The notes under the pieces: model-generated | The model's input: the letters and a program-made list of their open reading frames with translations, nothing else | The model's database searches: none | What the model was told of the DNA's origin: nothing | Assembly (NCBI GenBank): GCA_054600435.1 | Contig: BAAIJX010000077.1 | Span: 1-64,000, forward strand | Direction of reading: 5' to 3' | Origin: Neophaeotheca triangularis | Taxonomy: Eukaryota | Length of the DNA stretch: 64,000 bases | Part shown: piece by piece, positions 1-64,000 of the stretch | Layout: every line of letters begins with the position of its first letter | Numbering within the stretch: the first letter of the stretch is position 1 | Translations under genes and position numbers: made by a program

Positions 1-70
1 CGCCCCCCCCCCGCCCCCCCCCCCCCCCCCCCCCCCCCGCCCCCCCGCCCCCCCCCCCCCCCCCCCCCGC
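1..70. repeat. poly-C low-complexity tract
   Basis: Near-homopolymer C run with a few G; may be an assembly or sequencing artefact. Confidence 0.8.
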
Positions 71-604
71 TGGACTCTTTTCCGTAAGCCAACACAGTGT
101 ATAGGTACGAAGTGGCCGGTTCACATTCGACTCTTCACCAGCGGTGATATAGTACCAGGAAGAGTTGCTGATGGTGGTGGCTGCTGGTTAAACTTTGCCA
201 CAACACGCTTCGTCCATGCAATATAGAGATTCGGTCTGTATCGTGAGTGAGACCTAGAGGTCTCCACGCTTTTCATCTGGCAAAGTCTATCGAGGCCTGT
301 ATTCACACCTTGATTATTGAGAAACGGAGACGGACCCCTTCAAGGTTCGTCTGGGTGTTGTCGTCGGCTTCGGAGACTTGGAAAGTTACATCTTGAAGCA
401 CTCTCATTGGACAATTCAACGTCTCCTCGTACCTCGGTCCATTTGGAGCTCGAGGTCGCCCACGGGAGCATCAAACACATTCAAGTTGGCAAAGATGGCG
501 GCCTTTGGTCTCTCATTTCCAGTCATTCGCGTTGGAGGAAGCTCACTCTATCAAAACATCTTCCACAACTATCGTACCTATCGATCCGTCACGCACAATC
601 CACC

Positions 605-2325
605 ATGACAGCCACAGAAGCCCCCCTCACCCGTGAGGAAGTCAGCAAGCACAACAACGAAGACGACCTCTGGTGCATCGTCGACCACAAAGTCTACGAC
701 CTGACAGATTTCCTCGATGCCCACCCGGGAGGCAACGTCGTCTTGACCCAAGTAGCCGGGCAAGATGCAACGGAAGCATTCGTACGTCCAATTACCAAGG
801 GCTCCCGAAACCCTTCTTGAGATCAAGCCCTAACTGTCAATGCAGTACGGCATGCATCGTCAAGAAATCCTAGTAAAGTACTCTGACCTCTGCCTCGGCG
901 TACTCGAAGGCGAAACCCCCGAAGTCGTCGAGCGCAAACCCGGCGAGCTATCCCCAGTCCCCTACGCCGAGCCCACCTGGTCGAGCCCGGCTTTCAAGAG
1001 CCCCTACTTCGATGAGTCTCATGAAAGGTTACGGCGAGCGGTGCGTGAGTTTGTGGACGTGCACCTCACGCCCGAGGCACTGGAGAAGGAGAAGGATGGC
1101 TCGTTTATCAGCCAGGACATGATTGACAAAATGGCCGAGAACAATATTCTCGCTATGCGGTTAGGGCCTGGCAAGCATTTGCATGGGAGGAAGATCATGG
1201 GGGGTGTTGTTGAGGGGGACAAGTTTGATGCTTTCCATGATATGGTGGTCAGTCAGGAGTTGACGAGGCACTTGTGTCGAGGTATGGTTGAGACACTGGT
1301 TTACTGGTGAGGTTCTTATTGCTAATAGGGTGAGCAGGCTACCAGGACGGCAACATGGCCGGTATGACCATCTCATTGACCGCTGTGCGGGAATGGCTGA
1401 ACGACAGAGAGCTCAAGGAGAAGATCACGCACGAAGTCCTGAGCGGCAAGAAGAAGATGTCTCTCGCCATCACCGAAGCCTTCGCCGGATCCGACGTAGC
1501 TGGACTGCGAACGACCGCCGAGCTCAGCGAAGACGGCTCCCACTATATCATCAACGGAACCAAGAAGTGGATCACCAACGGCATGTTCAGCGACTACTTT
1601 GTCGTGGGCTGCAAGACCAAGGGCGGCTTCACAGTCCTGCTCGTCGAGCGACAGGAGGGTGTCGAGACAAAGTTGATCAAGACGAGTTATTCTACCGCTG
1701 CTGCTACGACCTACATCCAGTTTGAGAACGTCAAAGTGCCCAAGAACCACCTGCTTGGTCAAGAAGACAAGGGTTTCCAAGTCATCATGTCCAACTTCAA
1801 CCAGTAAGCAGTCCCCCTGTCGCAACCCCAGTCTCGATAGCTAACCACCCCATTCTCAGCGAACGCTACATGATGGCCGCAGCAGTAATAGCCTGGTCCC
1901 GCCAAGTAGTAGAAGAATGCATGAAATGGTCCCACCAACGCCTCGTCTTCGGCAAACCCCTCATCTCGCAACCAGTAATCCGGGCCAAGATCGCAAAAAT
2001 GATCTCCCACGTCGAATCCAACCAGGCCTGGCTCGAGAATATCACTTACCAGATGAAGAACCTGTCGTACGCGGAGCAAGCCAAGCACTTGTCGGGACCT
2101 ATTGGTTTGCTCAAGAGTTTTGCTACCAGGTCGGCGCATGAGATTGCCGATGAGGGGGTTAACATCTTTGGCGGGAGGGGGATCACGCAGAGTGGGATGG
2201 GGAGGGTTGTGGAGATGTTTCATCGGACGTATAAATTTGATGCGATTCTGGGTGGGACGGAGGAGATTTTGGCGGATCTGGGGGTCAGGCAGGCTATGAA
2301 GCAGATGCCCAAGGCCATGCTATAG
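605..2325 (+). CDS. Acyl-CoA dehydrogenase with N-terminal cytochrome b5-like domain (4 exons)
   Basis: ATG 605; introns 782-845, 1282-1337, 1804-1859 (GT..CTAAC/CTAAT..AG). Cyt b5 motif VYDLTDFLDAHPGG. ACAD motifs LAITEAFAGSDVAG, INGTKKWITNG, MSNFNHER, IFGGRG and AILGGTEEI. Confidence 0.93.
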
Positions 2326-3514
2326 TCTTCGAGCTTGTACCAACGAATTGTCATCCTTGTCGCCACACACAGCTCCATCAAACCACTGATCAATGGCTTC
2401 TGTTTTGCAGAATGCGCCCAAATGCTCGTCGTGCGATGTTTTTCCACGGGTTGTTGCAATTGCCGTTTGCAGGCCTTTTTACTCAAGGCATTTTCAGCCT
2501 TGCAGTCGAGTTCATCATCTCAGTAGCAATGACACTGGTCTTGAACAGCTACGCTCACTTCGCGGCCCGAGGTGGGGGCAACACTGGTGCGGAGCAATGC
2601 CCCGGACAGCGCAGCCGCATAGTGGCAGAATGAGGTTCTTTCTTTTGTCGCGAGACATCGCCCCCTAGACAATGTAAAAATTGGAGTACACTCCAGAGTC
2701 ACGGCGAGGCACCAACCCGGGAAAGTCCTTGTCAGGCTACCCAGGCTCTGATCGAATAACCTCGAACATGGTCGGCCCCTCAGGGAATCGACATAGGGAT
2801 CCGCTGCGAGTATAGCTCAAGAACTCCAACTCGCCTCCTGCGCGTTCGAGCTTTCAAAAGGCTTCAGATGGCCTGGGCAAAGAATCAGCAGTCATCGTCA
2901 ACCCCATGTGTGAAGAGGCGATGCTTTTCGATGTACGGACGCGCGCGTCTCGCCTTCTTCGTGCCAGCCCGAGGAACCGCAGCCATTAAGATCCAGCGGG
3001 CGCAGTCGTGACTTCTCTCTATTGCAAGGCTGAGCAGCATGCAAACAAGCCTATATAACGTCAACGCCGGAGCTGAGAGAGAGGTGCATGAAAGCTAGGT
3101 GTGCTTGCTTGGCCGAGTTAAACTTCTGTACTGAATGCAAGCGCAGCACTTCTAAACAATCGGTACCGTACGTTTCAAACCTTTCGTGAGGTAGACGTTT
3201 GCAACGGGGAAGGGAAGATGATAGATATCTATAATAATCCGAGCGATCAAGTCGTATACGACCCTTGACTCCGACAAGTGACTACAGTTAAAGCGGGGCC
3301 ACGAGACCGGGTAAGCACCTTGATGGGATCTTTATATTTGTTTACCCATAGGGATCTATTCTGTTCTTTTTTACCTGTTATCCTTAACCATAACTAGTGT
3401 TGACATGGAGCTTAAGTAGTGACAGCAGGTTGATAATCAATCGTTTCTCTTTTTGTAAATTGCCATCTCTACGCCGAACGCAATCAACATCCCTCTTTAA
3501 CAACTCATCCCTCC

Positions 3515-4741
3515 CTACAAGTGCTTCTCATTAACCAAAGTAATCCTATACCTCGGCTTGCCCGCCTCGAAATCCACAATCGCCTTGTTCGCCTCACTCA
3601 TGGGGTAAGTGTTAATCCAAGGCTTCAGCCCCTTATCGGCCACCAACTGCAACATCTCCTCAATCTCCGCCGGACTGCCAATCATGCTGCCTTTCAACGA
3701 CATGCCTTTGGCGATGAACGAGAAAGCGTTCATCTGCGGCAACATGTCCTCGGGCGCACCGACCTGCACGAATGTGCCGAACGTGCGCAGCAGCTGGAAG
3801 TATTGCATCAGCGGCATTTTCGGGCTGGAGACTGTCGAGACGATGAGGTCGAGGCTGCTGGCGTGGTGGGTGGCCCAGTCGGGGTCCTCGTCGGTGGCGA
3901 TGTAGTCATCTGCGCCCATCTTGAGGACGTCGGCGCGCTTCTCCGCCTTGCGCGAAATTCCGACGACTTTGTCCGCGCCCAGGGCTTTGGCGAAGATGAT
4001 TCCGAAATGCCCTAGCCCACCTACACCTACGATCCCGACCTTCTTGCCTGGGCCGCAGCCATTTTGCTTGAGCGGGGAGTAGACCGTGATCCCGCCGCAG
4101 AGCATGGGCGCCGCATCCTCGGAAGCGATCTTGTCCGGGATCTTGAAGACGAAGTGGCTGCCAGCGTCATTAGCAAGACACGATTGGTCGGATATCGAAG
4201 ATACGGAAATCCTCACCTCGGCGCGCGATGGTAATCGGCATACCCGCCATACGTCTTGGAGCCATCCGGGTACTTTGAAGCGAACGTCCCGACCAAGCCG
4301 CGCGAGCAATGGTTCTCGATACCGGCCGCGCACTCTTCGCAGTCGGGTTTCAAGCACGAAGCGTTCTGCGCGCCGACGCCAACGCGGTCGCCGACTTTGA
4401 TGCCCTTCTCGGCCTTGCTACCCACGCGGACAGCTTTTCCCACAATCTCGTGGCCGACGCAGCAGGCTGGTTTTAGTGAAAAGCCGGTCAGTGAGGATTC
4501 CGAGTGATTGCGGGACAGACAGAGGGTTGTCTTGCTTACGGTAAGGCGTTGGTCCCCAGCCGGATGACAGCGTGTGCGTGTCGGAACCGCAGATGCCGCA
4601 GTGTGTGATTTGAATGTCGACGTCGGTTTCCTCAAAAGGTTTGAAATCTTGCGGGAAGTCTTGCCAGACCATGTTGCCCTTGACGGAGTCCTTGTCTAGA
4701 CCCATCCAGCCGGCGAATTTGTAGTTTTGGGTGGCGGCCAT
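3515..4741 (-). CDS. Zn-dependent NADP(H) alcohol dehydrogenase (cinnamyl-ADH / yeast Adh6/7-like; 3 exons)
   Basis: ATG 4741; introns 4467-4539 and 4158-4216. Motifs CGICGSD, YPCCVGHE, APMLCGGITVYSPL, GVGGLGH and C-terminal GKPRYRITL. Confidence 0.93.
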
Positions 4742-5835
4742 GATGAAAGTTTCTCGAGAGCGGTAGAAAGTTATATCGAGTGAAGAAAGGAAGGGGATAA
4801 CAGAGGATGAGAAGAAAAGAGTACTGCAGCTCTTATTATACTCGACTGTTGTGTCCTACTACGCCATCAACACCATTTCCCAAGGCCAGACGAATTGCGC
4901 CGACCGACCGAACGACCTCGACCTACCTGACAAACAGCCACACTTCCAAAGGCGATGACATCGTCGACCCGCCCGCGCCCATCCTAACCCCAGCAATCCA
5001 ATCCAAATACCAAACAATGCCATAGCGGTCAGACAAGCCTTTCTAAACTCCGCTAAACACCGAGTACACTCCCGCCCTTCTCCTTAAACTCCGTCTTCCA
5101 CCCGGATAAGCCTACAGTAATATGCTTTTAGACCGCGGTTGACCAGACATCGGAAATGATGAGAGAAGAGAAAGTAAAAAACCAGGCAATAAATAAATAT
5201 GAGCGCTTTCCGCCAATATACCTTGCCCATAAAACCTTCGGGAGTTTGTAGCGCTTGATTATTAATCGTAATAGACACCTTAGGTAAGCTAGGTAGCTCC
5301 AAGGTTCAAACTCATCCGCGTAAATAACGTTCGTTGTAGCGATACAAACCTAACCTAGAAAGCAAAAGCACCTCATGTTATAACTCACACGTAAGGCGGG
5401 ATAAACCCCCCCCCCCCCCCGGATCAATTCGAAGAAGAGCTTACCTGACCTAACTACTATAACTAACTTACCTACTAGCTATCTAAAATCAAGCGAGATA
5501 TAAACGAATGTGTAATAAAACTGCCTCCCGTCCTTCACATACCCTACTACAACTCACCCACAATCAAGAATACCTCAGCGTTTTAAATCCAACCTAACCG
5601 TTTATTCAGCCTACTAGGATATCCAATTCAACAAACGACTCTAGAACGCAAAAGTCCTAGAACGCAAAAGTCGGAAAAAAAAAAGAGATAATAACACAAC
5701 TAGTAAAAACAGCATTAAAACAGTACAAGTCTGCCGTCGCTTTACGTACGAAAAGACTCTAAATAAACAAAAACAAATAACGAAAAACGAGCTGCTAGGA
5801 GGTAAAGGAAATATAGAAATGTAGATGTAAGAGTG

Positions 5836-5872
5836 ATAGATAGACAGACGGACAGACAGACAGACAGACAGA
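5836..5872. repeat. (GATA/GACA)n microsatellite
   Basis: gatagatagacagacggacagacagacagacagacaga. Confidence 0.7.
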
Positions 5873-6536
5873 TATACATAGCCCACAATCTCATCTACCA
5901 GTACAAAATACCTAACGTACGTTAAGCGATGCCCAAAAAAAAAAGTTCTTCGTGAGAGATTATAAGTAACCCTAGTGATTATCGTGTTAATGACTGACTG
6001 GGTAAGGGACATTGCCCTCTTCTTCGTCGTCGTATGCGAGAGCGGAGCGGGGGGGGGGGGGGGGTTGAGGGAGTCGAGATGATAATGATAATAGTGGTTA
6101 ATTGATTGATGTTTGATATTTAACTTAAATGTCAAGAAGGGAATGTGGTATTTCGGCTAGAACGTCAAGTAGAAAGAAGAAGGAAAAGCTACTCGCTAAA
6201 AGGAAACGACAAGCTCAGCCGGCTAAGGAGGAACACAAGAAGCTCGTGTAGAATGCACGAGGAAGAGAAGGCACCCTGCTCTTTGACCGTCGAACCGTCG
6301 AAACGTCAAACTCCCGACCACACCAAACAAACACCTCACTTCATGGTCCGCCTCAAACTGAGCGAAGACCCAGAAGCGACGGCAGCAGCAGCAGGAACAC
6401 CGCCTTCGCCCGGTCCACGCACCAACCCATCCAAGCCGACAACGACCCCAGCCCCTCTCCTCCTCGCCCTCCTCGGCCAACTCCTCAAACCCCCCAACAA
6501 GGCACTCTCACTCCCATTCCCCAACGGATGCAAATA

Positions 6537-9500
6537 CTACCCAGCACCAGGCGTCAGACTCCTCTGCCTCCCACCCGCACTCCCACTGCCACTGCCATCC
6601 CCACCCCGACTAACCGTCAACCTCTTCCCCAAACTCCCACCTCCACTTCTCGGACTACTGCCATCAAACCCCTCACCCGCGGCTTCAAACCCCGTCCTCA
6701 CAACCACAGAACCCCCTTTGTCACCGACAGCAACCCTCCTCTCGCCTCCAGCCCCGCTGTCGTCGACGAAGAAAACCGCTTCGCCGAGCTCATCGTGCCC
6801 GAAAGTGCGGTTGTCCCTGACCACTACCCTGAAGCCCTGATCCGCCGAACACGGGACTTTTTCCGTAGCTTCGGAAGCTTCATATTGCGCTTCGCCGGTT
6901 TTGGTCTTGATGGTCTTTGTTTTTAGGACTTCCTTTAGCCCTTTTGGGGCGTCGTGGAGGACGCGGACTTCGAGTTTGGTGTCGGGGTCGAAACCGGAGG
7001 CCGAGACGACGGTGATGCTTGCTGTGCCCGTGGCAGAGGGGTGCGGGGTTAGTGGGCTGTTGTTAGCGTGGGAGTTGAAAGAGCGGGCGCGCGAGTGGGG
7101 GGTCGCGGGGAGGTCTTTGTCTTTGGTGACGGTGGAAGTATCGGTGACGAGGCGATTAGATTGAGGTGTCCCGGGGACGGGAGGGATGTCCATGCTTGTT
7201 TCGCGGACTTCAGCCAGTGTGCCGTTGGGTTCTTGGACGACGTCGGCTTTGCCGGAAGCTGTACGGCGTTTGAAACGCGAGCCGAGGAAGGAGGCACCTT
7301 TTAGAGCGCCTCCGCCGAGGAAGGTTACGCCTTTGCCGACGCCCTTTACGGGAGCACCGATGACTTTGCCGGGAGTGCTGAAGGTGCCGGAGAAAGTCGA
7401 CGAGCCCTGGCGAGCGCGCATGACGTAGTCGGGTTTGAAAAGCATTTTGAGGCGAATGGCGCCGCTCTCGCCGTCGAGGCCGAGAGTGACTTCTTGCGCT
7501 TGGAAGGGTTCCAGGACGTCGAGGTTGATGACAGCACTGCCTAGGTAGTCTGGCTTGCCGCCAAAATCCCAGTCCCAGATCACGACCTTGAAATCAGCAG
7601 CCGTCCTACTACGGACGGGAACTTCGAAGAACTCGTTCCAAGCCGGGTGGAGGGTCTTCTTCTGCACTTTGGTTTTGTGAACTTCTTTGCCGTGTAGCTC
7701 AAATTCGCAATATGGGTCGGAGAAGCCGTTGCGGTCGGCAGCTGGCAAGTCTGCGGCGTCGAGCACTTCAACGCGGAGGTTGCCAGAGTTGTTGAAGCTT
7801 TCGCTGGGGTCGAGTTGCATCTTGACAGGTAGGTAGCGGAGTGACACGGTGATGGTACTGGTGCGGCCGTCGCTGCCTTTCAGCGTAAGCTGCGTGGGGG
7901 TATACAGACACTTCTTCAGCGTCTCCAAGGCGTTTCCTTCGAGCTTGGCTTGCACGTGATCTTCTCCCTCGCCCTTGCGGTCGATTTTGTCGACCAGACG
8001 TAGCGTGAGCCGCGAGAGGTCCAGCTCCGGCACCATGACGTCGCCCGTTTCGTTGAAGATGTACTTGCGAGTCTTGATCTTCGAGGTAGTGTAGGCGGGG
8101 AAGACGTTCTCATCGACCATGATTTCGAGATTGCAGTCAGTGTGTCCCATGTCACCCTCGATGAGCTTGAACACCACCAATCCGGATTCTAGACGTGTCA
8201 GTATTGGAAGCCTGCTGCCAGGGGCGAAGAGGTACTTACCGTAGTTGCCGAGATCCTCCGCGCCGATGCGAATCTTAGGCGCCTCAGCATGGGAAACCTC
8301 ATTCGCTTCCGTCTGCTCCTGCTCCCCTTCCGCCAGGGCCTTGCGCATTTCAGCGCCATTAGTCCCGCTACCGATAGAACCGGGCTTCAGGCTACTGATG
8401 GTCCCAGCGGTATTGGCCCTCTCGCGTGTCACCGGGCGATCTTCAATGCTCTGCCGTGGGATATCCGCCGAGTCCTCTCTCTTCTCCTCGTCCTCATCCT
8501 CAGGGTCGACGACGTTGTAGGTCGGGTAGAAGGCGCAAGTAAAGTTAAGCGTGCCCTTTGGCGAACCCCTGCCCAGCCGCAGCGGCTCGGCGAGTGGAGT
8601 CTTGCTGTCATGAACCAGGTACTCGCCACTCGGGCTTTGACGAACATAGTCGCCAGTCGCAACCTCAAGCTGGCCTAGCGTCCTATCTTTGCCGATGTCC
8701 TGCTCATCCATGACCTCCAAAGTAAGCTTCTCACGAACGGAGTGGACCGGTACGTAAATCACTTCGTCCCAGTCAGGGTTTAGATTGTTCTGAAACGTGA
8801 CGGTGCGGCCCTTGTTGACACCGGACAGCAGAATGCGAACGTAGGGATCTGACTTGCCGATAGTCTCCACGTTTTTGAGATCCTTTGCGGACTGAATGTG
8901 GAAGCGCAAGACACCAATGGGTTCGACATAGCCGCCGCTTCCGCCGAGAGCGCCTTTCAGCGCAACCGGCTTCCACTGGATCATCATTTTCGCGCGACCG
9001 GTCTGTGCGCCGGCCAAGTTGTACCATTCTTGCCCCTGAGCTTCTAGTTCCAGCATATCGTCGAGTTTGATTTGGTAAGTGCCGATGACGGGATCCGCGG
9101 CCAAGTCCTTGTCGTCCTTGATGACCAGACCGAGCTTCGCCTTCTTACGATCGCTGATGAGCAATTCCTTGGTAGCGTCGGGCCAGATGGGGTTGTTGGT
9201 GCGCTTCAACTTTTGCGAGATCTGTACTTCCTTGCCGTTGAGCAAGAGCACTGCGTATGGGCTGAGAGCGCCAACTAGGGACTTGGTGCCATCTAGATCC
9301 TTGGCCTGCTCGACCGTGAACTTGGCGATACCAGTTGTGCTCTCTGGAGGTGGTTGTTGAGTTCCGTCTGCCAGCTTCTCGCCCTCTAAGACCGGGAAGT
9401 AGCGGATGTCGGCTGAAACGATACCGCGAGCACGTCCATTGGCCATGACCTCGAGTCGTTGGTTCTCGAACATGTCTTCAGCTTCGAGCTGGTCCAGGTT

Positions 9501-11176
9501 GAAAGTGCAGACGCCCAACTCCTTGTCCTTGCGGTAGTCGTTGTAGTCGTAGACGGTAATCGTCAAAGGTTCTTTCAAGCTAGTGAGGACAACATTGACT
9601 GTCTCGTTCCATCTCGGGCTCGCGCTCTCGCGGACAGTCTTCGTCTTGCCCAACACGTCGCGGTTATTGATGCTGACAGTTGCGTATGGATCGGGGGTGC
9701 CAGAGAACTTGTCCGGGTTCTTGAGACCTTGAGCGCCGTGGAAGGTAACCTGCAAAACACCAATAGCTTGGTCGACGGGGTTTCCAGCCAGCATCTTCGC
9801 GATCTCGATGGGAAAGACATTAGGGTCGTACATCATGGGCGCCAAGTTTGCGTGAATCTGCTCTTGAATGAAACTCTCGAGACCAGGGATCAAGTTCATA
9901 TCGAGGCCGAGGAAGTCACCACCAATCGGCTTGCAGACGTAGTCGAAAGTCGGGCGACCCAGGAAGCAAATCTCCACTCTCTCAATGTGCGGAAACGGGA
10001 TCTGGAGCTTCATCTTCACCCGCATAATGCCTGAGCACGCCATGTCCTCGACAATGACATCCAAACCCTTGGAAATCATGGCTTTTCCCAGGCGAATCTC
10101 CAAGACAACCTTCGGATTGACCTTGTTCTTGATCTGACGGGCTGTAAGATCCGCTACATCGTTTGGAGTGAAACTGAATTTCCAATCCATGAGCACGGTA
10201 TCGTCGCCCGCTTTGGGATAAGTTTTGACGTGCTCCAGTCTGGGAGGCTTCGTGCCAAGGGTAAAGAACTTCATGCGCATGCTGTCGAGGAAGGCAGGTG
10301 TACTGGTAGAAAGCACCTGATCAACCGACGATACGATAGTCTTGCACAACACTGGAGCGTAGATGGGCCAGAATTTGACCATGAAGCTGTTGATCCACTC
10401 CAAAGTCTCGGTATCCGTCTCCAGCTTGGCCTTTGCCATTTCACGTGTGATGTCGTCCCTGAAGTTTCTTCTGACTCTTCGAAGCGAAGTGCGGTAGTAG
10501 GTCCCGCACGTCGCCATGACCAAAAACACCCAGCCGAGTCCTCCTCCTAGTATTGCTACCGTCCACGAGGCCAAGCAGGCAAAGATGATGACGCCGGCAT
10601 TCTGGTACCAGTCGCCAAAGAACTTGTCGTCGATCTTGCCTTCAAGAAAGTCTTGATGATCCAGCAGCGTGCCCCCCTCATCCATATCCGCCGGGTTCCC
10701 AAACCGCGGAGCCCATCCAACTTTTGCATACTCATCCACGTCGTCTTTGCTAAGCCGGCCATTGGACCCGTCGGCGCTCGGTTCCTCGGAGAGAGGAACA
10801 ACTCCGGCCTTGCCAGAGGTAGTAAGATCGTAATCCGCCTTGCCACCATCCTACAACAAGCGTCAGCACCCACAACACCACAAATACACGCGCACACACA
10901 CGCGCCCCTCTGAAAACCTACCTGATCACTCGCCAAGGCAGCAACCTGATGCTTCCTATGCGGCCTATCGCCCGCACTACCGCCAACCTGCGCGGCCTTT
11001 TCCTCAGCAGTGGCGTCCGGGTCGAAAGTGAAAGCAGCGGCGCCGGCAGCCTTGGCCTCTTGTCTGAGAGTGTCTTCAGCGGCGGCGGCATCGACGCTGG
11101 AATCCGGGTCGCGCGAGGCCTCGAGGGCGCCTTGCTGCTTGAGCTCCGAGGCTCGGCCGGCTGTGCCCTCGAGCAT
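6537..11176 (-). CDS. TCB: Tricalbin: ER-plasma membrane tether with TM hairpin, SMP domain and multiple C2 domains (3 exons)
   Basis: ATG 11176; introns 10851-10921 and 8189-8239 (51 nt, in frame). TM segment WYQNAGVIIFACL; SMP domain ETLEWINSFMVKFWPIY; C2 motifs PDPYATV, GKSDPYVRI and ADRNGFSDPYCEF. Confidence 0.93.
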
Positions 11177-12381
11177 ACTGGCGGTGGCGACGCGGTATGC
11201 TTTGTGGTCCAGGGCTGATTGATAGATTAGCGGAAGGAGGGAGAAAAGGGAGGTGGATGGTGGAGGTGGTTGTTTAGTGTGGATGAGGTAAACAGGGTCA
11301 GTCGGAGCTGGGGGGGAGCTTGGGTGGAGCTGAAGCTTGAGTGAGATTGCGGGGCGAGCCTCTTTTTTGGACTGAAGTTTAAGTTGTTCCGGGACTGTTA
11401 TGTCATGTCAATTTGATTGATCTTGATGAGAATACCTCATCCATTGACCGTGAATAATTTGTGAATGAGTCTAGTTGTGCTGATTGTGAATTGGAAAGGG
11501 TCATGTTACAATTGAGGAAGTGTTGGGCGTACATATAGGCATCAGGGGCAATCACAAGAGGAGGTACAGCGACTACGTGCCTAGGTGCCTAGTACTGTAC
11601 CACTACTAGCCCTGCCAACTTCTACCATTTGAGCGCGCTTCCAAAGCTTAGGTCGCTGCCTAAACAATCTTCACTAATATTAAATACTTCTATGCAATAA
11701 TAACCATTTGACGATTACTGCGTACCTACTAGTAGGTACTGCGTATCTACCTAGGTACAAACTACCTACCTACCTACTCCCCCCTCTTAGGGATTTATCT
11801 AGGTAGGTACCTAGGTACAAACTTGAGGCTTTCAAGGTTCCCGTCCTTCAGCACAAACTTCACCCCTGCCGCCGTGTACGCGCTAGAAACCCACCCACAT
11901 GGCCCTGCACCACCACGTGACTATTGGCTAAAACCTAAGCCACTAGTTGATGAAGGTTAGGTAGGTAAGGTAGGTTAGCCGGAGCTGGCTAGGTCTAGGC
12001 CTCCAAACCACGGGCACCTCTCAGCTGTTGTGGACCTCGAATCAGTCCAGCTTAGATACGTATATGAATATGCAGAATTGCGCCGGCGTATGCGAGAGGG
12101 TCTTGTGAGCTTGCATTCTAGCAGGAGATGAGTTCTTACCTACTCTCAGCCTTGGGGCTACCTAGGTAACATGTCCCACGAGGCGCCCTACTTTTTAGTG
12201 ATTCGATGCTCGCCTCGATGCGCTAGTGAATGGATGTTTTTCTCGGCGATTGCGATCATGCACATGATCATATCTCTACCTACCCGTCACTACACAGGTG
12301 AATGTCTATGAGGAATTCTATAAAGAAGGTTGATCAGGGCGTTCTGGCACAACATCGTCGGCCCCATCATCCACACACCAC

Positions 12382-13287
12382 TCACCCCTGCTCTTTGACA
12401 ATCCTGCCAACAACCTCATCCAACCCCTCCTCCTCCAACCCAAGCAACCCCATGGCAAACTCCTCCCTCCCCCTCCAATCCCCCTCCACATTCCCCAACA
12501 ACCAAACCAAATTCTCCACCGCCTCCTTGCTCCCCTGATCCCTCTTTGCCACCTCGTCCCTCTCATAAACCCCACTCTCTAACCACCTAACCCCCCACTC
12601 ACACCCCGTAACCCGCTCATAAGCCGCCAAAACCTCCAACTGACTAACACAAAAGCTTTGAACAAAAAGCACACAATTCCTCGTGCGCGGCTCCCCCTCC
12701 AACTCCAACACCCTCGCCGTAGCCTCCGCAACCTGCCTCAGCGTACTCGCGGAAGCCTTGACCCTCCCATCGTCCAAAATATCCATGCGCTTATTCTCGA
12801 GATCCACGTGCATGAAGCCGAGATCGGCGTCGAAGAAGTGGCCGCACACCAGACTGGTCCAGGAGAAAGTCTCGTGCGCGTTCGCTAGCTCCGCGAGGTG
12901 AGCTCGCAAGTCTGTCTTGTGCTTGAACAGCGGCACCAGCTCTTGCGCTCGCGACGAGCCGCTGTCGCAACTCCCAAAGTCTGCGGGCACGAAGCGTTGG
13001 ATGTTTGCGGCTACCGCTGCATCGGCTAGGCGCGAGAGGAGCGCGGTTTGCGAGCCTTTGATAGTGGTTATGAGTGCGTCGTGGTCTTTGAGGGCTGTGG
13101 TAGTTTCGGCGTGTGGGAAGTCGTCTGGGAGGTGGGTTACTGTTACTGAGGAGGGGTAGGGCGAGGGCGAGGTCGACGAGGCGCGTTTCAGGACGGTAAC
13201 GGTGAACTTGTGGGCGACGAGGGCGGAGAGGACCGCACGGCCTAGAGAGCCGTCTGCACCGAGGAGGGCTACGCGGTGGATGGGCAT
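12382..13287 (-). CDS. NmrA-like / isoflavone reductase family NAD(P)-binding protein
   Basis: 301-aa ORF with Rossmann motif VALLGADGSLG, RFVPADFGS and WTSLVCGHFFD. Confidence 0.88.
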   Translation of the reverse strand: MPIHRVALLGADGSLGRAVLSALVAHKFTVTVLKRASSTSPSPYPSSVTVTHLPDDFPHAETTTALKDHDALITTIKGSQTALLSRLADAAVAANIQRFVPADFGSCDSGSSRAQELVPLFKHKTDLRAHLAELANAHETFSWTSLVCGHFFDADLGFMHVDLENKRMDILDDGRVKASASTLRQVAEATARVLELEGEPRTRNCVLFVQSFCVSQLEVLAAYERVTGCEWGVRWLESGVYERDEVAKRDQGSKEAVENLVWLLGNVEGDWRGREEFAMGLLGLEEEGLDEVVGRIVKEQG

Positions 13288-13899
13288 GGTTGGTCGTGGT
13301 AGGGTTTGTCGAGGGGGTAATGGCGGGACTGAGAGAGTCGAGGGGCCGGATTGGGGGAACGTGGGAGGAATTGAGCGAGAGAAGCTGGTATTGAATACCT
13401 ACCTAGCTACCGTAGCTACCTTGTATTACAAGACCGAAAATCTTTCGAGAGTAGGTACACGTTCTTGGATTGAGGAAGCAGTGTAGGTGTCCAGTAATAA
13501 TAAGGCAGGCACCTGGACCAGCAACATCCCGCCGAGAACCGCCCCCACCTCTCAGCAGAAACAGCGCTAGCCGACCCCCGAATATCCGCCGACACAGGAA
13601 CAAAACCCGCTCCTCTTCCCAAACAACTTCCTCTCCTTCTCTTCTCTTCTCTCTCCTATACTTACCTTGTCAGCCTGTGGGCGCTCACGCATGCCTTCCA
13701 GGTGCGAAGACTCTCTGCATTGCACAGCGCGGTAGAGTCTCCGCATGAGTCTCCTTCGGGGGCCTCACTGGCGGAATTTTTGATGGTTCGACCAAAACAT
13801 ACTACTCCTTTTCATCAGATGCTACCGGTCGTTTTCGCGCGGCTGGTGCTTGGAGAAGAGGTTGGCTTGGACCTAGATTTCTGGGTATATGTGACAGGT

Positions 13900-15329
13900 G
13901 AAGATGAGACCAACGCCTTTTCTCGCGCCATGCCAGGCGCAGTTGGTGAGACTCCGCCGTACCCTCCCCGTAGTCTTCACTAACTCGGCGGCGAGTAACG
14001 TGATAGCGCCAGCCACCACAGCACCAACATCCCAGAGCGACCCCTCCCCAGCAGTCCTACTTCCTAGCGCCAACATCCAAGGCGTTACCGGGGAGCACAC
14101 CATACTGGTTTCTCCCTTCATTCAGTTCCCTTCGCCTTCACCGATGGCCTTGACTCTCAAACCGACACGAAACCGTAATAAGCACACTGTTTGCCGCCTC
14201 TGACGCAGCAAAAGACTTCAGCTGCGCCGGTCCGACGAGACTTCGACCGCCGGCAGTCTGGAAGATCTTGCGGAAGTAAGGTAACGCTCGTTTTGGCTTT
14301 CGTCCAATCTTCGGTCTAGGTACACCACCCAGATCGGAGAGTCGCCGTCAACCCCAGGACGACGAGGTCTTACATCCCTCAGAAGGTCCAGTGAGCCGCT
14401 ATCCGCGATCGCGGTAAAGGCACCCACGTACCAAGGACGGACTGTGTTTGGAGGCCACATCGGCCATAACAGAGACGCTGGTATTGTTTGGCAGGCTGTA
14501 CATGTCGAACTCCAGATGAAGCTCTTCCTGTTGCAGCCACACAAAACGACAACGAGTAAGAAGTCGGCCAATGGCAGTTGATGATGTGCCCCCAAGTAGA
14601 TTGTCTCGGACAGGACTGCAGCTTCTTACATCGTGACCCATCTACCTATGCCTCGTTAGCGCGTTTTCAACGAGAGTCGGATACTTCCAGACGCCCTACC
14701 GACGGCAACACCAATCCTTTGCAAACAAGAAAAACAAAATGTTCACACGCCACTGGTCTTCAAAGGCCCGAATCCGAACTTTCCAGCGCTTGGCCGTCAA
14801 AGACAACTTCCTCGAATGTCCTAACCGAGGCAGTTTGACTGCGGATATCGTTTAGGACGACGGCGAAACAGGAAAGGCTCACGGCCGTCGGGACCGTCCT
14901 CTTCGCTCCACCAGGCGGAGTTTCTCCAGGCACCGGAATATCCACCGCCTCCATGAGACCGATTTGATGGCCTTTGCTCCGCAACGTCGCTCTGATTGAT
15001 GCACGCCGCGTCGACCCACAAAGTGCACTGCCGGTCGACGTGACCTCGGGCGGCGCAGAATGACCACCGCGCTTGACTGGGACCTCGAGCTCTTTGCCGC
15101 CTACGTAAATGTTCTCGGTGATGTCCCGCATACCCCAGCAATACGAGCACATCTCATATAGATGTATTTGAGCGAACGATACCTCAGTTGGACCAAGGCT
15201 TGCGTCCAGTAGTTCACAGCGAATGGTATCAGTCTGCTCGCCAGGTTCCAGAAGCAAAAGCAAGCAGACTGTCAGAAACGCTAGTCCGCGTGCCGCGATA
15301 AATGTAGACCCCCTGATCATGGTTCGCAC
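13900..15329 (-). pseudogene. Frameshifted HET-domain (heterokaryon incompatibility, PF06985-like) gene remnant
   Basis: HET motifs lie in different frames: IRCELL..YEMCSYCWG..IYVGGKELEV (ORF 14760-15329), LWVDAACINQSD (ORF 14821-15150), then KGHQIGLM back in the first frame. The 3' limit is uncertain. Confidence 0.65.
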
Positions 15330-15902
15330 ATACAGTCAGCCAGCTTGAAAGCGGCGAATGACAGCCTCAGCGCTTCGGACTGCCAGAGACGTGCAGCTCC
15401 CGAGCTGCATTGACTGCGCAGTGCATACATCACGGGCTTCCCTGCGACGTTGGCATCCCTTTCCCTTTTGATTTCTCCTTTGGGCATGACAGAATGAAAG
15501 GGCCAGTGAGAGTCAAGGCATGGACATGGCATGGACATCGACTTGCCATGCTTATTATTGCATTTGATCTGAGTAATCACGTGTTTCCCGACGACAACAT
15601 GGGAGAATAGTACTGCTGGCTTCACCGCTACCATAAAAAAACTATGCTGCTCGCGTACCCTAGGCCCGGAAAGCTTGCAAATGCGTTCGCTGACACTGCA
15701 TCGACCAGCTGAGATCTTGCGAATCAGGCTATGACGGCTGAAAGAGCTATCTATACATCCATGGATCGCAGCCTCTCGTTTCTGAAGCCCCAAAGGACGG
15801 GAGAAGTCGGGACCACCTGGTCAGTACATCCAGACCTGGCTTTACATCAACAACCGTCCGCACCATCGCCAAAGATCTAATCATTCAACAACCGCTCATC
15901 AG

Positions 15903-17752
15903 CTACACACAAAACAACGCACCAACGCTCAAGCACACAGCCCCCATCACCCACCCCTCAACCCCAGTCCTACCCACAGCACCCCCAGTGAAAACCTCGC
16001 CCGGACTCCCAGGCTTCCCTACCGTCCCATTACCCCCTCCACCCCCACTCCCACCCCCCCTAACCCCTCCATTCCCCAAACTAGGCACAACCTGCTCAAA
16101 ACTCCTAACCCCAACACTGCCCCCGACCTCCTCGGTAGCGAAATTAAAAATCCCCCACCTATACCCGGGAAAGTAGAAAAAAGTATCATTCATCTTATAA
16201 GGCGAGCCGAGCTGCTCGAAAGCCTCGCCGTCCAGACTGTAGTAAAAAGTCGCCAGCTGGTCGCTCGCGGGCGCCGTGTTGGCATCGAGCCGGAACCAGA
16301 TGTTATTATTCCGCGTGCTAGCGTTGCTGGCGAGAGAGACGGTCGACTCGGCGAACTCGGTCGGTTGCGTGTTCCAGCCCGCGTCGAGGCTGAGGTTGCG
16401 GTATAAGGTGATGGTGTCGTCTTGGTACGCTATGTAAGCCATTTGGTCGCGGAAGAGGGCCAGGCCTGCGCGGTCGCCGGCGGACATGGCCGTGGTGTCG
16501 AGGTGGATTATCGCGCTGCTGTTTGGGCCGGCGATGCGGTGGGTGAGGGTGTTGCGGGCGCGGAAAATGTCGCTGGTGACGGTGACGGTTTCTAACTTTA
16601 GCCCGCCTGGCTCGCCGAGCGAGTAGGCGCTTGCTACTGGGTTGTGGTTCCATTCCCATTGCGGGTTGAGGTTGGGGCCGGTGAAGGTGTCGATACGCGC
16701 GAGTGAGGGGGTTGGGGAACGTGGTGCTGGGTAGGGGTTTGGGATCTCGAAGCTTTGGTTGGATTCTAGACGCGGCCAGCCTTCGGAGTCGAAGTAGAGG
16801 GGCGCGAGGACGGGGATGCGGCCGCTCGGGTAGGCGTCGACGAAGGCCATGTAGTACCATTTACCGTCGGGGGTGTCGACTATGCCGCCTTGGTGGGGGG
16901 AGCCCTCGCCTGGAGTGGATATGTTAGCGGAATCGCTCGAGTGGTAATGCCGTGGGATTGCTGCAACAACAACTCACCTGGGATACCGATACCCGGGTCC
17001 TCGATCGTGCTGTTGACAAAATCGGCCAGGATCTCAATTTCCCACGGTCCCCAGACATCGCCCGTGCTCTTCATCGTCCACTGACGATCCGAGGGCTCCG
17101 TGACCTGCATGTAGTAAGTACCGTTGATATTATACAACCTCGCGCCCTCGATAAAAGTCTCGCCATAGTACACAGTCTCGACCCGCCTCTCGGTGAGATC
17201 CTGATTCAGCTCAGCCATGGAAATGTTATAATCGCCAAAAGCCACATAGATGCTATCGTCCTCATCAAACAACAGACCGCAATCGTAGTAGCAATTCTCA
17301 ATTTCCGACGCCAGCTCCCACTCGCCGGCCGGATCGCTCGCCGTGTAGATGTAAGTGTTGTTGGACTGGATGCAGCCGATCCAATAGAACAAGTCATCGC
17401 TCGGCCGATGGCGCAGCGACGACGCCCAGATACCTCCGACGTACGCTTGCTCGCCGTTGACAAGATCGTAAGCGTCTTGCGGGTTGAAATCCAGGCGCGG
17501 CACCGAGTGGCCGATGTATTCCCAGTTGACGAGGTCGTAGGAGCGGAGGACGGCGGCGCCGGGGGAGTAGTGGAAGGTCGAAGTCGTGTAGTAGTAGGTG
17601 TCGTTGACACGGATGACTTCCAGGTCGGGCAGGTCGTTCCAGATTACCGGGTTCAAGTAGGTTTGGACTTCGCTTGTTGTGGCGTTTGGGGTTGTTTGGG
17701 CTAGTGCTGGGAGCGCGAGGGACGCTGTCCAGGCCAGGGAAAGGAGCTTCAT
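15903..17752 (-). CDS. Secreted glycoside hydrolase family 43 (beta-xylosidase/arabinofuranosidase-like) with C-terminal beta-sandwich and probable GPI signal (2 exons)
   Basis: Signal peptide MKLLSLAWTASLALPALA. GH43 motifs NPVIWNDLPD, SYDLVNW, GGIWAS and IEG. Intron 16910-16977 restores PGEGSPHQGG; WEWNHNP marks the C-terminal domain; Gly-rich linker precedes a hydrophobic tail. Confidence 0.9.
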
Positions 17753-18731
17753 GTTGGGCAGTCTTCGGTGAGCTGGACGAAGAGAGAAGATGGCGAGAGA
17801 TAGGAAAGGAAGAGAGGGGGGAAGAAACTGAGATATAATGCCGACCGGGAAAACCTACCTTGACTCCACCGCATGCATCGACATACCGTGTCAAAAGGTC
17901 CTCAAGGAGCGCACTCCACAGCCTCTGTCTGGACGACTTCCCACGCCCATCAATGACCGATGCGACTAAAATCTGCGAAAGCGTTTAGCGATGTCGTTGT
18001 TCCTGAATTGGTCGCGTTCAACCCCACAAGATCCCCGCGAACTGCGCGATGATGTACCTCCTATGACGGGCCCGGAATACACGACTTCGCATTGGAAAGG
18101 ATGTCCGCCACTACGGCAGGTTGCCAAGTTGTTTTGATGTGGGGTAGGGGTATGCGCAAGTGTTGAGGACAAGTGCGCGGACGTCTGGCTGGTAGAAGAC
18201 CTTCCGCTTGAGAGAAGAGCCAAACCGCGTTGGGGGAAGTGAATGGCAACCGCATCCCTCCACGGCTTTTGCGAGAAAAATGCCTCCCAGCGCAACGAGA
18301 GCAAAACGAAGAGTGGTTTTGAAAGCAATTAATTCATTCTTGTACAGCAAGCTATGGCATCCCGAAGTCCACCAACTCCTCGCTTGAACAATCCCTTTTT
18401 CGTAGCCCAAGTAGGTTTGGCTGCAGTGCCAGTCGGAAGCTCGTGGCTTTCACATCGGCTTGAATGTGATTCTTGACGTCTCAATCGCGACGCTTGCAAC
18501 TGCACCAATCCAAAGTATCCACAGTGGTTTCATCGGCTCTGTCCTCCGTAATGTGCAACCCAAGAGGCATGCGTCTGGAACGACAAAACTCGACGAAGCC
18601 GAGGTATTTATCTTCCCCAGCAGTGAAGTCGTTCTCATAGTGACTTATAGCTCACTAATTCAGCAATCTCGTCGGGAGAAAGGCTTTCATTCCTTCTCTT
18701 GTTGTTTCCACCCTGCCATACGCCTCCCAAT

Positions 18732-19361
18732 TCAGTACCTGGGGTTTTGCGGCTCGGGGGTAGGGCTGTTGCTGACGCTGCGCGAATCCCTGCCACGCTC
18801 CTTGAGCCAGGCCTTGGTCGAGAGGTCCAAATCCCTCTCCAGCTCCGGGCTCGGCTCCTTGCGATGGATGAAATTGCAGAAACCACCCCTGACACAGCCC
18901 TCCCCACTATTGAGCCTACAGCAAGCCTCGCGGAAATCGGTGACGGGGGAGAGCTCGGCGTAAATGGGGCGACCGGCGTACCAGCGGGAGTTGAGATCAT
19001 CGCACGCCTTCTGCGCAGAGTCCTCGTACTTGAAGCGCGCGTAGACGTTGCCGATGAGGTGGTCGTTGTTGTTGTCGCAGACCACGACTTCCTCCACTTC
19101 GCCAAACTTGCACATCTCGCACCAGAAGTCCTCGTAGAAGTTGTCGAAGTGGTTCTGGAGCTGCGGGCCGGTCATGCGTGACTTGTTGTCGTAGGCCGGG
19201 TTTTGGTACATGTTGGGGAGCAGGATGGTTTGCGAGTACGAGGGTTTGACGTGTTTGCGCGAGCAGCGGTCGCCGTGGCGGCAGGCGCCGATTTTGTAGT
19301 AGAAGCTGCAGTTAACCTTGTCCTGCTCGGTACCGAAGATGGAGGCGAGGTAGTTGGCCAT
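18732..19361 (-). CDS. U2AF1: Splicing factor U2AF small subunit (U2AF35/U2AF23)
   Basis: Starts MANYLASIFGTEQDKVNCSFYYKIGACRHGDRCSRKH; UHM domain and second CCCH finger (ACCRLNSGEGCVRGGFCNFIH). A probable 5'-UTR intron lies at 19381-19446. Confidence 0.96.
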   Translation of the reverse strand: MANYLASIFGTEQDKVNCSFYYKIGACRHGDRCSRKHVKPSYSQTILLPNMYQNPAYDNKSRMTGPQLQNHFDNFYEDFWCEMCKFGEVEEVVVCDNNNDHLIGNVYARFKYEDSAQKACDDLNSRWYAGRPIYAELSPVTDFREACCRLNSGEGCVRGGFCNFIHRKEPSPELERDLDLSTKAWLKERGRDSRSVSNSPTPEPQNPRY

Positions 19362-20490
19362 GTTGATGGGTGGACGCTGCCTGTTCGAGATTTGCTTCGG
19401 CAGCATTAACGTTTGAGCCATTTTGGAAGAGTCTGTCAATACTTACGTTCAGACTTTGTACGCTGAAGTGAAGCCGGCAGTCAAAAGATGAGGATAGAAG
19501 TGGAGGTGGCGGAGGTGGTGGAGGTAGAAGTGGTGTGTGTGTGTGGAAGTTGTTGTCGCATACAGTAGGCGACCTTGAAGGCAACGGGCAACCTGAACTT
19601 CAAAGCTCGGGCTCGGGTTCGGCTTCTTACGGATACCGAAGCTTAGCCGGTGCTCGATCGTATGGCCTATATTATTGTCCTATCGTATCTTATCGGATTT
19701 CCACATTCACTCATGTACAAATGTACGTTATGTAGCTCCAGTTCTGGGCAAAGAGATTAACGTAGTTAAGCCCCAAGCCAGCCTCAAAAACGCAAGACAT
19801 ACGAAAAGGTAAAAAAGGGAACATAAAGCAGACTCGGACAGTGCCCATAAACCAAAAGCTACAAGACTCGAAATCAACACCGTTGTCACAAATGGCTCAC
19901 GCTCATGCATAGGTAGGTAGGTACTTGCATCTGCATCTTAAAGAAAGGCCAAAAAGAAGAGAGGGGGGGTATCAATACAACGCTCTCAGGGAAAACGTCC
20001 TCTTCTTCCCCGGCCGTTCGACTCTCACTCAGTCACATCCGTATCAGCCCTACGAGCTCCCAGACCTCATCCTCGCTCACCCTCTGTCCATAGTCCTCCA
20101 GCCCAGAATTTCTCAACCAAAGTAAACCAGGCCCAAACCTTCCACATCCCTTAGGTAGGTACTTCCCGAACCCCTGGAGAGGAAGATGGCGCAACTTCCA
20201 CTTTCACCCTCCAACCTCTAACCTCCCATTCTGAAGCCTAACCCGAAAACCACCGCAGCCCTACTCTAACTCCCATCCCCCCCACTCACTCAACCATCCT
20301 CCCCCTCAACCCCGACAAACCCCGCCCACAAATCCATACCCAACCCGGCAAAAATAACAAAATACCTCACAACCGCCAAAACAACCATAGCGAGCAAACC
20401 CAAGCGCTCAACGACCCACCAAACCAACCACTGCGCAAACCCACCCAAACCCGAACCGCCAGCAACGACAGAAGTGCAAAAGAAGCGCCA

Positions 20491-22488
20491 CTAACGCGCG
20501 CAAAACCCACAACCCGGAGCAGCAGCAGCAGCGGCGGCATCGCCACCGTCACGAAGCCCAGAATCAGAATCAGGAGAACCCGGCGTCTCCGCAAGCCGAG
20601 CAACATGATAATCAAGGCCCCCGACCTCGCGCCTGTGCAAACCCGAACCCGAAACCTCCTCCCGATGATCCTGCCCGTCCAATCTCTCACCCTCAACCGG
20701 CAGCATGCCCAACCACTGCTCCCGCCCACCCTCATCCGCGCCCAAGCGCTCCCTCAAAATCTCCCCAACCCTCCCAACCTCCTCCTCAACCCCGAGAAAG
20801 CGCTCGAGAAATTGCCCAACCTCCGTGTTCTCCCTATTACCCCCGAGCCACCGGCTCACGAGTCGGGCATCAGAAGTGTAGATGTTGACGTCCGCGCCGC
20901 TGTGGCCGTGAGTGCTCCAGCCCAGTTGCGAGCGGCGCGAGACCATGTCCGCGATAGTGTAAGCTGCGGTTTCAGGGTGGGAGAGGAGGGAGTGAAGTTC
21001 ATCGCGGCTGGGGTCGGTTACGTTGTGGGAGATTTCCAGGAGATGGGTGAGGAAGGTTTTGGTCTCTTCCTCTTCCTCTTCTTCCTTGTTGTTCTTGTTC
21101 TTGTTGTCGTTGTTGGTGGAAGTGTGATTGGCGATATAGGCGTGATACTGCTGAGCAGCCCAAGCGGCCGAGTGGGAAGCTTTCGCCAACATGCCCGGGT
21201 GCCAGAGGTATTCCGGGTACGCTTCGTGGAGTTGCCTAGCGGCTGCCAGCCCGCCGGTTTCGTGATCGCTGGTGGAGACCATGAGAGTGGGAGTTTCGGA
21301 GGCCTCGATGAAGTCCAGCACGGCCTTGACAGTGCGGTCATAAGCGAGGACTTCGTGCACCTGGGCGGCAGGGTCGTTGGCATGGCCGGCGTGATCGATG
21401 CGGGAGCCCTCGATCATGACGAAAAAGCCTTGCTCGCTGTCTTTAGTGGCGGCGGCGAGAGCCTGTAAAGCTGTAACCGCCATCTCTTCCAGACTCGCGT
21501 ACTCGGTTTCCTGAAATCTGCGGTCGATTTCATACGGCACGTCGCCCTCGGCCAGCAGCGCCAACAACGGTAATTCCACCTTTTTCCCCCCAGCCAAGCC
21601 ATCAAACCCCTCCCTCCCGTCGACAAACCCCCATCCCTGCTCCCTTATACCCTCGCCCACCAAATCCCTCCCATCACCCCTACAACTCCCCTCACTCCCA
21701 TTTCCCAAAAAATGACACCTACCCCCTCCCACAATCAAGTCCAGACTCCTCCCCACCCCACTCCCCCCTTCCTCAACCCCAAGCATCTGCACGGCAATCT
21801 GATCCTCCAACTCCCGTCTCCGCACATGGCTCGCCCAGACCGCTGGCGTAGCATCCGTAACTCTCGTCGTAACCACCACCCCCGTCGTCCAGCCGGCCAA
21901 CTTCGCAGCTTCCATAACGCTCGGACACGGCGACCCGTCAGGTAGCACGCTGATGGCGCCGTTGTAGCTCTTGCGGCCGCAGCTGAAAGCCGTCGCGCCG
22001 GCCGCAGAGTCCGTCACGAGACTGCTGGAGGAGCGGGTTCGCGACTGCCCGATCAGCAAGTCGTCGAGGGTTAGGGTGTCGTTGTATGGAGCGGGGTTTT
22101 GGGGAGAGATGTATTGGTGAAAACCGCGCGTCAGCTCCAGGGAGGTGGGGCCCATGCCGTCAGAGACCATGAAGATGAGGTTGCGCTTGCCCTTGGGCAG
22201 CTCGCTGCCAGTCTGATCGTCATTGCTTGGGTGTGTGTTGTGCAAGCTCTTCTGGTAAAAGACGGCGAGCACGATGACCCCGGCGGTTGCTAGTAGTGCC
22301 CAGGCGAAGACTCCCAGTTCGCGCCATTTTCTATTTGTTTCCGCCGTTCTGGGCTCTTTTTTACCGGTGTGGAGGCCTGTGAGGAGAGCGTCTTCTTCTT
22401 CTTGCTGGTGGGCTTCGGCTGCGGAGGTCTCGGAGGGGCGGCGTTGGGCGAAGAGCGGGGAGGGGTTGGTATCGTCATTGGTGGACAT
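20491..22488 (-). CDS. PHO8: Type II membrane alkaline phosphatase (Pho8-like)
   Basis: N-terminal TM. Motifs NLIFMVSDGMG, VTDSAAGATAF (catalytic Ser), TDATPA, MIEGSRIDHAGHAND, TSDHETGG and HGHSGADV. Confidence 0.93.
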   Translation of the reverse strand: MSTNDDTNPSPLFAQRRPSETSAAEAHQQEEEDALLTGLHTGKKEPRTAETNRKWRELGVFAWALLATAGVIVLAVFYQKSLHNTHPSNDDQTGSELPKGKRNLIFMVSDGMGPTSLELTRGFHQYISPQNPAPYNDTLTLDDLLIGQSRTRSSSSLVTDSAAGATAFSCGRKSYNGAISVLPDGSPCPSVMEAAKLAGWTTGVVVTTRVTDATPAVWASHVRRRELEDQIAVQMLGVEEGGSGVGRSLDLIVGGGRCHFLGNGSEGSCRGDGRDLVGEGIREQGWGFVDGREGFDGLAGGKKVELPLLALLAEGDVPYEIDRRFQETEYASLEEMAVTALQALAAATKDSEQGFFVMIEGSRIDHAGHANDPAAQVHEVLAYDRTVKAVLDFIEASETPTLMVSTSDHETGGLAAARQLHEAYPEYLWHPGMLAKASHSAAWAAQQYHAYIANHTSTNNDNKNKNNKEEEEEEETKTFLTHLLEISHNVTDPSRDELHSLLSHPETAAYTIADMVSRRSQLGWSTHGHSGADVNIYTSDARLVSRWLGGNRENTEVGQFLERFLGVEEEVGRVGEILRERLGADEGGREQWLGMLPVEGERLDGQDHREEVSGSGLHRREVGGLDYHVARLAETPGSPDSDSGLRDGGDAAAAAAAPGCGFCAR

Positions 22489-23392
22489 GGTTGGCTCGAC
22501 GGAGGGTGGGCAGGTGGCCGTCCGTATGGCAGCGGAGTGGGAGGCCGTCCTGTAGCCGTTCGGATGGAAGATCGGTGCGTGTTCGTCCAGGTGAAGAGTA
22601 AGCAGCCAGCCGTCCGACTAAACGGTATATAGATGGATCCTCCAAAGTTCCGCCCACGTAAAACTGCGTACCTAGCAAGGTATCTCGTCCCAACCTGAAC
22701 CCTCACCGAGTCACCGCTTCGACTCGACTCCCAGGCGGGGTAATTCTATCTCTCAACTCTCGACTCTACCTACCTTAGGTGACACCCGCAAAGGGATAGA
22801 TGGAAGAGGTAGGGACAGTGGTGATTCAACAAGAGACAACAAAGAATGTTTCTGAGGGAAAATGGGCTGGTGTGGTGTCGTGCAAGAGGGACGATCAGGA
22901 GGAAGAAAGTGATGTCAAGGTCAGATGTCGAGCTGTCTCACCTGCATCCTTCCAAATCAGCCCAGCTCTTTGGGACGGGACTTGGTTGGAATGCTACCTG
23001 AGTTATGCTTAAGCTTGGCCGGCTCTTCCCTCCCTCGAATAAGGCAGTGGCATTGACTACCCGGAAACAGCAACTGAAACCCAGCCAACGATCGGGAAGA
23101 CTGAATTGACCGGAGGGGAGGTAATGTGTATTTCTCAAGGGCATAAGTGAAGCTCTCTGATATTCATAGTCGTATCGTTAATCGTCTGTAGCCCTAAGCA
23201 ATCATCAAGTTACAAAACAGCAAGCCAACTCGAAAAGCCAGCCTGTGCCAAAGCTCATGGAAACCCCGTCCACCCGTCGTCCCTAGCCATGCCCTGTTTC
23301 CGCCGCTCTAGTCGGAGCATTCGCGTTTGTTCAAAACCGCGACGGCCGGACCGGCCAGCAAGCACAGCCATACCCTCAACCCTCAAACCCCA

Positions 23393-24766
23393 TCAAGGCC
23401 CCGTACTCCTGCCCCTCCGCTCATAATACCTATCACGATCATCATAAGGCTTCAGCCCTCCACCACCCCTGCCATCCCTCTCGTATCCCCTCTCATTACC
23501 CCTCTCACTCCTCCCCCCATACGCCTCCTCCTTGTCCCTCTTCTCCTCCCTGTAGTCCTTCCACTTATTAGCCGCAACATTACTCCCCACACCTCCCACC
23601 AGCGCACCAATAACCATGTCCCTCCTCCGATCTTTACCCCCCAACTCCCTGCCCGCAAAGCCCCCAACCAGCGCTCCCGCCGCCGTAGCGCCCCACCCTT
23701 GCCACGAAGTATCAAAAGTATCGTCGACCTTTTCGCGCCAGCGGGATTTACTACGCGACCGCGACCGCGAACGGCTGTAGCTGCGCGACGACGAGCGCGA
23801 GTTGCGGCGTCCGCGCGATTTGCTGCGTTTGTCGTAGCTGCTGCGGGGTCGTTGCGAGACTTGCTGGTTGTTGTGTAAGTCGGCGGCGGAGCGGCGGTAG
23901 GGGGCCATTGCGCCCGAAGCGCCGCCGGCTCCCGCGCCTGCTGTGGCGTAGGGAGTATAGCCGCCTCCTATGGGGCCGTTACGGGGGGGCTGGGAGAGCA
24001 AATGTGTCAGTGGGCTTTTCGTTGGAGTCGGTGAAGGGGCTGTGGAATGGCGACTCACTCCGCGATAGATTTCCTTCTCGACAATTTCCCGATCGTAAGG
24101 TCTGCCATCCCGGCTGTCTTCGTACCCTCTCCCCTTCGCGCTCCTCCCTGAATACCTCTTCCCAGTACGCTCATCGTAATCGCTCTCCTCATCCGAATAA
24201 TACCCCCTGGGCGGCTGGCTGCGCGGACGGCCAGCGTAACTCATAATGCCACTGTTCCTATCGTAGTAATCGTCGCGGTGGTCGAAGTAATGCTGCGGAC
24301 CGGGTGGTGGGGGAATCACAGGCGGCGCAGTGTATTGGTACGGGAGGTAGCGCGGGTCGGGCACTCTACGCGGGTCGTCGGGCTCGTTTTCGTACTCACG
24401 CAGCACGCGGTCGGAATTGTGGCTCTGACGCTCGAGCTCACGGTCGCTGTTGAGATCTACCGAATCCTCGACTCCAAAGCGCTTTCGCGAGAAGTATTCG
24501 GATTCTGGTGGTGGTGGAGGTTGTGGCGGTTGGTAGTGAGAACGGTGGGTATGACGAGGACGATACGTTTCGCGCTCCGGACTAGGCAGCTCGACGCGCC
24601 GTTTCCTGACAGCCTTGGACTCTTGCCCTGTACCAAGGCCACTAACGGGTGCGCCGGTCTTGTTGTGTTTGCTGCCGGTGATGAAGTCGATAGTGCGGTC
24701 CCAGCCTTTGGTGTTGGTGAGGCGATCGAGAGCAGTAGCGCCGAGTTCTACAAAGTCATCGGCCAT
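23393..24766 (-). CDS. Hypothetical protein, low-complexity Arg/Ser/Tyr-rich, with C-terminal glycine-zipper-like segment
   Basis: 457-aa ORF with probable in-frame intron 23990-24058; GWGATAAGALVGGFAGRELG...GALVGGVGSN repeats. Confidence 0.75.
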   Translation of the reverse strand: MADDFVELGATALDRLTNTKGWDRTIDFITGSKHNKTGAPVSGLGTGQESKAVRKRRVELPSPERETYRPRHTHRSHYQPPQPPPPPESEYFSRKRFGVEDSVDLNSDRELERQSHNSDRVLREYENEPDDPRRVPDPRYLPYQYTAPPVIPPPPGPQHYFDHRDDYYDRNSGIMSYAGRPRSQPPRGYYSDEESDYDERTGKRYSGRSAKGRGYEDSRDGRPYDREIVEKEIYRGVSRHSTAPSPTPTKSPLTHLLSQPPRNGPIGGGYTPYATAGAGAGGASGAMAPYRRSAADLHNNQQVSQRPRSSYDKRSKSRGRRNSRSSSRSYSRSRSRSRSKSRWREKVDDTFDTSWQGWGATAAGALVGGFAGRELGGKDRRRDMVIGALVGGVGSNVAANKWKDYREEKRDKEEAYGGRSERGNERGYERDGRGGGGLKPYDDRDRYYERRGRSTGP

Positions 24767-25924
24767 GGCAGGCGGCGGAGCGCGAGGGGCACTTTATAGT
24801 GGGTTGCTTAGGTTCCAGGTTGGGCTGCGGAATCGCCGAGCCTCCCGATGACGCGCAGCCTCACTTTCCTGCAGATTGCAGGTGCCCAGTGCGGCAGCTG
24901 GCTCGGATCGGTGTCCTGGGCTCGTTTTTTGGCCGGTCGGGTTTCGTTAGCTTTGGGCAGCTTGGCGGCGAGAATAATTAATAGTGTGCCGATGTGCAAG
25001 GATGCGGCCTCAGGGCGTAGCAGTTGCCGATCTTGGTGTGCACGTGGTTGGTACTAGGTTAGGTGGTGATACTGGTGGTGTGAAGGAATCAAAATCAAAA
25101 GTCTTGTTCCTGTGCTTGACCGGTCGTAGAAATCACCTCAATGCAACAGGCAAGTCGCGCCTCTTACTTCTTTCCTTTGGCCGTGTCGGTGAAAGGGAGT
25201 GAGTGATAAGGTAAGTGGACGGGAAGCTTCACTCTGCTGCGTGATGTCATGCCGTCGGTGAGTTATTAGGTACTTAGGTATTGAGAGGACGGGAGTCTGT
25301 AGGTGAGTGAGGGATGGGCACTGTACAGTGGAGTGTACATAGATGGTGGCTCGGATGAAGTAGCCCACGGTGGCGCTGACAGCTGGGGGCTGGAGGGCAA
25401 AAGTATACAATCACCTGGATTGATGACGGTGAGGTGAGGTGAAGTATGGCAAGGTGATTTGAGTTGAGTTGAGTTGAGTCAAAGGTTGCGTGATTTCCGT
25501 CGTGGACTGACAGTTCTTCCAAACGGTACCTCCTACCTACAACGCAAGACACGGCGGGACTGCTCTCGGAGACAAACGACGGCGACGGGCTCTCCCCAGC
25601 TTCGTTTGCTCGCATGCAGCTCGCCGTGGGGAGCGGCGTGGAACGCAAGTGCGAGTTGAGGAAAGCAAGGCTCGCCGCTGCTGTTGCGTTGTGAAGCTCG
25701 GAATTCCATGTTATGCCTATAGACTACCAAATCATTGCTACATACTTCAATTGGACGTGGAGCCACATCCCTCCCCTTCTCATGAAGCGGCGGCTCATTC
25801 AACTCAAGTCATACCGTACATTCGTTGAGCAAAAGAGACCCTGTTCAAACGGCGGACACGATATTGTGACCATTCATTAAACGTAGAGCTAACACTTGCT
25901 AGATAGCAACCAGCAATTGCTTCT

Positions 25925-26894
25925 CTAAGCTCCCACTTCAACCACCCTTCCGACATCCCTTCCCCCTAGCCCCATGCCAGCCATCTCGTTCTCTAATCCA
26001 ATCAATCCCGGCTCATCCCCCTCCTTCTCCCAGCCCCTTAACTCACCCCACTTCAACTTCTTCCTAGCATTCCTCACCTCCCTCTTCAATGCCAATATCA
26101 ATGGCGCATCTCTCTTCACCCCTGGAAAGGCATCAATCTCAACCGTCTTCAGACCACCCACATCCTGAAAGATGCCCTGCAGCAACCTCAGCGCAAAGAA
26201 CTTGTACGTGTCCTCCGTAGCCCCTCGACCGCGGAATCCGTTGAAAATGCTGTCGCTCGGGTCGCACTCGACAAAGATCTTGAGCATACGGAGGTTGGTG
26301 CAGTCTGCGAGGCCGAGCGCGGGGTTGTTGAGAGTGTTTTGACAGCGTGGAGGAGCGCTCCAGTCGGGGCCTAGGCGGAGTTCGAGCGTCGTAAGGGCTG
26401 CGCGGTAGTGGAGGGGAAGGCGCGCGAGGAGCGGAGCTTTGGTGTGGTGGAAGCGGCCGTGGGTTGGGAAGAGCCGGATTGGTTGGGCGTAGAAGACGCG
26501 GTAGGCTTCCGCGTGGACGCGGTGCGAGACTAGGAAGAGTGAGAGTCTGGGTGTGATGCGCAGGTGGTTGAGGGGGTCTGGGGAGGTGGCTCGTCAGTAT
26601 TCTCGAACGAAGTATCCCAACACACAGAGCATGCTTACCCAGGTCAATAATTTTGTCGGTATGCAATACTAGCTCGTAAATGCGGATGCGTAGTTCAGCG
26701 GGCAAGTCGAAAAATCTGAAAGCTTGTGTTTGCTTTCCACCCAGCTTCAAGCCCGCCATTGCCCCCTCCAAGTCCGTCTCATCATCATTGGGTGTCGGTG
26801 ATGACGCCCTCGAATTGTACTTTGAGAGTGCGCTGGTGTTGGCTGATGAAGCCTTGCTCGCTTTTGGCTTGACCTTGACCCTCGGCTTCGCCAT
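25925..26894 (-). CDS. Hypothetical protein with F-box-like N-terminal motif (2 exons)
   Basis: FRFFDLPAELRIRIYELVL. Intron 26578-26638 gives a continuous frame (DLDPLNHLRITPRLSLFLVSHRVHAEAYRVFY) to the stop at 25925. Confidence 0.8.
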
Positions 26895-27464
26895 GGTGGT
26901 ATGCCTCGAGCTCTTGTGTAGAGATTGATAGGAAGGAAAGATCAGAACTTAGGTATGAATGGATGAACGAATAGTATTGTGTCAGAGGTATTGTAAAGGC
27001 AAGCACGCGACCATGTCGTGACTCGCCACCCATCTAAGCAGCCATGGCGACAGCAAGAGCGATGAAGTCGGCGAGGGAGTGATGGTTGGTAGGCCTGAAG
27101 CTTGCAGTGGAAGACGACGGAGACATGAACAGGGCCTTGGTCGGATATGGTAACGTGGTATAGATAGTAGTCTGGGACAGAGACGAAGTAGGTGTGTAGG
27201 ATTGGGAGTAGATAGTGGGTATGTAGTAGGCGACGATGGCGGGAGATAACTCGGTATCTGATCTTCTCTTCTCTTCTCTTCTAGTCTAGATTTCTGTCGC
27301 ACATCCAACGGGGGTGACTGGAGATGATTTTGGCTACCAGTGCCTCTTTGAAGACGGCGGTTTAGTCTCCCCAGCTAATACAGCCACGAATCCAGAGATG
27401 GGTATCCTTGAGAAGGAATCGGAAGCGTAGCCTAATTTCGGCAGGGTGTTCAACTTTCTATAAT

Positions 27465-27500
27465 GAAGAGAAGAAGAAGAAGAAGAAAAGAAGAGAAGAG
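27465..27500. repeat. (AAG)n microsatellite
   Basis: gaagaagaagaagaagaaaagaagagaagag. Confidence 0.6.
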
Positions 27501-27845
27501 ACGACGCGAGACGAGACGGAAAGAGATGGCATCCAGTCCCACATCTTTTCCAAGCGGTAGCTATGCTTGTCTAGGACTAGCGTGAGTGTTACTTACAGTA
27601 ATTGCGACTGTTACGTGAGTGAGGTGCTACAGGTAACTTAACGTAGTAGTATACCTCCTGCGCTTACCGTAATTTACCCAATTCGAGCGTTGTCGAACTT
27701 TACAAGAAATAATCAGAATATCAACACACCAAAAACTCTACCGCACACCTACCGTACCTCCTAGTTCGAGGAGAGACATCAACAACAACAACAACAACAA
27801 CGACGACGACGACGAGGAAGCCACCAACACAGAGTCTCCGCCAGT

Positions 27846-30800
27846 ATGGCCAGCTTCAATGTTGAAGTGCCTGGCGAGGCGAATCCCCTCACCGAGAACT
27901 TGCTGGTTCACACCCTCAAGTCGGCCTCTTCTACAGATCCGCAACAAATCCAAACGGGTACGCAGCAATTGCAAACGTGGGAGAAATCGCCAAACTATTA
28001 TGTCCACCTCCAGAGCGCCTTTGTAGACCGACGCTTACCGGTTGAGACACGCTATCTGGCCATCATCCAGCTCAAAAATGGCATAGATAAGTACTGGAGA
28101 AAGACTGCTACAAAGTGAGCTTGTGCGCTTCCCGATGCCATGTTTAATGTTTTCATATCTGTTTCGTACAGCCGCTAGAGACGCCGTAGCTAACGTCTCC
28201 TTGCAGCGCCGTGTCGAAAGAGGACAAGGCTGTCATTCGCCAACGTTTGATTCAAAGCGGCCTTGACGAACCCGACAACCGCTTGGCACTCCAAAACGCC
28301 CTCGTAACGGCCAAGATCATTCGATTCGAGTATCCCAACGACTGGCCCGATGCTCTGCCCTCAATCATCTCGACCCTACGCACTGCGAGCGACGGACATC
28401 CCTTTTACCTTCAGCGAGCACTTCTCATCGCCCTCCATGCCACCAAAGAGCTTTCCACTGGTCGTTTGCAGAGGACTAGGCAGACTTTGCAAGCAATCAC
28501 TCCTGAGCTCGTTCATGTCTTGGCCGAGATTTATGCATCGAGAGCCAATGCGTGGATGGAGCGAGATCTTTCTATCGATCCTGCACAAGTCCAGGGAGTA
28601 ATGGCACAAAGCTTGCTCGCGCTCAAGGTGTTCCGTAGGCTGCTGATATCCGGCTATGAACATCCCAATAGAGACGCCGAGATCACATCGATTTGGACCA
28701 TGACTTCTCAACATGTCGTGACGCTGCTCGACTTTTCAAAAGCAGGTATTCCCGACTCCAGCATGCGTACCATGGTCGAAAAACATACTCTCCAGCTAGC
28801 AAAGCTGCATTACGACATGGCAAAGAGTCATCCAGCCGCTTTTGCTCTGTTTCCCGACGCTTTCAGCTTGGTTCAGACTTACTGGACACTTGTCAAAGGT
28901 TTTGGTCAAACATTCGGCTCTCAAGAGTCAGTTGCATCGGCAATGTCCTCGGCCAGAATTGGTACGGACGGCGATGCCGACGAACATGATAAGAGTACCC
29001 TCGAGAAGGTAGTTCTTAGATCGCTACTGATCGTTCGCGCTTGTCTCAAAATGGTGCATAGCCCTGCACACACCTTCAAATATCGCCAGCCTGAAGACAA
29101 GGAAGAAAAGACCCGTGCTACCGAGCTTATACGCTCACAGCTACTTACCCAGTCTTTCGTACAAGAAGCCATGGAGGTCGCCGTCACAAAGTACTTCGTC
29201 TTCCGTGCAAGCGATCTTCGCGAATGGGAAGAGGAGCCAGAAGAATGGGAAAAGCGGGAAGAAGGCGGCGAGAGTGATGACTGGGAATTCAGCATTCGCC
29301 CTTGCGCCGAAAAGCTGTTCCTCGATCTCGCAATCAATTACAAGGACACAGTCATCCCACCTCTCCTGCAAGTGTTCTATTCCGCAGCCAAGCTCGACAA
29401 CGAGGATGTGCTGTTCAAAGACTCCATCTATACTGCCATCGGCCTCGCTGCTCCGGCCCTGCATGACCAATTCGACTTTGATTCATTCGTCCGCGAAACT
29501 CTTGTCACAGAGACGCAAAAGATCAAGCCGGGGTATAGTGTGCTCCGTCGACGTGCAGCCATCTTGCTTGGGCAGTGGATGCCAATCAAAATCGCAAAGA
29601 CCACGCAGCCACTAGTCCACCTGATCTTCCAACATCTCCTTAACAAGGACGATTCGCTCAACGATCAGGTGGTGCGCGTGACGGCGGGGCGACAATTCAA
29701 CAACATTGCCAATGACTGGGAGTTTGACGCCGAGCAGTTTCTACCGTTCGCCGATACTATTCTCACACGACTGATGCAGCTAATCGAAGAAGTCGAGCTG
29801 CCGGAGACGAAGATGGCTCTCCTCAACACTATTAGTATCATTGTTGAAAGGCTAGAGAAAAACATTGGTGCCTTCGCTGAGCGCATCGTCAGTCTACTAC
29901 CGCCGCTTTGGGAGCAGTCTGGCGACGAACATCTCATGAAGCAAGCAATTCTCACCATTCTCGCAAGACTGATACACGCTATGAAGGCTGCTTCGACTCC
30001 CTTCCACCCCCTTGTCACCCCCATCATCAAAGGCGCCGTTGAGCCAGGCTCAGACACTCAAGTCTACCTTCTTGAAGACGCTCTGGACCTGTGGGCGGCC
30101 ATTCTCGTGCAGACGCCGGCTCCAGCATCGCCCGAGCTTCTCGATCTCTCTCACTACCTCTTCTCCATCTTTGAGCTCGGGTCCGAGAACCTTCGAAAAG
30201 CCTTGGAAATAGCAGAGTCGTATCTCCTGCTAGCCCCCTCGTACTTTCTTTCCGACGAGATGCGGGCCCCGCTATTCGCCTCTCTCACTTCCCTTATCGG
30301 CACCCTCCGCCCAGACGCCAACGGATTAGTATGTAACCTCGTCGAGCAAATCATCCGCACCGCCCACCGTCTTGGCGGCGAAGACGCCGTCTCTCAAACA
30401 GTCCACGACCTCCGCCCATTCCTGACAACCATCCTGCAAGGTCTCCACGGCAGCTGGCGCGCCCACTGCACAACCGGCCCTCTCGCCAAAGACCCCCCCG
30501 TCGACGGCATAGTCGAAACCGACTACCTTTCCATCCTCGCACGCATCATGCTAGGCTCGACCCCAAGCTTCCTCCAACTCTCCGCCACCTTCACGCCCCC
30601 ACCAACCGAAAACCAACCCCAGAACCAACCCTCCCCTTCCCCCCTCGAATCAACCCTCCACTGGCTCCTCGAAGAGTCTTTCAACCACTTTGACAACATC
30701 GCGGACCCCTCGCGGCGCAAGCTGCTAACCCTAGCCCTCACCTCCCTCCTCACCACCGCCCAGCCCTTCATCCTCTCCAACCTCCAAAACCTCATGACCC

Positions 30801-31129
30801 TCTGGACATCCGTGATTACCGAACTCCGCGACTCCTACGACGAAACCGCGACCTCGGAGCCCGTGGACCGCCTCGCCGATTGTCTCGTCTACCAGACCCC
30901 AGCGCCTGCGACTGCCGAAGAAGCTGCCGCGGAGACACCCGAGGATGCGAGGAGGAGGGAGCTCGAGAATGCAGATGTCGTGAGGACTGTGCCCATGGCG
31001 GAGGGGGTCCGACATTTTCTCAGCCTGGCGGTGCAGGAAGTGGGTGGTGAAGGGGTCTTTGCGGACGAGTGGGTTGGCAATGTGGATCGCGATGTTGTCG
31101 GGGCTTTTGGGGCTTTGGGCGTTATGTGA
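27846..31129 (+). CDS. KAP120: Importin-11 / Kap120 karyopherin-beta (2 exons)
   Basis: IBN_N motif RYLAIIQLKNGIDKYWRK; intron 28115-28206; IIRFEYPNDWP, WEEEPEEW and RPCAEKLF; HEAT-repeat character. Confidence 0.92.
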
Positions 31130-33822
31130 TGCGAGGGACTGGAAGGAGTGTCTTTGGTGGTTATTCTCTTGAGCCTCTGGCCTAGAGCAGAGCCCTCGTG
31201 GGTTTGGCTGGTGGCTCGCTGTTGCTGAGGCTCTGATGGTGGTGCCTTGCTGCTACTCGGCGAGCCCGCCAGCTCTGGAAGTAGAAAGACTACTTTTTTT
31301 TTTTTTTTCTGAGAATCTTTGATCGAAGTGATTGGAAGTCAGGTTTCCCCCCTTTACAAATCTTTACCGCGCTTTTGCTTCGCTTCTTCGTTCTCGATCG
31401 CCGCTTTTGATGCTCACGTTATCTACTTGATTTGGCTCGGTTGTTTGATTGTCGTCTCTTGACGGAAGGGAGGCATTGACAGGTCGATAGGGAGAGTTTT
31501 GGTTGTATGTGAATGGAGAAGGGAAACAAAAAGTGAGGGGAGGTAAGAAGGCGCCGGGCCAACGAAAGAGCACAGCAGGATGGTTCTTACGAATCCGGCC
31601 GGACCGGGAGGGCGCGCTCCTATCTTCCGCCCCCTCCCTCGGATTTGTTGCGCTGGTCGAAGTATCCAAGAGCCTGCCGTCCTGACACCCTCTCCCGGCC
31701 GGCAGTGTTCAAACTCGTAGACGGCAAAGACAAACCAACGCCGCGAGCCCCTGGTGTTCTCATGAAGCTCGCCTCACCTCCCCGAACCCCTGTTCCCAAC
31801 CGCCTGCCCGGGGGAAGTAGAACACCAGTTTCCCACTCCGCAACGAGACTCAAGCCGCCGGGGACCAATTCCAAAGAACCCCAGTCCCGCACCCTGAAGC
31901 GACATCTCCTCCATCAGCTCTCCAAACCGTGCGCGCCCGCTCACCCGCGCAACTAGGGCGCGAGGCTGGGAAATCGGGACGGGGCGACTGATGAAAACCC
32001 TTCGTCAGTTCAACCTGGCTACCGAGACCGTGGAATATTACGCACCCTTTTCCGTCGCGGCTGCTGATGATAAGACAGGCTGGCTATAGCGCAGTTGCGG
32101 GCGGAAAGCTGCGGAAAGCGAATTTGGCGGCAAGGCAATACCGCGTCCCGCGCTTTGGTGGATGCGGGCTCGTGGGCTTTTTGCGGTAGTGCTTGCAGCT
32201 CGGAACCGGGGTCGCGGTTGTCGTGTTGAGGAGCGCGGACGCGGTGGGGAGGGAGTTTGCGGTTGATGGTGAGTGGCTGGTTTGAGTGGGCGAATTAGGA
32301 GCGCGGGGTGGGTTGCTTAGTAGTTTGGTTGCTTGAAGGGGGTATTCTTTGCGGGCGAGGCAGGTGGTGGGGGCTTTTGTTGTAATCTCGTGGGTGTCAT
32401 ATTGCCACTGTGCTTTGAGACTTGGGCAATGGTCGCGTAAGCGGGTCTGGCGCGAGGAGTAGTTTTACCTAAAGTCTCAGCTTGAGCTATACTTAATGTA
32501 AAAGCATCAGTACTTGGAAAGGAAGTTTTGACGGACTGGGAGGGTCCAGGCAGGCCGAGGCGAAGGCCTAATTCCCGACTTTGGTAACTCACCGATGTTC
32601 GTCGCAGGAACGTATTGCTGGGTTTGGCGGCCTGGAGAATCCCACGACTCGGTGAGGTCGTCAAGAAAGGGCGGGCGACGGTACCGGGCGGCTGTGAGAA
32701 GTCAATGGGTAGGTCTGGGGTCTTTGGATGGGAGCAGTATGATGATATTGGACCGGAAAACGCCGCAAGGTCGTCGTCGAGCGTTCTACCTGTTTGATAA
32801 CGTTGAGTGTCCCATCCTGAGAAGGACGGAAGCTCGTGAGTTTGACACGTGAAGTTTGCTGCAATGCACACGTGAGATCAGGGCGGCTTATCCGATGGTG
32901 AGGCAGACTTCAGCCGCATAAAAACGAAGATCTGAGATGGTATTTAGACCTTGAAGTATTGGTTGTTGCCAGCATGCAGAATGGTGCATCACTTCGCGGA
33001 CGTAGCGTTGGAGCGACAAAGCAGTGGGTTTTCTCAATGAATACATTCATCTATTAACAAAAACAAAACTCCCGCGTAACCAACAGCCTCAACTCATCAG
33101 GTCAAGAAAACCTTGCGGTAAAAAACTTGCCTAGCGAGTTGAGGCTTGGTATTAAAACGCCTAGAAAAAGCAATAAACAAGAAATAAGCGAGATGTAGAA
33201 ACTCCTCCATCGCCAATCCAATCTTTCGGCGCCGTATGAGAGTCAGGGGGTATAGTCGTCCAGGCGTAAAGTTTCGGACACCGGCAATCACCCCGATGGC
33301 ACTCGTACGCAGGTGTGAAAGCAGAGGTAGCGATTGCTGTGCCTCTCAAGCCGCGAGCAAAGGCGTGATGAGAGGGTCGCAAAAACCTATCGTGGAGTAG
33401 AGTCTTTGCTTGACAAGTAGACTCTGGCAATGTTGCTTCTGCTTCCGCGGCACGGACGGTGGAGTCGGAGTGAGCGGCGATGTGTGTCGTGAGAGCGAGA
33501 TTAAAGAGACCTGATTGATGCCGGGATACGAGAGGTAGATCTCGAAAGAGAGCAAGAGCTCGTCGAATTCGGCAGAGGCGATGTGACGAGACATTAGTGA
33601 TGATCCAGCTTTTGGCGACGGTAAGCGCCAGTGTAAAACAGAAAGAAAGAAACGTGTCGTGTATTCTGATGCCTGGGCAGCGGCGAAACAAGGCTGAGGC
33701 TTATCGGCGGTGTTTTCATCAAGGCATCTGTGGGCTGATCTTGTCGAGAGGCAAAGATCAAGTTTGGTTTTGCTAGACTCCTTGCGTTACACGGCCTGTA
33801 ACGATGTTGAGAGAGCGCGCAT

Positions 33823-34951
33823 TCAATTGCGCGACAGCAAGTTGCTGAAGCTCATGCTGGCTCTGATCGAGTCACGGCGTTTCGCTTCATCGTCAACTGG
33901 AGTGGTGACAGCGCTGTCGCGGAAGCCGGATCCTTGACGAGGGGTGCTAGGTCTAGGGTTTGCTGGGAGTGTTGCCGTTGGACGAGAACGGGTCCAGAGC
34001 ATCCCGGTAGGCGAGGAAGCGCTCAGAGATCCGAAAGACGCGGAGCCTGCTTGGGAACTGGTGCCAAGAGCGATAGAAAGCCGGGAGAGGCCATTTTGGA
34101 GCATGGCAGTCTCAGGAACGCCGCGGCCGGAGCTGGATCTGGAGCTGGGGCTAGAGCTGGAGCTCATTTGCGCGAGGCTGGTAGCTCCGTCCACGTCGGC
34201 TTGGGAGTGTACACCACGCATCGCAGGCTGACGACGGTTGCTGGAGGAAGATGCCATGGGTGGCTGCGGTCTCTCAGTCGATTGCACGGCTTGATTCTGC
34301 CTGGTTTGTCTGATCACAAACTGCTCAGCCTCTTCCGACGAAATGCGCATCTCGAAAGCAAGGTTGCTCAGAAAGTCTTGGTACTGCTCCCTTAGGTTGT
34401 TTTCGCGTGCCTCTGGCGAGACATCGGGGGCCGGGCTTGGGGGCTCCTCGTGCACGACAGAGTTGACAGCTGGGAAATGGCGGAAATCACCAGTGCTGGG
34501 CTGGCCCATCTGTGTAGCAGGCAAAAGGCGACGTTCGTTGGTAGGGGTAGGTGGCAGCGGTTGTTGCTGCACCGAGGAAGACGATGATGCTGCTTGACCA
34601 TTTCCATTGCGATTGACTCGGGCCTGACGAACGCGACGCATTTTGTTACGAACCGGCCTGGGGGCAGGAGTGACCACGGGTCCGACTTTGTTTATCTGAT
34701 GCAACTTCAAACGACAGGCGAGAGATGTTTTGCCAAGCTCGAGGCCGCACTGTTCGTGGGTCATGCCGTATTCTCTCATCTCCATGAAGCGCCGGACCTA
34801 TCATGGTGTATTAGTCTCCTTCTGCGGTCACTTTGGTTTCGCAGCTTATGAGAAAACGAACCTCGCCGGCAGTCCACCTGACGTTTCCGTTCGGGGCACA
34901 ATTTTTGGCTCTGGGGGCGGCCTTGGGCACCCGTCCTGGAGAGAAAGACAT
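33823..34951 (-). CDS. Myb/SANT-like domain protein with long disordered C-terminus (2 exons)
   Basis: ATG 34951; intron 34798-34861 (GTTCGT..CTAAT..TAG) joins RWTAGE to VRRFMEMREYGMTHEQCGLELGKTSLACRLKLHQI, a fungal single-Myb pattern. Confidence 0.72.
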
Positions 34952-36963
34952 TGTGGCTTGATTGTATGTTGGAGTAAGGAGTGTACAGGTTTTAAGGATA
35001 GACGACCGAGCGTTCAAGCTATGCTTGGGGGAAGACAGTGCAGAGAACGAAGAGGATGTGTCAAAATATGTTCGATGCAGAGAAAACGAAAAGTGCCAGA
35101 ACACGCTGAAGATAAACTTATGGCAAGTATCGAGGACAGCGGCTGCCAGCTAACCTCCAAGCGTCACTGCCTCCACATCCTACCGTGTTGTTGATTACCA
35201 GTTCTTCGAGTAATCTGGCTTTTGCCAGTAAGAAAGTACCACTTCCACACTTACGGGTCAGCCATGCCAGTAATCCTTGGGTGAAAGTTGTTCATATAAG
35301 GTCCTGTGGGGCGGCACATCGCGATGGGTGATTATCGAACGGAGTAGCAGCTCACTCTGCATCTATTGCGGACTGACGCCTCTCTCCAAGCTGGACAATA
35401 TGCTGATCTAGTGGCCTCGTCGAGTCCGACGTCAATGATTGGCATAGTCCGTGGCTACCGACGTATCTCTTTTGGTCGATGCGTGCTTACTAGATCCGAT
35501 TTGCACTGAGCTTGCAAGTGCGAAAATCGATACATGACGTGGTGTGTGTGTGGTTCTTTCCCAACAAAACGATTGAGTGCTAAAACATGAGGTAGGGTAC
35601 AGTTATGCGTGTGTGGGTGCCTTCGTCGTCCAGAAGCGCGTGCAGTGGTAATCAGCTTCGTCTTTGCTTCGCGCCCCTGGGACGAAAGAGGGGTTACCCA
35701 GAACAAGACATGAGAGAAGGCGTGGAAGTGCGTGTGCCGTCTCTGGTTCCTCAGGGCACACTCTGCGTTCCTGCAGCGTTTGTTGTAATGTTTGAAATAG
35801 GATAAATATTCGTGTGCTGCTTCCATTGATGTGTGCGTGTGGTGCTAGTGCAGGAAGGAAGAAGGGATGAAGTCGGGATATCAAATGTGAAGACATTGCG
35901 GCTTTTGCGCGAGCGGAACGCGCCGGATGTCCCACCTCCACATGTGGCCTTTATGGGTAGTCATGGTCTGTGTGTAGGTATGTGTCTTGGCCGTTTGTAC
36001 AGGGGTTGAGAGCCTCACAGGCTCAGAGGCATTGGAACTCTAAGTCGTGCTGCGGCATTTTCTGTCTTGGAACATCCCAATATTCGAGATGCTTAGCTAC
36101 ATATTCAACAACGAGATATCCACGTATTACGCAGAATGAATAGCTCTACCGGAACCCGACTATTGTGACGGAGGTTACCAATTTCTTCACGACCGAGACT
36201 GGCATCCGTCACTATGCCAAACTAGTGCTTCGTTTGTATCTTGGATGTCCCGATATTACGAGTGCGCGAAAAATGCACAAATTGACCTACGGAAAAGTCA
36301 GCAGCGACCAAAGCTGCTCGAAAGACAGGATGACTCCCCAATGTCACCTTCCATGTGGGCCCTCCTCGAGAAAAGCCAGTGGACGGAGCTACGGTTAGTT
36401 CCTCTTGAGCGTCGAGGCTTCGCAATGGGCCTCACCTCCAGTTACGTTTTGCTAAGTTTTGGTGGGATCACCCAGTCCTAGCCGCACTCTTCGCCCATTT
36501 GGAGCAAAGCAGAGCAGCTTTCAAGCATTCCAAGGGACGATGACATCGCCGCCCCTTGGGTAGGAGTGAAGGATAGCCCTCCCATACCACCAAACGGAAC
36601 ATACTATGGTTTGCCCTCAGTAAGTTGTGGGCTTTAGAGTCTCTCCCGTGGCCTGGAGGTGATTCGTTCCAAATTATGTCAAAATACAAGGAAATTATTG
36701 GCCTTCTCTCTCGAATCTAAAAGCCTATAGCTAAATCAATCACTCGCACCGGATTATTATGCCAAAAGTAGTTGGTATCATCCACCTCCGCGCGTGACCA
36801 GCACGCTAAGATAGAGGCCGCTTGTCATGTAGTATCGTTCGCCCCCATGTCCAGATGTTGTACCGTGAAGCCCATGCGAAATATCGACCCATTCGAAAGG
36901 AACTGGCGGGTAATCTGCCTGGTCTTCTCTCTCTCTCAATTTACATGGCGGGGTGCTCTCCTC

Positions 36964-38230
36964 TCATTCGACGTCGCGGCCATCGGAATCGCTCACGCCG
37001 TCGCCATCCATCTCGAGGACTTTCTCCCGACAAGCGGCGGCAGAAAACCCATTCCCAACTTTGCCAGAAATGGCACGCCAGCGATCAGCCTCGTACTCTT
37101 CCACAGCGGCGCGAAGCCTTGCCACCTGTAAAGTAAAAGTCAGTGTCCAATTCCACGACACCAGTAGTAGCACGCCACCCTACAAGAAAAAGAGAGCGAA
37201 CACGCACCCTCCGCAGCTAGAACCACTCCAGCCGCTCCCACTAGCAATCATCATCCCCCGACGCTGGTGTCAGAACCTACCATTTCATCCGTCCACACCG
37301 CCTTCTTAGCTTTCAGCTTCGTGCAATACCGCACCTGCAGCGTCCCTGAGCTGCGCCCCGGGAAGAAGTCGGCAATCTGCTTCCAGGTCAGGTTCTTGCC
37401 CTCTTTGAGCTCGATGAGCAGAGCGTCGTCTTCGGGCGTGAATTTCAATTTGGGACCCTTGGGGCGGGGCGCTGCTGCTGGCATGCCGGCTTGGCCTACC
37501 ACGTTGGCGGCGCCGGAATCATTGTTCGGCGAGGAGGCTTCGTTGTCTTGAGCCGTTCGCGGTGATGTTGGGATGGGGGGCTGAGTCGGGAGTCGGTGGT
37601 GGTGGTGAGCGTGGGAGTCTGGCTGGAAGGTGGTTGTGGTCTCTGGGCTGTGGTATTGTCCTGGATGGTCGTACGAAGAATTCCGAGGCATTGCTCTGTT
37701 GAGATGCTGTTGGGCGTGGTAGAAGTGCGGCGTGAGCTCGTTGCGCACGGTGGCGCGCATTTGTGAGAAGGCATCTTGGCACTGATGTGGGCCTGAGTGG
37801 TCGGCGACGAGGCTCTCTCGACGCATCTTCTTCTGCGCCGGCTGATCTGGCTCAGCATAGTCAGGTAGAAAATGCGGTGTCTGATGAACTGGAGTGAAGT
37901 GAGAGGGTAAGGCTTCCAATAGCTGCCCAGGCACCGGAGTGGCGAAACACTGCGCCTGATCCACATGATAGGGTGGCTCTGGAGCGGGACTTTGCGAAGG
38001 CAGCACTGTTGTTGTTCTCGGTTGCTCCGCTTGCTCTCTCGGTGCTGAGATTGTTTGTTGATAATAGCCATGGGATCGTTGACCTTTTTGAGCGAGCAAT
38101 TGATGATATTCGGCGTGGTGTACCAACCACTGCTCGCCTGGTTGACATGACTGCGTTCCTTGCCCTCCTTCCTCGCGCCTAGCAAAATCCTGTTGCGGAG
38201 GAGCCAGAGTTGCGGCTTCGCAAGAAGATG
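36964..38230 (-). CDS. Two-repeat Myb-like transcription factor (5' end uncertain)
   Basis: KFTPEDDALLIELKEGKNLTWKQIADFFPGRSSGTLQVRYCTKLK..WTDEM, then intron 37126-37280, then VARLRAAVEEYEADRWRAISGKVGNGFSAAACREK. Confidence 0.85.
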
Positions 38231-41200
38231 CACTAAGTATTCAACTAGATGCCAGCTCCGATCCAACTGGTAGAAAAACAGCTATGGGGGCTTATCAGGC
38301 GTCGTGATGCGCCACAAAACGTATGATTGCAAGCTCAACAGTAGGCTAGGAATTTCTGAGTAATAAAAGAGCGGGCGTCGTGTTTTTTCCCACTGGACTG
38401 AGAAGGGCCAGACTACAACGGCTACAATGGCATGGTTATAATGAGGTTGTCTCATGGATCCTCGCCCATCAACGTCCAAGATGCGCGTGTCGTCCTGTTG
38501 CCCGGTGCCAGAGCGACGGGTACCCTACGGCCTTCGCCGCTTATTTGCCACCGCCTGCGGGCCGGGGAACATGGCATTGCCGTGGTTAAGAAGCTCGTAG
38601 TATGTCCCATTGGTTCATTGCAGGGGACTATCAACCTGATGCGCAGTCTTCGGAAGACCATTGCGGTAAGATCAGCCCAAGGGCCTGACTAAAGAAAGGC
38701 CAAAATTGCCATGCATCTCCTGCAGGCTGCCAGGAGGGCCGTAGGTGTTGGTCGTGCACGTCGTGGTCTCGCCAGGTCGGCAAGAGTAACGCCCCAGAGA
38801 AGCACGCAGTCGAGGTTTCACGCCCACAAGAAAGTCCTTAGGGACGAATGGCGTGAAGTCGGCTCGGCAGGGCAACGGCAGCCAACTCACGACTAGTAGT
38901 GCCGTGTTTCAGAAACCCACAATGGTGGTCTGCAGACGACCACCGGACGCATGGAAGCTATGGAGAGCCAAAGACTCTTCTCAGATGTCGTCGAGGCAAG
39001 CGATTGAGGCTGTGCACCCGGTCCTTTGCGAGGGGCGAAAATAGAACAACACTTCACATTATAGAATCGATGGACGAGTGAAACTTCCAGAAAGAACGAT
39101 GCGGTTGCGTGCGATGCGCCGGGAGATAGACATGCTGTGGCGTAGCCGTCACTGAAGACAGCTCGAAAACAGCTTCCTTGCGATGTCCGTGGCCAGGAGA
39201 ATCCTAGGGTCACTGTTTTGTGGCTCTCGGTTCTTTCTCTCGTGGCGAAGTGAACGGTGGCTACTGGCTAAGTTCCTGGAGCAAGCGCGAAAACAGGTTA
39301 TGGTCTCTTATAGGCAGGGATCATATGCAGGGTGCTGGCATACTATGGCACGGGTGACAGATTAAGGGTCCAGTCGAACCCGGCAAGGCGTACTACTGTA
39401 GAGCGAAAGCAATCGTCTCTCCCAAACGTGGAAAAGGTTTGCATCCCACCTACACAGCCACAAGTCATCAATTGCCGCTTGCTTGATGAGTCCGAATCGA
39501 GTTTCAACAACGATGCGTTGTCCGGTCGTCGTTCCGGGAGAAATCGACTATCAACCTAGGCATGTCGTCGAAAAGGCTTCGGCAAGCTGAGAGCGTCCGA
39601 ACACGTGGTCGGCAACCGCCCCACTTTCGCTTTGTCCCCTTTTTCCTCAAGTGAGGCCAACTCCTTCACCCATCCTACATTTGTTGTACGTGAGCATTGT
39701 GGTGGTTGGTCTCCCCTACGAAGATTACATCTAAACGCTCGACTTTGTTCCTTTGGCGACGAAAGTGGCTTTACTCCCTACCCGTCTGGCTTTGCGAAAG
39801 CTGGCAGTGAAAGACTCGAGGGAACTTCCTCTTCTCACGCATAGCCGTGACTCTAACACATGCAGAATCGCAGACCATGTGAGTATTATGGCTCGAAGAC
39901 ATCTATCAGCGCATTTGCAGGCTGTTCGGGTCTGTAACGATGAGAGTCAGCTCGCTTCCATCGACCGCCCACTCTCGAAGAACTCGACGCGTTGCAGCCA
40001 GATGAGTGACAATACTTAAGCAAGACGAGCAGAGCGCGAATCAGACTCTATTGACCGTATCTGCGACTGTCTGCCGTAGTATTTACACCAACGTAGATGA
40101 CTTCAGCCTTGTTGCTGCTTTTGCCCTGGCCCGCCTTTTGCTAAAACTCACACAGGGCCGCGCGAGTCTATGATACACAGAGTTGTCAAGCTCTTATACT
40201 TGACCTGATGGCTGTGCTACACCAGCAGATTTCCACGTGCTGAAGGTCGTTCAGTTCAAATGGCCCTTGATTGGTGTGACTGACTTGGTGAATCTTGGGT
40301 ACCGAGCACAGTCCACAACGTTCTACCGCGATCATTGAGAGGTCTCTTTTCGCACAACGCCTTGTCTTTCAAAAGGTCTCCGCTACAGCCTACGTTTCGT
40401 GCGATATCCGTTCACTGGAAGTCGCCCCTACTACTGTCTAGAATAATAATCATCCAGTTCAACTCGTTTTTGAAGGTCAACGACTCAACATAACTTACTT
40501 TACTCGCGTGGTTCTCGTCCCATCCGTTCCGTTCAGCGACCGTCAGCCCGCATGCATGGTCCGCCCACCATGCCGCTGGAAGCGACAAATCACGTAGCCG
40601 TTCATGCGAGTTCGCCCGTGGAAGAAGTGTAGCGCTTGGCTCAGCTGAGAACGCCCTGCCTTGCCCTACTACTAGCGGTTGACGGAATCGATTCATCTTT
40701 TTTTGGATGAGTATCGAGGTCCTCACAGAAGATACTGGCCTTTCAACTATGGGAGGTGATTAGAAAGGCTTCGAGTTGCCAGCTAGCCAGACTGAAAAGT
40801 TGCCGTAGAAAACAGATGCGCAAGATCGAGACCCCAGATCTTCGTTTGGACGAGGTAATAATAAGTAAACGAAAGTGGCTTTTTTTTTGCTCCCTACCCC
40901 GCATCTCCATGACCTTGACCCCTCTTCCTCCCAGCGCCGCTCGAGCTTGTTTCCCCCCGAGCCCCCCTCCCTCGCCACTCGCATCGTTTCCTCGTTAGTC
41001 TGTTTTGGTTGTTCACGTGATTGTTATCGACGCGGTGCCGCACACAGCCAGCGGCCGCCCAATAGCGCTGCCGCAGCCGGTCGACTAGCAGCACTCGGCA
41101 GCATCCTTTTCGTCCGCCGCCCCCCCTCTCGGTTTGCGCGCTCGTCCCCTCCTCCCTCACTCCAATCTATTTATCGAGCTGCTTGCGTGTGATGTGCAGT

Positions 41201-41776
41201 GCGGTAACTTAGGCAGCGTCTGCCTTTGCAATCGCTCGAGCGCGCCCTTAGGTTCGATTCATTCGCCCCGTGAGCACCTGCTGCCACCTCCCCGTTATTT
41301 CGACTCTCGCAGCTGTCATTGCAGCTGTTGCACCTGCTACACACCCGCAGCCCTTGCCCTGTTACTTACTTACTACTCATTAAGGCTCTCGGTCCTCCAG
41401 AGCAACATCACCCACCATCACCACCCTCCGCCGGCGTGCCCTCCTGTACATCACCTCACGTAGCGGCTTCAGCAAGCTTGACAGGCAGCGTCGCGTCTTT
41501 CTCTTCCTCTCGCCGCCACGGTACGGCCACGCGACACAGCGGAAGACACCCCGGTACCTCCGCATCTGTACCTTACCTTCCAACTCCACCATCTCCCGCG
41601 GCCGATAGTTACCGTGCACGGTATGGTCATGTACCTCGCGATCCTCATCCACCAGCGATACTACTGAAGACCGCACGCTGTCCGCTCGAATACAAGCCAT
41701 GCATACGACATCGACCGAGTCAGTGTATCAACGAATCGTCGAATGGTAGCGCAGCTACCTCTTGATATCAGCCGTC

Positions 41777-42984
41777 ATGTCGTACGTTCAGTCTAGATTT
41801 GCCCTCACCTCACTTAAGCTTTGAGACTCTGCAACACAAGTCGCTGCAGTACCTGTCGAGCTTATCTTTTAGCTTGCAAACAACGACTACATACATACTT
41901 ACACCGATACCAGATATCCAAGAAACCCCTCACCAAACCCGAAACGCAACCTGAAGCCTGTCTCGACCGGCGGAGGCGCCTACTCAGCCTCGCCGTCGCA
42001 ACTCACACTGTCCTCCGACATACCCTCCGCTGGTCTACCCAATCCGTATGCTCAATCTTACAATGCATACGCACCTCACAACCCATCGGGCTTCGCCTTC
42101 CAACAGCCAACCCATTATGGGCACCCGCCGCCTCCCCTACACCAACCACAGCACCACCAAACGACGCAGCAGCATTACACCCATCAACCACAACAACAAC
42201 AACACCCGCACCAACACCAGCAACCTCAACAGACCCCTAACCTAAACAGCCGCAAGCGACGCGCTTCTGAACTAGGCGAACCTGGCTCCGCCAGCAGCAA
42301 CGCCAGCGCTTTCGGACAACCCCCAGCCAGTCTTATGAGCGCCGCGACAGCTCCCGGGGATCTCGATGTCAGTTCTCTGAGCGGGCCTTCGCAACCTCAA
42401 AATCCCAGCCCAGTCGCCAAAAAGGGCCGTACCAATACGCCTTGGACTCCCGCCGAAGAGCAGCGCTTGAAGACGTTGCGCGATGCCGGCAGCAGTTGGA
42501 GCGAGATTGCAAAAACTTTCCCCACAAGGACCGAAGGAAGCGTGAAGAAGCATTGGTACAAGGTGCGTTCACTCACACCCCTTCTCCGCCCTCCTTGCAA
42601 TCCTTCTAGCTGGCAGCAGTCGCATGCGAGCTCTGCTTCTTCTACCTACCGAAACTCCTCGCTAATCAGCCCTCTTGACAGGACATGCACTACGCCGAGT
42701 TCGCGGAAGACGAGGTCAGCAATTTCGTTCGCCTCACCGCGTGAGCATCCCGCAGTGTTGAGCATCCCGCAAGCTGACTTGAGACTTTACAGAGCGCGGC
42801 GCTACTGCAAGCGATTAAAGACTACGAAAACAACAAGTGGAAAGTCATCGGGACCAAAGTCGGCAAGCCGGCCAAGGTACGTTGCGTCTGTGGAGTGTTG
42901 CGTACGGCTATTGGCACGGAATGCTGACAACGGCTTTGATAGGCTTGCGAACAGTTTGCCAAAGAGCAAGGATGGAAGGTTTAG
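41777..42984 (+). CDS. Two-repeat Myb-like transcription factor with Gln/His/Pro-rich N-terminus (5 exons)
   Basis: ATG 41777; introns 41782-41913, 42563-42681, 42715-42792 and 42877-42942. Spliced protein reads PWTPAEEQRLKTLRDAGSSWSEIAKTFPTRTEGSVKKHWYK-DMHYAEFAEDE-SAALLQAIKDYENNKWKVIGTKVGKPAK-ACEQFAKE. Confidence 0.88.
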
Positions 42985-43577
42985 CTCTGCTTTCACTCCC
43001 GGCCAAGACCCTCGATGGTCCGACAGACCTATCTCACTGTGAACGATAGTGGGCGTGGCGTATGACCGCGATGGCCCAGAGCATAAATCTCGGGGTTTTC
43101 TTTCGAAAAAGGCAGGGCGAACAGGTGGGCAATGCAATCGGACTTGCAACAAAAGATACCCACTCGTTGACGCCGAAATGCTGCCTTCCCTTGTAATGGG
43201 CGATGCTTGTCGCTGTTGCTTCCTGGAGGGACCAAAGGAATTATAGGGCTTATCGACGAGGGCTCCAAACGATGGAACAAGGCGTTGCTCGGTATATTTA
43301 GGCATTATGGTTTTGGGTTTTCTTTCTTTCTCATTCTCTTCTCCATCTGCTCGGAAGCTTGAGGGGATTAACAGCACAAATACCGCTGCAGAGCGACTGT
43401 GAATACGCGGACGCACGGAATATGTTTTATGAAAAACAAGACAGAGTATCTCGTTATATGTAACTCGCCATTAAATTTCCAAGCACAACCTGAACCCCAA
43501 GCACAAGCACAAGCCCACCTTCATATTCTGTCCTCCACTCACCCCAACACCGCCACCATCTTCACCTGCCCCACTCT

Positions 43578-43883
43578 TCATCCCGTCCTCCTAACCCTCA
43601 CAGGCCCCCGCACATCCCCAACCCTGACTCCCTCCCCTAGAACCTCCCCCTTTTGCAAAATCTCCAACTCCCCCTTGTCACGCAATTCCCAAACTAGCCC
43701 CCGAATCGCCGGCATCGTGTCTCGCCACTCCTGGACTCCCAGTTGTGAGAGTTGGGCGGTAGAGAGCTGGCGAGCGATTTCAGAGGGGCAGAAGGTTTTC
43801 GGGGGCTGGCGGGTGGAGAGGAGGTGGGTTAAGGGGGGGAGGAGGATGTTTGAAGCAGAGGGTGGGGGAGGGGAAGGGGGCAT
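43578..43883 (-). CDS. DUF3253-family small winged-helix-like protein
   Basis: KTFCPSEIAR..WRDTMPAIR..GELEILQKG..VRGPVRVR matches the DUF3253 pattern as I recall it. Confidence 0.75.
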   Translation of the reverse strand: MPPSPPPPSASNILLPPLTHLLSTRQPPKTFCPSEIARQLSTAQLSQLGVQEWRDTMPAIRGLVWELRDKGELEILQKGEVLGEGVRVGDVRGPVRVRRTG

Positions 43884-45062
43884 GTTTCTTCAACGTGAGG
43901 GGGGGATTGTGGAGGATGATGATGGGTTTCGCCTTTTTCTTGCGGGGTCTTGTGGCGGGAGTCTTGGTTGGTGCTTGTGCTGTGTTGGTTTTGGTGGACA
44001 CTGTCACTGGCGATGTGTTTGCGGGTGGTGGGTGGACGGATGCGGAGGCATGGCTGTTGGGTGTCTGTTGGAGAGCTAGGTAGTTAAGGTAGGTAGGTAG
44101 ATAGGTAAGGTACCTACCTAGGTATCGGGTCGTGGTGTTTGCTTGGTCAGCTCGACGTGCATTCCTGGGGAGCCTTCGGACTCTGTTTCAAGTCTAGCGG
44201 CGGACATTCTGAAACGCTGGGCAAGCGCCTTGCAGGAAGAGAACCACAGTCTGGAAGCAGGAAGCAGGACTGAGGAAGGGCTTTGGAGCGGCCCCCTCTG
44301 TGCTGGCGTTATCTTGACAGATAGGATGGATCTCGTTGTGATGGTTATTTGACAATTCTTCTTCTTCCCTTCCGTTCACGCTGATCTATTGTGGCGGGGA
44401 TCCAAAAGCTCTTGACTACTAGCACGTGGCTGGCGGAAAGTTCAGTTGAGTAACTAAGGTAGGTAACTTGAGTGTGTGTGTGACCTTTGAGATATATATA
44501 GTCAGTTACCTTGCCCAAGCTAGCTAGCAGTTGAGCGTCGGCGGCAGACTGCATGCGCCGATTCTCTGTAGCTGCATCCACCTCCTCCAGCATCGGCGGC
44601 GGCGGCGTCGACAGCGAGCAAAACCACCGCAGTCCCGATACACTAACAACAGTAAGCAATTACCGCCCGCAGCCCTCTCTACCACTGTTTAGTGTTTCGC
44701 GCTCTAAGGCCTCTCCAACCTCCTCCTCATCCTTCTCCTTCTCCCGTGAGAGTACAACCATCCACTACTTCGGACTCGACCAGTTTTCTCACTTTCGCGC
44801 ACAATCGAGTCTCTGACTCTCGGTCGTACTCGTCGAATCGGCGCAGTAGAAGCTTCCGCACTTTTGCGCTGGCCGTTTGAGCACATCTGGATGGACAGAC
44901 GGTGAGGAGTTGTGGCTGAGGTGAGAAGAAGGGAACTCTGGCACCGACTCCCGATCTGTTTGGATCAAAAGATACACCCAGTACATACGCGCTTGTCCGG
45001 ATAGAAGACGAACCAGATCTAGGGCTATACTGTCTTGAACGTGGTAGAGGCAGACGGTCGTC

Positions 45063-46460
45063 ATGGCTGAAGTGCTATCTCCGCCCTCTTCCACGTCAAC
45101 AGCGACGTCGCGACAAGATGAATGCAGTGGGACGCAAGAACAGCAGCAGCAGCATCAACGTCAGCAGCCCTTGACTGAACGACACCCACAGGAGCAGTCC
45201 GCCGAAACCGAGGCTTCAGCACCACCAAACACACAAGCATTACCGCAGCCCATCCCTCGCGCAACCCAAACACTCGAGCGCATACCCTCGTTCGCGCAAA
45301 ATCGCATGTCAAGCTACTCCACACACTCACAGTCGTCGCGCTCGCGGACACCCTCGGTCTTTCCGACCTTCAAATCGCACCTCAACTATGCTCAAGTTCG
45401 AGACTTCGCCTATCCGCCTTTTCATCCAAACCACCATGGTCCCCCGCCCGAGCCACCCAGCGGCAGCACAACTCCCGGCTCAGAATGGAACACTAGCGGG
45501 CGCCGCCTCAGCGATCCTATGGAAAGCGGGTTAGGGTCCTCACGAGGAGGGGGCTGGTCAGCAGGGGTATGGGGCGGAGATGGCGGAATTTACGGCGAAC
45601 AACAACACCACTTCAGCAGCCAAGAGGGCGTAGAACCGTTACCGAGCACCAGCTTCGGCTCCGTCAACGACGACGAAGACGACCTCTCCGCCAGCGGCGC
45701 TTCCAGAAGCCAACACCGCAAGTCCAAATCCTACACGCACCTCGAAGACTTCCACCGCGGCCGACGACGCAGCAGCCAGAACCAGCGCCGCAGTAGCCGC
45801 GAACAGGACATTTTCCACTTCCACGGCAGCGCGAGCGGCCAGTACCGCCGCGACAGCCATACTCACGCCCATTCCCTCCCCTCGCGCTCCTTCCACCACT
45901 CCCAGCCCCAGACTCTCCAGCCCGAACCTCACTCCGACCTGCCCCTGGACTCCGAACCCCTGCCCTCGCCGCCGAGCACCGGTCACTTCCGCTCCTCAAT
46001 GTCGCCCAGTGATGAAGAGCTCTTCGCCGGCCCCTCGCTTGCGCTTTACAGTTTTGAACCCGAGAACGCGAATGAGTTGAAATTGACAGAGGGACAGACC
46101 ATTTTGGTCTCTTATCGGCATGGCCAGGGGTGGCTGGTCGCGGAGGACCCGGTCTCCGGGGAGCAGGGCTTGGTTCCCGAGGAGTATGTGAGGTTGCTAA
46201 GGGAGATTGAGGGGTGGGATGAGGAGGAGGGGATGGAAGGGGAAATTGACATGGGGGAGGGAGAGGGGTTTGAGGAGGAAGGGGCGAGTGAGGTTGGGTT
46301 CGCTGGAGAGGAGGGCAAGGGTAGAGTTGTCTCACAGGGTGTCAGGGAGGAAGAGGATCGGCTGGGGAACAGCGCAGGTTTCCAGAGCAGTGGGCATGAT
46401 GGCCATGGTCGAGAGATGACAGAGAGCGATGCGCCTGCTGATGACTCGCCACGGCGGTAG
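45063..46460 (+). CDS. NBP2: SH3-domain adaptor, Nbp2-like (HOG pathway)
   Basis: VRDFAYP motif plus SH3 domain ALYSFEPENANELKLTEGQ..SYRHGQGWLVA..GEQGLVPEEYV. Confidence 0.78.
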   Translation: MAEVLSPPSSTSTATSRQDECSGTQEQQQQHQRQQPLTERHPQEQSAETEASAPPNTQALPQPIPRATQTLERIPSFAQNRMSSYSTHSQSSRSRTPSVFPTFKSHLNYAQVRDFAYPPFHPNHHGPPPEPPSGSTTPGSEWNTSGRRLSDPMESGLGSSRGGGWSAGVWGGDGGIYGEQQHHFSSQEGVEPLPSTSFGSVNDDEDDLSASGASRSQHRKSKSYTHLEDFHRGRRRSSQNQRRSSREQDIFHFHGSASGQYRRDSHTHAHSLPSRSFHHSQPQTLQPEPHSDLPLDSEPLPSPPSTGHFRSSMSPSDEELFAGPSLALYSFEPENANELKLTEGQTILVSYRHGQGWLVAEDPVSGEQGLVPEEYVRLLREIEGWDEEEGMEGEIDMGEGEGFEEEGASEVGFAGEEGKGRVVSQGVREEEDRLGNSAGFQSSGHDGHGREMTESDAPADDSPRR

Positions 46461-47797
46461 TCTCGCTGTCCATCCGCTTCCCTACTTCAGACCCCCAGGG
46501 GCAAAGCAAAAGTGGCCTAATTGGAGGCTCACAAGAAGAATATCCGACTGAGAACGCTTGCTGCACCGATTGACCAAACCACGTGCAAGCGGTCATTCGC
46601 ATCAGCTTAGACAGTGCTTCTACCGCCACTGACCCGGGCTATCTTAGCTAAGCACTCTAGAATAAGACGATGAAACGCCATGTCTAATGAACTTGCTGAC
46701 AACACCATCCACATATCTAACTCGCCACGACGCCGCATCTTCTCTTTGACGGCTCTTGTCGCCTCGTTGCCCGAACTGTCTTATTATCAGCCCGTCTTTT
46801 TCACTTTACAACGACCATACTTGTAGGGTGTTCTAGACAGCCAGCCGGCCACCGGGCCGCGGACCGTATTCGCGCGCTTCAACGGAAGCGGGATGCACAC
46901 AGCCACAGTAATAATCTGTTCTGGTATGGGGGTGGTGCGGTTGCTGTCTGGGATCAGCTCCGCGCATCACTGCTTCTAGGTAGATGATGAGAGTTGCCCG
47001 GTGTTATGACAAGGAAAGTTTGGATAGAGCTGCGTAGAATTTTATTTTATTTTCTTTGTTGCTATTTTTTCTTGGGGTATCGTCGGTGGTGCGGGTTGCG
47101 GAGTTGATCGGCTGGCGGCCGCCGAGGCGTGAGGATTCGAGGTCTCCTCTCCACTCTGATGTTCCGGTGCCGCTGTGTCGGTAGGGCTGCTATAACTAGC
47201 TCAAGAGTCAAGACAGAGAAGATCACTAGCAGATGGTGTTTGTTGTCTTTTGCTCCGGTTATCGTTGAGAGAATGTGTTCCTCGAGTGCTGATGCTGTGT
47301 GTCTTGGTTTAGATGATTGATTACTGTTACACGACGTTTCAATTGCTGTAAATAAAAAGAAGCAATCGTCATACAGCAGCGACAACTCGTATTCCCATCA
47401 AACCCTGATCTCCCGACACACAGGACAAACCGAAGCCTAAGCAGCGACTAGCGTGTGGAGTGTTTCTACTCTTGGGTTTCGACCTTTGCAACATTTCGTT
47501 ATCATCATCATTCACCTTGTTCCTCCTACAACCCTCTACGCACCTACGCCATCTCTTATACTTTCGTTTCTTTTTCCTACTCCTTTGATCCTGCCTGAGG
47601 CGTGTTCCGTATTCCACTATAGTGGGTCTGGTAATGGTACGTTATTGTGTGATAGATCCCACGAGATGGCGATTACAGCGGAAACATTCACTCGGCCTGT
47701 CACAATTTACCACGCATGACTGTGACATGACAATACCTGACCGCGGCCTATACTCTCCAGATACTCATCTAACGCCCTCGTAAATGGGACAACCCCA

Positions 47798-50700
47798 ATG
47801 GCATACCCTCCACGCCGCCCCGCCGCCTCTCTTTGGCAGGCCATCCTCCTTTCCACGATCCTCCTCGCCCTCCTCCCCCGAATCGCATTCGGCGCATACC
47901 TGAACTTCGAAAATTGCCTTAGCGATTCAGTCCTCAACTCCGACCCATTGCGCCTGCAATTTGTGCCCCTTTACTTCCGCGCCTACTTCGATCTCGACAA
48001 TCCTTCCCACAACCTCAACATCACCGTCTTCGGCAACGTCTCAGGTCAAAGTGTCCAGGGCGATTACCCGCCCCCCGATGACCCATCATGGGACGACGAC
48101 GGTAGCCGCTTTGGCAAAATCAACGATGTCGGCTCTACAGAGCAAAAAAGGAGCACCTTGCTGTGGACCAGTGACCTCCTAACCTATACCGCATACGACG
48201 CGCCTCCTCAGCGGTTCTGCAACACGTTACTAAACGGTACGGAGGATTCGGATGGCTGGGAATGCCCGCTGGGACCGGTCTTCTTTGCCAACGAGAGCGA
48301 TCCCCTTAGTCTGCCGGCTTTCACCGTTGAGCATGATTTCAACAGCGAGTACAGTTTTGGGACGCTGGAAACGAGGATACGCGTCTTGGCGGGCGATGTC
48401 GCGGCTACGGAGCTTGCGTGCGTGACTGCGAACATCACACCGGATTTGGGGTCGCAGATCAAAGGGCTGATTACCTGGCTGCCGGCTGTTATCTTGATTG
48501 TCAAGGGCGTGGCGACGCTTACGGCTGCTATTTGGAGTCCTTGGGGCAGCATGGATATCTTTCGCTGGAGCAGTAATTATGGAAGAGATGAAGATTTGTT
48601 GCGGCTTGTTACACCGGGGTTCGGGGATTGTTTGCAGTATATTCAGTTTGTGACGCTGACCGGGGCGCTGACGCTGCAGTATCCGGGTTTCTTCCAGCCG
48701 GCCGTCTCGCAGACTGCTTGGAGCTTGTTGCTTTTTAACGAGAGTTTCGTTAGCCATGAGGATGGATACCAGAGCTTGGTGGACGGCGTGTACACCACTG
48801 ACGGGACCTACGGTCTGACGAAGATGAGTCAATTGATTGGCATGAGCCACGTACGGGACATGTGGGCGTGCATGGCAGTGTGGCTTCTTGTCATAGCCGT
48901 CATAGTGGTCGTACTTTGCCAGCTTGGATTCCTAGGCCGCTGGATCTACCGCAAAATCACGGACACAAGCGAAGAGGATCTCCAGAGCAAAAACCTGCCT
49001 TTTACGGCCGGCAACATGATCCGCCTGCTCTTCAACTTCTTCATCCTGCCGATCGTGGCCATCAGCTTGTTTCAGCTCGTCGTTGCTCCTCGAAGTCCAA
49101 CCAGCGTGGTTGTAATGGCCGTCATCTTGCTTCTGGTCATGATCGTCTCCGCAGGCTGGATCCTGAACGTCATTTTCCGCACGAAACCACGCACCATCCT
49201 CTTCGATGATATGCCTACAGTCTTGCTCTATGGACCTCTCTACAACACTTACAGCGACAGCGCAGCGCCCTTTGCGCTCATTCCCGCTTTCATCACATTC
49301 ATGCGCGGAGTTGCCATCGGCGCTGTGCAGCCTTCTGGAATTGCGCAGATCATCGTCTTGGCCATTTGCGAGGTGATTCTCGTACTCACTCTGAACGCCT
49401 TTAGGCCTTTCCAGGGCCAAACTAGCATGAATGCCTATCACACTTTTTTCGCTTGCGTACGCCTGGTCACTATCCTGCTCAGCATAGCCTTTGTCCCGAA
49501 CCTGGATGTTGACGAAGCAAGCAAAGGCTGGATAGGCTATACTATCCTCTTGCTTCATGCCTGCGTACTGGTTTTCGGTTTCTTCCTCGCCGCTGCGCAG
49601 TCCATCGTCGAAGTCATCTTGCGCTCTTGCGGCGTGGCTGGTGATCCCCAGCAGGGCGCCATAAGGGGTAGCATCCTAAACATGCGAATGCTCAAGAAGC
49701 GAAAAGATAGGCCCAATACCCACGACCGCGGATCCATGACTAGTAATGCTGCGATCCTTCAGGATACACATGCTAACCACTACGGTGGTGGCAGGAGTAG
49801 GAGCATGTCGGCTAGTAGTCAGCAGTTGCTCAACCAAGCCGGCGGGAATGCGGCTTCCGTCTCGAACCGTATGAGCGGCGCGGATCACTTTGGCGAAAGT
49901 GAGCGCATGGGTTCGCCGGACCAAGAAGGGTTTCCGGCGTTTGCTGCCGGTGCGACTGGGAGATCTGGGGGAGGTGGGAAAGGTGATACTGCGGTGACTA
50001 CTGAGACTTTCTACCGTGCGCCGCGGCAACGAAGACCTACTGGCGACCTCTTTCCACCTGGTGCGAAGAGTAGAGAGAGCGGCGCCCCACCCGATAACGC
50101 TTATGAAGACACGACGCCCTACGGTGGCCCTGACAGGGGCAGTGGCAGTGACAATCCGTCCCCAGCGCCGGTCTATTTCCGCGATCGTGGCTTCAGCGAT
50201 GCCGATGAGGATATGGGCCCTCGACCTGACTACGCTGTACGAGAAGTAGACCAATACTACCGAGGCGGCGCTCTCAACAACATGCCAACGCGCAAACTCA
50301 AGACAGGACCGGCAGACCCCGAAGGCCCGGCTGCAAACGCACAGAGTTGGTTCCAGCGCATTCGCTTCGGTAAGAAGCAAAAAGCCAAGAGCGGAGGTGG
50401 TTTCGAAGTCGTTCGAAGCAGCCGCATGCCTCCGGGCGCGGGTATTCCACACAACAATCAAGGCCACGAAGACCAAGAAGGGCACGAGCTGCAAACAAGC
50501 CCTCGCATGAACGACGGGCGGTACGCCGACTCACCGCAAAACGAACGTCAAGCTCACCTCGGCGCCCAAGAAGACTACCAAGACAGTAACTCGGATGACT
50601 TCACTGACCGCGGCTTCTCTTTCGGCTTCACCGACGGCGGACTCCAGGACGGCGGAACCTCCGGCTACCCTCACCAAAGAGGCAAATCCGCCGATATCTC

Positions 50701-51286
50701 AACCTACCCGCGTCGCTCTGAGGAGAGCAGCACAAACTCCGACCCGCACAACCGCTCCGGCGCCGCATCGAGCAAATACCCCAACACTGAGCCTGACCTC
50801 GACACCTACCCACCCCCAGATCTCCCAAATCACGCGGACGACCCAACCCAGCACCCAGAGAACCTTAACCGTGCCCCCTCCCTCGAACCCCTCGGCGACC
50901 TGGGCGGCGACTTCAACCTCCCCTCAAATTTCAACTCCCGCCACAACTCTCGCGCCTACACCCGCAATTCCGGCACTTCCTCTCACCATCCCAGCACAAC
51001 CGCCCACCCAATGGGTACAGACTGGCTACGCGCAGTCGACGAACTCGACTGGAATGCCAACAACAACAACAATAACGACAGCAGCGGACCAGGCGTCCCT
51101 CGTAAAAGCTCCCGGCGCCAGCCGAGCATGGACTTCCATCCTCGGGGCCCTGGCGGTGCTGTTGGCGACGAGGAAAGACCCGCAAGCTTTCATGTCAGCA
51201 AGCACAAGGCTGGCGATAGTTTGCATCGGAATTCTCTGGGCGCACAAGCGGGTTTGGGCGAGCGGAGGGCCGAGTTTGACGAGTGA
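47798..51286 (+). CDS. TRP-like / flavin-carrier (FLC) family multi-pass membrane protein
   Basis: Signal peptide, Cys-containing luminal ML-like domain (LACVTANITPDLG), TPGFGDCLQYIQF motif, YGPLYNTY, multiple TM helices and a long disordered tail; 1162-aa ORF. Confidence 0.85.
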   Translation: MAYPPRRPAASLWQAILLSTILLALLPRIAFGAYLNFENCLSDSVLNSDPLRLQFVPLYFRAYFDLDNPSHNLNITVFGNVSGQSVQGDYPPPDDPSWDDDGSRFGKINDVGSTEQKRSTLLWTSDLLTYTAYDAPPQRFCNTLLNGTEDSDGWECPLGPVFFANESDPLSLPAFTVEHDFNSEYSFGTLETRIRVLAGDVAATELACVTANITPDLGSQIKGLITWLPAVILIVKGVATLTAAIWSPWGSMDIFRWSSNYGRDEDLLRLVTPGFGDCLQYIQFVTLTGALTLQYPGFFQPAVSQTAWSLLLFNESFVSHEDGYQSLVDGVYTTDGTYGLTKMSQLIGMSHVRDMWACMAVWLLVIAVIVVVLCQLGFLGRWIYRKITDTSEEDLQSKNLPFTAGNMIRLLFNFFILPIVAISLFQLVVAPRSPTSVVVMAVILLLVMIVSAGWILNVIFRTKPRTILFDDMPTVLLYGPLYNTYSDSAAPFALIPAFITFMRGVAIGAVQPSGIAQIIVLAICEVILVLTLNAFRPFQGQTSMNAYHTFFACVRLVTILLSIAFVPNLDVDEASKGWIGYTILLLHACVLVFGFFLAAAQSIVEVILRSCGVAGDPQQGAIRGSILNMRMLKKRKDRPNTHDRGSMTSNAAILQDTHANHYGGGRSRSMSASSQQLLNQAGGNAASVSNRMSGADHFGESERMGSPDQEGFPAFAAGATGRSGGGGKGDTAVTTETFYRAPRQRRPTGDLFPPGAKSRESGAPPDNAYEDTTPYGGPDRGSGSDNPSPAPVYFRDRGFSDADEDMGPRPDYAVREVDQYYRGGALNNMPTRKLKTGPADPEGPAANAQSWFQRIRFGKKQKAKSGGGFEVVRSSRMPPGAGIPHNNQGHEDQEGHELQTSPRMNDGRYADSPQNERQAHLGAQEDYQDSNSDDFTDRGFSFGFTDGGLQDGGTSGYPHQRGKSADISTYPRRSEESSTNSDPHNRSGAASSKYPNTEPDLDTYPPPDLPNHADDPTQHPENLNRAPSLEPLGDLGGDFNLPSNFNSRHNSRAYTRNSGTSSHHPSTTAHPMGTDWLRAVDELDWNANNNNNNDSSGPGVPRKSSRRQPSMDFHPRGPGGAVGDEERPASFHVSKHKAGDSLHRNSLGAQAGLGERRAEFDE

Positions 51287-52805
51287 GAAGGCGAAGTCGG
51301 GAGGGGGGGTTTTCTGGGGAGTGTTAACGAATTTTCTTGATTTTTTTGGGGTGGACTCGGAACTCGGTGCTGCACCTTGCATGCCACTTCGGATGGCAGG
51401 TTTTGGTTTTTACTCGGCAAGAAAATTTTTGGTGGGCTTCTCGATTTAGCGATGGCGTTTGTTGAAGTGTTTTTGCTTTTTCTGACTGGATTCTGTACGT
51501 GGCTGTTTACATGGATGGGTCGATATGAATGGCTGACTGTGTGGTTTTGTAGATATGTACATGTATGCTTTCGATACTAGTGGGTGTTTTGTAGAGAGAG
51601 GGTTTTGCAGCTTTGCAACTATCGCCGGTGCTTGCGGTGGATGCTTTCGTCATATATATTCGGACTCTGACATTTCCTTCCATCCAATACGCTTAGTAAA
51701 GCGGGCAGTCATGAACCGCGCAGAAGGGTTTAGACGGTTTCTGGAGAGCTTAGTACTGCAGTGAAGGAAAATCAGGAGACGCAGATCTCTCACCCAGTGC
51801 TCGACGGCTGGTCTGGACCTCTATTCAATATTCGAACAATGGCTGTCGTCTTGCCCGGCTCCCAAAAACTTCGGTCTCTTCTAATGTGCTTGAGGAGGAG
51901 CTGCAAATGTCGCAAGATGATTCGGAAGTTTTTTAAGGGGTTTCATCGGGTGCTGTGGCGGACGCTTGTCGTGGACATGCTATCCGATCGGCAGTTCTCT
52001 TCGATGCTCTGACTTGACTCTGGATCTCGCAACTATATTGGTTCTCGTCTTGCTCGGTTTCAGATCTGACCGTTCATCTGATGCTTCCGAGTGAGCGGTT
52101 GGGGAGTTCGGGAAGTAGAAATTTGTGGCGACGTGGTGTGGCCACGAAAGCATCTGATCTCTTTTAGTAGGAAGAGCGTGACATGGGTCCCTGACGGGAT
52201 ATGGTAATCACTCCGATCAGGTCCAGGGTGGAATGTCGCTCTTACAAGAAGCTGGAATTAGGGTAACTATCTGATCGGTCAACGCTTGATAGTGGTATTC
52301 TAAGAGGAGGATCTCATCGTACGCAAGATACCTGTCGGAGATATGTACAGTGGAAAGCATCTTTTTCGAAATACTCATGAGGATTGAGCTAGACAAAGTC
52401 ACAACAAATCTCGCCATACTACACACATACAAGTCAACTCTATATACTAGGTTACTACTAGCAGGCGAATAAATTTGTTTGCTAGTATATAGCAAACGTC
52501 GACGGTAACTCGATCAGAGGACACACATAGTGAGTACTTGTAGGCCGTGATGAGATCGGATGAAAAAGCCGTAACCGCATAGAAGCGGTAATGCGATCAG
52601 AGGACACAAGCCGTAACCAAATGCAAGGGCGAATAGCGTTGACCGTGGAAGCATCGAGGAATACTATATCTACGCCTTGCTCTCCTGCAAATTTTCTCGA
52701 CCTACAACCATCAACCCATTTCCCACATTCTACATCTACCGACCCAAATCACCAATATCAAAACATCCAACCTCCTTACCCGATCATCCAAATCACGTTT
52801 CAACG

Positions 52806-53225
52806 ATGCCAACCATGTCCGACGAACACTACAAACGCTCCCATCCGGCCGGGGACTGGCGCAAACCCAAGAAAATTCGCCGTAACTATCTTGTCGCAAA
52901 CGGGATGCTGGCATCCAAATCCGCGAGATCCACTCAACGTCAAGAAGATGACAAACCTCGCCGTCCGCCCGGCCATCAGAGCAAGTCAACGCACTTTGGC
53001 CGCAGCGCCCTTGCTCCAGACGACATACTCCCAACTGTATCTGAAAGCTTTCCGGACGAAAATCCGTTTCGGCATGTCGTCATCGGCTCGAAGGTAGGAT
53101 GCTCTTGGTACGGCGACGTCGATTTGCAGGGCGAAAGCGGTGAGGGCGTTGCAGACGATGGTACCACGATATCTCAAGGCCGTTCGGACGAATCCACCTG
53201 TCAGAATTTCGTCCAGGGCTTGTAG
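52806..53225 (+). CDS. Possible small hypothetical protein
   Basis: About 139-aa ORF starting MPTMSDEHYK with no recognisable domain. Confidence 0.25.
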   Translation: MPTMSDEHYKRSHPAGDWRKPKKIRRNYLVANGMLASKSARSTQRQEDDKPRRPPGHQSKSTHFGRSALAPDDILPTVSESFPDENPFRHVVIGSKVGCSWYGDVDLQGESGEGVADDGTTISQGRSDESTCQNFVQGL

Positions 53226-54219
53226 GCGGCGTGCTCGGGGTTACCGCCTGTCATCACTTGCGACGAAAATAGGGGGTCAGAGCCCGGGAGAAGTGGGCAT
53301 GTCCTTGTTCGGACGGGGATGCAGTGTTCTGAAATGCAAAGTTAGCGATATATGACTGTGTCCTTCTTGGCCAATATCACTTACTGCTTCACCATTTTGA
53401 TCCTTTCATTCAGTGCAAAGCTTCTTTAGTTCAGTGCAAAGCTCACTCTTTTGCCCTTCTACTTTCAGAGCTTTCTTGACTTAAAACGAAACGGCCTTTG
53501 CTGAGTTTCTTAATAGCGATCTAGATGCATCATCCCAGGATGCAAAGTCAAGCATACGTGACTTTGACTTTCTTAGTCAGATTCGCTGAGTCTTCGCCAA
53601 CTCGATGCTTCACGCTTTTGTTTGTGCGGGTGTAGGTTTCACTGCTCTGGCTTTTGCTTGGGGTAAAGCCTAGCCTCTGAGATTTCTTCCGATGATGCTT
53701 CTTTTACTTTGTTATAGAAGGGCTTTGATGAAGTTTCTCGAGGATTAAGAGACCATCACCCCGTTGCGAGTGCTCGCTGTAAACTTACATTCTCAAGCCA
53801 CCACCATTAATGCCCTTTTCATTTCGTCTCTTTCATCGGAAAAGTCAGCGGTCGCCTCGGGCCAAGCTTACCTTCATCCTAAAATGATCGTTTCAAACTC
53901 TCATACTCGACAGTGGACTGTGGTGTCCTCCTGAGGAGGTACGGCAGTAACATCGAATATTGACAGTCGATTGAATGCATAGGCTTGCAATTGGGAAGGC
54001 GACTTCTATCTTTGACATCCAAGTGTCAGACCTGCACTCTGTCGGCGGTCTTGAAGCCATGCGGCTGCGATATACTTCGTTGTTCTCGGATTGCCAACTC
54101 GTGTGACTTGCAACGAAATCTTGGATGCAGCTCAAGTGGTGAACAGGAGTAGGCTCTAAGCATCGTGGATCGAAGCCCGCCTCCTTCAAGTGATACGTCA
54201 TTGCCTTGGGCTGTGTGAT

Positions 54220-56195
54220 TCAACCGTTCCAACTCCCAACAGCGCCTAGTGAAGCCCCGAGGCTTGTCGAAAACCCCTTCCCTGGAGTTCGAGAGCTCTT
54301 TCCAATGGTAACAGGAGACGATGCATGGGTAATACTTGCTCGCCTCCCAGGTTCCGGGAGAGGGCGTGTAGAATGGTCGGGCGAGTTTAATAATGGGTTG
54401 CCCGCGCTGGTCTCTTTGCCGTCAGCACTTCCGCGGAAAGATTTCCCGTCACCACAAGCAGGCGCGGAATGCTGCCGGGACACGAGAGCAGAGACTTCAG
54501 AAATGGTTGCATCCCCACGAGGCCCCTTGTTCAACTCTCCTTCCTCCTCGTCCCCGTCCTTAGCCACCTCTTCATCCTCCCCGAAGCCTTTGCCCTCAAT
54601 GAGCCACCAAACAGGCACAGCGGCAGCCACAGCAATCCCAGTCAGCAACCACCAGGGCGCAATAATGTAGCCCTGCTCGACACCCCAAGTGAAAACTGCT
54701 CCGGTGACCGCAGGACCCACAGCTCTGCCAATAGCAGAAGTAGAGACCGCGATGCCATTCAGAGTGCCCAAGACCCTCAAACTGCTCGCAGAGTTCGTCA
54801 ACAAGATTGTCGAACACGGGAAACTGAAGATCGCACAGAAGCCTTTCAGAACGTAGATTACGAAGCAAGTCCATTTGGCTGACTGCTGCGTTGGTAGGAG
54901 TGCTGTGAAAGGTACTAGAAAGTAAGTGATTGGGAAACCGATGGCGCAGACTTTGAGGCAGTTGAGCGATCCGAAGCGGCGCACAAGGGGTGGGAAGAGC
55001 ACGAGTTGCGTTAGCAAGCTGATGATGCCGTAGAGGGTGCTGAGGAAGCCAATCTGGGCTGAGGTCAGACCAAGGCCGCCGGAAAACTGAAAGGCATTGG
55101 TGGAGGAAGCATTGAGGTGGTTTTGGGGATTTGAAGTTGAGTGGAGGCGCGGGTAGTGCATGAAGACTGCGAGGATCTGGTCGCAGACCAGAGTGTGTGC
55201 GGCGAGGAGGGTGTAGACGACGAGGTTGATGACGGATTGCCGGTTGAGAACTTCGCGGTACGAGGGAGCGGGAAGAGAGGGTTTTCGAGTCTTGTGCGCA
55301 ACCATAGTGTCTTCGTCGTCGGAGTAGACTCGCTTGATGAGAGGGTCGGTCTCCCCATCCCCTTGCTTGGCTAGGTCCCGCAGAAGATGTAACAGCTCTC
55401 CTAGCTTAACGGCGTGATGGCTGATGCCACTTGTAATCTTTTTCCCCAGCAAGATTCCGTAGTCTCGGTTATGTTTCTTGCTTTCCAGCGTCTCTTTCAA
55501 GAACAAGACTCCAGTCACTGACCCAATGCCGAAAAAAGCAGCCGAGACGATGTTTGGCAGCGCATAAGGGTACTTTACTAACAATCCACCTTTGCCTCCC
55601 ATCTCTTCTGGCTCGAGTCCCAACGGATTCGCCAAGACGCCTCCAAGTATCGGTCCTAACACGCTGCCTACGTTCCATACCAAAGGCATCACGCTGAAAG
55701 CCCGGGGCTGCAACTCCTTGTATGGCACCATTTCCGCAACAGTCGTCCTTATAATGCCTACGTTGCCTGCACCAGCTCCCATCAGCCCCCTCGCTATCAA
55801 CGCCTGTGTCATGCCTGTGCTAAAGCCAAATAGCAAGCTGCACATCAGTGTCGTTGTCAGTCCCAGTAAGATGGCAGGCTTTCGACCATAGCGATCCGAC
55901 CCTCTGCCCCAGGGTATCCCCATAGCGGCTTGGCTGAGTGAGAAGACGGAGCCGCAGAAGCCTGCATATTTCGGAACGCTCGAGGCCGGGATGGAGAACG
56001 ACTATATCATTTCCGGCAGGTAGGGGAAGATGGAGGTTTGGGCTAAAGGTTCGGCGAAGCGGCAGACGGCTGGATCAATGAAACGGTTAGCATTGATGAT
56101 CTCTGTCGACAGGGCTTATCTCGATTCTCACCCAGAATGGCCAGCTGCTGGTAGGGTAGCTTTCGTTCATGGAGGCTGCTCTCCGAGGTGGCCAT
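54220..56195 (-). pseudogene. MFS transporter (DHA1/TetA-like) with in-frame premature TAG at 56002-56004
   Basis: ATG 56195 (MATSESS..LPYQQLAIL), intron about 56070-56131, then AVCRFAEPLAQTSIFPYLPEMI*SFSIP..; motif A WGRGSDRYGRKP; 567-aa intact remainder. Confidence 0.8.
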
Positions 56196-59100
56196 GATGA
56201 GTATGGATATGAGAGAGGCATAGGTGTAGCAAGGGTGTCCCTCCAACAGCAGGCATTTCAAGTAGCCGAAGTTGTTTGCTATCTATGTACGATAGGGTAC
56301 GGTAGGGTTAGTCACACAGCCTCATGCACAGCCCGCAGTCAGATTGCCAACGAGGTGTTCAAGTAGGTGCAGGAGGTACCTGCCTTCAGGTCTTGTCACT
56401 GTGTAGATGTGGGGTTTATCGTTTGGCGTGGCATGTGATAGGCATATCGGTCCGTTCAAGCCGTTGTGGATCTGGACTGCTGGATCTGGAGATATCGAAC
56501 GACATGCCATTGGATTGTGGTGACTACTTTCTCATGCACTCTTCCTGTGATACCCAAAGCTTCAAGAATAAGACTTGAGTTCCTTTGGATGATATCTAAA
56601 GCAGAGCTTCTCATCTCTTACGTGATATTGTGCAGTCTTCCACGGTGGTGATGACAACCTTTACCGACCTCCATCTACGCAAAGCAACCGCGCGACAGTG
56701 GAACCACTCTCACCCACAGCATCACCATCAACCCTCCAAAATCCACAAAGTGAACTGGGCCCTGGTCTTGGCCTTGAGGCGGAATTACCGCAGGCAGAGC
56801 GATATGATTGACCACGTCATTGTCATTCGTAAGGACCAAATCAATGCAGACTTGGAGCCCGTGGACAGCGGAGTCCATGTCGTAGTAGCTGGATGCGACA
56901 CACGCGTCCCAATTAGCGCCGCTGTCGTAAGACTCCGCGTAGCACCTGTCGTAGCGTTTGTTGTTGCTGCCGATGTTGCCGGGATTCCAGTGAGTTGAGG
57001 AAGTGGGCGGCATCTTGAGCTGTGAGCTGTTAGTTGTGCTCTGGAAGGTCTTGAGAGAAACACTTACTTTCCAAATAGTTTGTGTTGCATATGATGAAGA
57101 GTGTGGTTGGTGGTGAGTTCGAGCACCGACGGCCCGGCGTAAATGGTGCTCAGTCAGCGCACAATCCTCACGTTGAACGCAGCCGCGAATAGCGTTCTCA
57201 CACAGACAACGTTTCGCCTCGTCTAAGACCACAGCAAAGCTTGGTATTCTCTCTTAGAGGCTTAAACATCCACGACATGCTCGCCATGGGAATTGGTGTG
57301 TGTTCTACCGTAGGTATAGCTATGCTGAGAAGGTTCTTGTATCGTCTTCAGTTGCCTGGATATTCGTAAGGCAGCGGGACGTTGTCTGCGAACAAACATC
57401 GGCTCTCGTTACCAAAGATGAGCTCACACTACTATCACGGTGGACATTGATGAAAAGAGATTTGCACTGGTCAATTGTGACTACTGATTTGACGCATCCA
57501 CACTCTGCTCCCTCAACTGTCCCCGCCCATTGCAAGTTGTATTTTCCGTGCTTCATGCGACACCACCCGTCCCAGTATACTGCCTTCTTGCTCACCCAGT
57601 CCATTCATGCGCCTGTGTATCCCGGACGTTACCACTCACTCAAACGGTCATAGCCAGCTCCTCCGCCATGGGCGCTCAATCAAACGAAACGCACAGAAGT
57701 CATCCTGCGTCTGTCCAATTGTGTCTCATGGCAGATGCTTTGAACTCACCTAACGTGCCGAAGTCTGGATCCATCTGCGTGCAGTTGGAGTTGTCGTAGA
57801 TCTGCAAGACCACTATTAGCAAAGAGACACCAAAGGTGCGTTCATTAAAGCAAGAAGGGGGGGAGGGAGAGGGGTCGTAGTCAGACGAAAGATGGTTGGA
57901 TGCCGTCAGCGCGCCATTGGCGCTCAGTATGAAAAGCACTCATTGCTGTCATCACGTAGAAAGAGGGAATGAGGGGAGATGGTTAAGACTCACCACCTGA
58001 TCCTTTGCTGTCGTCGTTCCAAGGAGCTTTCTGCTGCGCTTCGATCGTCTTATCCACAGACGCGACTTTAGCAGGGTAAACCAGTCTAGGCTTCTTGTTG
58101 CGTATGTGTGCGAAGTTGCCGTTTCCTGAGGGTCAGCCCAGTTTTGACCAATCAGAGTTAGCAAGAAGCTCGCAGCTCCGAACGCGGGTCATCCTTGCGG
58201 AACGTAGAAGGACACCGACCTTGCGCATCGATCGGACGATGTCGTTGAGCCCGCCAGACGTCCATATCTTTTCTGGGGTATCCTATGACCTTGCTCTTTC
58301 TGCTTCGTACGGGGAATCGTTAACGCGCGGATGCGTACGTGTGAGTGATGTTGGTGTTTTTGAGCCTTGCGAACACTGCTTGACAGAAAAACTCGATCAA
58401 TCCGAAATTCTGCGTCTTGAGGTAGCTACACCTGTCGAAATGTTTGTTGTCAGCAAAGAACTTTCGACGTCAGTCTGGCAAAAGGACAAGACAGGGCTCG
58501 CATCTCAGACACCGCCCGATATCGCACTTTTCATGCGGATCTCGCGCTTCATTAGAAGCTCAGTCGTTGGGGTTTTGTCATCATCGATAACGCAAAGGGG
58601 GATAGTAAAGGTACTTACAAGTATCTTTGTCTAATGACCATCCTCATTTCCAGAAAAGACTTGCGTGATCTCTGTCCCTCTTGGTCTTGCCGTTACACTG
58701 AAAGAGGTACTTTGGGGTCTGTTGATTTGATCGTCGCGTTGTCATGGGTTGCTAAAATGCTTCAGCAAAATCACGCGCCTTGAAGATGCAAGAGCAATGT
58801 ACCTTGAGTATCCAGACCGCGGAAGTGGAGCCCTGCGAGTTTGGTAGTCTCGTCGGAAGATCGTTGACGTTGCCTCTAAGCGCGGATCCATGGGCGTAGG
58901 GAAAGTGAAAACGGGTTCTGGTGATGGGGCGTGAGTCAGCCTTTGCTCTTCAGGGATGATGGAAGCGAAGGGTTAAGTGCCCTGCTCTTTCTTCCGAAGC
59001 TTCTGCGGTACTGGCAGTTATTCGGAGGCTTTAGGAGCGGATGGATTGTGCACGCTTTCCAGATAGGCGCAGACGTTGCGATATCTTTGGTGGTCTAGAC

Positions 59101-59625
59101 GAGATGTGTTAGCAATGCTGATTTAGTTTGATTCAACAGAAGCTGGCGGCGGCAAGCTAAGCTTTCAGAAACTAACATCTTTTTTATCTCCGTAAGTGCA
59201 TCGCTCATTGCGCTGGCTGTCTGCCCGTAGGTGTTGACGCCGCACTCGATAATTTGTATAATCACAAAGCAGAAAGGGATCAAATGAACAAAGTACACTC
59301 ACTAGGCTTTTTCTTGTCACAATCCAAGCTCGTGAGTCACCGGAAGCTCTCTTGTTTGTAGGAATTGGAAAGGATCGCAGACCATGTCGACGGTTCGTGG
59401 GAAAGGTCATAGCGACGGAAAGATAAGACTGATGGTCGATGGCCCATCCTCAGTCAATCGTGCGGCAGCTCTCTGTGTGACGCGACCGCCCCATCTGTGA
59501 TTTGTACCTTGTTAGCTAGAACGAGAAGGCATGAACAGACCGGAGCTCACCATCGAATTCTTCACTCCACTTTTCTCGGACCAAGGCTGCTCCAGCTGAG
59601 CGGGAGCGATGATCATCTCTGGTGA

Positions 59626-60862
59626 CTTGAGGCCCGCCCACCTCAAGCCTGCGGCAGCCCTTGCAAAGAGCACGTACGATGCTGCCGCCCCACTGGAATC
59701 CTGGAAAAGTCAAGGGCGTTAGTACATCATTGAGCCGTCGGCATGAAAAGAGAACTCACTACGAGTAGGAAGGGGCCCGCCCACCACCATCCATACGACA
59801 GCCCTGGCCCAAAGGACGCAAAAGCTCGCTGTCGCCCCACTGGAATCCCTAGGCAACTGTTAGCTTTCGAACGTTGCTTGTTGGAGGAGACTCACCTCTG
59901 TTGTCACTTATCAGACTGGGAGTCCGTCCCCAAGTGGCTGGGGTCCCGCCCACCCTCAGCCGTGCGGCAGCCCAGAAGCTTTTTGCTGCCGTCCCGCTGT
60001 CTGTCGAAGTGTCAGACTGCTCTTGCTCAGGGGGGGGACACGTACCTATTTCGCAAAGCTGACACACAGATAGTCTGAGGGCCCGCCCTCCCTCAGCCTG
60101 CGGCAGCCCAGAGAACGTTCAGCTGCCGCCCCGCTACCTGTAAAAGTGTCAGAAGCTTTTCGGGGAGGAGACTTATCAGGTTCCTTGAAGTCGACCAGAA
60201 AAGATGGTCTGAGGTCCCGCCCACCCTCAGCCTGCGGCAGCCCAGAAAGCATTCAGCTGCCGCCCCGCTACCTGTGAAAGTGTCAGTAACTGCTTTTCAA
60301 AGGGGAAGCGGACGTACCTGGTATGAGGCAAACGACACACACTTGAATGAGGGCCCGCCCACCCTCATCCTGCGACAGCCCAGAAAGCATTCAGCTGCCG
60401 CCCCGCTACCTGTGAAAATGTCAGCAACTGCTTTCCAAAGGGGAAGCGCACGTACCTGGTTTCAAGAGACGCACACTTGGATGAGGGCCCGCCCACCCTC
60501 ATCCTGCGACAGTCCAGAAAGCCCTTCACTGCCGCCCCGCTCCCTGTAGGAATGTTAGTGCACTCACCTCGCCTGGCTGAGGTCCCACCCTCCCTAGCCC
60601 GCGGCAGTCCATGAAGCCCTCTTCTGCCGCCCCGCACTCACCTCGTCTGGCTAAGGTCCCACCCTCCTTAGCCTGCGGCAGCCCAACTGCTCGACGCTGC
60701 CGCCCCGCTGCCTGTGAAACGTGTCAGCTAAGAGTGCCTCGCTGAGTGAGATTCGGGTGAGAATACTGACTGACTTTGGATGCAGACGAAGCTGCGTTTG
60801 GAAGAGGGCCCGCCCACCCTCAACCATGCGGCAGCCCAGACGCTGAATGCTGCCGCCCCGCT
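59626..60862 (-). repeat. Tandem array of 10 GC-rich double-hairpin modules (mostly about 130-170 bp period) interleaved with intron-like spacers; candidate spliced structured ncRNA or leader
   Basis: Module starts on the + strand at about 59626, 59768, 59936, 60075, 60209, 60347, 60479, 60575, 60649 and 60803. Consensus: CTGAGGG-cccgccca-CCCTCAG-cct-GCGGCAGC-cc(var)-GCTGCCGC-cccgct. Confidence 0.85.
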
Positions 60863-63800
60863 GTTTTCTGTGTGCAGCATGTTAGCGATGACCGAGACAG
60901 CACTGCAGTGTAAGACTTCCCTCATTGGAGCTATCAGCCGCCGTGTGGGCGTTGTGTTGGAACGATGGCGTGATGGGTTGGGAAGTCTGATGAGCGAGGA
61001 AAAATTAGCGAAGAACAGACTGCTCGAAGGGAAGGGAAAAGGGGAGGGTAATGAGCACCTGGGCCTGAGCAGAACTCAGACTTTGTTTGGTAGCCGGTCA
61101 GACTGAAACAATGTTGGCGGGTCGTTCTCGCAAGCGGTGGGGCAAGACTATTGCGCAACGATTAGCGAAGAACGAGTTGTTCGACCAGAAAACGTGGGGG
61201 GGGGATGAGCACCTGGGCTGAGCCAATGGCTCAGCAAGCAAATGGTCAACTTGGTGGGTAGCCTTATGGGGTGCTGATGGGCGGGTGCGACGGCGAGGCT
61301 AGGTGTCTGCATGTAGTTATTGAGTGATCTCGTGGTCAACGTTTGAAGGGAGGGTTGAGTACCTAGGCCATGGAGTGCGAGACATGCCATGACCAGGTGG
61401 GCATATGGTCACTTGAAACGTCGGATGTGGTGAGGTGTTGATGATTGTCGATGCTTATGGGAAGGTATGTTAGTAAGAGTCTATTCAGCAAAGGTATGGA
61501 AGGAAGGTTATGTGAGGATGTGTCAAGAGATGAAGGCATTGGGTGTGTTTGATGTGAGGTGAAGTATATGTCAAGGAAGACGTGATCAATGTCATACCAT
61601 GTGTGGTTGCTGCAATGGTGTGTCGATGGTAGGCGAAGGTGGTATGGTAGAGACAGTTGTGTAAGAGAGTGGAGGTGAGGAAGTTGTCGAATAATGTTGG
61701 TTGTTGGTCGATGTCGAAACTATTTAGAGGAGTGGGAGATACAGGTCAGCCAGCCGAGTTTTGTCAAAAAGCAAGTGGTCTATGCTTTTCGCTACCACTC
61801 CGGTGTGCGTTTGAAAGTGGGACTGTCGAAACCAGTGGGACGTGTTTGCCTTGGCGGCAGCAAGGCGGCGGTATGGTATGGTCTGAAGAGTTGCCGTATA
61901 CGCGTTGGTGTACCCTATATTGCTCATGGATCGACGTGGTCGACCGACATGTTTCTACTGTGTGATATCCATTGGTTTGAACATCATATCCTGTCCCTGA
62001 CAGACACCATTGTTGTGTTTTCCCCATTGGATCGCAAATAAGGGCTTCCCAGCCAGAAGTCTTGTACAGGGGAGGCTGCCTCAGGCTGGGGGGCCTCCCA
62101 GGCCGCAGTGAAGTTCACCAGGATAGTATTATTGTCGGTGGGCAGCAATAATATCGCGCGAGTCTGATCTCCCCTGGAATACTAGGAGATAGACATAAGA
62201 GAACCTCACAAAGGTGCTCTGTTGTAGTTTTGCCGCCAGACGTACTCTTATGCAATACGCTGGCCTGTCTTACTAGAGGTTCCAACACGCAAGAGGAACG
62301 CTTGTCAAACACGCTCTCACTTATTCTCTCGTCTACCAGGGCGCTGATGTTGTGTGTTTGGGTCTTGTGGCCCTCACAAGATCGAGTGTATTGCACATAG
62401 AGCCGTTTGGCAGTACTCTTAACGACTCTCAGTGCGGCGCATAGTCTAGCTAATTGTCGTTGAAACGCGTCCCAACGTGCCCTGGGAAATATGGTACAGG
62501 TAATCAGTCTTTCTGGCGCGCCATGCTGTAACCATCTCGTATGAGGTCCAGAGGCAGAGAGATTTGGCCTTCTATTCGAAGTTGGAACGGTTTCAACCAT
62601 TGAGTACGAATCGGAAAACTGAGGCCCAACTGGCTATGATAGTACCACAAAATGCTGCATCCACCGGCGTTACTGGTGAGAGAAAAGCAATGCCGAACCA
62701 AGAACGTCAAGGTTCCAGACGAGCCGAAACTGGCAAAGCAATGGCACAGTACAGCATGCCATCGCAATGATCCCCCTACGCACTCGCAACATCGACCTAC
62801 CCAACCGCTATCGAACCTTTTTCACTTCGCCGAGACAAGACAGAGACTTTGGTGAAATGCAAGAAACAGCGCGTTTCAGTTCGCCTAGAAAATAGTAACG
62901 ACCGTGCGCAAGGGGCTATTGTTTCCCTACCTGGGCTACATTGATGGAAGAGACGGGCCTAGGGCGACGAGTACCGCATTCGCGACAGGAACTATTCTAT
63001 ACGTGAGCAAGAGGAGTCTACAGGCAAGGCCGGGCATATCGATCACAAACATCCCTGAGAATGGCAACTGGCGCTGCAGTAATGGCTGTTGCGGAAGGCT
63101 GGCAATGTGGCCGATCGTACGGTAGGTTGACGATGCGAGCAGAAGAGCAATGATAAAGAACGGTCACTGAGTGTTGACTAGAAAGACGAGTACATAGCAT
63201 CTAGTTCTTACGGAAGTATCGGGAGCACGCGATGACTTAGAGAAGCACCCGGTAGCATCGTTTGCTAGTTGCTGTATCAGCTTCCAATTCCAAGCCACAG
63301 GGCAGCTCTTTTTGCAGTACCGCAAGCTTGTATCTGACGCGTTCACGAGAGTTATCTGGTGAGATCAGACACAGCCCGTGGCAGACCCTTCGAGCCTTAT
63401 CAACACTGTATCTTTGCCGTGAGCAGAATGCCAAATCTTTCAATAATCTGCTTTCCGCCTTGAACTCTGGTTCACTTGCGCCAGTGCATCAGAAGAGCGA
63501 GCTGTTTTCGGGCTGACGAATCGACATCCTCAACAAACTACCAACAGGCCTCCACCGTTCAATCCATTGGATAGGGACCTCACGATGAGATCTTTTCAGT
63601 CAAGATGCGCTCCTCTGGCTTACACTAATACCTACACAGCTTTTCCCGCGCCGCGATCAACGTACAGGCTGGCCACGCGAGCTAACGATTCCAACCTCTC
63701 GAAACTAGAAGAGTATCTACCCAGTTAACCAACGGGTCTAAGAATTTGGCGGCCATCGAGGTCTTCAAGAGCTTTAGGGTGATTCACAAGGCAAGCGATG

Positions 63801-64000
63801 TCTAAAGAGCTAAGAAAAGCTGGATCAGGATATAAAAACGATGATAGAAGGAAGCTGATTGGATGTAGGCGGATGGTCACAATGGCAGGCAGATAACGGC
63901 AAAGTACTGCAGTGCTGTACTAGACTCGAGTCGAGCGTTTACATTAGCTCTTCTGGCCGGTCGAAATCTCTTCGCTAAGCGACGTCTCATCCGCGATTAG

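Follow-up and report, generated by a model that had tools for sequence, protein, structure and literature searches.

What is the tandem array of short, hairpin-forming sequences on the minus strand of positions 59427-60864 of this window (the whole 64-kb stretch of DNA analysed), and why is it punctuated by what look like spliceosomal introns? The earlier note took the repeated unit to be a short intron plus a structured exon, a reading borne out by the spacer signals, the identities among units and the folding. The array might be a gene for a spliced non-coding RNA, a neutral tandem repeat, a by-product of mobile introns, the leader of a coding gene or a set of DNA sites.

The two-hairpin module

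A covariance model (R1) was built from the repeat copies and the whole window was scanned with it. Eleven modules were found, one more than the ten of the earlier note; the extra one is a degenerate copy at 59427-59497. They score 51.6-85.6 bits, the next best match in the 64-kb window reaches 13.6 bits, and no copy at the R1 level lies outside the array within that window. The module is about 62-72 nt long and G-rich. A single-stranded GCGGGG leader is followed by hairpin P1 (strands GCGGCAGC/GCUGCCGC) and then by hairpin P2 (strands GGCUGAGG/CCUCAGCC), the latter capped by the G-rich loop GGGCGG. Most invariant columns of the module alignment (A1) are G runs. In transcript order, the copies are as follows.

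M1, 60793..60864, minus strand: module in alignment A1, R1 78.3 bits
M2, 60642..60711, minus strand: R1 73.4 bits, fills an entire predicted 70-nt exon
M3, 60568..60638, minus strand: R1 69.8 bits, within the 98-nt predicted intron 60544-60641
M4, 60472..60543, minus strand: R1 84.2 bits, 5' end of the predicted 88-nt exon 60456-60543
M5, 60338..60409, minus strand: R1 85.6 bits, 5' end of the predicted 92-nt exon 60318-60409
M6, 60200..60271, minus strand: R1 83.4 bits, 5' end of the predicted exon 60177-60271
M7, 60066..60137, minus strand: R1 79.3 bits, in the predicted 92-nt exon 60046-60137
M8, 59929..60000, minus strand: R1 78.1 bits, in the predicted 105-nt exon 59896-60000
M9, 59760..59843, minus strand: first loop long, R1 54.6 bits, in the predicted 89-nt exon 59760-59848
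M10, 59617..59696, minus strand: R1 72.6 bits, in the predicted 150-nt exon 59551-59700
M11, 59427..59497, minus strand: degenerate, last of the array, R1 51.6 bits

The M3 region holds a 52-nt repeat of 90% identity at a spacing of 74. Judged from this repeat, M3 is the product of a recent 74-nt duplication of a module together with a donor.

Pairing and conservation of the module

In a comparison confined to paralogues, which share common descent and can exceed the shuffle control without structure, 91.4% of the 174 stem cells are paired versus 85.4% in shuffles (0/500 as high), and 6 of the 16 stem pairs show changes on both sides (1/500 shuffles). Sliding the partner strand by 1-3 columns lowers the pairing to 30-46%, and the double changes are spread over different module sub-families. 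By this alignment, hairpin pairing is constrained, with compensatory changes seen among the paralogues. The stems hold nine G-U cells versus six A-C cells, a count that does not settle the strand. Fold stability is modest for such GC-rich sequence (z of -2 or lower in 4 of 11 modules, positive in one). When quadruplexes are allowed, they displace the hairpin in 2 of the 11 modules; a quadruplex with a long hairpin loop lies outside that model, which leaves the G-quadruplex as a secondary idea.

Mean pairwise identity among the five most alike units is 84% in the module, 57% in the intron and 36% in the exon tail, so that, in terms of identity among paralogues, the module is much better conserved than the sequence around it. 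Searches for relatives elsewhere returned none. A metagenome scan with a 24-base module pattern gave 88 loci, and each of the 80 listed has a single match or a palindromic double; R1 scores these 80 at 28.9 bits or less, and the matches are taken as chance in GC-rich DNA. Since the metagenome and protein searches found no module relative, conservation means conservation among paralogues only. There was no Rfam match at E up to 1 (57000-64000, both strands, 4227 families), the tRNA scan found none, and the bacterial promoter and terminator scans gave nothing useful. No long or inverted flanking repeats marking a transposon were found in 52-64 kb. In our literature search no account of a fungal array of this kind came up, and the module motif strings appeared only in unrelated, mostly human papers.

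Intron-like spacers

The seven introns listed in the earlier note are all where it placed them, and on the minus strand each has the donor GTRNGT, the branch point CTRAC and the acceptor YAG. Its broken donor at the start of 60138-60176 and its module inside 60544-60641 were likewise found, and one further intron-like spacer was added.

60712-60770, minus strand: intron-like spacer, 59 nt, GTCAGT..CTGAC..CAG, alternative GTCAGT donor at 60774
60544-60641, minus strand: intron-like spacer, 98 nt, GTGAGT..CTAAC..CAG, holds M3, -0.355 kcal/mol per nt
60410-60455, minus strand: intron-like spacer, 46 nt, GTACGT..CTGAC..CAG
60272-60317, minus strand: intron-like spacer, 46 nt, GTACGT..CTGAC..CAG
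60138-60176, minus strand: spacer, 39 nt, donor broken (ATAAGT), CTGAC and CAG retained
60001-60045, minus strand: intron-like spacer, 45 nt, GTACGT..CTGAC..CAG
59849-59895, minus strand: intron-like spacer, 47 nt, GTGAGT..CTAAC..TAG
59701-59759, minus strand: intron-like spacer, 59 nt, GTGAGT..CTAAC..CAG
59495-59550, minus strand: intron-like spacer, 56 nt, before M11, GTGAGC..CTAAC..CAG, absent from the earlier note

Eight of the nine spacers have the donor GTGAGT, GTACGT, GTCAGT or GTGAGC and the ninth has ATAAGT; all nine, even the dead-donor spacer, have CTGAC or CTAAC 11-18 nt ahead of CAG or TAG. In 7 of the 10 inter-module spacers the full splice pattern is present and its end is no more than 14 nt from the next module, versus 0.058 expected from 2000 dinucleotide shuffles per spacer, and an additional full-pattern intron, beyond these seven, spans M3. 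A stricter donor pattern occurs at 13 positions on the minus strand of 59300-61600 versus one on the plus strand. Along the minus strand of the window it occurs at most three times per 2-kb bin, except in the two array bins (58001-62000). By these pattern counts, the splice signals of the array are strand-specific.

The spacers also behave as introns in folding predictions. For eight of nine, whose GC content is 44-60%, the predicted folding energy is -0.03 to -0.20 kcal/mol per nt, the exception being 60544-60641, which is structured because M3 lies inside it. The predicted exons fold at -0.33 to -0.46 kcal/mol per nt (GC 59-70%). The coding genes in the window have ten candidate, unverified introns, 48-92 nt in length, that fold at -0.09 to -0.25 kcal/mol per nt; the spacers, at 45-59 nt plus one of 98, are similar to them in length and in lack of structure. 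In these models, the contrast between intron and exon in the array resembles that of real genes. The converse arrangement, in which the module itself is the intron, was rejected: only 4 of the 11 modules start with GT, and the exon tails have no branch point.

Could all this be a neutral, minisatellite-like tandem repeat with a period of 134-138 bp, untranscribed or without RNA function, in which the splice-like signals and palindromes of a founder were simply copied? Tandem Repeats Finder reports a period of 134 (4.4 copies, 78% matches), one donor has already decayed to ATAAGT, and the lack of module relatives in the metagenome and protein searches fits as well. Template switching can mimic compensatory changes, and the apparent compensation would on this account come from template switching in quasi-palindromes or from gene conversion. 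However, the double changes occur in several sub-families, and neutral decay should be even, yet the module and the adjoining exon tail differ widely in identity. The inner parts of 60712-60770, 59701-59759 and 59495-59550 show only shuffle-level similarity to every other intron (0/18 pairs above the 95th percentile), yet their donors, branch points and acceptors are intact. To judge from these three, the splice signals outlast the decay of the remaining intron sequence, and the short introns appear to be kept by selection. We regard a neutral repeat as unlikely.

Predicted exons and their spliced product

The exon lengths given in the earlier note (70, 88, 92, 92, 105 and 89 nt) were reproduced, although its list omitted the 95-nt exon 60177-60271, which carries M6. 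With the ATAAGT donor dead, this exon joins the next one into a 226-nt exon. Each predicted exon starts 2-10 nt before a module of 62-65 nt. The proposal of one module per exon holds for the seven modules that have their own predicted exon, and is not strict, because the dead donor leaves two modules sharing one exon and another module is intronic; M1 lacks a defined 5' exon bound.

The spliced product was said to be non-coding, and the prediction agrees. It is 1114 nt long and none of its three frames is open (6, 10 and 18 stops), and its 153-codon open stretch is equalled or beaten in 327 of 1000 shuffles. The exon 60046-60137 alone is closed in all three frames. Joining the 88- and 92-nt exons gives stops in every frame, as had been claimed; the TAG that was assigned to the junction in fact occupies nt 2-4 within the 92-nt exon. 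Because most exon lengths are not divisible by three, the modules fall in different frames. At the protein level, Pfam returned no family for any of the 13 ORFs tested in 56-64 kb (the fourteenth query was an MFS gene at 54-56 kb), and the plus-strand 156-aa ORF of the array has no protein match. A minus-strand 90-aa ORF has two matches among 1.84 billion protein representatives; both were rejected as unrelated tandem-repeat ORFs, with E-values that sum a weak match of 17-23 residues up to 12 times.

Comparison with known repeat RNAs and mobile introns

Several short structured or protein-binding copies in one long non-coding RNA can give multivalent binding, as in the Xist A-repeat and the NORAD units, which are mammalian and lie within single exons. 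The array would resemble these in offering multivalent units, and the sequences are unrelated. The closest analogue is the mammalian lncRNA FIRRE with its exonic repeat, RRD. Excerpts of PMC4820808 describe RRD as a locus-restricted repeat placed in separate exons (7/13 in human, 11/23 in mouse) and as an RNA domain that binds protein (hnRNPU) and acts in nuclear retention. The array would likewise place a single-locus repeat in many separate, predicted exons of a spliced RNA, and both are non-coding. They differ in that RRD is ~156 nt long with long introns in a mammal, whereas the array has a two-hairpin module of 62-65 nt and 45-59 nt introns in a fungus; the sequences are unrelated, and the transcript of the array and its binding are predicted ones.

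Duplication of an intron together with flanking exon sequence also has fungal precedents. Same-gene duplicated introns, in which intron and flanking exon are duplicated together, are described in 11 fungal species, in protein-coding genes and at up to 16 per species (PMC3609843, in part). The 134-138 nt unit of the array is similarly an intron duplicated with flanking exon sequence. Unlike those cases, it is present in at least nine copies in one non-coding locus, with conservation concentrated in its exon.

Introner-like elements (ILEs) are, in the same excerpts of PMC3609843, longer than regular introns, with stable predicted structures and compensatory mutations. The host belongs to the Dothideomycetes, from which ILEs are known, and this makes an ILE origin a serious rival, one that the earlier note had left out of account: the module would be, or derive from, the structured core of an ILE, and the array would have arisen as a side effect of ILE activity and segmental duplication, with no functional RNA. 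Among named homologues, those nearest to the neighbouring MFS gene come from Cercospora, Pseudocercospora, Zymoseptoria, Dothistroma and Teratosphaeriaceae, and it was in this group that ILEs were described. The array shares with ILEs canonical splice signals, stable structure and compensatory changes, and the M3-bearing intron 60544-60641 matches the ILE description in its 98-nt length, folding energy and signals. But each ILE is an entire intron, and ILEs are scattered through unrelated genes. The module copies of the array stand in tandem, and 10 of the 11 are flanked by an acceptor on one side and a donor on the other, outside the predicted introns; a structured element forming a complete long intron was found for one module (M3), and this lone intronic copy is accounted for by the recent 74-nt duplication. 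Furthermore, module copies are absent elsewhere in the window, which is too small to judge dispersal. The module bears no likeness to the ILE sequences in the PMC4457414 supplement, of which four text files, showing few ILE families, were covered: a motif look-up gave one unrelated CTGCCGC match in an ILE-bearing sequence, and the other three matches fell outside ILE entries. We hold an ILE origin to be quite unlikely.

A very unlikely variant reverses the direction and makes the locus the birthplace, or master copy, of ILEs: a heavily spliced non-coding gene with stable hairpin modules as exons, in which the duplication of module plus donor would have turned one module into an ILE-like canonical intron (60544-60641). 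Should it be true that module-bearing introns reverse-splice elsewhere, structured mobile introns would arise from structured exons.

Flanks of the array

60868..60889, minus strand: branch-point-like GCTAAC with a CAG acceptor, just upstream of M1
60987..61218, minus strand: upstream pair of 154-157-nt units, from repeat comparison

No consensus donor was found within 135 nt upstream of M1. Both units of the upstream pair contain a small hairpin (CTGAG/CTCAG) and exact copies of two blocks, GCCCAGGTGCTCAT and TTCTTCGCTAAT. The pair may represent additional exon-intron units whose donors, GTGCTC, are weak. Past the other end of the array, 59095-59176 is again intron-like (GTTAGT..GCTAAC..TAG).

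This continuation of intron-like units bears on the possibility, allowed by the earlier note, that a minus-strand coding gene downstream has the array as its 5' leader, long, structured and rich in introns, whose hairpins and upstream ATGs would throttle translation. An annotated 112-aa ORF lies at 56678-57013 and has a canonical candidate intron at 57020-57067, which ends 6 nt before its ATG, so that its transcript starts further upstream. However, this ORF is 2.4 kb beyond the array and no homologue was found except itself, the ORFs tested in 56-64 kb have no Pfam family, and the spliced array contains 13 ATGs. Leaders of 1 kb or more are unusual in fungi. We give a 5' leader the same low chance as an ILE origin.

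That the array acts as DNA, with GC-box-like sites (GGGTGGGCGGG, GCGGGG) for a zinc-finger transcription factor ~135 bp apart, is the least probable reading: the invariant columns are mostly G runs, the G-rich motifs presumably resemble GC-box and SYGGRG sites, and GGGTGGGCGGG occurs eight times in the array at one mismatch or fewer (16 in the window versus 1.6 expected), but the compensatory stem changes and the retained strand-specific splice signals are left unexplained.

A model for the array and its significance

The best explanation, to which we give about even chances, is a minus-strand, multi-intron non-coding RNA gene that would have grown by repeated tandem duplication of a structured mini-exon and its short intron into a multivalent scaffold. 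Splicing of at least eight short, unstructured introns would then yield an RNA of ~1.1 kb or more in which 10 of the 11 modules are linked, M3 being lost with its intron. The joined RNA would present many copies of one G-rich hairpin surface and might serve as a multivalent platform for a protein that binds G-rich hairpins, acting as a sponge, a scaffold or a localisation signal. The module family, its constrained pairing, the retained strand-specific splice signals and the lack of an open frame are what the sequence shows; transcription, splicing and the binding role we infer.

A structural domain has, to our knowledge, been defined for few fungal long non-coding RNAs. A look-up of the terms "tandem" and "repeat" in the main text of two fungal surveys of conserved structured RNAs (PMC5640933, PMC8216456) returned neither. 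With a host from the ILE lineage and one module within an intron, the link between structured exon and structured intron is directly testable at this locus. If the non-coding RNA gene is real, a fungal RNA with ten covarying two-hairpin modules would be a compact and tractable counterpart of the mammalian repeat-domain lncRNAs, one in which the number of modules would be set by short introns.

A two-hairpin module repeated on the minus strand

Eleven copies of a G-rich module of 62-72 nt (M1 to M11) lie on the minus strand at 59427-60864, the last of them (M11, 59427-59497) degenerate. With a covariance model derived from the alignment of these copies, they score 51.6-85.6 bits, and the rest of the 64-kb window stays at or below 13.6 bits on both strands. 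A simple pattern for the first hairpin has 8 matches, all inside the array, and none in 100 shuffles. For the array core, Tandem Repeats Finder reports a 134-nt unit in 4.4 copies (78%). A separate repeat search gives start-to-start spacings of 137, 134, 138 and 134 nt and an extra 74-nt sub-repeat (90% identity). The module matches no Rfam family, and no description of a comparable fungal array was found in the literature. A metagenome scan gave chance-like matches only: each of the 80 loci listed held a single match or a palindromic pair of matches, and none of the 80 retrieved scored above 28.9 bits with the covariance model.

Elements of the module (all minus strand)
Leader: GCGGGG, 5' part of every copy, predicted single-stranded
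Hairpin P1: GCGGCAGC/GCUGCCGC, loop variable, from alignment and folding
P1-P2 linker: two or three unpaired bases, from alignment and folding
Hairpin P2: GGCUGAGG/CCUCAGCC, capped by a G-rich loop, from alignment and folding

The P2 loop is GGGCGG, replaced by AGGGUGGGA in two copies. Standard pairs occupy 91.4% of 174 alignment cells, against 85.4 +/- 1.2% with shuffled partners (0 of 500 shuffles reach the observed value), a control that is generous because the copies are paralogues. Sliding the partner by 1-3 columns lowers pairing to 30-46%. Both sides have changed in 6 of the 16 module pairs, which was equalled in 1 of 500 shuffles, and the double changes are spread over different module sub-families; for example, one C-G pair became A-U in two sister copies and U-A in another, and a G-C pair became A-U in two further copies. 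G-U and A-C cells number 9 and 6, counts that do not fix the strand. Folding energies are modestly better than those of shuffles (z of -2 or lower in 4 of 11 copies, one positive).

Intron-like spacers and their decay

The observation made in an earlier note is confirmed: all seven minus-strand introns proposed there were recovered at the coordinates given, with consensus donor, branch point (CTGAC or CTAAC, 11-18 nt before the intron end) and acceptor (CAG or TAG). An eighth intron-like unit, 59495-59550 (minus, GTGAGC..CTAAC..CAG), precedes the last module. The spacer 60138-60176 has the broken donor ATAAGT, as was also noted, and keeps its branch point and acceptor. The full intron pattern, ending 14 nt or less from the next module, is found in 7 of the 10 inter-module spacers, where shuffles predict 0.058; read on the plus strand, it occurs anywhere in two of ten. 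Under a stricter pattern, donor positions in 59300-61600 number 13 on the minus and 1 on the plus strand, and the minus-strand 2-kb bins of the window outside the two array bins hold 0-3 each.

Ten of the 11 modules fall in predicted exons. The other, M3 (60568-60638), sits within the 98-nt intron 60544-60641, the outcome of a 74-nt duplication that took in both the module and its donor. GTGAGT occurs twice as a donor in this intron (minus), at 60641 and at 60567. If the latter were used, the intron would measure 24 nt, too little for splicing; the duplication is therefore predicted to force the enclosed M3 out of the mature RNA.

Since copies inherit whatever their founder carried, decayed and retained parts were compared. 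Inside introns 60712-60770, 59701-59759 and 59495-59550, similarity to each of the other introns is no higher than shuffles give (none of 18 pairs exceeds the 95th percentile), and in the 60455-59849 family 8 of 10 pairs are still alike. Donor, branch point and acceptor are kept in all of these, the decayed ones included. Mean pairwise identity in the five most similar units is 84% for the module, 36% for the exon tail and 57% for the intron. Eight of nine spacers are unstructured (-0.03 to -0.20 kcal/mol per nt, GC 44-60%), matching ten candidate introns from other parts of the window that lie between long open frames in phase with each other (-0.09 to -0.25); the ninth spacer, 60544-60641, which holds a module, folds at -0.355. 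Array exons fold at -0.33 to -0.46 kcal/mol per nt (GC 59-70%). This decay is the pattern that purifying selection on hairpins and splice signals would leave, and is indirect evidence for it. The array could instead be a neutral tandem repeat, a reading considered unlikely.

Surroundings and host lineage

The array sits in 8 kb that contain no recognisable gene, beside an MFS transporter gene (54220-56001) whose closest named relatives are from Cercospora, Pseudocercospora, Zymoseptoria, Dothistroma and rock-inhabiting Teratosphaeriaceae; the best match of all, at 69%, is to a contig outside these. From these relatives the host is assigned to the Mycosphaerellales/Capnodiales group of the Dothideomycetes, with no close sequenced relative within the collection searched. 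No long direct or inverted repeats were found bracketing the array.

Upstream and downstream features (all minus strand)
60987-61218: two units of 154-157 nt, alike mainly in two exact blocks
61205-61218 and 61051-61064: exact block GCCCAGGTGCTCAT, common to both units
61161-61172 and 61004-61015: exact block TTCTTCGCTAAT, common to both units
61401-61700: 300-nt tract upstream of the array, G only 6-10%, C 33-43%
61591-61600: ATG followed directly by GTATGA, in the G-poor tract
61720-61726: TAAATAG, near the G-poor tract
59095-59176: intron-like, GTTAGT..GCTAAC..TAG, 82 nt, about 250 nt downstream of the last module
57020-57067: canonical 48-nt intron, GTAAGT..ACTAAC..CAG, ending 6 nt before the ATG of the next feature
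56678-57013: 112-aa ORF; the protein collection holds the window's own product and no other homologue
10-54: three close matches to GGGGGGGCGGG at the window's very start, a G-rich simple repeat

A small CTGAG/CTCAG hairpin precedes the first block in each upstream unit; the two could be exon-intron units of greater age, with GTGCTC as a weak donor. The G-poor tract may be a leader or promoter-proximal tract of the predicted array transcript, which, given the unit at 59095-59176, may continue past the array.

The host lineage is one in which introner-like elements (ILEs), structured and mobile introns, occur; according to PMC3609843, ILEs also have compensatory changes. Derivation of the module from such elements deserves weight. 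Against it, ten of the eleven modules are exonic by prediction, unlike ILEs, and the module bears no likeness to the few ILE families shown in the PMC4457414 supplement; the derivation is judged improbable. In its tandem growth the array resembles the fungal introns classed as "same gene duplication", where an intron is copied along with the exon sequence beside it (PMC3609843).

Coding capacity and a candidate multivalent RNA

Once the eight intact introns are removed in silico, 1114 nt remain, and the three frames contain 6, 10 and 18 stops. Joined, the 88- and 92-nt exons leave no frame open, in agreement with the earlier note, and exon 60046-60137 has stops in all three frames even when taken alone. 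Most exon lengths are not divisible by three, which puts successive modules in different frames. At its longest, an open stretch covers 153 codons and lacks an early ATG; 327 of 1000 shuffles equal or exceed this length. Pfam gave no family for 13 ORFs tested in 56-64 kb (a fourteenth query, the MFS gene, matched), and protein searches gave no true homologue of the two longest array ORFs. The spliced product would be non-coding, as had been proposed. That the array is instead a long 5' leader belonging to a downstream ORF has about the same small probability as an ILE origin; a row of DNA binding sites is the least probable reading.

The preferred reading, held at about even probability, is a spliced non-coding RNA that joins ten modules and offers them to a protein, its transcription, splicing and binding being predictions from sequence. 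Retained signals, pairing and closed frames partly support this interpretation from within the sequence, and overall it is plausible, though unproven. The architecture, with most modules in separate predicted exons, matches that of RRD, the exonic local repeat in FIRRE; this repeat binds hnRNPU and is present in 7 of 13 exons in human and 11 of 23 in mouse (PMC4820808). Splicing would string ten of the eleven modules into one RNA, and the joined RNA would serve as a multivalent platform on which a protein recognises the G-rich leader and loop on the two hairpins.

Follow-up and report, generated by a model that had tools for sequence, protein, structure and literature searches.

Several RNAs are built from repeated modules: the Xist A-repeat, the NORAD units, the roX boxes and the bacterial CsrB/RsmZ RNAs are all long non-coding RNAs or decoys of this kind, and for Xist repeat A pairing between repeats is debated. 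To our knowledge, a defined structural logic has been described for very few fungal long non-coding RNAs. Here we describe a fungal locus, found in a 64-kb window (the whole stretch of DNA that we analysed), that carries a tandem array of double-hairpin modules and that we propose as a good candidate for a new modular structured RNA. The part of the literature that our search covered held no description of such a fungal element, and we know of no fungal long non-coding RNA of tandem structured modules with one module per exon.

Two other described systems invite comparison. Mitochondrial double-hairpin elements (DHEs) of fungi and protists are also short GC-rich repeated units with two adjacent hairpins, but they are dispersed, mobile and in mitochondrial DNA, whereas our array is tandem, nuclear and interleaved with predicted spliceosomal introns. 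We set this identity aside on the nuclear genes and spliceosomal introns around the array and on the finding of all copies in tandem at one locus. Introner-like elements and the repeated stwintrons of filamentous fungi share with the array repeated, structure-prone sequences tied to spliceosomal introns. There, however, the conserved unit is the intron itself, spread over many genes; in the array the introns are diverged, the conserved hairpins are exonic and the copies stand in tandem at one locus. We rejected an introner-like element because the intron interiors are no more alike than shuffles and the 64-kb window holds no other copies.

A tandem array of double-hairpin modules

The array spans 59429-60862 (about 1.4 kb) and consists of 11 modules of about 68 nt, each made of two adjacent GC-rich hairpins. 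Reading both strands of 59000-61600, we located every stem that the first-pass annotation had quoted. On the plus strand, its first stem reads CTTGAGG/CCTCAAG at 59626, CTGAGGG/CCCTCAG at 60075, GGATGAGGG/CCCTCATCC at 60479 and GGCTAAGG/CCTTAGCC at 60649; its second reads GCGGCAGC/GCTGCCGC, with variants CGACAGC/GCTGTCG at 59796-59834 and ..CAGT/ACTG.. at 60505-60535. All ten modules that it counted are present, and the count was short by one, a degenerate eleventh at 59429-59494. A motif scan places the loop CCCRCCCW (plus strand) at ten sites (59633, 59776, 59945, 60082, 60216, 60354, 60488, 60584, 60658 and 60809) and a degenerate eleventh loop of this type at 59443.

Read on the minus strand, a module opens with a 5' G-tail, AGYGGGG, followed by hairpin A, a linker of 1-3 nt (A, AU or AC) and hairpin B. 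Hairpin A has an 8-bp stem, GCGGCAGC/GCUGCCGC, and a loop of 13-25 nt that is free apart from its YUGG end. Hairpin B has a stem of 7-9 bp that varies by compensatory change and an 8-nt loop, W-GGG-Y-GGG. The features of the locus, in minus-strand order, are as follows.

60975..61300, minus strand: a second, different repeat of about 155 bp (two copies and a partial one; repeat families D10-D12), directly upstream of the array
60795..60862, minus strand: module 1 (G-tail, hairpin A, hairpin B), covariance model 78.8 bits; stem B with two U.U mismatches
60712..60774, minus strand: predicted intron I1, 63 nt, GTCAGT..GCTGACA..CAG; strains X2 and X3 have a 2-nt insertion 5 nt from the acceptor
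60644..60709, minus strand: module 2, stem B GGCUAAGG/CCUUAGCC (G-C to A-U), covariance model 71.2 bits
60544..60641, minus strand: predicted intron I2, 98 nt, GTGAGT..ACTAACA..CAG; encloses module 3, duplicated donor
60570..60636, minus strand: module 3, within intron I2 if the outer donor is used, covariance model 68.1 bits
60474..60541, minus strand: module 4, perfect 9-bp stem B GGAUGAGGG/CCCUCAUCC, stem A C-G to U-A, covariance model 84.5 bits
60410..60455, minus strand: predicted intron I3, 46 nt, GTACGT..GCTGACA..CAG, from the splice-signal pattern
60340..60407, minus strand: module 5, covariance model 85.1 bits
60272..60317, minus strand: predicted intron I4, 46 nt, GTACGT..ACTGACA..CAG, from the splice-signal pattern
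60202..60269, minus strand: module 6, covariance model 81.6 bits
60138..60179, minus strand: intron relic, with branch point CTGAC and acceptor CAG kept and donor ATAAGT, not GT...., from the unit alignment
60068..60135, minus strand: module 7, loop B AGGGCGGG, covariance model 80.1 bits
60001..60045, minus strand: predicted intron I6, 45 nt, GTACGT..TCTGACA..CAG; X2/X3 indels at 60013 and 60030/60033
59931..59998, minus strand: module 8, two A.C mismatches, covariance model 76.6 bits
59849..59895, minus strand: predicted intron I7, 47 nt, GTGAGT..GCTAACA..TAG, from the splice-signal pattern
59762..59841, minus strand: module 9, stem A GCGACAGC/GCUGUCGU (G-C to A-U), loop A 25 nt, weak stem B, covariance model 54.6 bits
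59701..59759, minus strand: predicted intron I8, 59 nt, GTGAGT..ACTAAC..CAG, from the splice-signal pattern
59619..59694, minus strand: module 10, stem B GGCUUGAGG/CCUCAAGUC, loop A 22 nt, covariance model 72.5 bits
59495..59550, minus strand: predicted intron I9, 56 nt, GTGAGC..GCTAACA..CAG, from the splice-signal pattern
59429..59494, minus strand: module 11, degenerate, with G-tail and stem A recognisable and the loop B motif lost, covariance model 49.3 bits

The array is real, far beyond chance, and confined to 59429-60862, because a covariance model built from the 11 modules recovers exactly those 11 (49-85 bits, E 7e-12 to 7e-21) and no further module on either strand of the 64-kb window, where the next best match has E 0.65. 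A strict whole-module pattern gives 5 matches compared to 0 in 100 shuffles. The module tail CTGCCGCCCCRCT, with up to two mismatches, has 17 matches in the window, 11 of them inside the array, against 3.8 expected. Tandem Repeats Finder describes the central part, 59945-60547, as 4.4 copies of a 134-bp period with 78% matches; over the whole array the repeat units measure 74-190 bp. Some copies are young: 60210-60322 and 60348-60460, in the centre, are 94% identical, and a 74-bp duplication (repeat family D8) has 90% identity between its copies.

No recognisable gene lies in the 8-kb stretch that holds the array. The window also holds genes for a tricalbin, importin-11, an alkaline phosphatase, a TRP channel and an MFS transporter, which indicates a nuclear context. 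Each copy of the roughly 155-bp upstream repeat consists of a short hairpin followed by CCCAGGTGCTCA, and this repeat may be the 5' part of the same transcript as the array. We considered whether its copies are diverged modules and dropped the idea: their alignment with the main units is unconvincing, and the covariance model has no match there.

The first-pass annotation recognised no known RNA family in the module, and no Rfam family matches it. Rfam 15 gives no match at gathering thresholds in the whole 64-kb window and none at E up to 5 on either strand of 58500-62000. H/ACA snoRNAs combine hairpin, hinge, hairpin and tail, with an ANANNA box in the hinge, an ACA 3 nt from the 3' end and pseudouridylation pockets; we rejected this identity on the linker of just 1-3 nt, the 7-9-bp stems without internal pockets and the lack of an Rfam match. 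The hammerhead catalytic core reads CUGAUGA...GAAA. Tandem-repeat self-cleaving ribozymes (hammerhead, twister, HDV-like) were set aside because no Rfam ribozyme matches and the CUGAGG-like stretch varies (AUGAGG, CUAAGG, UUGAGG); the Rfam test is weak for pseudoknotted HDV-like folds, which are hard to exclude by such a result alone. A telomerase RNA carries a template complementary to the telomere repeat, here of AACCCTAAC type. This identity, raised by the AUAAGU donor-like sites, was rejected since the window has no exact AACCCTAAC-type template, the nearest one-mismatch sites (58566 and 56301) both lying outside the array. A pattern scan of metagenomes for the module found eight loci, each with a single match and no array, on contigs of 60-78% GC; we judged these matches to be chance.

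Predicted introns and exon-intron units on the minus strand

On the minus strand, eight short introns with the canonical fungal signals GTRNGY..CTRAC..YAG are predicted between the modules. They range over 45-98 nt, with one of 98 nt and the others of 45-63 nt. Their donors are GTACGT (three), GTGAGT (three), GTGAGC and GTCAGT, and 9-17 nt separate the branch-point A from the acceptor. Scanned with a strict intron pattern, 59400-60900 has 7 distinct acceptor sites on the minus strand, compared with none on the plus strand. The distance from an acceptor to the start of its module is always 2-9 nt. When whole units are aligned, the module is conserved and the spacers and intron interiors are unalignable, with the CT.AC and AG columns nearly invariant. 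Because eight canonical introns separate the modules, the repeat unit is apparently an exon-intron unit on the minus strand, with one module per small exon. The element had been read on the plus strand; these introns, the sole strand evidence, point to the minus strand instead.

The architecture is leaky, because one unit has lost its donor and one module is embedded in an intron. In the irregular unit of module 6, ATAAGT (60171-60176) stands in place of the GTACGT of its sisters. The 74-bp duplication copied a donor along with module 3. Use of the outer donor would place this module inside the 98-nt intron, and use of the inner one would leave an intron of 24 nt, which is too short. We also considered GTGGGC in loop B as an alternative donor. 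It would give 47-nt exons that are still out of frame, and it is missing from module 7.

Compensatory changes and position-specific constraint

We folded the 11 modules singly on each strand and computed z-scores against dinucleotide shuffles. On the minus strand, both hairpins form the minimum-energy structure in 9 of the 11; in 59762-59841 and 59429-59494 stem A is kept and the second hairpin is weak or differs. Energies on this strand run from -19.6 to -36.0 kcal/mol. Because shuffles of such GC-rich sequence fold stably themselves, the z-scores are modest: z < -2 is reached by 5 of 11 modules on the minus strand and by 6 of 11 on the plus. Most of the hairpins persist in the global minimum-energy fold of the 1008-nt predicted spliced RNA: of 10 modules, 8 have an intact stem A (7-8 of 8 pairs) and 6 retain at least 6 of the 9 pairs of stem B.

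RNAalifold, run on a plain, unfitted MAFFT alignment, recovers the same two helices, with 16 pairs of which 6 are changed on both sides. For our own 17-pair structure (185 cells, 500 column shuffles), 89.7% of the cells are paired, a value reached by none of the shuffles. Double changes occur in 6 of the 17 pairs, matched by 2 of 500 shuffles, and comprise nine double-changed cells, matched by none. When the partners are slid by 1-3 columns, just 29-49% of cells are paired and 0-4 pairs are double-changed. The paired substitutions on both arms proposed by the first-pass annotation are thus borne out. These sequences are paralogous copies of common ancestry within one array, so relatedness is not fully controlled and the shuffle statistics are inflated; kindred sequences can beat shuffles without any structure.

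Clear cases of compensation can be placed on both stems. In stem B, the outer pair has gone from C-G to A-U in 60340-60407 and 60474-60541, an extra U-A pair is present in 59619-59694, and a G-C pair has become A-U in 60644-60709, whose sister 60570-60636 lost the matching stem B base instead. In stem A, G-C has become A-U in 59762-59841, with G.U at that pair in two other copies, and C-G has become U-A in 60474-60541. Intermediates are seen at the same pairs, with G-C, G.U and A-U at columns 10-44. Uncompensated mismatches occur in three modules: 60795-60862 (two U.U), 59931-59998 (two A.C, minus strand) and 59762-59841, where the plus-strand stem 1 is imperfect (a bulge and a mismatch) and stem B is weak. 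Wobble cells pick no strand, with 9 G.U on the minus strand compared to 6 A.C, which are G.U on the plus strand.

We then compared identity by position, pairwise among the ten good modules and among seven old unit lineages with one representative each (young duplicates removed).

5' tail: ten modules 0.91, seven old lineages 0.92
Stem A: ten modules 0.90 / 0.87, seven old lineages 0.88
Loop A, 5' part: ten modules 0.40, seven old lineages 0.32
Loop A, last 4 nt: ten modules 0.83, seven old lineages 0.81
Stem B: ten modules 0.81 / 0.61, seven old lineages 0.66
Loop B: ten modules 0.90, seven old lineages 0.90
3' flank: ten modules 0.44, seven old lineages 0.45

The values barely shift between the two sets. 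Intron interiors of the seven old lineages have an identity of 0.47, indistinguishable from shuffled sequence (0.43 +/- 0.07). Since these interiors resemble shuffles and the tail, stem A and loop B stay at about 90%, neutral positions are saturated, and specific paired and unpaired blocks have been held. In loop B, the two variable positions are the spacers of GGG-N-GGG-N-GGG (minus strand), and the G-runs are unchanged. Homogenisation by gene conversion is hard to square with a free loop of 13-25 nt flanked by two fixed 8-nt arms. Such position-specific conservation does not fit plain satellite drift, in agreement with the first-pass annotation. Two of its further claims hold in part. The loops of its second stem (our loop A) were said to vary freely, which is true of the 5' part and of the length (13-25 nt) but not of the last 4 nt (YUGG, minus strand), which are 83% identical. 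Selection on secondary structure accords with the hairpins and the compensatory changes, but primary sequence, conserved over most of the module, is held at least as much, with the G-tail, stem A and the G-tract loop all about 90% identical.

The array persists in a second strain. For comparison we used contigs of strain X2 (about 97% identical) and of the air-metagenome run X3, both covering the array. All three X2 indels inside it (60013, 60033 and 60716) fall within predicted introns, as do three of the X3 indels; two more X3 indels lie in the intron-embedded module 3. At 59429-59918, where conserved module parts make up about 32% of bases, at least 17 X2 substitutions are found among the first 40 of 148 entries, a count that is not significant alone: 6 in introns, 5 in loop A, 4 in spacers and 2 in conserved module parts. 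Of these last two among the entries listed, one changes the pair that closes the loop on stem B (59632) and the other, at 59776, lies in loop B of the weakest module. Within the array the X2 contigs are broken, with uneven depth and with loose ends whose module variants do not occur in the window, which hints at copy or variant differences between strains. The copy number of the array looks unstable, as in a minisatellite.

Proposed reading, alternatives and known systems

We put at about even the chance that the array encodes a spliced minus-strand non-coding RNA that displays some ten near-identical hairpin motifs as a multivalent binding platform; its transcription, splicing, ligand and biological role are all inferred. 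The locus would be a multi-exon non-coding RNA gene with the array as its gene body, which would have expanded as units of exon plus intron were duplicated in tandem. Each exon would open with one ~68-nt module, and removal of the short introns would leave an RNA of about 1 kb with about ten near-identical motifs. The G-tracts borne on the stems could be read by a sequence-specific RNA-binding factor or by a C-rich nucleic acid, for which the RNA would be a multivalent platform or decoy; the identical stem A arms would also permit pairing between modules. Ten-fold invariant G-tracts on drift-tolerant stems are what such a platform or decoy would look like. We count against the RNA-gene reading the modest z-scores, the strand-neutral wobble, the three mismatched modules, the leaky architecture, the minisatellite-like instability and the origin of all the covariation in paralogues of a single array.

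A bolder proposal, which we offer tentatively as a possibility somewhat below even, is that the locus represents a previously undescribed class of long non-coding RNA in a filamentous fungus. Splicing would join about ten exons, each with one bipartite hairpin motif, into a scaffold or sponge that binds a G-tract-reading factor with high avidity, functionally a fungal counterpart of Xist repeat A or NORAD. As a sub-hypothesis, hairpin B of each module may alternate with a quadruplex in which the GGGG tail joins the GGG-N-GGG-N-GGG tract and hairpin A is a long loop. As the main fold, a G-quadruplex was rejected: with quadruplex energies included, ViennaRNA favours one in just 2 of the 11 modules, and no 25-nt G4Hunter-type score in the array reaches 1.5.

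The strongest alternative, which we consider rather unlikely, is a transcribed or silent minisatellite without a function of its own, in which the exon-intron unit of a low-level transcript was expanded by unequal crossing-over. Its palindromes would be kept by upkeep at the DNA level (hairpin-templated or template-switch correction, or short-tract conversion between GC-rich cores) and not by selection on RNA. The young central units, the 74-bp duplication and the broken, uneven and variant-bearing X2 contigs all speak for it, as does the absence of strand bias in the wobble counts; the double changes are mirror-image mutations, as from template switching. However, loop A and the intron interiors are saturated among old units next to flanking blocks at about 90%, and conversion tracts would homogenise the 13-25-nt loop too. 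Palindrome correction cannot explain why the unpaired G-tail and loop B are as conserved as the stems, and splice signals are kept in introns that are otherwise randomised.

We regard as improbable a DNA-level element, that is, a cluster of transcription-factor sites (GC-box-like GGGCGG, CGG half-sites, GGCTRA inverted repeats) or a cruciform or G-rich array influencing a neighbouring gene. Every module carries two GGGCGG-type motifs together with inverted CGG..CCG and GGCTRA..TYAGCC pairs, which we take to resemble fungal factor sites (presumably XlnR-type GGCTAR inverted repeats, CreA SYGGRG in the tail and Zn2Cys6 CGG pairs), and the surrounding gene-poor 8 kb would suit such an element. 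Factor sites were set aside because half-site spacing in stem A varies (13, 14, 16, 22 and 25 nt), which dimeric factors do not tolerate, and because the half-sites in stem B covary away from a single consensus (GGCTGA, GGATGA, GGCTAA, GGCTTG). Binding sites would also leave the eight oriented sets of intron signals unexplained, and the low G4Hunter-type scores and few preferred quadruplexes tell against a G-rich array.

Protein coding, already doubted by the first-pass annotation, is excluded because loop A lengths (22, 25, 13, 14, 14, 14, 14, 16, 13 and 13 nt) differ by non-multiples of three and no frame is open after splicing. The plus-strand ORF 60079-60549 (156 aa) and the minus-strand ORF 60365-60637 (90 aa) have no relative in a collection of 5.8 billion proteins, in which the sole match of the ORF at 56678-57253 is a 112-aa singleton predicted from the same contig. 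Codon-usage scoring of ORFs was not discriminating, because antisense frames of real genes scored high too. A decayed gene with repeated mini-exons, or a transposon-derived repeat, is very improbable: the exon-intron organisation is gene-like and one frame of several modules reads GSGAAAECFLGCRR(L/M)RVGG without stops, but predicted exon lengths (70, 88, 92, 226, 105, 89 and 150 nt) do not keep frame, stops occur throughout the array in all three spliced frames, no terminal inverted repeat or LTR lies within 56000-64000, no Pfam domain, transposase or other, is found in the four ORFs (118-192 aa) scanned between 56.7 and 62.6 kb, and the element occurs once in 64 kb.

If expressed, the locus would offer a compact, testable model for multivalent RNA scaffolds arising via duplication of exon-intron units, and for compensatory evolution that keeps hairpins while loops and introns randomise; the ~68-nt module would be a bait for finding the binding factor. 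More generally, for a non-coding locus both strand and gene structure can be read from intron signals in the sequence alone. Should the array prove to be a silent minisatellite, it would still be a clean natural case of palindromes being maintained in tandem DNA.

With GC-rich minisatellites the array shares tandem units of 74-190 bp, young central copies and signs of strain differences. It differs in features that exceed what drift predicts: constraint tied to position, compensatory changes in the stems and splice signals that have been kept. The likeness to the Xist A-repeat, NORAD, roX and CsrB/RsmZ lies in a short, GC-rich tandem motif for which one or two hairpins are proposed, in sequence-specific unpaired residues repeated along one non-coding RNA for multivalent protein binding (here putative), and in identical stem arms that allow pairing within and between repeats. 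Unlike those RNAs, the array is fungal and has no sequence or Rfam relationship to them, and each of its modules sits in its own predicted exon, with a spliceosomal intron in between rather than a U-rich linker.

Surroundings of the array

The main array of double-hairpin modules is preceded on the minus strand by another, unlike tandem repeat, in every copy of which a short hairpin precedes CCCAGGTGCTCA and a stretch of the form GCTAAT..YAG:

60975-61300 (minus strand): second tandem repeat, about 155 bp, immediately upstream of the array
61217-61235: hairpin of a repeat copy, GCTGAGCC..GGCTCAGC
61065-61079: hairpin of a repeat copy, CTGAG..CTCAG

When this repeat was aligned against the main array no convincing alignment was obtained, and the two have only a 17-nt stretch in common (repeat family D12). 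We also observed TGGGCGGG at 61278-61285, 420 nt upstream of the array, its single plus-strand occurrence in the whole window; minus-strand RNA would therefore contain one CCCGCCCA there. This is the exact complement of the loop B motif, the 8-nt G-tract loop WGGGYGGG of hairpin B, although the match was noticed post hoc and could be due to chance.

Across the roughly 8 kb around the array (56000-64000), none of the four ORFs scanned contained a Pfam domain, and the predicted 112-aa protein of ORF 56678-57253 (minus strand) was without relatives in the protein collection searched. At the contig end, about 70 bases (window positions 1-70) are nearly all C; this tract probably arose during assembly or sequencing and is unlikely to be biological.

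Duplication and strain differences within the array

A 74-bp tandem duplication at 60560-60685, with copies that are 90% identical (repeat family D8), comprises one module together with donor GTGAGTGC. Because the donor was copied as well, there are two competing predicted donor sites, and module 3 (60570..60636, minus strand) would lie within a longer predicted intron.

The central units also appear to vary between strains. In run X2, from a related strain about 97% identical, summed contig depth over 60416-60634 was about 300, compared to 60-100 in the flanks; contigs end at 60271 and resume at 60634, and loose contig ends carry a module variant absent from the window. Taken together, the depth rise, the contig breaks and the new variant suggest that the related strain differs in the number or set of its central units. 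Smaller differences occur at one of the homopolymer runs:

60030-60037 and 61200-61208: G8/G9 homopolymer runs

The run at 60030-60037 is, on the minus strand, the C8 tract of predicted intron I6 (60001..60045); X2 and the air-metagenome run X3 each show a one-base difference in the length of this tract.

ATAAGT sites in place of GT donors

Two units have ATAAGT where their sister units have a GT donor:

60171-60176, minus strand: ATAAGT, unit of module 6
59906-59911, minus strand: ATAAGT, unit of module 8

The module 8 unit has a new GTGAGT 11 nt downstream on the minus strand; in the module 6 unit ATAAGT is the sole remaining donor-like site (minus strand). In Aspergillus niger, the telomerase-RNA intron has AUAAGU as its wild-type donor, which serves spliceosomal 3'-end cleavage (PMC4299874). 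It is conceivable that the ATAAGT sites of the array are candidates for cleavage that goes no further than splicing's first step.
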